DNA from: a virus
IMG/VR virus record: IMGVR_UViG_3300011982_000022
Location: 1 to 5,206 of that record
DNA length: 5,206 nucleotides
Reading direction: 5' to 3' (one strand)
Part shown: piece after piece, positions 1 through 5,206 of the stretch
How positions within the stretch are numbered: the stretch's first letter is position 1
Layout of the letters: each line of letters opens with the position of its first letter
The notes under the pieces: model-generated
What the model was told of the DNA's origin: nothing
The model's input: the letters and a program-made list of their open reading frames with translations, nothing else
Database searches by the model: none
Translations under genes and position numbers: made by a program

Positions 1-99
1 ATTCTTCCTCCAAAACTGAAATAATTTTATAATTACCTTTTACTTGCGCTTTTAATTCTCGAACCATCGGCGTAAGTATCTTGTAATTCCGTCTACCAA
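1..99. repeat. Terminal redundancy copy 1; identical to 5108-5206. Circular genome, unit length 5107 nt
   Basis: Direct comparison: window 1-99 (attcttcctccaaaactgaaataattttataattacc...gtctaccaa) is base-for-base identical to 5108-5206. Microviridae genomes are circular ssDNA, so this is most simply a linearisation/assembly overlap. Confidence 0.95.
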
Positions 100-160
100 G
101 TAAACGCAAAATACGTTTAATCAATTCTAAATCTTCAACAGGTACCATTACATAATCCAT
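1..160 (-). CDS. Hypothetical small protein, 53 aa (MDYVMVPVEDLELIKRILRLLGRRNYKILTPMVRELKAQVKGNYKIISVLEEE). Sense codons are 2-160; the stop codon TGA is formed across the circular junction (5106-5107 plus 1), i.e. 5106-5108 in the duplicated copy
   Basis: ATG at 160-158 preceded by AAGGAG (169-164) with a 6-nt spacer. Hand translation of the minus strand gives an uninterrupted 53-codon frame. Same strand as all other genes. Too short for the ORF track. The stop TGA overlaps the ATG of the next ORF (TGATG). Confidence 0.5.
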   Translation of the reverse strand, partial: MDYVMVPVEDLELIKRILRLLGRRNYKILTPMVRELKAQVKGNYKIISVLEEE

Positions 161-206
161 AAATCGCTCCTTATTCTGTCTATCTGATTTACATCCCATA
201 ATGTAT

Positions 207-235
207 AGTATGTCGCCAACTTTTTCATCTGTCAA
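207..235 (-). promoter_or_regulatory. Candidate sigma70-like promoter on the minus strand: TTGACA (235-230), 17-nt spacer, CATACT (212-207), upstream of the 53-aa ORF
   Basis: Perfect -35 hexamer TTGACA. The -10 candidate CATACT keeps the conserved A2 and T6. It lies in the 64-nt gap between the 46-aa and 53-aa ORFs. The -10 is weak, and TACTAT at a 19-nt spacing is the alternative. Confidence 0.2.
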
Positions 236-365
236 GTAATTTTTTTATAAACTTATAAAAAACTACACAAACAACAACCAAAAGCACTAACATTGCCAAC
301 GCCGAAAGCAAACCAGCAACATCCATTCTAGAATTCTGCACAACATCAACATCTCTAACACCCAT
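225..365 (-). CDS. Small single-pass membrane protein, 46 aa (MGVRDVDVVQNSRMDVAGLLSALAMLVLLVVVCVVFYKFIKKLLDR)
   Basis: ATG at 365-363 with GAGGT (372-376, overlapping the VP2 stop TGA) 6 nt upstream. The frame was verified codon by codon and stops at TGA 227-225. A 22-residue uninterrupted hydrophobic core (VAGLLSALAMLVLLVVVCVVFY) is followed by a basic tail (KFIKKLLDR). Not in the ORF track (below size cutoff). Confidence 0.55.
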   Translation of the reverse strand: MGVRDVDVVQNSRMDVAGLLSALAMLVLLVVVCVVFYKFIKKLLDR

Positions 366-374
366 TTCATTACC

Positions 375-1196
375 TCACTGCATTTGTTTAAGAATAGGAT
401 TCATCGCTTTTTCAAACCATTTATTACCAAAAAGACTATCAATCGCTTTATTTCCAAGACTTGCAAAACCTTTAGCAGCATTTCCAACTTCACCATAATT
501 ATAACGCGGGTTAATACCCGTTGCATAATACTTTTGTAAATCAACAAGCGTCATAACTCTTTCCATCTGCGCCGTAAGTATATCACTCGCAATTTTATCC
601 ATCTGCATCTTATACAGATTTCCGTGAATTTTGTTCAAGTCAACATTCGAACGGCTTAAACCTGAATTCGCACGATTTAAATCTTTCTGCGAGCCATAAA
701 ATGAAGCATCACGACGAGAAGCCTCTGCTCCAATTTCACGAGCTTGATACGCTCTCGCCAAATTATCAGCAATCTGGCTATCAACAGCCGTAGACTGCGC
801 GTCAAATAATTTTCCTTGCGATACCGCGCGAGAAGTATTCGCTTGAGCTTCCTGCGTCTCCGCTGAAAGTTTACGAATTTGAGCCAGATTCGTCAATGCC
901 GCAATCGCATTCATTGCAACATCCATCTTCGAAGCATCAACTTGAGGAGCCTGCACAGGAACCGAAACGCCGGCATTTGCAGCACTACCTGCAGCAAGCG
1001 TTTTAGATAAGCCGGCAGCTTCCAAATCGGCAACACGACGCTGCACCGCATTATCCTCACGAGCAAAAATCTGCTGTTGAATACCTTTATCATACTCCAT
1101 CTTTTGATGCTGTTGAACAGCATTATATATACTAATACCACTATTCACAGTACCAGAAATCGCACCTGCTATAATCTCTGCAATCGGAGCACCCAT
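375..1196 (-). CDS. VP2: VP2-like minor capsid / DNA pilot protein, 273 aa
   Basis: ORF track 375..1196. ATG at 1196 preceded by AAGGTGG (1209-1203) with a 6-nt spacer. Gly/Ala-rich N-terminus (MGAPIAEIIAGAISGTVNSG) followed by a long Gln/Ala/Asn-rich predicted coiled-coil region, the typical composition of microvirus H/VP2 pilot proteins. Located downstream of VP1. Confidence 0.8.
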   Translation of the reverse strand: MGAPIAEIIAGAISGTVNSGISIYNAVQQHQKMEYDKGIQQQIFAREDNAVQRRVADLEAAGLSKTLAAGSAANAGVSVPVQAPQVDASKMDVAMNAIAALTNLAQIRKLSAETQEAQANTSRAVSQGKLFDAQSTAVDSQIADNLARAYQAREIGAEASRRDASFYGSQKDLNRANSGLSRSNVDLNKIHGNLYKMQMDKIASDILTAQMERVMTLVDLQKYYATGINPRYNYGEVGNAAKGFASLGNKAIDSLFGNKWFEKAMNPILKQMQ

Positions 1197-1214
1197 CTTT
1201 TACCACCTTTCGGT

Positions 1215-1260
1215 GTCATCTAGCATTATACACAACAAGAAAGGGTTAATGCTAGATGAC
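1215..1260. promoter_or_regulatory. Hairpin H1: perfect 14-bp inverted repeat (1215-1228 gtcatctagcatta / 1247-1260 taatgctagatgac) with an 18-nt loop. The loop carries TATAAT on the minus strand (1230-1225). It ends 5 nt upstream of the VP2 SD
   Basis: Read directly: the reverse complement of 1247-1260 equals 1215-1228. It sits in the only sizeable intergenic region. Confidence 0.45.
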
Positions 1261-1274
1261 CAACTCAAATTGAA

Positions 1275-1308
1275 TTAGGGGAAAGGGGTTGCGCCCCCTT
1301 TCCCCTAA
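1275..1308 (-). terminator. Hairpin H2: perfect GC-rich 14-bp stem (1275-1288 ttaggggaaagggg / 1295-1308 cccctttcccctaa) with a 6-nt loop ttgcgc. Candidate intrinsic terminator after the VP4-VP1-scaffold transcript, or origin/packaging element
   Basis: Read directly. It lies 5 nt downstream of the scaffold-like ORF stop (1313-1315) on the mRNA strand. On the minus strand the stem is followed by UUCAAUUUG, an imperfect U-tract. Confidence 0.5.
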
Positions 1309-1312
1309 AACC

Positions 1313-1702
1313 TCATTTGCCGCTTTGACTCTCTTGAGGAACATCCGATTCACCTTTGACATCAGTGGATTGCTCCGTAGCGGCAATCGTTGCATCTTGC
1401 TGTGTCTCTATTTGTTTAGCAACATTTTGAGACATTCGCAATAATGCATCTCTTTGTGCCACTGCTGCATCCACAATGTCAAAATCTTCATCACGTGTTA
1501 AATCTTCAAGAGATTCATCAATCTCACCATCAAAATCATAAATACCAAGATTACGCACAAAATCAAGGCTTTTTCCTGCTTTCAAAAATCTATCAACCTG
1601 TTGCGCTACCGAGAGCGGACGAACAAGCTGAAAATCTGAAACTTTCTTCGCATCATAAACAGGATTGACCATCTTCCAAGTCGCTGTAGTTTGTTCTGTC
1701 AT
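1313..1702 (-). CDS. Acidic internal scaffolding-like protein (VP3-like), 129 aa from ATG 1702 (track ORF 1313..1714 uses a TTG 4 codons upstream)
   Basis: ATG at 1702-1700 preceded by GAGGTG (1712-1707). Stop TGA at 1315-1313. Strongly acidic (YDFDGEIDESLEDLTRDEDFDIVDAAV...), the size and charge expected of a gokushovirus VP3 scaffold. The TTG at 1714 overlaps the VP1 stop but is a less likely start. Confidence 0.65.
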   Translation of the reverse strand: MTEQTTATWKMVNPVYDAKKVSDFQLVRPLSVAQQVDRFLKAGKSLDFVRNLGIYDFDGEIDESLEDLTRDEDFDIVDAAVAQRDALLRMSQNVAKQIETQQDATIAATEQSTDVKGESDVPQESQSGK

Positions 1703-1710
1703 TTTACACC

Positions 1711-3498
1711 TCAATGATCAATAAGACCGGGAACGGGAATAAGCGGCATCGGACGCCACGCATCAACACGCGTCAAAATCTCGATCACCGCACAATTTTC
1801 ATCATGCACCGCGAAAATATCCTTACGAGGATAACAACGTATAAACGATGAGTTCAACTGCGGAGGATTCGCCGGATCAAATTGCCGAGCCAAATGCCAA
1901 TAACCATATTTTTTACGCATATCACCGCAAACCTGCGTTGTCTTTGCACGATATTCATCATACCGCCCTTGATAACCGAACAAACCGGCAGCACCATCAC
2001 CAAGCTGCGCAGGTGTCATAACCGACGGAGACGCAACCAATTCAGCTTCACGCACTTCCTGTTCAGATAAATTAGCAAACTCGGGAAGATAGAAATCATA
2101 CCGCGACCGTCGCAACATTTCACGATGAATACCTTGCGAACTAAACGACTGGTCCGGACGCAAAAAAGCAAGACCGATTACATAGCCATGTTCACGAGCG
2201 CTAAACTTTCCAACAAAATCACCACCAATCGAAACACCACGAGACGCTAAATTACCTTGCGGACTGTTCGAAACCGACGAAGATGTCTGAACAACCTCAT
2301 TAACCAATACAACCGATTTAGTACCTCCAATAAAATGCGGACGCTGGAGTGTATCATCATTCGGCGCTACACCAAACACAGACAAAAGACCTTCAACATA
2401 CCGAGCACCTCCACGCGCCATTCGCTCCATAAAACGTTGGGTTTGAAACATCAAACGCATATCCGATACATCCGCAAAACTTGACGATTCCAACGGAAAA
2501 CGAGAATAAGCTAAACGCTGAGGAACACCCTCAGGTTGCTTAGTAGTAGACACACGATTATTTGCTGGCAAAATATTCCCAGTATTATTAACTATAAGTT
2601 TTTGCTCAGTATCATTTATATAATTTGAATCAAAATCAGCATAATTTGAATTAAAAGTAGGAAATGGCGGATCTTCCATAAAAGCAGCATTAGCAGTACG
2701 TCTATGAAAACGTTCTAAATATAATCTTGCATTATCCACAGAAGTAGGAACCAATGTAAAACCAGGAGAACTCAAAGGCAAAGCAACCGGCTCACCACGC
2801 TGTTGCCACGGCAAAGACGATGTAAAATAATTTGAGGTCCACGTACACAAGAACAATCCCATATCATCGAGCTTTCGTTCATCTTCCAAGTTCTCATTTC
2901 GATAACATTCGTTGTAAATATAATTATACGCAATCAACGGAAAAGCAAGCGGACAATACGCCGAATAATCTGTATCCGCACCATTCTTTCCAACATCACT
3001 CAAATCTCCAAATCCAACAGACGTCGGAAATCCAAACGCATCCCAGAGCGAACCGACAGCATCAGCTTTTCCAGTTCGAGGAACAAGGGCGCCACTGACA
3101 ACTTTTGAACCAGAAATTCGAACATCATTTTTATTCGGAATCCAGAGGGGCAGGGTAGGGGTAATACCGGCTTCAGTTACTCCATCACCTTTCTTTCCGC
3201 CAAAAATAAAAGTCTCCCAACCTTTTGCAATTTCGGGAAACTTCTGCTGATACAATACACGAGAGGGAACATACCAGAAATGCGTTATAAACTTAATACC
3301 AGTCATCGGAACCGACACCATCGGTAAAAGCCGAACAAGCGCCGAAGCGCTTATTTTCAACACATCACCAGGAATAACTTCTCGGAAATATACAGGATGA
3401 ACTTCACCCATATCACAAGAATACATCTTATGATTATCCAAACGGAACCGCGACCGTTTCAAATGCCGAACAGGCACTTGTCCGAATACATCCATCAT
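1711..3498 (-). CDS. VP1: Major capsid protein VP1 (F-like jelly-roll), 595 aa
   Basis: ORF track. N-terminus RSRFRLDNHKMYSCDMGEVHPVYFREVIPGDVL matches the conserved gokushovirus VP1 start (RNRF.L...DMG.L.P...EVLPGD). AAGGAG is 4 nt upstream of the ATG. The ATG (3498-3496) overlaps the upstream ORF stop (ATGA). The size is typical of Gokushovirinae VP1. Confidence 0.93.
   Translation of the reverse strand: MMDVFGQVPVRHLKRSRFRLDNHKMYSCDMGEVHPVYFREVIPGDVLKISASALVRLLPMVSVPMTGIKFITHFWYVPSRVLYQQKFPEIAKGWETFIFGGKKGDGVTEAGITPTLPLWIPNKNDVRISGSKVVSGALVPRTGKADAVGSLWDAFGFPTSVGFGDLSDVGKNGADTDYSAYCPLAFPLIAYNYIYNECYRNENLEDERKLDDMGLFLCTWTSNYFTSSLPWQQRGEPVALPLSSPGFTLVPTSVDNARLYLERFHRRTANAAFMEDPPFPTFNSNYADFDSNYINDTEQKLIVNNTGNILPANNRVSTTKQPEGVPQRLAYSRFPLESSSFADVSDMRLMFQTQRFMERMARGGARYVEGLLSVFGVAPNDDTLQRPHFIGGTKSVVLVNEVVQTSSSVSNSPQGNLASRGVSIGGDFVGKFSAREHGYVIGLAFLRPDQSFSSQGIHREMLRRSRYDFYLPEFANLSEQEVREAELVASPSVMTPAQLGDGAAGLFGYQGRYDEYRAKTTQVCGDMRKKYGYWHLARQFDPANPPQLNSSFIRCYPRKDIFAVHDENCAVIEILTRVDAWRPMPLIPVPGLIDH
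2620..2661. repeat. Imperfect 21-nt tandem duplication inside VP1 (2620-2640 ataatttgaatcaaaatcagc / 2641-2661 ataatttgaattaaaagtagg; 17 of 21 identical), encoding the 7-aa repeat PTFNSNY/ADFDSNY
   Basis: Direct alignment of the two adjacent 21-mers. It lies in a visibly AT-rich island (about 2560-2700) of the VP1 gene. Confidence 0.6.
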
Positions 3499-3818
3499 TC
3501 AGCTCCTTGCGAAATCTGTTCCGCAGAAATAGGCTCAACCTCTGATTCAACCGAAGCATCTTCATCATACAAAACATCACACGCTTTCATTACTTCTTGA
3601 GGAATTATTTTTATATCTTCAGAAAAAACAATTCCCGTTTCTTCATCATAATCGCACATCGAAATCAACGAAAAATCATCCAACGAAATATTCTTTTGCT
3701 TTACCATAACACGATTCACCGTATCTGCAAAAATACGCTTCGCGACACCGTCATTCTTTGCATTGAACACATTTCCACACAATTCAGCAACCTTATCGTA
3801 AATACAATAGATTTTCAT
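3495..3818 (-). CDS. Hypothetical acidic protein, 107 aa, in the VP5 / protein-C position between the replication initiator and VP1
   Basis: ORF track. ATG at 3818 preceded by GAGGTG with a 5-nt spacer (GTGAGGTGTAAAAATG). It begins 2 nt after the VP4 stop, and its stop overlaps the VP1 start (ATGA at 3495-3498). The C-terminus is acidic (DEDASVESEVEPISAEQ). Confidence 0.75.
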   Translation of the reverse strand: MKIYCIYDKVAELCGNVFNAKNDGVAKRIFADTVNRVMVKQKNISLDDFSLISMCDYDEETGIVFSEDIKIIPQEVMKACDVLYDEDASVESEVEPISAEQISQGAE

Positions 3819-3820
3819 TT

Positions 3821-4690
3821 TTACACCTCACTATGTTTGTTATAAAGCGATATCTTTGAATTGACAGTCTGTTCACGCAATCGAGCATTTTTCCTACGCT
3901 CCGAAAGATAATACATGTATGCCATATCATAATCATTCTGATCAGACAGCGAAAACTCGGAACCAAACTTCGACGAAAAAATACGCGCAAAACGCAAAAA
4001 ATCTTCCTGCTCTTTATCACGCATCAATTCATTAAGCCGTTCCTTGTCCACATGGATTTTTTCTCGGTAATAACGAGGCAACGCCATCACATGCTTATCA
4101 ATTCGCACTAAACCGCTTTCCTTTAAAAAATCTGCATTCTCGATCGCAAAACCGAGACCTAAACCACGCGAACAAAGCGAGAAGGGCGGAGTAAGACCAT
4201 TTTCTTGATAATACGTCTTTCCAGACTTACCGTACAATTTTTTCTGCACATAGCCAGCAACATACCTACAACTATCATACGTTACCGATCCAATAGCTTT
4301 AGACGGCAAACACGCCCAATCTGCATACATCCACGCATTTTTAATTAACATTCTGTCAACCAAATCATTGGAATCCAGACCATATACTATTGCATGATAA
4401 TGTGGACGATGTGTTACATCACCATATTCACCAACCGCATAATATTTTATCTTGCGACCACCTAAAGACTTGCGTAATCGTTTGAAAAACAGCTGTACGT
4501 GCCTTTTACGTAGATTAGGCGGCAGATCTGCATCACGATATGTCAACGTGATAAACGCCGCACTTTTCCAATCTCTCAACTCAAACATTAAACGCATAGC
4601 CCATTGGTGAGACCGCATGATTTTACACGGCATGCAATGACCACAGGGCAGTGGAACACCGCCCTTATAAAAAGGGCGGACACAAACCAT
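3821..4690 (-). CDS. VP4: Rolling-circle replication initiation protein VP4 (HUH endonuclease, superfamily I; phiX174 gene A-like), 289 aa
   Basis: ORF track. Motif I FITLTY, motif II HYHAIVY, motif III YVAGYVQKK with two Tyr (compare phiX174 A YVAKYVNKK). N-terminal Cys cluster PCGHCMPC. The ATG at 4690 lies 2 nt after the stop of the Arg-rich peptide. Confidence 0.92.
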   Translation of the reverse strand: MVCVRPFYKGGVPLPCGHCMPCKIMRSHQWAMRLMFELRDWKSAAFITLTYRDADLPPNLRKRHVQLFFKRLRKSLGGRKIKYYAVGEYGDVTHRPHYHAIVYGLDSNDLVDRMLIKNAWMYADWACLPSKAIGSVTYDSCRYVAGYVQKKLYGKSGKTYYQENGLTPPFSLCSRGLGLGFAIENADFLKESGLVRIDKHVMALPRYYREKIHVDKERLNELMRDKEQEDFLRFARIFSSKFGSEFSLSDQNDYDMAYMYYLSERRKNARLREQTVNSKISLYNKHSEV

Positions 4691-4692
4691 AT

Positions 4693-4764
4693 TTACCTGC
4701 TGAAACCGCCTCTACGACGGCTATACTTCGTTATACGACGATGACGTCTTCGACGACGGCTCAC
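4693..4764 (-). CDS. Arginine-rich 23-aa peptide (M/V-SRRRRRHRRITKYSRRRGGFSR), GTG start. Candidate DNA-binding/packaging protein analogous to phiX174 J or gokushovirus VP8
   Basis: Hand translation of the minus strand: GTG at 4764-4762 preceded by a perfect GGAGG (4775-4771) with a 6-nt spacer, in-frame stop TAA at 4695-4693, and an upstream in-frame stop that bounds the ORF. 12 of 23 residues are Arg. Its GTG overlaps the TGA of the upstream 64-aa ORF (GTGA), and it ends 2 nt before the VP4 ATG. Not in the ORF track. Confidence 0.55.
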   Translation of the reverse strand: MSRRRRRHRRITKYSRRRGGFSR

Positions 4765-4955
4765 TTTTTACCTCCGGAAATCAATGAAACACCGGCTACC
4801 GTGCCAAAAATAGATTGCAATATTTTGACTGCAATATCAACGCCGCTATTGATGTGAGCAAGCGACTCGTTGCCCAAAACAATAGAGAGAGCGCAAAACA
4901 CAACAGCAAGAAAAAACATGAGCATTTTCACCCATTTATTCTTGAGAAATTCCAT
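4761..4955 (-). CDS. Small membrane protein, 64 aa (MEFLKNKWVKMLMFFLAVVFCALSIVLGNESLAHINSGVDIAVKILQSIFGTVAGVSLISGGKK), using the internal ATG of track ORF 4761..5024
   Basis: ATG at 4955-4953 has GGAGGT (4968-4963) with a 5-nt spacer. The track start at 5024 has no SD within range. Lys-rich N-terminus, then an 18-residue hydrophobic helix MLMFFLAVVFCALSIVLG, then a second weakly hydrophobic segment (IAVKILQSIFGTVAGVSLI). Confidence 0.6.
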   Translation of the reverse strand: MEFLKNKWVKMLMFFLAVVFCALSIVLGNESLAHINSGVDIAVKILQSIFGTVAGVSLISGGKK

Positions 4956-5106
4956 CTGAAACCTCCGTACCTTCAAAAACCTTCGCAACAACAGGCGAAC
5001 GATTTTGATTAAGCCAATCAACATAAGCCTGCGCCTTGTCTAAATCAGTGTAAGACCGACACCACGTTTGAAAGTCTTTCGACACCAACACAAAAAATAC
5101 CTTCAT
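4936..5106 (-). CDS. Hypothetical small protein, 56 aa (MKVFFVLVSKDFQTWCRSYTDLDKAQAYVDWLNQNRSPVVAKVFEGTEVSDGISQE)
   Basis: ATG at 5106-5104 preceded by a perfect GGAGG with a 7-nt spacer (ttGGAGGaagaatgATG). The ATG shares its A with the TGA stop of the 53-aa ORF (TGATG). The frame was verified by hand to TAA at 4938-4936, so its 3' end overlaps the SD and first 19 nt of the 64-aa membrane ORF in another frame. The sequence is non-repetitive and looks like a real protein. Not in the ORF track. Confidence 0.45.
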   Translation of the reverse strand: MKVFFVLVSKDFQTWCRSYTDLDKAQAYVDWLNQNRSPVVAKVFEGTEVSDGISQE

Positions 5107-5107
5107 C

Positions 5108-5206
5108 ATTCTTCCTCCAAAACTGAAATAATTTTATAATTACCTTTTACTTGCGCTTTTAATTCTCGAACCATCGGCGTAAGTATCTTGTAATTCCGTC
5201 TACCAA
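5108..5206. repeat. Terminal redundancy copy 2 (same as 1-99)
   Basis: Exact 99-nt identity with window start. It contains the 3' part of the 53-aa ORF a second time. Confidence 0.95.

Follow-up and report, generated by a model that had tools for sequence, protein, structure and literature searches.

The microvirus phiX174 encodes two membrane proteins, the lysis protein E, in which a short external N-terminus is combined with a basic cytoplasmic part, and protein K. E is an inhibitor of MraY and is restricted to the phiX174 group, the sole group of microviruses in which the mechanism of lysis has been elucidated (PMC3394797; PMC12596118); it is confined to one genus, and a peptidase is found in only a minority of microviruses (PMC3394797, PMC9239249, PMC12596118). 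Protein K is non-essential and is reported to modulate burst size (bioRxiv 10.64898/2026.07.25.740675). Outside the microviruses, LysM of phage M, a 37-residue single-pass inhibitor of MurJ, is enough to cause lysis (PMC12506998), and single-gene lysis proteins are typically small, diverse and rapidly evolving (PMC7693330).

XerCD-dependent integration at dif is known for enterobacterial gokushoviruses, which share the attP pattern of the phage described below; the text of the paper on the EC6098 gokushovirus makes no mention of transmembrane or hypothetical proteins (PMC7062461). Searches of the literature returned no description of a microvirus prophage of Treponema or of a small transmembrane lysis protein of a gokushovirus. 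Here we describe ORF46, a reading frame of 46 codons that follows the VP2 gene of a dif-integrating microvirus and whose most likely role, proposed tentatively, is that of a membrane effector of the single-gene lysis type.

Genome organization

The window, that is, the whole stretch of DNA that was analysed (5206 bases), represents a circularly permuted genome of 5107 bp with a 99-nt terminal repeat. The minus strand carries all genes:

First in gene order, minus strand: a 53-aa ORF, then a 56-aa ORF
4761-4955, minus strand: ORF64, a hydrophobic ORF of 64 aa
4693-4764, minus strand: arginine-rich ORF of 23 codons, VSRRRRRHRRITKYSRRRGGFSR
3821-4690, minus strand: Rep (PF23343)
3495-3818, minus strand: ORF5-family protein
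1711-3498, minus strand: major capsid protein, VP1 (Phage_F, E = 1.5e-73)
Between the major capsid and VP2 genes, minus strand: acidic scaffold-like protein of 129-133 aa
375-1196, minus strand: VP2/pilot-like (minor capsid) gene, 273 aa, to which ORF46 is translationally coupled

This gene set identifies the phage as a gokushovirus-like member of the Microviridae. The 273-aa gene upstream of ORF46 plausibly encodes VP2, the pilot protein; its PHROG matches, to 'pilot protein for DNA ejection', are weak (E about 3e-4), and its homologues carry the name 'minor capsid protein' of microviruses. Every other gene of this genome is preceded by a Shine-Dalgarno (SD) motif of the GAGG type, 5-8 nt upstream.

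The arginine-rich ORF, whose GTG start overlaps the ORF64 stop codon (GTGA), resembles the small DNA-binding packaging peptides of microviruses and was missed by gene callers in the relatives.

The capsid protein is isolated, VP1 being at most 40% identical to anything across the scanned collections. The annotated phage collection held no close DNA relative; IMG/VR yielded no relative by VP2 and, by VP1, only ones at 40% identity or less; GTDB genomes yielded none by VP1; and a metagenome scan with a VP1 alignment found relatives at 38% identity or less only.

The VP2-ORF46 junction

The segment beyond VP2 is organized as follows:

225-365, minus strand: ORF46 coding sequence, 46 codons plus a TGA stop at 225-227
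372-376, minus strand: SD sequence GAGGT, lying across the VP2 stop, with a 6-nt spacer to the ATG
321-365, minus strand: codons 1-15, hydrophilic, net-acidic N-terminus, predicted to be periplasmic
255-320, minus strand: codons 16-37, uncharged hydrophobic helix of 22 residues, predicted to be the single transmembrane segment
228-254, minus strand: codons 38-46, basic tail KFIKKLLDR, net charge +3, predicted to be cytoplasmic

On the minus strand the junction reads ...CAG TGA GGT AAT GAA ATG GGT..., with the VP2 stop TGA at 377-375, GAGGT at 376-372, the spacer AATGAA at 371-366, the ORF46 ATG at 365-363 and its TGA at 227-225. An earlier note on this DNA, made from the sequence alone, had placed a GAGGT ribosome-binding sequence across the VP2 stop with an ATG 6 nt later, and the positions bear it out; its view of ORF46 as a gene coupled to VP2 likewise holds. 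The product, MGVRDVDVVQNSRMDVAGLLSALAMLVLLVVVCVVFYKFIKKLLDR (46 aa), has the hydrophilic 15-mer, the 22-residue hydrophobic core and the basic KFIKKLLDR tail that the same note had described. Residues 1-15 carry a net charge of -1, and residues 16-37 are uncharged without a break, with a highest 19-residue Kyte-Doolittle mean of 3.03.

Integration at dif in oral treponemes

The relatives of this phage are prophages. On one side they are bordered by host genes for a penicillin-binding protein and FtsW/RodA and on the other by the convergent genes for a nucleotidyltransferase-HAD protein, a GHMP kinase and Mfd, so that the integration point lies between ftsW and the convergent nucleotidyltransferase gene. 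One prophage host record is named Treponema socranskii, and the other prophages have flanks that match it at 88-96% identity; the best GTDB matches of a flanking enzyme are to Treponema, at about 80% amino-acid identity. The attachment sites, delimited by comparison, are:

191-218, plus strand: dif-like attP of 28 bp, ACATCCCATAA TGTATA GTATGTCGCCA (attL/attR/attP comparison)
About 1040-1075 in the related contig L001: attL
About 6150-6185 in L001: attR

The XerC arm and central hexamer of attP (ACATCCCATAA TGTATA) are identical to the host site, and the XerD arm is divergent. attP lies 6 nt beyond the ORF46 stop, and ORF46 is the last gene before attR. Contig L179 has the same circular junction as the window, which indicates that the free phage form is real. 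On these comparisons the phage is classed as an integrase-less, XerCD-type temperate microvirus, and its clade as temperate, dif-integrating microviruses of bacteria of the Treponema socranskii group (oral Treponema).

Further traces of Xer-related sequence were seen near the site. The XerD-arm sequence of the host, GGTAGACAGAA(T), is repeated about 130 bp upstream of the host dif (L001, about 945-980), and a near copy, GATAGACAGAAT, occurs in the phage (window 172-184), directly past the XerC arm and before the first gene; earlier integrations may have left these copies behind, or they may serve as an accessory site for Xer binding. In L014, whose ORF46 is like that of the window, the DNA past the attachment site (about 455-684) is A+T-rich and wholly different, which suggests a second integration site or a second host.

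Promoter-like and terminator-like elements

Two elements bear on how ORF46 and its neighbours would be expressed:

207-235, minus strand: best sigma-70-like promoter match in window positions 1-1400, TTGACA-17-CATACT
1275-1308, minus strand: terminator-like hairpin, a G+C-rich stem-loop with a 14-bp stem, then a T-rich tract

The promoter-like -35 element TTGACA (235-230) falls within the ORF46 codons for L-D-R, and the -10 element CATACT (212-207) sits on the boundary between the XerD arm and the central region of attP; the element is directed toward the 53-aa gene and the early genes. The sequence CTTGACA...TGAAAAAGTTGGCG is kept in all lineages, including those in which it is non-coding. 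Integration at dif would leave the predicted promoter at attR and the early genes at attL, and this separation could possibly act as a repressor-free means of silencing the prophage.

Every relative has the hairpin, which lies between the scaffold-like gene and VP2 and whose stem shows compensatory changes; probably it serves as an attenuating terminator and reduces expression of VP2 and ORF46. The same interval contains an inverted repeat, gtcatctagcatta...taatgctagatgac (window 1215-1260), perfect over 14 bp (17 bp in relatives) and with TATAAT inside it, which lies directly upstream of the VP2 ribosome-binding site and is kept in all relatives. Possible functions of this repeat are those of a promoter, of an operator, or of a hairpin origin from which the complementary strand would be made on packaged single-stranded DNA.

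ORF46 is very probably a translated gene

We regard it as nearly certain that ORF46 is a genuine, translated gene. The earlier note had looked to relatives lacking an intact frame as the observation that would speak against it; every related contig that extends past VP2 retains the frame, which is intact in all 22 of the 22 that reach the position. A search of 5.8 billion proteins recovered four 46-aa versions (100, 98, 80 and 80% identical), whose contigs represent three nucleotide lineages, here termed type A, with the frame intact in each. Among these three lineages substitutions concentrate at third codon positions, and dN/dS (Nei-Gojobori) is 0.16-0.5 in the ORF46 frame as against about 0.7-3 in the other two frames. 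All lineages retain the SD sequence (TGAGGT or GAGGTGA), with a spacer that varies in length by 1 nt or more; in the L006 lineage a 1-nt deletion is confined to the spacer between SD and ATG, leaving ORF46 intact.

Chance does not account for the frame. Among 500 first-order Markov genomes of the same composition, none contained a comparable ORF (ATG start, 40-100 aa, SD-like motif, KD19 of at least 2.5), whereas the real gene strand contains two, ORF46 and the 64-aa ORF; a chance origin is thereby excluded.

A different reading is that the region is kept for DNA-level reasons, as a promoter upstream region or as Xer accessory sequence near attP, with the frame incidental. The 3' end of ORF46 does overlap the conserved TTGACA element, 6 nt from the dif-like site, and a T-rich coding strand favours hydrophobic codons. 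Such constraints would not, however, be expected to give codon-periodic substitutions with dN/dS below 1 in the ORF46 frame only, nor a conserved SD and start codon, nor a frame and architecture that outlast indels and cassette replacement; with none of the 500 simulated genomes holding such an ORF, and an Rfam search of the region giving no match, we consider this reading very improbable.

Other interpretations of the same DNA can be set aside. ORF46 continues the frame of VP2 in the window (TGA GGT AAT GAA ATG), but extension of VP2 by stop-codon read-through is rejected, the L006 lineage being out of frame and the spacer of L182 having further in-frame stops. A hydrophobic frame of 27 aa across the same DNA (287-370), which the earlier note had rightly discarded, shows no purifying selection (omega 0.7-2.4) and loses its ATG in one lineage through the 1-nt spacer deletion.

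The homologue of ORF46 in the T. socranskii genome record is annotated only as 'hypothetical protein'; whatever its role, the frame is worth calling as a gene by annotators.

The ORF46 family and its predicted topology

The family comprises 13 distinct proteins of 39-53 aa, all encoded at the same site after VP2, in phages whose VP2 identity falls as low as 72%. Relatives found through VP2, including the Treponema socranskii prophage, have ORFs of 40-51 aa in the same place with a tail of a second type (type B), and further members came from a search with one type-B relative. A profile search of 1.84 billion representative proteins added only one, P0005, to the four 46-aa versions; the family is confined to this phage clade and is, on present sequence collections, a clade-restricted orphan.

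Two unrelated tails occur, the type-B tail RWLNRKDRK (+4) standing in place of the type-A tail KFIKKLLDR (+3). P0005 is homologous to ORF46 over its first 30 residues but has ...ALIIAIIRWLNRKDRK in place of the latter half of the helix and the tail; the codons of the former terminus persist behind the new stop as a non-coding relic. That the architecture has been kept through indels and such a cassette swap argues strongly that a membrane peptide is translated from the frame.

Across eight variants for which values were computed, the N-terminal flank has 5-15 residues and a net charge of zero or below, the uncharged span has 22-29 residues and the tail is +3 or +4; alignment gives the remaining variants the same layout. 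The N-terminal segment is the most variable part of the family, the external segment ranging from 3 to 18 residues, with about 3 residues before the helix in the shortest variant, P0132. The transmembrane sequence is itself poorly conserved save for an M-L-V core. A shrinkable N-terminus, together with an architecture maintained through the swap, shows that what matters is the helix and the basic tail and not the external N-terminus.

Because the N-terminal flank has a net charge of zero or below and the C-terminal flank is +3 or +4, the positive-inside rule predicts that the N-terminus is outside and the C-terminus inside. An AlphaFold model of ORF46 consists of a single unbroken helix over residues 3-45 (mean pLDDT 81.6, above 90 in the core helix); the run, on five family members, yielded a single helix, a result that says nothing on function. 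Throughout the family there is a hydrophobic helix of at least 19 residues, a concentration of positive charge on one flank and no cleavable signal peptide, the features that define the structural class. These predictions support ORF46 as a small single-helix (bitopic) membrane protein. The earlier note had spoken of a small bitopic inner-membrane protein, E-like or spanin-like: the bitopic architecture, with its hydrophobic span and charged flanks, stands, and homology to E and the spanin comparison do not.

Relationship to known protein families

Profiles of the E family in Pfam or PHROGs gave no match to ORF46 at E of 0.1 or below and none to other family members at E of 1 or below, and the family profile, run against PDB sequences, did not match lysis protein E at E of 10 or below. 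ORF46 has no match to Pfam Microvir_lysis and no conserved proline in the helix, and its gene is not overprinted: it is a separate cistron after VP2, overlapping VP2 only through the SD sequence and stop codon, and does not lie inside the scaffold gene. With the profile searches negative and the cistron standing alone, homology to phiX174 E is rejected.

A spanin would be at odds with a periplasmic segment of only 3-18 residues, with the want of a lipobox and of a partner, and with a sole cysteine that sits in mid-helix (V-V-V-C context) and is missing from most type-B members. A lipoprotein or signal peptide is likewise rejected, the lipobox being absent and the N-terminus acidic. A holin acting with an endolysin was dismissed because no peptidoglycan-hydrolase domain was found in the ORFs scanned; the best holin profile match (phrog_3488, E = 0.073, one type-B member) is insignificant. 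Searches of ORF46 and related members against Pfam, PHROGs, NCBIfam, PADLOC and PDB gave only sub-threshold matches to generic transmembrane segments, those in the PDB profile search being generic single-pass helices such as BST2, sodium-channel beta-1 and ErbB2.

One set of sub-threshold matches points to a specific alternative, namely a major coat protein of the inovirus type (Pf1/Pf3-like), captured from a filamentous phage that shared the dif integration site. Type-A members match PF05356 (Phage_Coat_B) at E of 5e-4 to 0.1, and length, topology and charge layout are equal (acidic N-terminus, transmembrane segment, basic DNA-binding tail); inoviruses, moreover, integrate through XerCD at dif, as this phage group does. 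Yet the type-A scores of 17.3, 20.4 and 13.1 bits are below the Pfam gathering threshold of 23.5 bits and cover the transmembrane segment and tail only; type-B members do not match PF05356 and match many unrelated transmembrane families instead; no coat protein appeared in the PDB profile search; and an icosahedral microvirus with an arginine-rich DNA-binding peptide of its own has no use for a filament coat. A captured coat protein is thus exceedingly improbable. Coat proteins of the Pf3/Pf1 type insert by a YidC-type route, and as such are a useful model for the insertion of ORF46.

Proposed role in lysis

The most likely role of ORF46, put forward tentatively, is that of a candidate membrane effector of the single-gene lysis type. 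We infer membrane insertion, topology, timing of expression and lytic activity, which would combine as follows. ORF46 would be the last cistron of a late (structural) operon, and ribosomes ending VP2 would re-initiate on it via the GAGGT that overlaps the VP2 stop. The product, a single helix, would enter the cytoplasmic membrane without a signal peptide, its acidic N-terminus outward and its basic tail in the cytoplasm, with the hydrophobic helix and the tail forming the functional core. Produced late and in small amounts, the peptide would block a membrane step of peptidoglycan precursor supply or damage the membrane, and the cell would burst without a phage-encoded wall-degrading enzyme.

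Several observations place this role first. The genome lacks a muralytic enzyme, as no muralytic or other lysis-related domain was found in any of its proteins with Pfam or PHROGs. Among its conserved small ORFs, ORF46 and ORF64 alone are strongly hydrophobic, and overprinting yielded no convincing candidate: alternative-frame ORFs that might correspond to E-like genes elsewhere in the genome are broken in relatives or lie in near-invariant, uninformative DNA, and the only mildly hydrophobic one that stays open in all relatives is a 49-aa frame (2003-1854) within a conserved stretch of VP1. Coupling to the last structural gene, downstream of the terminator-like hairpin, suits a late and scarce product. 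The VP2-ORF46 segment is the fastest evolving of the genome in comparison among relatives, as is typical of single-gene lysis proteins, and the case of phage M shows that a single-pass peptide of 37 residues can suffice.

Against a lytic role, ORF46 has no sequence similarity to any known lysis protein, and its weakly conserved transmembrane sequence would suit a generic anchor no less than a specific inhibitor. No counterpart follows VP2 in distant gokushovirus-like genomes (no transmembrane ORF was seen there in the two inspected, L015 and L016). The lysis gene could conceivably be overprinted in a large gene, for example as the 2003-1854 frame, or it may be ORF64. The latter has an N-terminal transmembrane segment and a weaker second hydrophobic stretch with KK at its end. 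It is almost invariant between lineages whose VP2 is only 72% identical, a much tighter constraint than that on ORF46, and is an equally plausible lysis or holin-like candidate. Finally, lysogenic-conversion or exclusion genes, too, typically lie at the prophage end near the attachment site.

The last of these points leads to superinfection exclusion, in which ORF46 at the inner membrane of lysogens or infected cells would keep related phages that arrive later from delivering their DNA through the VP2 pilot. Exclusion of this kind is known from small proteins of the inner membrane in some tailed phages, such as HK97 gp15 and T4 Imm. In favour are the position of ORF46 as the last prophage gene, adjoining attR, its coupling to VP2 and the location of both in the most divergent segment, as expected of an arms race between entry and exclusion; carriers of gokushoviruses also show superinfection immunity (PMC7062461). 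On the other hand, coupling to a structural gene means that late-operon transcription would be needed in a quiescent lysogen, and the periplasmic N-terminus, the obvious contact surface for a pilot protein, is reduced to 3 residues in P0132. PADLOC models gave no match at E of 1 or below, although that library is not designed for small exclusion peptides. We regard exclusion as unlikely, if still worth weighing beside lysis.

ORF46 might also be a membrane protein that is accessory and not itself lytic, affecting burst size, serving assembly or as an anchor for VP2, or acting as an antiholin-like partner or regulator of an ORF64 effector. Both conserved transmembrane mini-proteins coexist in every relative, phiX174 likewise has a non-essential K beside E, and the contrast between an almost invariant ORF64 and a plastic ORF46 suggests that ORF64 is under the stricter functional constraint. 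A dispensable gene should, however, have been lost or broken somewhere in genomes of 5.1 kb that are tightly constrained in size, whereas all of the roughly 22 contigs keep ORF46, which is under clear purifying selection, so that an accessory role appears distinctly unlikely.

To return to lysis, the elements above can be joined into a single and doubtful reading. ORF46 would be the first lysis protein of any microvirus outside the phiX174 group, a 'protein antibiotic' of 39-53 residues that kills a spirochaete via a transmembrane helix and a basic tail, possibly by interfering with some stage in the supply of cell-wall precursors in Treponema. The family would be modular, with an exchange of tails between two forms, and the last codons of ORF46 would double as the -35 element of an early promoter that dif integration splits from the early genes.

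Implications

Lysis by microviruses other than phiX174 is largely obscure, and this clade offers a compact case that can be tested, with a genome of 5.1 kb, no wall-degrading enzyme and just two conserved membrane mini-proteins. Oral treponemes are periodontal pathogens for which genetic tools and described phages are both scarce. Were ORF46 lytic, it would provide a new peptide inhibitor that acts in these bacteria; were it an exclusion factor, it would account for the superinfection immunity of gokushovirus carriers. Nothing here points to an unprecedented mechanism, and the value of the locus lies in the handle that it gives on exit or exclusion in non-phiX microviruses and on the phages of oral treponemes.

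Comparison with described systems

Like the gokushovirus prophages of the EC6098 type, this phage is dif-integrated, has a divergent XerD arm in the phage motif and lacks an integrase (PMC7062461); it differs in its host, a member of the Spirochaetota, and in the gene order VP1-VP3-VP2. A second type of microvirus prophage, with the order VP2-Rep-VP1, was observed in Treponema succinifaciens-like genomes in the same ftsW-to-mfd neighbourhood; it carries a hydrophobic ORF of 33 aa (L184, 4796-4897; L186, 6858-6959) whose ATG overlaps the VP2 stop (ATGA). The position of this ORF parallels that of ORF46, but the two have no sequence similarity.

The earlier note had thought two transmembrane mini-proteins unusual for an ssDNA phage of 5 kb, a view that does not hold, since phiX174 has both E and K and a survey shows others. 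The survey covered 47 roughly complete gokushovirus-like contigs; small hydrophobic ORFs (non-overlapped, SD-preceded, 25-100 aa, KD19 of at least 1.8) occurred in 11 of them, with two such ORFs in two; these ORFs are mutually unrelated and vary in position. phiX174 K, as a second small hydrophobic protein of a microvirus, resembles ORF46 in kind, but its gene overprints the A/C genes of the early region, a position like that of ORF64, and it shares no homology with ORF46.

The Pf3 and Pf1 coat proteins are similar to ORF46 in length (about 44-46 aa), in having no signal peptide and in the succession of acidic outside, transmembrane segment and basic inside; the Pfam scores are sub-threshold and limited to type A, and ORF46 would have no role as a filament coat. 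HK97 gp15 and proteins of the T4 Imm type are also small membrane proteins, near a prophage end, that might block entry, but they have no homology to ORF46, and ORF46, being coupled to a structural gene, is no autonomously transcribed moron.

LysM (SglM) of the ssRNA phage M, a member of an unrelated class of phages, shows no sequence similarity to ORF46, which is a candidate only; the two are of the same size class and share a single membrane helix. phiX174 E differs from ORF46 in sequence, in length (91 aa as against 46 aa), in a helix proline that is not conserved in ORF46 and in being overprinted in the external scaffold gene where ORF46 stands alone, and the host of ORF46 is a spirochaete. 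The likeness lies in the layout: E, as is predicted for ORF46, is a small single-pass membrane protein of a microvirus, with a short external N-terminus, a basic cytoplasmic part and late expression, in a phage that, like this one, has no muralytic enzyme.

Follow-up and report, generated by a model that had tools for sequence, protein, structure and literature searches.

Comparative analysis of a gokushovirus-like phage genome indicates that an intergenic hairpin, designated H1, is probably its viral-strand origin, from which rolling-circle replication would start. We regard this as the most likely function of H1 because its stem is conserved and covaries, its loop carries a nick core of the phiX174 type, a conserved box lies at its 3' side, and the Rep protein of the phage shares motifs with the phiX174 initiator. 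A second, GC-rich hairpin, H2, lies between H1 and the preceding gene, and the joint statement that H1 is the viral-strand origin and H2 a leaky terminator can be made with fair confidence. It is also rather likely that the 116-nt gap containing both hairpins, read on the coding (-) strand, forms a boundary of transcription and replication functions.

The window, that is, the whole stretch of 5,206 nucleotides that was analysed, represents a circular, 5,107-nt gokushovirus-like genome that is coded on the - strand. Since every gene of the window lies on that strand, the hairpins are functionally read as the reverse complement of the + strand text. In known Microviridae, the coding strand is the packaged strand, and the same is presumed here. 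Close relatives of the window are prophages in Treponema socranskii-like chromosomes. No match to the whole genome was found by megablast in the phage collection, Rfam covariance models gave no match over the whole window at E <= 1, and a search of the reference genomes for the major capsid protein (MCP) found none.

The 116-nt gap is the largest non-coding region of the window. It was originally described as the sole intergenic region, which does not hold, as positions 171-224 are also non-coding and bear a dif-like attachment core; another apparent gap, at 4691-4760, codes for an arginine-rich peptide of 23 aa. The scaffold-like gene upstream of the gap has homologues at the same position in relatives (84-93% identity) and no Pfam or PHROG match, so that its VP3 label derives from position alone. 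Downstream, the VP2-like gene has weak PHROG matches to a pilot protein for DNA ejection (E ~3e-4). The Rep (VP4-like) protein matches PHROG 942, a replication initiation protein, at 3e-79 and is the presumed trans-acting partner of H1. The coordinates of these features are collected in Table 1, where an arrow within a motif marks the predicted site of cleavage.

Table 1. Positions of the hairpins, motifs and genes considered here, in window coordinates.
Feature	Position	Strand	Basis
H1, candidate viral-strand (rolling-circle) origin hairpin	1215..1260	-	Perfect 14-bp inverted repeat and covariance model
Predicted Rep recognition/nick motif CTTG↓TT in H1 loop	1234..1239	-	Family conservation and phiX174 core
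Conserved 3' box TGACACC, candidate Rep binding ("key") sequence	1212..1218	-	Family alignments
U/T-rich spacer TTCAATTTGAGTTG, H2 to H1	1261..1274	-	Sequence; terminator tail if H2 terminates
H2, GC-rich hairpin	1275..1308	-	Perfect 14-bp inverted repeat and terminator-like scan
Scaffold-like (VP3-like) gene	1313..1714	-	Open reading frame list; stop codon 1313-1315, 4 nt upstream of H2
Pilot-protein (VP2-like) gene	375..1196	-	Downstream of H1; PHROG matches weak
Rep (VP4-like) HUH endonuclease	3821..4690	-	Pfam PF23343, 3e-20; PHROG 942

Two perfect hairpins and the conservation of H1

Both 14-bp hairpins are real and non-random. An inverted-repeat search of the window found only two perfect repeats exceeding 10 nt: H1 (1215-1228/1247-1260, with an 18-nt loop) and H2 (1275-1288/1295-1308, with a 6-nt loop), each with arms of 14 nt that are 100% complementary. 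On the - strand, H1 consists of the 5' arm GTCATCTAGCATTA (1260..1247), the loop ACCCTTTCTTGTTGTGTA (1246..1229), and the 3' arm TAATGCTAGATGAC (1228..1215), while H2 reads TTAGGGGAAAGGGG (1308..1295), loop GCGCAA (1294..1289), and CCCCTTTCCCCTAA (1288..1275). When the 116-nt gap was folded as the - strand, the centroid structure contained both. As DNA it folded at -29.1 kcal/mol, whereas shuffled sequences averaged -10.8 (z = -6.92, with 0 of 200 shuffles as good); as RNA it folded at -51.7, compared with -27.9 in shuffles (z = -6.95). By our own estimate, about 3.5e-4 perfect 14-bp hairpins with loops of 3-20 nt would be expected by chance in 5.2 kb. The two hairpins of the original prediction were thus confirmed by both the repeat search and folding against shuffles.

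The suggestion that this gap may hold the poorly defined gokushovirus origin, as part of a conserved module, gained support from the distribution of H1 among relatives. A covariance model built from 23 instances of H1 identified a single copy in the window, scoring 54.8 bits on the - strand compared with 21 on the + strand. Among 80 relatives picked by Rep homology only, the model had one match per genome in 63 (E < 0.01) or 72 (E <= 1), and apparent duplicates stemmed only from the terminal redundancy of contigs. H1 was on the Rep (coding) strand in 61 of the 63 model-positive genomes. The model also matched Chlamydia phage Chp2 (36.6 bits) in the VP3/ORF8 gap, and a weaker yet recognisable copy is present in SpV4. 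By blastn, H1 (~80%) was the only part conserved in otherwise dissimilar Microviridae, whereas H2 and the flanking genes were not. A first pattern scan (TGTCATCTAGC...GCTAG) produced mostly chance matches in large phage contigs, which were filtered by stem extension.

The stem of H1 is maintained by pairing. Across the family, 90.2% of stem cells were paired, compared with 27-42% with slid partners, and the covariation score was 0.697, compared with 0.04-0.14 in the slid controls. Covariation of the stem, which had been put forward as a check, was strong, with compensatory double changes at all 12 of 12 pairs. G.U pairs are almost absent from the stem, as fits a DNA hairpin.

Sequence conservation of H1 falls in its unpaired parts, namely the loop motif CTTG(A/T)T and the 3' box TGACACC. 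Within the loop, CTTG does not vary across the H1 family, and CTTG(A/T)T hardly does; in alignments A2 and A3, TGACAC shows little or no variation. Of 70 distinct sequences, 47 have CTTG and TGACAC spaced by 20 nt and another 20 have them spaced by 21 nt; in the window, TGACACC starts 21 nt downstream of the C of CTTG. Motif variants include CTTGAT, CTTGTT, and CTCGAT for the loop motif and TGACACC, TGACAGC, and GTGATAGC for the box. The stretch from CTTTCTTG through GACACCGA does not differ within the close clade, although the DNA around it has 78-90% identity; TGACACC is likewise identical in all close relatives, with the adjoining VP2 region at 78-80% identity. The genes on either side of H1 differ by lineage (the order is MCP, H1, Rep in 44 genomes and Rep, H1, MCP in 24), which argues that H1 is an autonomous element and no regulator of VP2.

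H1 as a candidate rolling-circle origin

Phage phiX174 is cleaved at CAACTTG↓ATA, between G4305 and A4306 (bioRxiv 10.64898/2026.07.25.740675). We read the corresponding core at 4302-4307 of phiX174, adjoining the annotated rep_origin at 4306. The window carries CTTGTT rather than the CTTGAT of phiX174, and most relatives have (A)CTTGAT. By analogy, Rep would nick the - strand between G1236 and T1235, and TGACACC may be the binding site of Rep. The protein side of the comparison is consistent with this. The Rep motifs RPHYHAI and YVAGYVQKK match RLHFHAV and YVAKYVNKK of the phiX174 A protein, the latter containing Tyr343 and Tyr347, and BLASTP aligned the Rep of the window with the A protein at E = 2e-4.

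At the DNA level, similarity to phiX174 beyond the core was uneven. In one relative (L002), 21 of 29 ungapped positions were identical to the phiX174 origin in a manual count, and 5 of 75 genomes had their best match to the phiX174 30-mer within H1, compared with an expectation of about 0.25. A two-block weight matrix of the family did not rank the phiX174 origin first within phiX174, and neither nhmmer nor the H1 covariance model matched that origin. Given weak or negative outcomes in all four of these scans, we set aside homology over the full length of the phiX174 origin; firm identity is limited to the nick core of 6-7 nt together with a loosely similar GAC(C)ACC box.

The idea that one of the hairpins is an origin is supported, while the roles first assigned to them are largely reversed, with H1 rather than the GC-rich H2 being the origin-like element. 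In the mechanism that we propose, the 14-bp stem of H1 would fold in the supercoiled, double-stranded replicative form (RF) or in displaced single-stranded DNA, exposing the loop. Rep, with the two catalytic tyrosines of YVAGY, would bind TGACACC just 3' of the stem, cut the loop at CTTG↓TT (1236/1235, - strand), and become covalently joined to the new 5' end, and a host polymerase would extend the 3'-OH at the nick. One round later, the regenerated H1 would be recut and its ends joined, and a circular strand would be freed for packaging. We did not find a description of the H1 motif in the searchable literature, although older papers on SpV4, Chp1, Chp2, and phiMH2K may mention it.

H2 and alternative readings of the hairpins

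For H2, termination of the Rep-VP5-VP1-VP3 transcript is the function that we slightly favour; it would be an intrinsic and leaky terminator. A terminator-like scan listed ten sites, with H2 in first place; its stem, with 14 pairs of which 8 are GC, is the longest among them. It begins 4 nt past the stop codon of the scaffold-like gene, instead of the 5 nt given originally. Its tail, TTCAATTTGA, meets the scan rule of 5 T in 8, but the U-tract is interrupted (UAAUUCAAUUUG); close relatives can have a better T-tract, such as TAATTTGATTTTTTG in L234. Among close relatives (5 variants), 3 pairs are changed on both sides and 98.6% of cells are paired, so the sequence varies while compensatory changes keep the structure. 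The distance of H2 to the stop codon is fixed, whereas its distance to H1 varies from 14 to ~74 nt, as the spacer, which measures 14 nt in both the window and L231, is extended by ~60 nt in L232-L237 and L321. The view that H2 fits an intrinsic terminator is thus plausible and preferred, given its rank in the scan, its association with the stop codon, and its compensatory changes. H2 would end or attenuate the transcript before the origin and, with an imperfect U-tract, would lower read-through into the pilot-protein gene, much as the leaky terminators of phiX174 set gene dosage.

Stable hairpins are also found at this place in other genomes. In relatives, the 70 nt upstream of H1 had a mean fold of -11.9 kcal/mol compared with a background of -6.0, and 40% of the upstream segments fell below the 5th percentile of the background, compared with 2% downstream. 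Several of these hairpins have the canonical make-up of a terminator (A-tract, GC stem, and T-tract), although such statements about T-tracts are qualitative, as the hairpin finder absorbed A/T tracts into stems. In L228, the closest complete relative, the order is a terminator, H1, a promoter (TTGACA-17-TAAGAT), and VP2.

The original prediction also allowed that H2 might be an origin hairpin recognised by Rep. This is unlikely, because the sequence of H2 is not conserved beyond its immediate clade: blastn did not find it outside that clade, and its exact core was not found in JGI metagenomes. A different role in replication, which could coexist with termination, is possible though less likely, namely that the complementary-strand (minus) origin is formed by H2, either by itself or jointly with H1. 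H2 would then stay free of single-stranded DNA-binding protein (SSB) on the incoming DNA, and host RNA polymerase, primase, or a PriA-type primosome would prime the second strand there. Every microvirus needs such an origin, and those of phiX174 and G4 are in intergenic hairpins (PMC9865509). H2 is very stable, and its structure is kept with compensatory changes, a trait that terminators share; its lineage-specific sequence is as expected of a signal recognised by the host. The strong enrichment of stable hairpins just 5' of H1, some without a T-tract, points in the same direction. Single-strand origins of rolling-circle plasmids sit 5' of the nick site, so these hairpins occupy the same place relative to the nick site. 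However, H2 follows the upstream stop codon rather than H1 when the spacer changes in length, many of the equivalent hairpins carry clear terminator-like T-tracts, and no known single-strand-origin motif was recognised in H2. Genomes with an inverted H1 do not reliably keep the two elements as one module either, as a strong 5' hairpin was seen only in L004 (weaker in L003). Sequence cannot separate a terminator from a complementary-strand origin here, since both would occupy the - strand.

The orientation of H1 invites a broader and more doubtful reading. H1 is on the non-coding strand in ~3% of the genomes sampled and in a clade of bajarodmic viruses, the exceptions being L001, L003-5, L146, L224, and L154; the lineages named as antisense are bajarodmic viruses 325/291/702/745 and L146, L224, and L154. 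Such an orientation calls either for the antisense strand to be packaged or for H1 to work independently of strand. Speculatively, H1 could be the so far unmapped viral-strand origin of most gokushovirus-like microviruses and be able to flip, with H2 as its complementary-strand partner and the antisense-H1 phages being negative-sense. A nick core of the phiX174 type would have relocated from the Rep gene to a hairpin loop between genes, and this self-contained element could then have been inverted, so that antisense lineages would package the antisense strand. With H2 as the matching complementary-strand origin, the two hairpins of the window would make up a complete, portable replication cassette. 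We know of no negative-sense microvirus. Among the antisense cases that were folded (L005 was not), a strong hairpin 5' of H1 was present only in L004, with a weaker one in L003, and L001, L146, L224, and L154 had none. Joint inversion of H2 and H1 as one cassette thus lacks support as a general rule.

It is very unlikely that H1 is a complementary-strand rather than a viral-strand origin. Conserved intergenic hairpins of other microvirus clades were proposed, tentatively, as minus-strand origins (PMC9865509), and H1 resembles them in being strand-specific, conserved, and covarying; a hairpin on the packaged strand is also what a priming site requires. However, H1 keeps its single-stranded motifs in phages whose hosts are very different (Chlamydia, Spiroplasma, and Treponema) and in environmental samples. 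Host priming signals, by contrast, vary from one bacterium to another, from which we infer recognition by a phage protein and not by host priming enzymes. The conserved loop hexamer of the H1 family is, moreover, the cleavage site of the homologous phiX174 A protein.

A role of H1 in the expression of VP2, either as a promoter with a TATAAT hexamer (1230..1225) or as an mRNA hairpin acting on translation or stability, is slightly less probable still. The hexamer is perfect and is found 29 nt ahead of the ATG of VP2, the distance from the end of H1 to the VP2 Shine-Dalgarno sequence (AGGTGG, 1208..1203, starting 4 nt past the TGACACC box) is 6 nt, there is no other room for a promoter of VP2's own, and L228 has a promoter just past H1. 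The hexamer was said to be presented in the loop, but it straddles the junction of loop and stem, as two of its nucleotides belong to the loop and four to the 3' arm. It has neither a -35 element (at best 2/6 by eye) nor an extended -10, is absent from the list of the promoter scan, and occupies an ordinary stem position that covaries freely in relatives. Furthermore, H1 precedes different genes in different lineages, is antisense in some, and nearly lacks the G.U pairs usual in RNA structure. A CACC-GAAA-GGTG mini-hairpin over the Shine-Dalgarno sequence was predicted by folding and rejected, as close relatives have GGAGG, GGGGG, or GAGAGGTG with no compensation. These results speak against the proposed promoter or translational control of VP2, and we retain H1 as the probable viral-strand origin. 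Finally, while the relatives are integrated prophages and H1 is found in both orientations relative to genes across lineages, we consider it extremely improbable that the hairpins are an attachment site (for example a XerCD substrate formed by folding, like that of CTX phage) or a miniature inverted-repeat element, since prophage junctions are not in 1215-1308 but at a repeated dif-like core, ATACATTATRGGATGTAAWTTAG, that flanks the prophages and corresponds to ~189-222 of the window, the H2-H1 region is intact inside prophages L232, L233, and L234, and H1 is single-copy per genome.

Significance and comparison with known systems

Among the microviruses of gut, oral, and environmental viromes, gokushoviruses are the most abundant and diverse, and to our knowledge their replication origin is unmapped. 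If H1 is that origin, it would serve as a landmark for orienting and circularly permuting metagenomic microvirus genomes and as a route to predicting the packaged strand. It could also provide the cis element for gokushovirus-based replicons or phagemids, including in oral Treponema, for which few genetic tools are available. The rare antisense copies predict packaging of the non-coding strand, which would be new for the microvirus family if true. As H1 is single-copy and strand-specific, with a defined nick core and box, the question of the origin is experimentally simple.

H1 combines traits of several known origins. Rolling-circle plasmids of the pC194/pUB110 family are nicked at CTTG↓ATA in their double-strand origin, and thus have the same nick core as H1, a Rep superfamily related to phiX174 A, and a separate single-strand origin hairpin upstream of the nick site. 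Unlike H1, their origins are in a plasmid context with other Rep binding sequences. In CRESS-DNA viruses (geminiviruses and circoviruses), a hairpin presents the nick site as single-stranded DNA to an HUH Rep, as proposed for H1, with binding determinants beside the stem: the nonanucleotide is in the loop and Rep-binding repeats are adjacent. However, their Rep has one catalytic tyrosine and a helicase domain, the loop motif is of the TAATATTAC type, and no iterons were seen at H1. In f1/M13, one non-coding intergenic region also carries several hairpins with separate roles on the packaged strand (the origins of the minus strand and, including its nick, of the plus strand, with a terminator or packaging signal close by). 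It differs in that the gene II protein is unrelated to Rep, in its separate packaging-signal hairpin, and in having no sequence similarity. Within the microviruses, the hairpins of the reekeekee- and roodoodooviruses (PMC9865509) are intergenic as well, with a conserved loop and compensatory stem changes across the clade; they belong to other clades and positions, and no nick-site motif or link to the phiX174 origin was reported for them.

A further comparison is with phiX174 and the 30-nt ori+ of Bullavirinae, which is served by the gene A protein. Both elements have the core on the viral strand, as CTTG↓AT in phiX174 and CTTG↓TT in the window, followed by an A/T-rich stretch and then, ~21 nt downstream, by a box of the GAC(A/C)CC type, and both are paired with homologous HUH initiators that have the two-tyrosine motif YVAxYVxKK. 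The boxes differ in sequence (TGACACC at H1 and AGACCACC in phiX174), and the profile and 30-mer scans did not extend the similarity past the core. Unlike the phiX174 origin, which lies inside gene A and has no hairpin, H1 is intergenic, and the nick motif of its family is in the loop of a covarying hairpin of 8-14 bp. The intergenic elements of phiX174 include the leaky terminators T_J, T_F, T_G, and T_H, as well as ori- between F and G (bioRxiv 10.64898/2026.07.25.740675). Its plus origin does not adjoin these terminators or ori-, whereas H1 adjoins H2. The interrupted U-tract sets H2 apart from the phiX174 terminators, and its activity is predicted from sequence. Nevertheless, like those terminators, H2 is a GC hairpin placed right after a structural gene and upstream of the low-copy pilot-protein gene, and it could tune expression by partial read-through in the same manner.

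Genome organization, integrated relatives, and probable host

The window is a single circular genome of 5,107 nt, with positions 5108-5206 duplicating bases 1-99, and is a gokushovirus-like microvirus in which every gene is encoded on the minus strand. No close relatives were found in the phage collection, where the top capsid identity was approximately 40%. Two hairpins, H1 and H2, had been predicted in the gap between the scaffold-like gene and VP2. Both are present exactly where they were placed, and a repeat search of the genome returned no other perfect inverted repeat of more than 10 nt. Both also appear in the centroid structure of the folded coding strand (z approximately -6.9 with DNA or RNA parameters; 0 of 200 shuffles equally stable). 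Some details of the original prediction needed correction: the TATAAT hexamer straddles the loop/stem junction of H1 rather than lying inside the loop, H2 is 4 nt from the scaffold stop codon, not 5, and the gap, though the largest non-coding region, is not the sole one. The apparent gap ahead of Rep is coding, since it holds the ORF of a 23-aa peptide that is rich in arginine, as are the J/VP8 DNA-binding proteins. After VP2, a 46-aa hydrophobic ORF (225-365, minus strand) gave a weak Pfam hit, below threshold, to Inovirus coat protein B (E = 0.0048) and may encode a small membrane or lysis protein.

Coordinates of features in the window and of antisense H1 copies in compared genomes
Feature	Genome	Position	Strand	Remarks
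Arginine-rich peptide, 23 aa	window	4764..4693	-	short ORF; GGAGG Shine-Dalgarno, GTG start; product VSRRRRRHRRITKYSRRRGGFSR
Rep, VP4-like HUH protein	window	4690..3821	-	Pfam PF23343, PHROG 942
ORF5/VP5-like protein	window	3818..3495	-	
F-type major capsid protein	window	3498..1711	-	
Scaffold-like protein, 133 aa	window	1714..1313	-	
Gap, 116 nt	window	1312..1197	-	non-coding
H2	window	1275-1308	-	
H1	window	1215-1260	-	
CTTG(A/T)T loop motif	window	1239..1234	-	window copy
TGACACC box	window	1218..1212	-	window copy
VP2, pilot-protein-like	window	1196..375	-	
Small ORFs	window		-	further genes beside the named ones
dif-like core CATACTATACATTATG	window	~189-222	-	in second non-coding region, 171-224; also flanks prophages
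Antisense H1	L001	2399-2455		
Antisense H1	L003	2344-2400		
Antisense H1	L004	2385-2440		
Antisense H1	L005	2410-2450		
Antisense H1	L146	2728-2783		
Antisense H1	L224	4144-4200		
Antisense H1	L154	600-656		

Three relatives (L232, L233, and L234) are integrated in bacterial contigs, with rodA (accompanied by mreBCD and PBP2) on one side and nucleotidyl transferase, GHMP kinase, and mfd genes on the other. The mfd product shares 95-97% identity with its counterparts in Treponema socranskii and Treponema sp. Marseille-Q4130, and one sample from the L232-L234/L241-L243 set is labeled human oral metagenome. These sequences point to oral spirochetes as hosts of a temperate, gokushovirus-like phage; we found no earlier report of this host group for Microviridae. 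A repeated core of approximately 24 nt, ATACATTATRGGATGTAAWTTAG, flanks the prophages (3377 and 8521 in L232, 6428 and 11519 in L233, and 4626 in L234) and corresponds to window positions ~189-222, within the second non-coding region. This dif-like core matches E. coli dif at 15 of 16 positions and probably serves for attachment in XerCD-type integration. It is overlapped by a promoter-like TTGACA-17-CATACT (235..207, minus strand). The gap with the hairpins lies inside the prophage, which excludes both H1 and H2 as the attachment site.

H1 as a candidate viral-strand origin

We consider H1 very likely to be the viral-strand rolling-circle origin, with a predicted phiX-type nick core in an intergenic hairpin. 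In a sensitive blastn search with the gap, H1 alone was matched, at approximately 80% identity, in intergenic DNA from five Microviridae that are dissimilar in other respects. Read as on the window's coding strand, these copies have variable stems, a loop containing CTTGAT (CTTGTT in the window), and an GCTAGATGACACC that does not vary. A pattern scan of viral contigs yielded 23 stretches, mostly in microvirus contigs of 4-6 kb, whose stems differ yet remain complementary (e.g., GCACTATA/TATAGTGC, GCATTAAT/ATTAATGC, and GGCCACATTAA/TTAATGTGGCC). A covariance model built on 23 instances was searched against 80 genomes picked by Rep homology only, each oriented with Rep on the plus strand. One match at E < 0.01 was obtained in 63 of the 80 (72 at E <= 1), on the Rep strand in 61 of the 63; H1 is single-copy and strand-specific. 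Chlamydia phage Chp2 was matched in its VP3/ORF8 gap (36.6 bits), Spiroplasma phage SpV4 carries a weaker copy (GGGGCATAT..TACTTGTTAT..ATATGCCCC-ATTGACGAC), phiMH2K offers a doubtful candidate only, and the model found no match in phiX174. Members of the close clade are identical from CTTTCTTG to GACACCGA, with 78-90% identity in the adjoining DNA.

In a 79-sequence alignment, 90.2% of H1 stem cells form standard pairs (27-42% with slid partners), both partners change in each of the 12 pairs, and the covariation score is 0.697 versus 0.04-0.14 in controls, figures inflated by the fitting of the alignment to the model, although the margin is still very large. The inner helix nearly lacks G.U pairs and shows 169 double changes, which fits a Watson-Crick DNA hairpin better than a structured RNA. 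The invariant parts are single-stranded, namely the CTTG(A/T)T loop and the TGACACC box 20-21 nt downstream. That these motifs are common to phages infecting Chlamydia, Spiroplasma, Treponema, and many environmental hosts suggests that they are recognized by a protein of the phage and not by priming enzymes of the host. H1 occupies the capsid-to-Rep interval in 44 genomes and the Rep-to-capsid interval in 24, depending on lineage, and so is not tied to VP2 or any single gene. Translational control at the VP2 Shine-Dalgarno had also been suggested, but the small hairpin over that site is not kept in close relatives. The proposed promoter fails, as TATAAT lacks a -35 element, is absent from the promoter scan, and sits in a covarying stem position.

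H1 lies in origin orientation opposite all genes in bajarodmic viruses 325, 291, 702, and 745 (L001 and L003-L005) and in genomes L146, L224, and L154, with a clear score asymmetry between the two strands (e.g., 59.7 versus 10.9 bits in L004 with the H1 model). These phages would be expected to package the non-coding strand if H1 is the origin. A joint flip of H2 and H1 is supported only in L004 and, more weakly, L003 (L005 lay outside the folded set). The bajarodmic group has an unusually long non-coding stretch (200-480 nt) after H1.

Conserved intergenic hairpins of other microvirus clades have been tentatively ascribed to minus-strand synthesis (PMC9865509). In the searchable literature, which did not extend to the original SpV4, Chp2, and phiMH2K papers, we found neither the H1 motif described nor a gokushovirus origin mapped. 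While this kind of element is known, its form, like its recognition in this subfamily, appears to be new.

H2 as a probable terminator or possible complementary-strand origin

Contigs with the same gap were reached through homologues of the scaffold-like protein (84-93% identity), and H2 is present in all of these contigs, in five variants. Compensated changes convert TTAGGGG/CCCCTAA to TTCGGGGG/CCCCCGAA and GGGGAAAGGGG/CCCCTTTCCCC to GGGAGAAAGGGG/CCCCTTTCTCCC; in addition, one change is uncompensated and one falls in the loop. Overall, both partners are altered in three pairs, and pairing is kept in 98.6% of cells; the stem covariation proposed as a check is seen in both hairpins, strongly in H1. 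H2 keeps to the stop codon while the H2-H1 spacer varies, from 14 nt in the window (1261-1274) and contigs L231, L323, and L325 to approximately 60 nt more, through an A/T-rich insert, in L232 (~7380-7440), L233, L234-L237, and L321. Gene-caller ORFs of 51-74 aa over this insert look spurious.

A terminator-like scan of the window listed H2 first, with the longest stem. In the family as a whole, the 70-nt stretches upstream of H1 have a mean fold of -11.9 kcal/mol, compared with -6.0 for background and -4.4 on the downstream side, and 40% of upstream versus 2% of downstream regions fall below the background 5th percentile. Many of these upstream hairpins are classic terminators (A-tract, GC stem, and T-tract). 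For example, in L228, which is the closest complete relative and has a Rep of 47% identity, the same gap (999-1199) contains, in order, a large GC hairpin, the canonical terminator GCCTCTGTAGAGGTGCTTTTTT, H1 (loop variant CTCGTT, box AGTGACACC), an A-run, the promoter TTGACA-17-TAAGAT, and VP2.

Given its conservation, its linkage to the stop codon, the scan listing, and the upstream terminators of relatives, we read H2 as a probable intrinsic terminator that is likely to be leaky. As in the original proposal, its GC stem lies beside the stop codon; its tail is T-rich but interrupted, and some relatives have better tracts. The main rival, that H2 is a complementary-strand origin, seems less likely to us; it is compatible with a terminator role and inseparable from it by sequence alone. 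As a terminator, H2 would end the Rep-VP5-VP1-VP3 transcript ahead of the origin and lower read-through into the low-copy pilot-protein gene.

Comparison with the phiX174 origin

The gene A protein of phiX174 cleaves between CAACTTG and ATATTAATAACACTATAGACCAC, at G4305/A4306 (bioRxiv 10.64898/2026.07.25.740675), and the six bases across this cut are identical to the conserved H1 loop hexamer. The window Rep matches gene A protein at a BLASTP E value of 2e-4, and its motifs RPHYHAI and YVAGYVQKK resemble RLHFHAV and YVAKYVNKK, the latter with catalytic Tyr343 and Tyr347. By manual count, the relative L002 agrees with the phiX origin at 21 of 29 ungapped positions. In 5 of 75 genomes, the 30-mer from phiX finds its best match within H1, which exceeds the approximately 0.25 expected but is far from all. 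A two-block weight matrix from the H1 family did not rank the phiX origin first on phiX174, and nhmmer found no match to the phiX origin, being too insensitive a method that missed Chp2 too. As the results of the matrix, nhmmer, and 30-mer tests of wider resemblance, made without reference to phiX, are weak, we limit the claim to a common predicted nick core and a downstream box of loose similarity, and do not claim homology to the whole 30-nt origin. A small GC hairpin, CCCCGAAGGGG (4329-4343), lies directly 3' of the 30-nt origin in phiX174, whereas the GC hairpin of the window lies on the opposite (5') side of its origin-like element.

Follow-up and report, generated by a model that had tools for sequence, protein, structure and literature searches.

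The interval between the VP2 and VP4 genes in the stretch of viral DNA analyzed here (the window, 5,206 nt) serves a temperate gokushovirus-like microvirus of Treponema as its accessory and attachment region. With moderate confidence, we read its architecture as a set of accessory genes flanking an attachment site, together with a VP8 gene, in a microvirus that integrates at dif. Overall, the phage appears to add a new spirochete variant to the known temperate microviruses that integrate at dif.

Positions 1 to 99 of the window are repeated exactly at 5108 to 5206, a terminal redundancy of 99 nt. The unit genome is thus a circle of 5107 nt whose junction lies where the first-pass annotation had put it, and the stretch from 5108 to 5206 is an assembly overlap that adds no extra sequence. 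Pfam searches detected the Phage_F major capsid protein (PF02305, 1.5e-73) as well as PF23343 (3.2e-20) and PF20577 (4.7e-14), with PHROGs matches in agreement. Gokushovirus-type Microviridae were defined by a Phage_F capsid protein, an ORF2/G2P-type Rep (VP4) and a VP5/ORF5 protein on a circle of about 4 to 6 kb; all of these are present, which makes the window a gokushovirus-like microvirus with a circular genome of 5107 nt. All ten genes could be accounted for, with no ORF left over. No gene matched an integrase or recombinase in Pfam, PHROGs or NCBIfam, and no endolysin or peptidase gene was found in the phage genome with Pfam and PHROGs.

The same lineage was found in two forms, a 5.1-kb circle and a prophage of Treponema socranskii, the latter residing between rodA and an NTP-transferase gene. 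On the T. socranskii chromosome JACBJH010000001.1 (2.80 Mb), the prophage is situated at about 2.228 Mb. With the five small genes of the VP2-VP4 interval designated A to E, the prophage gene order is attL-B-C-D-E-VP4-VP5-VP1-ORF129-VP2-A-attR. VP1 is at most 40% identical to that of any of about 50,000 deposited phage records, and a VP4 scan of IMG/VR, JGI metagenomes and GTDB species representatives returned no close relatives (best, 42%). These VP4 scans failed to recover the T. socranskii prophage itself; only look-ups of exact proteins supplied close relatives. Against GenBank phages, nucleotide searches gave nothing in "near" mode and only short patches in VP1, VP2 and VP4 in "distant" mode. 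For the small genes, Pfam, PHROGs, NCBIfam and PADLOC, plus a PDB sequence search for B only, yielded noise only.

The first-pass annotation had resolved the interval into five mini-ORFs, and all five were indeed located where it had placed them, on the minus (gene) strand and with the SD sites and overlaps that it had described. It had also held that such consistent SD placement is unlikely to arise by chance. The genes are real by conservation, but SD placement alone is a weaker argument than had been assumed: the gene strand is G-rich and has many SD-like 5-mers (46 matches). Among ORFs of at least 20 aa, an SD match (at least 5 nt) before the first start was seen for 8 of 40 on the gene strand and for 0 of 34 on the other. 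Of these eight, seven belong to six real genes, C being counted at both of its ATGs, and the remaining one is spurious.

Comparison with relatives of 80 to 98% DNA identity was more informative. B to E were open in both circular and prophage relatives, free of scattered stops and frameshifts, while alternative frames carried 4 to 34 stops. The outcome that the first-pass annotation had named as refuting the genes was thus not seen. The pN/pS ratio was 0.02 to 0.38 in frame versus 0.7 to 4.4 out of frame (pooled values: B, 0.38; C, 0.32; D, 0.25; E, 0.02), indicating purifying selection. Variable sites were biased toward the third codon position, with 1:2:3 counts of 18:8:27 for B, 7:5:10 for C, 12:4:21 for D and 2:1:10 for E. 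For gene A, dN/dS was 0.12 to 0.32 within the allelic type of the window. We consider it very improbable that any of the mini-ORFs is a chance frame whose conservation derives from overlapping cis elements such as the attachment site, a promoter or an origin. The abundance of SD-like 5-mers would be compatible with this explanation, as would the conservation at the DNA level of a host-arm motif within B; nevertheless, the third-position bias, the low pN/pS and the lack of stops are seen in the annotated frames alone, and the start of E is swapped from GTG to ATG between relatives with the frame kept. Judged by these patterns of conservation, all five mini-ORFs are almost certainly real, conserved protein-coding genes. 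Several other forms were discarded: an 87-aa form of D, a 57-aa form of C and 66- to 78-aa forms of B have starts that are not conserved or frames that are closed in relatives, and a 26-aa ORF running across the attachment site (228 to 148) was unsupported by relatives.

Genes A and B are separated by a gap of 64 nt (224 to 161), overlooked in the first-pass annotation, that holds the phage attachment site, attP, and a conserved promoter-like element. attP is a 28-bp dif-like sequence on the minus strand (191 to 218), consisting of the left arm TGGCGACATAC (218 to 208), the central region TATACA (207 to 202) and the right arm TTATGGGATGT (201 to 191), and its similarity to the host site runs on to about position 183. 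In L081 to L084 and L172, the core of attP is duplicated at the attL and attR junctions, and at attL the phage left arm has given way to the host left arm GGTAGACAGAA. The sequence in at least four prophage variants is GGTAGACAGAA-TATACA-TTAT(C/G)GGATGT at attL and TGGCG(A/T)CATA(C/T)-TATACA-TTATG(G/A)GATGT at attR. Across attL, attR and attP, the central region and the right arm are common and the left arms are swapped, and the integrated copy lies between two 28-bp sites of 11-6-11 layout, host type on one side and phage type on the other. These junctions make it highly probable that recombination occurs at the 28-bp site at 218 to 191, between A and B. An exact copy of the host dif left arm, TAGACAGAAT, is additionally present on the minus strand at 173 to 182, between attP and the SD of B, where all relatives have kept it. 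The host-arm motif occurs once more, as TAGACGGAAT, inside gene B at 95 to 86; the consensus of these extra copies at 182 to 173 and 95 to 86 is TAGACRGAAT.

Xer-dependent integration at dif has been demonstrated for enterobacterial gokushoviruses such as EC6098 (Kirchberger and Ochman 2020, PMC7062461). By analogy with these enterogokushoviruses, we think it likely that the Treponema phage is integrated by the host Xer recombinases at the chromosomal dif, since it encodes no recombinase of its own, its site has the dif layout (11-6-11, AGAA-N6-TTATG) and the host site used by a distant lineage shares the left arm. That second prophage lineage, L092, has a VP4 of 42% identity and is flanked by a 19-nt repeat, and its attL reads GTAGACAGAATAAACATTATGTATAGT. 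In both prophage lineages, the host genes flanking the insertion converge on the site. There is also a resemblance between attP and ACTTCCGATAATACATATTATGTCCCTT, the dif that Kono et al. predicted for Leptospira. The empty host site, attB, would be expected to read GGTAGACAGAATATACATTATGAGATGT; no empty attB was recovered.

Integration might instead be mediated by the HUH replication protein VP4 or by an unrelated host recombinase at a fortuitously dif-like sequence, which we regard as improbable. Such an explanation could draw on the right arm TTATGGGATGT, which departs from the usual TTATGTnAAnT, on the GC skew, which did not resolve the replication terminus over 20 kb across the prophage flanks, and on the fact that Xer dependence is known from enterogokushoviruses only. 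It is countered by the complete 11-6-11 site with an identical central region at both junctions, which is the signature of a tyrosine-recombinase exchange, by the targeting of a site with the same host arm in the distant lineage, and by the enterogokushovirus precedent with its xerC/xerD knock-outs.

Because the integration point falls in the gap between A and B, A is the last gene of the prophage and B is the first. The proposal of a single operon-like cassette thus had to be abandoned: the attachment site and the promoter-like element part A from B, and about 5 kb separates the two groups in the prophages, where A occupies the far right end and B to E the left. It now seems quite unlikely that the interval is one uninterrupted five-gene operon from VP2 to VP4, with novel products throughout and serving as the main reservoir of lysis, exclusion or host-takeover functions. 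The five ORFs are real, SD-preceded and tightly packed, and A, B, C and D lack relatives outside the lineage, all of which would agree with that proposal. However, the prophage junctions place the genes in two groups at opposite ends, E belongs to the known VP8 class, and translational chaining links B to E with VP4 and not with A. The accompanying statement that no product has an assigned role holds for A, B, C and D, which have no recognizable relatives, and fails for E.

Gene E (4693 to 4764, minus strand) encodes 23 aa from a GTG start, with the SD GGAGGT 5 nt upstream and a GTGA overlap with the stop of D; its own stop is 2 nt before the ATG of VP4. In relatives, the gene starts with GTG followed by Ser in some and with ATG in others. 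The peptide has 12 Arg among its 14 basic residues (Arg, Lys, His), a pI of 12.0 and a net charge of about +11.6. An Arg-rich ORF likewise lies just upstream of VP4 in L001, L003, L004, L010, L092, L093, L164 and Chp2. In the nearest VP4 relatives, Arg-rich ORFs ending in ..RGG[IV]R[LF] abut VP4 and match ORF8 of Chp2 and p10 of phiMH2K; both of these genomes were read directly for a VP8-like peptide. In an alignment of 10 sequences including E, the R..Y..RGG columns are invariant or nearly so.

Given its position, its composition and this C-terminal R..Y..RGG block, E is, we conclude with good confidence, a short version of the Arg-rich putative DNA-binding protein VP8/ORF8 of gokushoviruses. 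With Chp2 ORF8 and phiMH2K p10 (annotated as "similar to phiX174 J"), it has in common a tiny size, richness in Arg, a location upstream of VP4 and the R..Y..RGG pattern. The differences are that E has 22 to 23 aa versus 23 to 44 aa for the other aligned VP8/ORF8 peptides, being shorter than all of them except the 23-aa peptide of L164, and that its C terminus, RRGGFSR, departs from the RGG[IV]R[LF] seen elsewhere in the last three residues (FSR, not IR[LF]), with no profile family existing for scoring. Unlike gokushovirus VP8/ORF8, E is also translationally coupled to a membrane-protein gene. VP8/ORF8 of gokushoviruses is annotated as a putative J-like DNA-binding protein (PMC7062461), and E would be a basic peptide of the VP8/J type, entering the capsid together with the ssDNA. 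The E gene was missing from the protein collection that we searched, so no gene caller had predicted it.

Gene B (1 to 160, minus strand; 53 aa) starts with an ATG at 160 and is preceded 6 nt upstream by the SD AAGGAG (172 to 167). Its stop codon, TGA, spans the circular junction (positions 1, 5107 and 5106) and overlaps the start of C (TGATG). The product is soluble and basic (pI 9.2), and its N-terminal 27 residues are invariant apart from residues 2 and 22. An AF2 model of low confidence (pLDDT 61) has a strand at residues 2 to 7, helices at 8 to 22 and 26 to 38, and then a further strand; a strand followed by two helices is the order sought in ribbon-helix-helix DNA-binding proteins, and the N-terminal strand of this model is hydrophobic, unlike the DNA-reading strands of such proteins. 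B gave no Pfam or PDB sequence match. In the prophages L172 and L174, B is deleted and the variant is otherwise intact, suggesting that B is dispensable for prophage maintenance. Our best guess, prompted by the two copies of the host dif-arm motif adjoining and within the gene, is that B is a putative DNA-binding or Xer-modulating factor.

Gene C (4936 to 5106, minus strand; 56 aa) has the SD GGAGG, and its conserved start is the second ATG. The acidic, soluble product was modeled by AF2 with a pLDDT of 86.5 as a strand-strand-helix-strand fold, the matches to which are either generic or uncharacterized phage proteins of 50 to 60 aa. Homologues of C are at least 89% identical and confined to this lineage; P0014, a 429-aa member of the C cluster, proved to be an unrelated planctomycete HXXSHH protein. 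TLCphi supplies a small accessory Xer activation factor, XafT (PMC6744903, PMC9226527), and profile searches found no XafT-like domain in B or C. Both B and C would be small cytoplasmic early proteins. The individual roles proposed here for B and C, and below for D, should each be taken as doubtful.

Two of the five products had been called transmembrane proteins, which was borne out for A and D, the only proteins in the genome with real transmembrane segments. Gene A (225 to 365, minus strand; 46 aa) starts 9 nt past the stop of VP2, with the SD GAGGT 6 nt before its ATG. Its product has one strong transmembrane helix (residues ∼18 to 36) and a basic C-terminal tail, KFIKKLLDR; relatives carry two allelic types of the same architecture, and homologues were found in this lineage only. 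Searches of Pfam, PHROGs and NCBIfam showed nothing above noise linking A to known lysis proteins. The large genes contain no conserved alternative-frame transmembrane ORF of the kind expected for an embedded, E-like overlapping lysis gene, and in the L092 lineage small transmembrane ORFs likewise lie downstream of VP2.

Among microviruses, lysis is understood for phiX174 only (PMC3394797). On the basis of its architecture, A is the most likely single-gene lysis protein of this phage, a tentative candidacy: a 46-aa single-pass membrane protein whose translation would follow that of VP2, where the structural genes end. A shares with phiX174 E, phage M Lys and the annotated candidate OrfN of phiMH2K a very small size and a single membrane pass, and its genome likewise encodes no endolysin; in contrast to these, with which it has no sequence similarity, it is a separate gene after VP2 and not an embedded one.

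Gene D (4761 to 4955, minus strand; 64 aa) overlaps C by 20 nt and has the SD GGAGGT 5 nt upstream. Its product combines a basic N-terminal stretch with a strong hydrophobic helix (residues 9 to 27) containing an invariant Cys21, and with a second, weaker hydrophobic segment rich in Gly, Ala and Ser (45 to 59). When 1.84 billion representative proteins were searched exhaustively with HMMER, D matched only its own cluster. D may be secreted or membrane anchored, and possibly lipidated, and could act in exclusion, in envelope modification or as a holin-like partner. As for a holin, identified by a transmembrane segment beside an endolysin, D has the segments and the genome lacks the endolysin.

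It is conceivable, though rather unlikely, that D and not A is the lysis effector, as a holin/pinholin-like protein or an inhibitor of cell wall synthesis, with A modulating burst size or assembly in the manner of phiX174 K, or else that D is a lipoprotein blocking superinfection in lysogens. The strong N-terminal helix, the second hydrophobic segment and the invariant Cys21 following a signal-like region would all suit such a role, and D is more highly conserved than A. D also lies at the end of the prophage that transcription reading through from the host rodA operon could reach, and the equivalent interval of a nearby lineage contains an ORF with a lipobox. An effector role is, however, difficult to reconcile with the expression of D alongside the early and replication genes upstream of VP4, which would be poor timing for lysis, and with a genome offering no endolysin for a holin to serve. 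Against a lipoprotein, D does not align with the lipobox-bearing ORF of L001, and its putative lipobox, VVFC, is noncanonical.

The promoter-like element is a sigma-70-like TTGACA-17-CATACT on the minus strand (207 to 235) that matches at 10 of 12 positions and reads across attP toward B. Its −35 hexamer, TTGACA, overlaps the last codons of A and is the only perfect −35 on the gene strand. It is kept in all relatives, even where it is located past the stop of the other A allele, and the same promoter/att layout is seen in the L092 lineage. Promoter-like sites in general are not enriched in the genome (18, versus 12.6 ± 3.1 in shuffled sequence). Weak promoter-like sites are present upstream of attL, and the co-oriented rodA operon could read through. 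We infer that TTGACA-17-CATACT is a putative promoter.

If this is so, the genome would be essentially one tight polycistron, from B through A, driven by a promoter that overlaps attP. Integration would leave this promoter at attR, pointing outwards, and place B-C-D-E-VP4 behind host sequence, and the prophage might be kept quiet without a repressor, helped by the displacement of its promoter. Such uncoupling of the promoter by integration is a tentative suggestion. Less probable still, and frankly speculative, is the composite scheme of a repressor-free lysogeny in which Xer integration uncouples the main promoter from the B-to-A polycistron and excision joins the two again, B and/or C bias Xer recombination through the TAGACRGAAT motifs as an XafT-like directionality or activation factor, and A is a new, spirochete-specific single-gene lysis protein.

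The closest parallels are the enterogokushovirus prophages (PMC7062461), which resemble the Treponema phage in having a small gokushovirus-type genome, no integrase and a VP8 basic peptide, and in having a bacterial dif upstream, a more divergent phage dif downstream, and both circular and integrated forms. The host phylum here is Spirochaetota, whereas theirs are Enterobacteriaceae; the gene order is VP4-VP5-VP1-ORF-VP2 rather than VP4-VP5-VP3-VP1-VP2-VP8; and the genome has 5.1 kb compared with 4.3 to 4.7 kb, the excess being four lineage-specific small genes that flank attP. Unlike the enterogokushoviruses, the Treponema phage also has two additional copies of the host dif-arm motif, and its VP1 and VP4 are only ∼35 to 42% identical to anything deposited.

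A further comparison is offered by the IMEX phages CTXphi, VGJphi and TLCphi, which exploit host Xer at dif through a dif mimic with one divergent arm (PMC6744903, PMC9226527). The Treponema phage likewise has a dif mimic with one divergent arm, Xer dependence here being our reading of the sequence. Its attP and the host site have the same central region, which would allow both strand exchanges. The Treponema phage is an icosahedral ssDNA phage, whereas the IMEX phages are filamentous. In gene order, the termite gut "Sukshmavirinae" (VP1-ORF1-VP2-VP4-ORF2; Tikhe and Husseneder 2018, PMC5759034) match the VP1-ORF129-VP2-(small genes)-VP4-VP5 of the Treponema phage. Contig L138 (LSPZ01000325) of that study is among the VP4 relatives, with a distant similarity (VP4, ∼37%), and for this group the study reported neither a host nor an att site or prophage state (PMC5759034).

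Very few Treponema phages are described in the literature that we searched, and a 2024 survey covering 38 Treponema prophages makes no mention of Microviridae. Our analysis ties a deep-branching microvirus lineage to an oral Treponema with a link to periodontal disease. Neither the temperate lifestyle nor the host had been recognized in the first-pass annotation, and both change how the accessory genes are to be read. The question of novel functions now narrows to the membrane proteins A and D and to B and C, which adjoin attP. Integrase-free integration at dif, earlier shown in enterobacterial gokushoviruses, now likely extends to Spirochaetota, in two distant lineages, and the host-arm sequence common to both of these is a candidate Treponema dif motif.

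The identity of positions 1-99 of the window to 5108-5206, an exact terminal redundancy of 99 nt, indicates a circular genome of 5107 nt that was assembled with a terminal overlap. All genes recognizable in Pfam and PHROGs profile searches lie on the minus strand, namely, those for the VP4 replication initiator (4690-3821; PF23343; phrog_942, 2.6e-79), VP5/ORF5 (3818-3495; PF20577), the VP1 major capsid protein (3498-1711; Phage_F, 1.5e-73), and a VP2-like pilot protein (1196-375; weak PHROGs pilot matches); an acidic 129-aa protein on the same strand, ending at 1313, had no match in the profile searches. By sequence, the virus is a gokushovirus-like microvirus and distant from anything deposited, with best identities of 39.9% for VP1 (∼50,000 phage records) and 42% for VP4 (IMG/VR, JGI metagenomes, and GTDB representatives).

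Two clusters of the small proteins contained RefSeq proteins of Treponema socranskii, in which the host locus lies on the 2.80-Mb contig JACBJH010000001.1 (2218329-2238499; locus L081). There and in several metagenomic contigs of 15 to 55 kb, a prophage resides between rodA, which closes the mreBCD-pbp2-rodA operon, and a convergent NTP-transferase gene (loci L081, L082 to L086, and L172). Its gene order is B-C-D-E-VP4-VP5-VP1-ORF-VP2-A, while short contigs from human oral metagenomes with VP2-A-B-C-D-VP4 (L087 to L089) represent the circular form. The first-pass annotation had treated the mini-ORFs A to E as one accessory cassette, but the prophage breakpoint falls in the 64-nt gap between A (365-225) and B (160-2, with its stop across the circular junction), so that the attachment site separates A from B to E. 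No description of a microvirus prophage in Spirochaetota was found within the searchable literature. At L083 (10000-15000), GC content is ∼41 to 43% in the prophage, whose coding strand shows a strongly positive GC skew (+0.23 to +0.29), compared with ∼50% GC and a skew near zero in the Treponema DNA on either side.

Comparison of the junctions revealed an 11-6-11 layout in which the central regions are identical and the left arms exchanged. The 28-bp phage site attP (218-191) consists of TGGCGACATAC, TATACA, and TTATGGGATGT; attL of GGTAGACAGAA, TATACA, and TTAT(C/G)GGATGT; and attR of TGGCG(A/T)CATA(C/T), TATACA, and TTATG(A/G)GATGT. Such a pattern of swapped arms around a shared center is produced by tyrosine recombinase exchange inside the central region. 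Pfam, PHROGs, and NCBIfam profile searches detected no phage-encoded recombinase. Like dif sites, the attachment site has AGAA-N6-TTATG as its inner layout, and it is similar to the Leptospira dif (ACTTCCGATAATACATATTATGTCCCTT) predicted by Kono et al., who also note that Firmicutes profiles served to find spirochete dif sites. A second, distant prophage (L092; Ga0099364_10007188, 2961-7876; VP4 42% identical) sits on a 16-kb contig with ligA on one side and an oxidoreductase gene on the other, and is bounded by a 19-nt repeat with a spacing of 4882 nt; its attL, GTAGACAGAATAAACATTATGTATAGT, shares its host left arm with the T. socranskii prophage. Its gene order is also like that of the window lineage, with small ORFs, a VP8-like gene abutting VP4, VP5, VP1, ORF, VP2, and, where A would stand, two tiny transmembrane ORFs. 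The same integration pattern is known from enterobacterial gokushoviruses, whose integration at dif depends on XerC/XerD (PMC7062461), a dependence established for those phages. Taken together, the absence of a phage recombinase in these searches, the dif-like layout, the L092 host left arm, and the enterobacterial precedent point to Xer/dif integration, and from the sequence we infer that the site is the terminus dif; GC skew over 20 kb was uninformative on the terminus position.

The phage carries two exact copies of TAGACRGAAT, the left arm of the dif-like host site, one between attP and B (TAGACAGAAT, 182-173) and one inside B (TAGACGGAAT, 95-86, equivalent to 5202-5193), both kept in relatives. 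Allowing one mismatch, we observed four matches in the window (three in the unit genome), versus 0.64 expected by chance. One might speculate that these copies are accessory Xer-binding sites or operators for B. A further GGTAGACAGAAT copy, GGTAGACAGAATTCG(G/A)CACATAA, occurs in the host flank roughly 100 nt before attL (L081 ∼9684, L083 ∼9850), followed by a small hairpin and then attL; this copy may be an earlier-integration remnant or a second Xer half-site.

The attachment site also overlaps a predicted minus-strand promoter, TTGACA-17-CATACT (235-207), which contains the sole perfect -35 hexamer of the gene strand and whose -10 element ends on the first base of the attP central region. 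TTGACA is kept in every relative, including those with an earlier-ending A allele in which the hexamer is outside coding sequence, which argues for its conservation as a cis element. The best promoter-like site anywhere in the L092 prophage is TTGACA-17-AATAAT with an upstream TG (11/12), located 50 to 80 nt before attR and directed outwards. Since successive genes from B through A overlap or are separated by very short spacers, the only two noncoding gaps being 224-161 and 1312-1197, we infer a single main transcription unit that begins at attP. Integration would retain the promoter at attR and place B-E-VP4 behind host sequence, a separation that might help to keep the prophage silent. Overall, promoter-like matches show no enrichment, weak ones also occur upstream of attL, and read-through into the prophage from the co-oriented rodA operon is possible.

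The second gap, between the 129-aa gene and VP2, holds two perfect 14-bp minus-strand hairpins (1308-1275 and 1260-1215; DNA fold z = -6.7). Both are kept in L081, the first with compensatory changes (TTAGGGG/CCCCTAA versus TTCGGGGG/CCCCCGAA), and TATAAT lies within the 3' arm of the second. They are candidates for a transcription attenuator ahead of VP2-A or a complementary-strand origin.

The five mini-ORFs, their start codons, Shine-Dalgarno (SD) motifs, and overlaps were as first annotated. SD placement had been considered beyond chance, and matches of at least 5 nt at an ORF's first start indeed preceded 8 of 40 gene-strand ORFs versus 0 of 34 on the opposite strand (one of the eight is spurious; the other seven belong to six real genes, both ATGs of C being counted). 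However, SD-like pentamers are frequent on the G-rich gene strand (46), so this placement alone is suggestive rather than decisive. We retrieved 15 related loci; in the alignment of the B-E region, scattered stops or frameshifts, which would have spoken against coding, were absent from the annotated frames. Variation was biased to the third codon position, and pooled pN/pS was 0.38 for B, 0.32 for C, 0.25 for D, and 0.02 for E, with 0.7 to 4.4 and 4 to 34 stops in the other two frames; A, compared within its allelic type, had a dN/dS of 0.12 to 0.32. By these signatures of purifying selection, A to E are genes. A 26-aa minus-strand ORF spanning attP (228-148) was rejected, since it lacks an SD and L083 has ATA in place of its ATG. 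Similarity among relatives is mosaic along B to E, which suggests recombination within the lineage.

In exact-protein lookups, every small protein but E fell into clusters of 1 to 18 members drawn from human oral metagenomes. One long protein is present in each of the 90% clusters of B and C: P0005 (620 aa) comes from a 7.8-kb Logan contig, and P0014 (429 aa) was rejected as a spuriously clustered, unrelated planctomycete HXXSHH protein. The remote-homology searches proposed at first pass, run for A to D, found nothing outside the lineage, either by word index (A, B, and C, each) or, for D, beyond its own cluster in an exhaustive HMMER search of 1.84 billion representative proteins. B is a basic 53-aa protein, its C-terminal part present twice in the window through the assembly overlap, with a poor structure model (pLDDT 61) and 27 N-terminal residues invariant in relatives except at two positions. 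Nearly the whole gene is cleanly deleted between short ATAAG(A/G) repeats in otherwise intact prophage from two samples (L172, 2200-2330, and L174). C (5106-4936), acidic and 56 aa long, has a confidently modeled strand-strand-helix-strand fold (pLDDT 86.5) similar, at nonsignificant E values, to many uncharacterized tailed-phage proteins of 50 to 60 aa, including DUF7336 members.

The large genes contain no conserved alternative reading frame that encodes a transmembrane segment, so A and D are the only predicted membrane proteins of a phage without an endolysin. The only microvirus in which lysis is understood is phiX174 (PMC3394797). A begins 9 nt after VP2, and its 46 aa include a basic tail and one strong predicted transmembrane helix. 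Its alleles in relatives are of two kinds that cannot be aligned with each other, MGVR...KKLLDR and M...IIAVIRWLNRKDRK, both single pass with a basic tail (L081 14809-14952 and L084 ∼14895-15014, compared with 365-225). We favor A as the putative lysis protein on account of its coexpression with the structural genes and its position downstream of the possible attenuator hairpin; it had no sequence homology to E-type lysis proteins. Alternatively, D (4955-4761; 64 aa), with its signal-like N terminus, invariant Cys21, and weaker Gly/Ala/Ser-rich hydrophobic segment, might serve in lysis, exclusion, or the envelope; the adjacent endolysin gene of a holin is missing.

E (4764-4693; 23 aa; charge, ∼+11.6) abuts VP4. 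The nearest VP4 relatives have Arg-rich ORFs at the same position ending in ..RGG[IV]R[LF], as do Chp2 ORF8 (..IMRGGIRF) and phiMH2K p10 (..AMRGGIRL), the latter annotated "putative DNA binding protein; similar to phiX174 J." Across an alignment of 10 sequences, E has the invariant R..Y..RGG columns but ends in FSR. In the features testable here, E agrees or nearly agrees with the gokushovirus Arg-rich peptide VP8, and it is probably a short VP8-like peptide with a putative role assigned by homology and position. No gene caller had predicted E, and its exact sequence is missing from a 15-billion-protein collection; automatic annotation evidently misses this gene class.

Treponema is abundant in termite guts. 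The window gene order, VP1-ORF-VP2-VP4-VP5, agrees with that reported for the termite-gut "Sukshmavirinae" (PMC5759034), and one of that study's contigs (L138) is distantly related in VP4, which together hint that this group may infect Treponema. In the features testable here, the phage fits the integrase-free, dif-type temperate microviruses; new are the host phylum, small genes on both sides of attP, the extra host-arm motifs, and four genes without outside relatives. The first-pass observation was thus confirmed and its interpretation supported in part. The region probably functions in the manner of the accessory segment around the att site of an integrative element exploiting Xer, combined with the VP8 gene that microviruses usually carry. 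Xer modulation with promoter uncoupling, or a new spirochete lysis protein, would raise the significance of these findings if confirmed.

What the first reader, a model, noticed from the sequence alone, without database searches (positions are those of the whole stretch)
4761..4955. 64-aa membrane protein: candidate single-gene lysis or membrane-targeting factor
The protein has a Lys-rich N-terminus, one clear transmembrane helix (MLMFFLAVVFCALSIVLG) and a second amphipathic or weakly hydrophobic segment. A strong GGAGGT SD places the real start at the internal ATG 4955 rather than the track start 5024. Gokushovirus-type microviruses are not known to carry a homologue of phiX174 E and their lysis mechanism is essentially uncharacterised. 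A small membrane protein encoded just before the Arg-rich peptide and VP4 is therefore a plausible amurin-like or holin-like candidate.
Basis: inference. Interest (0 to 1): 0.7.

Follow-up and report, generated by a model that had tools for sequence, protein, structure and literature searches.

The report
Orphan small membrane protein, Treponema microvirus
The 64-codon ORF is a real, selected gene for a small inner-membrane protein found only in one narrow group of microvirus prophages of the oral spirochaete Treponema socranskii; it could be the phage's lysis factor, but that is untested and a second small membrane gene in the same genome is at least as good a candidate.

Summary
Window 4761-4955 (minus strand) encodes a 64-aa protein. 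GGAGGT sits 5 nt before the ATG, and both are kept in all 18 related copies. The protein has a Lys-rich N-terminus, one strong transmembrane helix (residues 11-28) and a weakly hydrophobic, amphipathic Gly/Ala/Ser-rich second helix. Purifying selection (pN/pS 0.20) matches that on the capsid and scaffold genes.

The window is the free circular form (5107 nt) of a gokushovirus-like prophage. It integrates at a dif-like site downstream of mreBCD-pbp2-rodA in Treponema socranskii. The protein is an orphan: there is no significant homologue outside its own cluster (>=86% identity) in 1.84 billion representatives, and no Pfam, PHROG, NCBIfam, PADLOC or PDB match.

The lysis reading is plausible because no lysin enzyme is encoded, but it is unproven and weakened in three ways:
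- The nearest outgroup genomes examined lack this gene.
- A fast-evolving 46-aa single-TM ORF after VP2 (225-365) is a rival candidate. It has a positional counterpart in the one outgroup genome that shares this gene order.
- The features I take to define E-type amurins and holins are not met.

One unexpected result: gene nt 54-116 (window 4839-4901) is frozen at synonymous sites, the most conserved coding stretch in the genome. I could not explain this.

The parts
4761..4955 (-). 64-aa ORF (stop included): the small membrane protein under study
   Evidence: Intact in all 18 copies; pN/pS 0.20.
4961..4966 (-). Shine-Dalgarno GGAGGT, 5 nt before the ATG at 4955. It lies inside the 3' end of the upstream 56/57-aa ORF.
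   Evidence: Read from the sequence. Invariant in the 13 copies aligned with their upstream region.
4872..4925 (-). Codons 11-28: strong transmembrane helix MLMFFLAVVFCALSIVLG
   Evidence: Kyte-Doolittle mean up to 2.64. Hessa-scale sum -1.6. AlphaFold2 helix 7-28.
4770..4841 (-). Codons 39-62: amphipathic, weakly hydrophobic Gly/Ala/Ser-rich second helix with a G51xxxG55 motif. It is either a marginal second TM segment or an interfacial helix.
   Evidence: muH up to 0.47. Hessa-scale sum +4.2 to +5.5. AlphaFold2 helix 35-60. This is the part of the protein that varies most between clades.
4839..4901 (-). Frozen core: 63 nt (codons 19-39) with one variant site in 18 copies. Synonymous sites are suppressed; the cause is unknown.
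   Evidence: It contains the lowest-variation window of 1343 genome-wide 28-codon windows.
4693..4764 (-). Arg-rich 23-aa peptide (MSRRRRRHRRITKYSRRRGGFSR). Its GTG start overlaps the target's stop codon (GTGA), and its SD is formed by the target's GGKK codons.
   Evidence: Read from the sequence. Conserved, with an ATGA overlap in the other clade.
4936..5109 (-). Upstream 56/57-aa soluble ORF. It overlaps the target's start by 20 nt and has a likely homologue in the outgroup L178.
   Evidence: pN/pS 0.25-0.29.
225..365 (-). Rival candidate: 46-aa single-TM ORF directly after VP2, with a hydrophilic N-terminus, a TM helix and a basic C-tail
   Evidence: (pN/pS 0.64). Replaced by an unrelated-looking 47-aa protein of the same layout in the L001/L087 clade. 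L178 has a 32-aa TM ORF in the same slot.
187..217 (-). dif-like attP site (GGCGACATACTATACATTATGGGATGTAAAT). This is context showing that the element is a temperate microvirus that probably integrates through XerCD.
   Evidence: The same core flanks the prophage as attL and attR in L001 and L085-L091.

Best explanation
Shown: the ORF is a bona fide gene of a temperate gokushovirus-like microvirus of Treponema socranskii. It encodes a 64-aa membrane protein with a positively charged N-terminus, one strong transmembrane helix, an invariant short loop (GNESLAHINSG), and a Gly/Ala/Ser-rich amphipathic helix ending in KK. That second helix either re-enters the membrane as a hairpin or lies on its surface. 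The gene sits in one tightly overlapping block (56/57-aa ORF > 64-aa > Arg-rich peptide > VP4), an arrangement suited to translational coupling.

Inferred: the N-terminus faces the cytoplasm, by the positive-inside rule. The protein is made together with the replication and packaging genes. My best single guess is that it acts on the host cytoplasmic membrane or envelope-synthesis machinery to cause or time host lysis. It could do this as a single-gene lysis protein that binds a conserved membrane target, or as a pinholin-like depolarising oligomer that uses the GxxxG-bearing weak helix. No endolysin is encoded.
For: Real gene: the SD and start are conserved, third-position variation dominates, pN/pS is 0.20, and the gene is intact in 18 of 18 copies, including prophages in long chromosomal contigs.

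Membrane character.

No enzymatic lysin: all other ORFs are VP1-VP5, the Arg-rich peptide, or small ORFs without lysin domains. Lysis therefore has to come from a small or overprinted ORF, and nearly all known single-gene lysis proteins are small membrane proteins (established knowledge; PMC3394797 and PMC7062461 for the open question in gokushoviruses).

A conserved partner: the loop and TM1 are invariant at the amino-acid level across clades whose core genes differ by pS 0.26-0.38. This fits a specific interaction with a conserved partner.
Against: - There is no homology to any lysis or holin family.
- The gene is absent from the nearest outgroup genomes examined, which must also lyse their hosts.
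- A second small TM ORF (46 aa) has the more typical single-gene-lysis layout and rapid evolution, and it has a positional counterpart in the outgroup that shares the gene order.
- The strong SD predicts abundant synthesis early in the operon. That is unlike the weakly expressed E protein of phiX174 (inference).
- Part of the protein's apparent conservation is confounded by a nucleotide-level constraint that also freezes synonymous sites.
Confidence: 0.35

Rival explanations
1. The 46-aa post-VP2 ORF (225-365) is the lysis protein. The 64-aa protein is an accessory inner-membrane protein that serves the temperate lifestyle, for example by blocking DNA delivery from incoming phage at the membrane (superinfection exclusion).
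For: The element is a prophage integrated at a dif-like site. Gokushovirus carriage confers superinfection immunity by an unknown mechanism (PMC7062461). The 64-aa gene is clade-specific, like a moron. It lies in the first 700 nt of the prophage, co-oriented with the upstream host rodA operon, so read-through could express it in lysogens (only a weak terminator-like site). The 46/47-aa ORF has the E/LysM-like N-out/TM/basic-tail layout, pN/pS 0.64, wholesale replacement between clades, and a positional counterpart in L178.
Against: The 64-aa gene has no promoter of its own. Its reading frame overlaps lytic-cycle genes on both sides. An exclusion protein aimed at the fast-evolving pilot protein VP2 (pN/pS 0.34) would be expected to co-evolve rather than stay nearly invariant.
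Confidence: 0.28
2. It is a non-essential membrane-located modulator of the lytic cycle, analogous to phiX174 protein K. It might tether replication or assembly to the membrane or tune burst size, without being either the lysis effector or an exclusion factor.
For: It sits next to the replication initiator VP4 and the Arg-rich DNA-binding peptide and overlaps both neighbours. phiX174 K is likewise a small membrane protein encoded beside gene A (established knowledge). Related lineages examined do without the gene.
Against: There is no sequence or structural similarity to K or to any other protein. The strong purifying selection is more than would be expected for a dispensable modulator.
Confidence: 0.2
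3. The segment is conserved mainly because it carries a cis-acting nucleic-acid element, such as a replication or complementary-strand origin, a packaging signal or an RNA element, or because it contains an overprinted gene. On this reading the 64-aa product is secondary.
For: Codons 12-39 have 1 variable third position out of 28. That is the lowest of 1343 genome-wide windows, where the median is about 15. pS there is 0.013, against 0.26-0.38 in core genes. Alternative-frame ORFs exist: a +1 frame 37-aa ORF open in all 13 copies checked, and a +2 frame 30-aa ATG ORF that abuts the upstream stop codon. An imperfect hairpin lies in the core.
Against: Outside the core the ORF still shows coding-type selection in frame 0: codons 39-64 have pN/pS 0.26, and all variable sites in codons 1-10 of the first 13 copies are at third positions. 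The hairpin is weak (z -0.8 to -2.1), and there is no Rfam hit and no promoter-like site. The +1 ORF has no ATG or SD. The +2 ORF is truncated in L092 and its N-terminus varies non-synonymously. No motif is shared with outgroup genomes.
Confidence: 0.12

Closest known systems
phiX174 protein E (single-gene lysis protein, MraY inhibitor; Bullavirinae)
   Same: Both are small membrane proteins of a microvirus that encodes no muralytic enzyme, which makes this protein a candidate to cause lysis by itself.
   Different: There is no sequence similarity and no Pfam hit. E has a single N-terminal TM helix (N-out/C-in, with an essential Pro) and is overprinted inside gene D. This protein has a Lys-rich N-terminus that predicts N-in, no Pro in its TM helix, a second helix, and its own genomic slot. 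In layout the 46-aa ORF (225-365) resembles E more closely.
Class II holins / pinholin S21-68 of phage 21
   Same: Both are about 64-71 aa with two helical hydrophobic segments, one of them weakly hydrophobic and Gly/Ala/Ser-rich (SAR-like). A predicted N-in/C-in hairpin is possible for both.
   Different: The order of strong and weak helices is reversed. The C-terminus is only KK rather than a long charged tail. There is no conserved dual start, because M11 is I or V in relatives. No endolysin partner exists in the genome, and no holin family matches.
MS2 L-type single-gene lysis proteins (ssRNA phages)
   Same: Both have a short basic N-terminus followed by a hydrophobic helix that contains an invariant Leu-Ser dipeptide (L23-S24). 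The L-type proteins also lyse without any enzymatic domain.
   Different: The resemblance is recalled from memory and carries little information. The L-type TM helix is C-terminal and its basic domain is longer. There is no homology.
phiX174 protein K; T4 Imm and HK97 gp15-type superinfection-exclusion proteins
   Same: All are small phage inner-membrane proteins that are not lysis effectors. K is encoded beside the replication gene, while Imm and gp15 are small two-TM proteins that block DNA entry.
   Different: There is no sequence similarity. No independent promoter or expression in lysogens has been shown here.

Membership tests
phiX174 E-type amurin (Pfam Microvir_lysis) | Sequence homology to protein E | tested here: not met
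   No Pfam, PHROG or NCBIfam hit. No significant homologue outside its own cluster in 1.84e9 proteins.
phiX174 E-type amurin (Pfam Microvir_lysis) | A single N-terminal TM helix, N-out/C-in, with a Pro-containing helix and a basic cytoplasmic C-terminal domain | tested here: not met
   The N-terminus carries 3 Lys and 1 Glu, which predicts N-in. TM1 has no Pro. A second helix follows and the C-terminus is only KK.
phiX174 E-type amurin (Pfam Microvir_lysis) | Inhibition of MraY, causing septal lysis of growing cells | not testable with these tools
   This needs expression and suppressor genetics.
Holins (class II / pinholin) | Two transmembrane segments with N-in/C-in topology | tested here: inconclusive
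   TM1 is clear (Hessa-scale sum -1.6). Helix 2 is marginal (+4 to +5) and amphipathic (muH 0.47). The AlphaFold2 two-helix model has pLDDT 63.5.
Holins (class II / pinholin) | A highly charged hydrophilic C-terminal tail | tested here: not met
   The C-terminus is GGKK or GVKK only.
Holins (class II / pinholin) | A dual-start motif giving holin and antiholin forms | tested here: not met
   The second Met (M11) is Ile or Val in several relatives.
Holins (class II / pinholin) | Genetic linkage to an endolysin | tested here: not met
   No muralytic domain was found in any ORF of the 5107-nt genome.
MS2 L-like single-gene lysis proteins | A basic N-terminal region, a hydrophobic helix and a conserved LS dipeptide | tested here: inconclusive
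   The pattern is present (K5, K7, K10; TM1; invariant L23-S24). It is low in complexity, and the definition is recalled from memory with no profile to test against.
Conserved gokushovirus gene set (VP1-VP5, Arg-rich VP8-like peptide) | Presence and synteny across related gokushovirus genomes | tested here: not met
   The gene is absent from L177/L178, L174/L175 and L176. Only 3 of 120 relatives have any small TM ORF ending within 500 nt upstream of VP4, and none is homologous.
Superinfection-exclusion membrane proteins of temperate phages | Expression from the prophage and a block to incoming phage DNA | not testable with these tools
   Only the context is known: a prophage at a dif-like site, with the gene near the left end and co-oriented with host rodA.

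The most novel reading that the evidence does not exclude
The 64-aa protein is a new, sequence-orphan 'protein antibiotic' or pinholin-like lysis effector of a spirochaete-infecting gokushovirus. Its gene also carries a cis-acting DNA or RNA element in the synonymously frozen 63-nt core, such as the still unmapped gokushovirus replication or complementary-strand origin. That would make it a dual-use coding segment.
Probability: 0.12. Interest if true: 0.8.

Novelty: new member of a known kind. Interest (0 to 1): 0.45.

Why it matters
How gokushoviruses lyse their hosts is an open question. They are among the most abundant ssDNA phages, and most encode no lysin and no E homologue (PMC7062461, PMC3394797). 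This genome narrows the non-overprinted small-ORF candidates with a TM helix to two, of 64 and 46 aa, with opposite evolutionary behaviour. That makes the question testable by expression and by genome resynthesis.

If the 64-aa protein binds a conserved envelope-synthesis target in Treponema, it would be a new protein antibiotic against an oral pathogen group. The data also place a microvirus prophage inside a 2.8-Mb Treponema chromosome contig, which gives firmer support for a spirochaete host than the single-contig MAG associations previously regarded as doubtful (PMC9239249).

Tried and rejected
- Homology searches for the 64-aa protein all found nothing useful. This covers Pfam, PHROGs (best hit phrog_29673, E=0.076, function unknown), NCBIfam, PADLOC, a PDB sequence profile, tblastn against GenBank phages (only E=6 noise), Foldseek of the AlphaFold2 model against PDB (0 hits), and a profile HMM search of 1.84e9 proteins. 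The only extra hit in that last search was a 259-aa repetitive protein at E=1e-5, judged compositional.
- Megablast of the whole genome against GenBank phages gave no match. The best VP1 hit is only about 40% identical.
- The 87-aa reading from ATG 5024 was rejected: there is no comparable SD, it lies inside the 56/57-aa ORF, and no database calls it.
- The 54-aa reading from M11 was rejected: M11 is not conserved.
- A positional counterpart upstream of VP4 was rejected as a general feature across about 120 distant relatives.
- Explanations tried for the frozen core:
  - DNA or RNA structure: z -0.8 to -2.1, not convincing.
  - A sigma-70-like promoter: none found on the coding strand.
  - Rfam: no hit.
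  - A phiX-like origin 8-mer (TTGATATT) just downstream: not conserved in relatives.
  - Motifs shared with outgroup genomes: none.
  - An exact 40-mer search in IMG/VR: no match.
  - Overprinted ORFs in the +1 and +2 frames: weak support.
- Base composition gives no sign of recent foreign origin.

Full report
**What the window is.** The 5206-base window is a circular genome of 5107 nt with a 99-nt terminal overlap. All genes lie on the minus strand. In order they are:
- a 53-aa ORF (starts at 162 and crosses the junction);
- a 56/57-aa ORF (4936-5109);
- the 64-aa ORF of the finding (4761-4955);
- a 23-aa Arg-rich peptide (4693-4764);
- VP4 (3821-4690), VP5 (3495-3818), VP1 (1711-3498), VP3 (1313-1714) and VP2 (375-1196);
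- a 46-aa ORF (225-365).

VP4, VP5 and VP1 hit the expected Pfam and PHROG families. No ORF has a muralytic or peptidase domain. GenBank phages contain nothing close: megablast finds nothing, and the best VP1 hit is about 40% identical.

**Checking the observation.** Residues 11-28 form a strong transmembrane segment (Kyte-Doolittle mean up to 2.64; crude Hessa-scale sum -1.6). Residues 39-62 are amphipathic (muH up to 0.47) and only marginally hydrophobic (Hessa sum +4 to +5). AlphaFold2 with the shallow family alignment gives two helices, 7-28 and 35-60, at low confidence (pLDDT 63.5). Charge distribution (K5, K7, K10 against E2; a loop with E30; KK at the end) favours an N-terminus in the cytoplasm. 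The second helix then either re-enters the membrane as a hairpin or lies at the periplasmic interface. That topology is inferred, not shown.

**Is it a real gene?** ORF length alone is not evidence, because the window has many spurious ORFs of similar length. The comparative data are decisive.
- A search of 5.8 billion proteins found nine clusters at 86-98% identity. All are 64 aa, or 54 aa where a gene caller chose M11.
- I retrieved 17 further copies of the locus.
- The ATG is kept in all 18 copies. The GGAGGT, the 20-nt overlap with the upstream ORF and the 4-nt GTGA/ATGA overlap with the Arg-rich peptide are kept in the 13 copies aligned with their flanks.
- Variable sites fall 23:15:5 on codon positions 3:1:2 across the 18 copies, and 18:9:4 in the first 13.
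- Among eight full genomes pN/pS is 0.20. VP4 is 0.11, VP3 0.20, VP1 0.23 and VP2 0.34.
- M11 is Ile or Val in several relatives, so there is no conserved second start.
- The 87-aa reading from ATG 5024 has no comparable SD and lies inside the upstream ORF.

**Host and lifestyle.** One homologue lies in a 2.8-Mb contig of Treponema socranskii (GCA_050768795.1). There, and in several long metagenomic contigs, the whole phage is integrated between the mreB-mreC-mreD-pbp2-rodA operon and an NTP-transferase gene, with all phage genes intact. The junctions carry a direct repeat, ATACATTATGGGATGTAAT. The attP site in the window (187-217, GGCGACATACTATACATTATGGGATGTAAAT) resembles the reverse complement of bacterial dif. 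This matches the XerCD/dif route described for other gokushovirus prophages (PMC7062461, PMC3091885). Free circular copies also occur: the window itself, L092 and L182.

**Distribution of the gene.** The family is an orphan.
- A profile HMM search of 1.84 billion representative proteins returned its own cluster plus one repetitive 259-aa protein that I judge compositional.
- VP4 identity drops from 94% within the clade to 53% or less for the next relatives.
- In the outgroup L177/L178, which shares this gene order (VP4 about 46% identical), a homologue of the 56/57-aa ORF is followed directly by the Arg-rich peptide. No membrane ORF lies between them.
- In a crude survey of 120 related genomes, only 3 have any small TM ORF ending within 500 nt upstream of VP4, and none is homologous.

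The gene is conserved within the clade and absent outside it.

**The rival candidate.** The 46-aa ORF after VP2 has a hydrophilic N-terminus, a very hydrophobic helix (Hessa-scale sum -4) and a basic tail (KFIKKLLDR). As I recall them, E and LysM share this layout. It evolves fast (pN/pS 0.64). In the L001/L087 clade it is replaced by an unrelated-looking 47-aa protein with the same layout. L178 has a 32-aa TM ORF in the same post-VP2 slot. In L176 a 45-aa TM ORF sits between VP2 and the Arg-rich peptide. Rapid turnover with a preserved architecture is what single-gene lysis proteins typically show (established knowledge). If one ancestral slot holds the lysis gene, this slot is the better guess, and that lowers the probability that the 64-aa protein is the lysis effector.

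**An unexpected feature.** Gene nt 54-116 (window 4839-4901, codons 19-39) is almost invariant at the nucleotide level.
- Only one variant site occurs in 18 copies (10 haplotypes).
- Among eight full genomes the 28-codon window starting at codon 12 has 1 variable third position. That is the lowest of 1343 windows genome-wide, where the median is about 15.
- pS is 0.013 for codons 11-38, against 0.26-0.38 in core genes.
- The 60-nt diversity there is the genome minimum, 0.004.

So a constraint beyond the 64-aa protein acts here. I found no convincing cause:
- Folding is unremarkable (z -0.8 to -2.1).
- There is no promoter-like site on the coding strand and no Rfam hit.
- No motif is shared with outgroups.
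- The +1 frame ORF lacks an ATG and an SD.
- The +2 frame ATG ORF abuts the upstream stop codon, but it is truncated in L092 and varies non-synonymously at its N-terminus.

This also means that the striking invariance of TM1 and the loop cannot be read purely as protein-level constraint.

**How it most likely works.**
- *Shown:* this is a selected gene for a small membrane protein, packed with overlapping reading frames into the block that also encodes the DNA-binding peptide and the replication initiator, in a temperate Treponema microvirus that has no lysin.
- *Inferred:* it inserts N-in into the cytoplasmic membrane. Because something small must lyse the host, my best single guess is a lysis or lysis-timing role. 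It could bind a conserved envelope-synthesis protein, or it could oligomerise through its G51xxxG55-bearing weak helix to depolarise the membrane, as a pinholin does. My confidence is 0.35.
- *Rivals:* a superinfection-exclusion or lysogeny-associated membrane protein, with the 46-aa ORF as the lysis gene (0.28); a K-like modulator of the lytic cycle (0.20); and an ORF conserved chiefly because of an embedded cis element or overprinted gene (0.12).

**Comparison with known families.** It is not a member of the E family. There is no homology, the predicted orientation is opposite, the helix has no Pro, and the gene is not overprinted. It also fails holin criteria: no charged C-tail, no conserved dual start, no endolysin partner and no family match. 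The L-type pattern (basic N-terminus, hydrophobic helix, LS dipeptide) is present but uninformative. It may still work like one of these proteins; failing the membership tests does not exclude that.

**Verdict.** In novelty terms it is a new, orphan member of the known kind 'small phage membrane proteins'. Interest is moderate (0.45). It rests on the testable two-candidate design for the gokushovirus lysis problem, the synonymous-site freeze, and the well-supported spirochaete host.

Noticed in passing
window 187-217 (attP); L001 about 9,620-14,830; L085, L087, L089-L091 junctions: The window is the free circular form of a microvirus prophage. It is integrated at a dif-like site just downstream of mreBCD-pbp2-rodA in Treponema socranskii (2.8-Mb contig of GCA_050768795.1) and in several long metagenomic contigs. 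attL and attR share ATACATTATGGGATGTAAT. Earlier associations of microviruses with spirochaetes were regarded as doubtful (PMC9239249).
   Followed up: partly
window 207-235 (minus strand): This is one of the four best sigma-70-like matches in the scan (10 of 12 positions): TTGACA-N17-CATACT. It overlaps the end of the 46-aa ORF and the dif-like site, just upstream of the first phage gene. In the prophage the whole element stays at attR and points into host DNA, while host sequence replaces it at attL. Integration might therefore uncouple the phage operon from its promoter. This is inference from a consensus match only.
   Followed up: partly
window 225-365 (minus strand): A second small membrane ORF (46 aa; hydrophilic N-terminus, TM helix, basic tail) follows VP2. 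Its pN/pS is 0.64. In the L001/L087 clade an unrelated-looking 47-aa protein with the same layout replaces it, and outgroup L178 has a 32-aa TM ORF in the same slot. It is a rival lysis candidate.
   Followed up: partly
window 4839-4901 (minus strand): A 63-nt stretch inside the target ORF is frozen at synonymous sites, with 1 variant site in 18 copies. It contains the most conserved 28-codon window in the genome. The cause was not identified.
   Followed up: partly
window 1275-1308 (minus strand): A strong GC-rich hairpin (TTAGGGGAAAGGGGGCGCAACCCCTTTCCCCTAA; 14 pairs) lies in the VP3-VP2 intergenic region, and local diversity just downstream of it is low (60-nt window from 1256: 0.046). It could be a terminator or a complementary-strand origin.
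   Followed up: no
window 1-162 plus the circular junction (minus strand): A 53-aa helical ORF is the first gene after attP. It shows pN/pS of about 1.6 among relatives, with a fast-changing C-terminal half and an N-terminal extension to 78 aa in L092. No family matches it.
   Followed up: no
L004/L095 (92-aa ORF upstream of VP4); L175 (93-aa ORF): Some distant relatives carry small ORFs that look like lipoproteins (signal peptide plus Cys lipobox, for example ...LVFYGCNSS and ...AIASC) in accessory slots. This suggests that envelope-targeted accessory proteins recur in this virus group.
   Followed up: no
L094 (Ga0099364 contig, 15,969 nt), about 3,100-7,640: Another microvirus prophage (VP4 42% identical) lies between an NAD-dependent DNA ligase gene and an oxidoreductase gene. 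A 49-aa ORF with a weak hydrophobic helix sits upstream of its VP4.
   Followed up: no

Follow-up and report, generated by a model that had tools for sequence, protein, structure and literature searches.

The window analysed here, the whole stretch of DNA of 5206 nt, carries an unannotated arginine-rich open reading frame on the minus strand at 4693-4764, which we consider with a probability of roughly 0.8 to be a genuine gene for an internal DNA-binding peptide of the VP8/J type. This mini-ORF lies between a small hydrophobic ORF and the replication gene VP4/Rep, and its 23 codons and TAA stop encode VSRRRRRHRRITKYSRRRGGFSR, a peptide of ~3.0 kDa with 11 arginine residues and a net charge of +12. 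By analogy with the VP8 and J proteins of other microviruses, the peptide would be present in the virion and would bind the phage DNA. An earlier sequence-only reading of the window had proposed such an analogue of J/VP8, and the proposal is supported by the position, size, composition and strand of the gene, by the register of its C-terminal tail and by the relatives of the phage.

The window represents a microvirus genome that is circular and 5107 nt long, with a terminal redundancy of 99 nt (positions 1-99 are identical to 5108-5206). All recognisable genes are found on the minus strand and the gene set is of the gokushovirus type, with Phage_F, REP_ORF2-G2P and Phage_ORF5 domains as well as pilot-protein PHROGs on one genome and strand. 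First in reading order is ORF57 (5109-4936), followed by a hydrophobic ORF of 64 aa with its own GGAGG (4761-4955), the mini-ORF, VP4/Rep (3821-4690; Pfam REP_ORF2-G2P), VP5 (3818-3495; Pfam Phage_ORF5), the major capsid protein VP1 (1711-3498; Pfam Phage_F), an acidic VP3-like ORF of 129 aa (1702-1313), a VP2-like pilot protein (1196-375) and a hydrophobic ORF of 46 aa (365-225). Of these, VP1 is the putative docking partner for the C-terminus of the mini-ORF peptide. A megablast search of the whole genome against GenBank phages returned no match, and the best identities to proteins of GenBank phages were 44% for VP4 and 40% for VP1. Scanning IMG/VR with VP1 uncovered three loci only, all of them distant, and a VP4 scan of genome contigs gave a single match, on a distant Bacteroidetes MAG contig.

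The boundaries of the mini-ORF can be read directly from the DNA. Along the minus strand, a GGAGG Shine-Dalgarno sequence (4775-4771) is followed by the six nucleotides TAAAAA (4770-4765), a GTG start codon (4764-4762), 22 sense codons and a TAA stop (4695-4693); after two further nucleotides, AT (4692-4691), VP4 begins with ATG (4690-4688). No start other than the GTG is possible for the mini-ORF, as an in-frame TAA stands two codons before it (TAA AAA GTG), and this GTG overlaps the TGA stop of the 64-aa ORF (4761-4763) to form GTGA. The sequence-only reading had described a stop-bounded frame with a non-ATG start, a GGAGG at 6 nt, a GTGA overlap with the 64-aa ORF and a 2-nt gap to VP4, and each of these features is present. 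It had also described a peptide of more than 50% arginine: the peptide is indeed arginine-rich, but the share is 48% (11/23), or 50% (11/22) without the initiator. Lysine brings the basic residues to 12/23 and histidine to 13/23. Nine of the residues directly after the start form a basic block, SRRRRRHRR (4735-4761), which based on its composition and the analogy with J and VP8 is the likely ssDNA-binding part, while the last six, RGGFSR (4696-4713), form a tail that may serve in docking to the capsid.

Both the composition and the signals set this frame apart within the genome. Among all ORFs of at least 20 aa in the six frames, the mini-ORF is the richest in arginine and the runner-up reaches 30%; when the genome was shuffled with its dinucleotides preserved (n=2000), ORFs of at least 20 aa never exceeded 42% arginine, such that 0/2000 shuffles reached the mini-ORF. 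No other strongly basic small ORF was found in the genome. Counted over the 5107-nt genome, the coding strand has only five GGAGG, of which three lie 4-6 nt before a start, namely those of ORF57, the 64-aa ORF and the mini-ORF. The start context of the mini-ORF, GGAGG or GAGGTG followed by TAAAA and the start, is the pattern also found for VP5, the VP3-like gene, VP2, ORF57 and the 64-aa ORF. Seven of its 11 arginine codons are CGT, which is also the preferred arginine codon in VP1, VP2, VP3, VP4 and VP5 (49/87). The Shine-Dalgarno sequence of VP4 itself is the weakest in the genome (AGCAGGTAAATATG; AGCAGG).

To place the mini-ORF among its closest relatives we used the VP4 protein, which is found in exact form on a human oral metagenome contig (ERZ988427) and which in a protein search belongs to a cluster of 34 sequences at 90% identity or more. 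The close set comprised eight loci, the source contig and seven loci fetched from this cluster, with VP4 proteins 92-100% identical. The mini-ORF is present in 8/8 of these loci, as six nucleotide haplotypes encoding three peptide forms (VSRRRRRHRRITKYSRRRGGFSR, MRRRRRHRRITKYSRRRGGFSR and MRRRRRHRRISKYSRRRGGFSR), and can be summarised as (V/M)SRRRRRHRRITKYSRRRGGFSR. The equivalent start codon is ATG instead of GTG in five of the eight, and this A/G difference is a silent AAA/AAG change of a lysine codon in the upstream ORF. The ATGA/GTGA overlap and a 2-nt spacer (AT or GT) before VP4 are kept in all close loci. The 64-aa ORF has been called as a gene on the source contig and on the majority of the close relatives' contigs (one, L095, has a 54-aa ORF instead), and nothing is called between this ORF and VP4 on the ERZ988427 contig or on the contigs of the relatives, in agreement with the earlier description of the mini-ORF as unannotated. 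More broadly, we found no gene call or annotation for it in the metagenome contigs examined, in the Treponema socranskii genome or in three GenBank microvirus genomes. Gene callers miss the mini-ORF, whose peptide falls below the length cutoff that such programs commonly apply.

Variation among the close loci is concentrated at silent positions. Across the six haplotypes 12 of the 21 shared sense codons are variable, with 11 silent changes and a single Thr/Ser replacement. In the mini-ORF frame pairwise pS is 0.42-0.48, against a pN of 0.02-0.04 that in part reflects CGN/AGR paths which still encode arginine. In two of the antisense frames, as in both remaining sense frames, pN equals or exceeds pS; the third antisense frame, which shares the wobble position, has a silent excess too, but a weaker one than that of the mini-ORF frame. 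Under a simple binomial with 26% synonymous sites, the silent excess in the mini-ORF has P ~4e-6. These comparisons show purifying selection in the proposed frame, and the close loci as a whole argue strongly for a peptide that is translated and whose sequence matters.

The same data bear on the idea that the mini-ORF is a chance or non-coding frame, arising from a CG-rich repeat or as the by-product of a gene on the opposite strand. The frame is very short, one antisense frame has some silent excess, and arginine codons read in reverse give stop-free frames rich in Thr and Ser, as seen in a 68-aa ORF on the plus strand at 4651-4857. Yet the composition of the mini-ORF was unmatched in the shuffled genomes, a strong Shine-Dalgarno sequence stands at the right spacing, the silent excess is largest in the proposed frame, the ORF is conserved down to ~42% VP4 identity and the recognised genes all lie on the minus strand. 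The site also has no RNA structure (fold z = -0.07) and matched no Rfam family. We therefore regard a chance or antisense origin as highly improbable. The 68-aa ORF was rejected as a by-product of arginine codons read in reverse, and an RNA-structure explanation was rejected on the fold and Rfam results. A frameshifted N-terminal extension of VP4 was rejected as well: the TAA and the VP4 ATG are conserved together with an N-terminus proper to VP4, and alignments to the VP4 proteins of relatives begin at residue 1.

One member of the VP4 cluster, WP_431726346, is annotated as [quoted passage not shown] and lies on a contig of 2.8 Mb. Here, as in two metagenome contigs, the integrated phage lies between rodA, at the end of an mreBCD-pbp2-rodA cluster, and an NTP-transferase gene. 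Both phage junctions carry a dif-like repeat, ...TATACATTATGrGATGTAAaTTAG..., which corresponds to positions ~186-216 of the window. The phage is a dif-flanked prophage of Treponema socranskii, an oral spirochaete. The repeats point to integration at dif, presumably by means of XerC/D, a route described for enterobacterial gokushovirus prophages (PMC7062461). Our literature search found no paper tying gokushoviruses to a Treponema host.

Looking for an arginine-rich mini-ORF before VP4 in relatives, the check suggested by the sequence-only reading, gave a positive result at every distance sampled. Among the relatives sampled, every one with a VP4 identity of 42-53% has an arginine-rich ORF of 22-27 aa with a GGAGG-type Shine-Dalgarno sequence directly before VP4. 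At 46-53% VP4 identity, a sister clade (L092/L093, L181 and L185) has GGAGG-preceded ORFs of 25-27 aa which abut or overlap the VP4 start and end in RGG[YF]SG; their peptides are MRKRRRSRRIGRRKYRRVARGGYSG, MRRRRRRHSRRIGRRKYRRVPRGGYSG and MRRRRHRSRRMSRRKYRRVPRGGFSG. These share with the window peptide the pattern RRI...KY...RGG[FY]S, the non-hydrophobic last residue and a location that adjoins the VP4 start or overlaps it, and differ from it in their length, in a final glycine and in the divergence of VP4. Among relatives at 40-44% VP4 identity, the 22-aa peptide MRFRRGRRLRRRYRVSRGGIRF is encoded before VP4 in Microviridae from pig faeces (MG945612 and MG945712) and in contig L186, all with VP4 proteins 42-44% identical, by a gene which stops about 9-10 nt upstream of VP4 and is unannotated in the GenBank records. 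The pig-faeces peptide resembles that of the window in its 11 arginine residues, its GGAGG Shine-Dalgarno sequence, the gene order VP4-VP5-VP1-x-VP2 and the missing annotation, but retains the canonical tail RGGIRF.

A wider sample of 181 loci was gathered by VP4 similarity. An arginine-rich ORF with an RGG tail is found on the VP4 strand in 125 of them, 23 times immediately before VP4 and 102 times elsewhere, and many of the loci that have none are partial contigs. The 102 belong mostly to one freshwater clade, in which the ORF sits directly before VP1, ~1.7 kb from VP4, so that conservation of the ORF is independent of VP4. The distinct RGG-tail peptides (n=59) span 22-46 aa with a median of 34. 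Their commonest tail is RGGIRL, and 51/59 end in a hydrophobic residue. The non-hydrophobic ends comprise RGGFSR in three peptides (this lineage), RGGYSG in two and RGGFSG in one (the sister clade), RGGRRR in one, and one further peptide whose tail is unlisted. The tails can be arranged in a graded series of RGGIRL, RGGYRL, RGGYSG, RGGFSG and RGGFSR.

These relatives also allow us to weigh a purely regulatory role, in which the mini-ORF would be an upstream ORF that delivers or throttles ribosomes at the VP4 start and its peptide would have no role of its own. The 2-nt gap to the VP4 ATG and the weakness of the VP4 Shine-Dalgarno sequence fit such a device, as does an arrangement that is kept in all close relatives and that in L184 and L185 is so tight that the stop of the arginine-rich ORF and the VP4 start have one base in common. 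A device of this kind is hard to reconcile with strong selection on the amino-acid sequence (11/12 variable codons silent), with a tail motif common to structural VP8 proteins, or with the matching ORF of the freshwater clade, which is not adjacent to VP4. A regulatory role alone is accordingly an improbable explanation, though a somewhat better one than chance. A role in coupling can be compatible with a structural role of the mini-ORF, and its translation is probably coupled to that of its neighbours: the ATGA/GTGA overlap is conserved, 2 nt separate the mini-ORF from VP4, and VP4 has a weak Shine-Dalgarno sequence, all of which fit coupling.

The VP8/J reading draws further on the DNA-packaging peptides of characterised microviruses. 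In SpV4, VP8 (38 aa) is an Arg/Lys-rich analogue of J located by cryo-EM on the inner capsid surface, with its C-terminal Phe38 buried in a hydrophobic region of VP1 (PMC11281519). The N-terminal part of VP8 is ordered only in DNA-filled particles and its basic N-terminus faces the DNA, and structural conservation between VP8 and the J proteins is limited to the last four residues (PMC11281519). Chp2 ORF8 (44 aa; 3010-3144) ends in ...RRIMRGGIRF and lies upstream of ORF4/Rep at 3262. Gene 10 of phiMH2K (38 aa; 3516-3632), annotated as “putative DNA binding protein; similar to phiX174 J protein”, ends in ...AMRGGIRL and stops 19 nt before Rep at 3651. The vp8 protein of Escherichia phage EC6098 (phiEC6098; 39 aa), which is chain E of PDB 8DES under the name “putative DNA binding protein”, ends in ...SMRGGIRL. 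Like these gokushovirus proteins, the window peptide is small and basic, and its gene shares the coding strand with VP1, VP2, VP4 and VP5. A VP8-type gene upstream of Rep is shared specifically with Chp2 and phiMH2K, and this position is not universal given the location before VP1 in the freshwater clade. The gokushovirus proteins are longer, at 38-44 aa against 23 aa in the window, where this haplotype also has a GTG start, and their tail RGGIR[LF] differs from the RGGFSR of the window, which is without the terminal hydrophobic residue that is buried in VP1 of SpV4.

The J proteins of the Bullavirinae are proposed to do the same job, and have a basic N-terminus and G-G three residues from the end. 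The tails of phiX174 J (38 aa; ...LWYVGGQQF) and alpha3 J (24 aa; ...LWYVGGSQF) end in Phe, unlike that of the window peptide, which has one residue fewer than alpha3 J. The J gene sits between D/E and F, whereas the window gene precedes Rep and VP1 is two genes further on. G-G stands exactly three residues from the C-terminus in the window peptide, Chp2, phiMH2K, phiEC6098, phiX174 J and alpha3 J, and a net charge of +12 is common to the window peptide, phiX174 J and phiMH2K gene 10. With no Pfam J match and no RLWYVGGxQF tail, the window peptide falls outside the J family and is best described as an analogue that would work like J. A more remote parallel is Gp10 of the Rhodobacter microvirus Ebor (“Tainavirinae”), a virion-associated protein of positive charge for which a VP8/J-like action has been proposed and whose gene adjoins or overlaps that of Rep (PMC11980548). 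Gp10 has 145 aa compared with 23 aa in the window and shares no motif with the window peptide.

Direct similarity to VP8 and J peptides, the comparison that the sequence-only reading had recommended, is seen in the register of the tail and does not extend to significant profile similarity after composition correction. The window tail RGG-F-S-R has R-G-G and then exactly three residues, of which the first is aromatic, in the arrangement of the canonical RGG-I-R-L/F. In a profile-profile comparison with hhalign only the tail was aligned (rv.RGGy with ..sRGGi), at a probability of 66%. Given the composition of the peptide, R-G-G followed by a hydrophobic residue in the exact register has P ~4e-4 in what was a post hoc test. 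An HMM built from 32 peptides of relatives gave 0.5 bits with a bias of 19.3 after composition correction, and 1456/2000 shuffled peptides score as well. The peptide had no match in Pfam (including the J family, at E <= 10) or in PHROGs. PHROG 10695 detects Chp2 and phiMH2K but no peptide of 34 aa or less, canonical VP8s of 22-34 aa included, and since these are also missed the negative results with Pfam and PHROGs are uninformative. A phmmer search against the PDB returned no VP8, the only match being a chance one to a neuropeptide, and tblastn of the 23-aa peptide against phages, under low-complexity masking, found nothing. Profile searches are unable to prove homology here because composition correction removes the score, and the assignment to VP8 therefore relies on where the gene lies and on which strand, on the size and composition of the peptide, on the tail register and on the graded tail series. 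The C-terminal residue is not hydrophobic, being Arg in this lineage and Gly in the sister clade; a terminal Arg in place of Leu, Phe, Met, Val or Ile makes the window peptide a variant of the VP8 kind and, compared with Phe38 in the VP1 pocket of SpV4, means that docking may differ or be weaker.

The unusual terminus is also the main point in favour of a peptide that is made but stays outside the virion, as a basic non-structural factor such as a Rep cofactor, a nucleic-acid-binding regulator or a host-directed peptide. A C-terminal Arg is not the hydrophobic anchor of the solved capsids, and the gene lies in the early/replication block beside Rep. Characterised VP8 genes likewise adjoin Rep, however, and the peptide retains both the register of R-G-G plus three residues and the aromatic residue after GG. 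The charge-neutralising (VP8/J) protein is among the commonest microvirus proteins (PMC11980548), and this genome is without any other candidate for it. We consider a non-virion factor unlikely, if the least unlikely of the alternatives to a VP8/J-type peptide.

For the VP8/J-type peptide, a mechanism can be proposed that accounts for both the protein and the gene order. Ribosomes would start at the mini-ORF GTG (ATG in most relatives), guided by the GGAGG, and those terminating on the 64-aa ORF would perhaps also be handed over to the mini-ORF start. The ~3-kDa, +12 peptide would bind the newly made ssDNA genome through its arginine block and enter the procapsid along with the DNA, neutralising part of the phosphate charge. 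In phiX174, J is present in 60 copies. By calculation, and with this copy number assumed for the window peptide, 60 copies would neutralise ~14% of the 5107 phosphates, a fraction equal to that for phiX174 J. Docking on the inner face of VP1 may then occur through the C-terminal RGGF-S-R tail, a role that we infer from the SpV4 and phiEC6098 structures. Ribosomes that end 2 nt before the weak VP4 ATG would probably reinitiate there, yielding much peptide and little Rep. Such an output would fit the need for ~60 peptides per virion as against catalytic amounts of Rep.

A bolder and more tentative possibility is that the Treponema-phage lineage and its sister clade carry a distinct sub-type of VP8, in which the hydrophobic anchor has been lost (RGG-F/Y-S-R/G) and docking relies on the aromatic residue two positions earlier or on a salt bridge of the terminal Arg. 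If this were true, the 22-23-aa peptide would be the shortest known genome-condensing capsid protein, and the mini-ORF would in addition be an obligatory ribosome hand-over that sets the ratio of peptide to Rep.

A VP8 gene before Rep is the expected gokushovirus arrangement; it is ordinary for the family and will not surprise a specialist. What is new is the size of 22-23 aa, which is 1-2 residues below alpha3 J, together with a start at GTG in this haplotype, a C-terminus that is not hydrophobic, as in the sister clade, and a gene that is missing from every annotation and gene table examined. For general biology the result is modest, as an expected gene is confirmed and no new mechanism is introduced. 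For the family, it supplies a rule by which the gene may be restored in many microvirus annotations: an ORF on the coding strand that is 20-45 codons long and rich in arginine, follows a strong Shine-Dalgarno sequence and ends in R-G-G-x-x-x. The variant tail of this lineage in turn offers a natural experiment on the extent to which the capsid-docking motif is required.

In a large freshwater clade of microviruses, seen in most of the IMG/VR freshwater loci compared (L007-L080), the VP8-type ORF (MRRRNSYRR...YYVSRGGIRL, 34-35 aa; 1311-1415 in L007) overlaps a 67-aa ORF and lies directly before VP1 rather than VP4, an arrangement resembling that of phiX174, where J precedes F. The position of the VP8-type gene therefore varies within the group. 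Clear but unannotated VP8-type ORFs, each with a GGAGG site, were found in three GenBank genomes: MG945612 (4311-4379, 22 aa), MG945712 (4389-4457, 22 aa) and PQ007223 (3194-3292, 32 aa). The family profile PHROG 10695, whose members include the VP8 proteins of Chp2 and phiMH2K, carries the label "unknown function", and in a profile search of the VP8-type peptides, those of 34 aa or fewer had no match to it. The IMG/VR contig L011 (6217 nt) encodes two unlike VP8-type ORFs, MRFSRSRSRFRSRRRGSG...PRGGIRL and MKFRSRFRSRRRSRRR...PRGGIRL, about 4.4 kb apart; one explanation would be that the assembly joined two related genomes, as a chimera or a concatemer.

Antisense to the entire mini-ORF runs a 68-aa Thr/Ser-rich ORF (window 4651-4857, + strand), which we rejected as a gene since it arises from CGT/CGA arginine codons read backwards; it could nonetheless mislead six-frame ORF lists. 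Two hydrophobic ORFs on the - strand have good Shine-Dalgarno sequences: one of 64 aa (window 4761-4955), present in most close relatives, and one of 46 aa (window 225-365), whose similarity to inovirus coat protein B in Pfam (E = 0.005) fell below the threshold. Each could encode a membrane protein, a lysis protein or one involved in superinfection. Between the VP3-like ORF and VP2, a strong, G+C-rich 14-bp hairpin followed by a T-rich tail (window 1275-1308, - strand) is the top terminator-like site of the whole genome; alternatively, it could be a complementary-strand origin or a primosome hairpin.

Positions 1-99 of the window are identical to 5108-5206, and this exact 99-nt terminal redundancy identifies the window as a circularly assembled genome of 5107 nt. 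The phage is also found as a prophage, both in a 2.8-Mb contig of Treponema socranskii (JACBJH010000001; VP4 there is WP_431726346) and in oral-metagenome contigs, inserted with rodA on one side and an NTP-transferase gene on the other. A repeat that looks like a bacterial dif site occurs at both prophage junctions (~5373 and ~10595 in contig L094; ~5280 and ~10433 in contig L095) and matches GACATACTATACATTATGGGATGTAAATCAG at window ~186-216 (- strand), which suggests that integration is mediated by XerC/D. The proposed manner of integration is that of enterobacterial gokushovirus prophages, in which XerC/D-type integration occurs at dif (PMC7062461). We found no paper linking Treponema to gokushoviruses in the literature searched. 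The gene calls of the source contig (L087) include a 78-aa ORF (1133-1369), which runs from window ~235 to 1 and wraps across the window origin; this ORF is probably not a real gene, because it includes the dif-like site and lacks a Shine-Dalgarno sequence.

The dif-like site is directly preceded, on its 5' side, by TTGACA-17-CATACT (window 207-235, - strand), the best candidate for a promoter on the coding strand. In the circular form, this promoter-like site would be predicted to drive the ORF57-ORF64-peptide-VP4 block; in the prophage, it is parted from that block and lies at the far right end, facing host DNA. Speculatively, this arrangement could act as a switch, built into the genome, by which the phage passes between lysogeny and replication.
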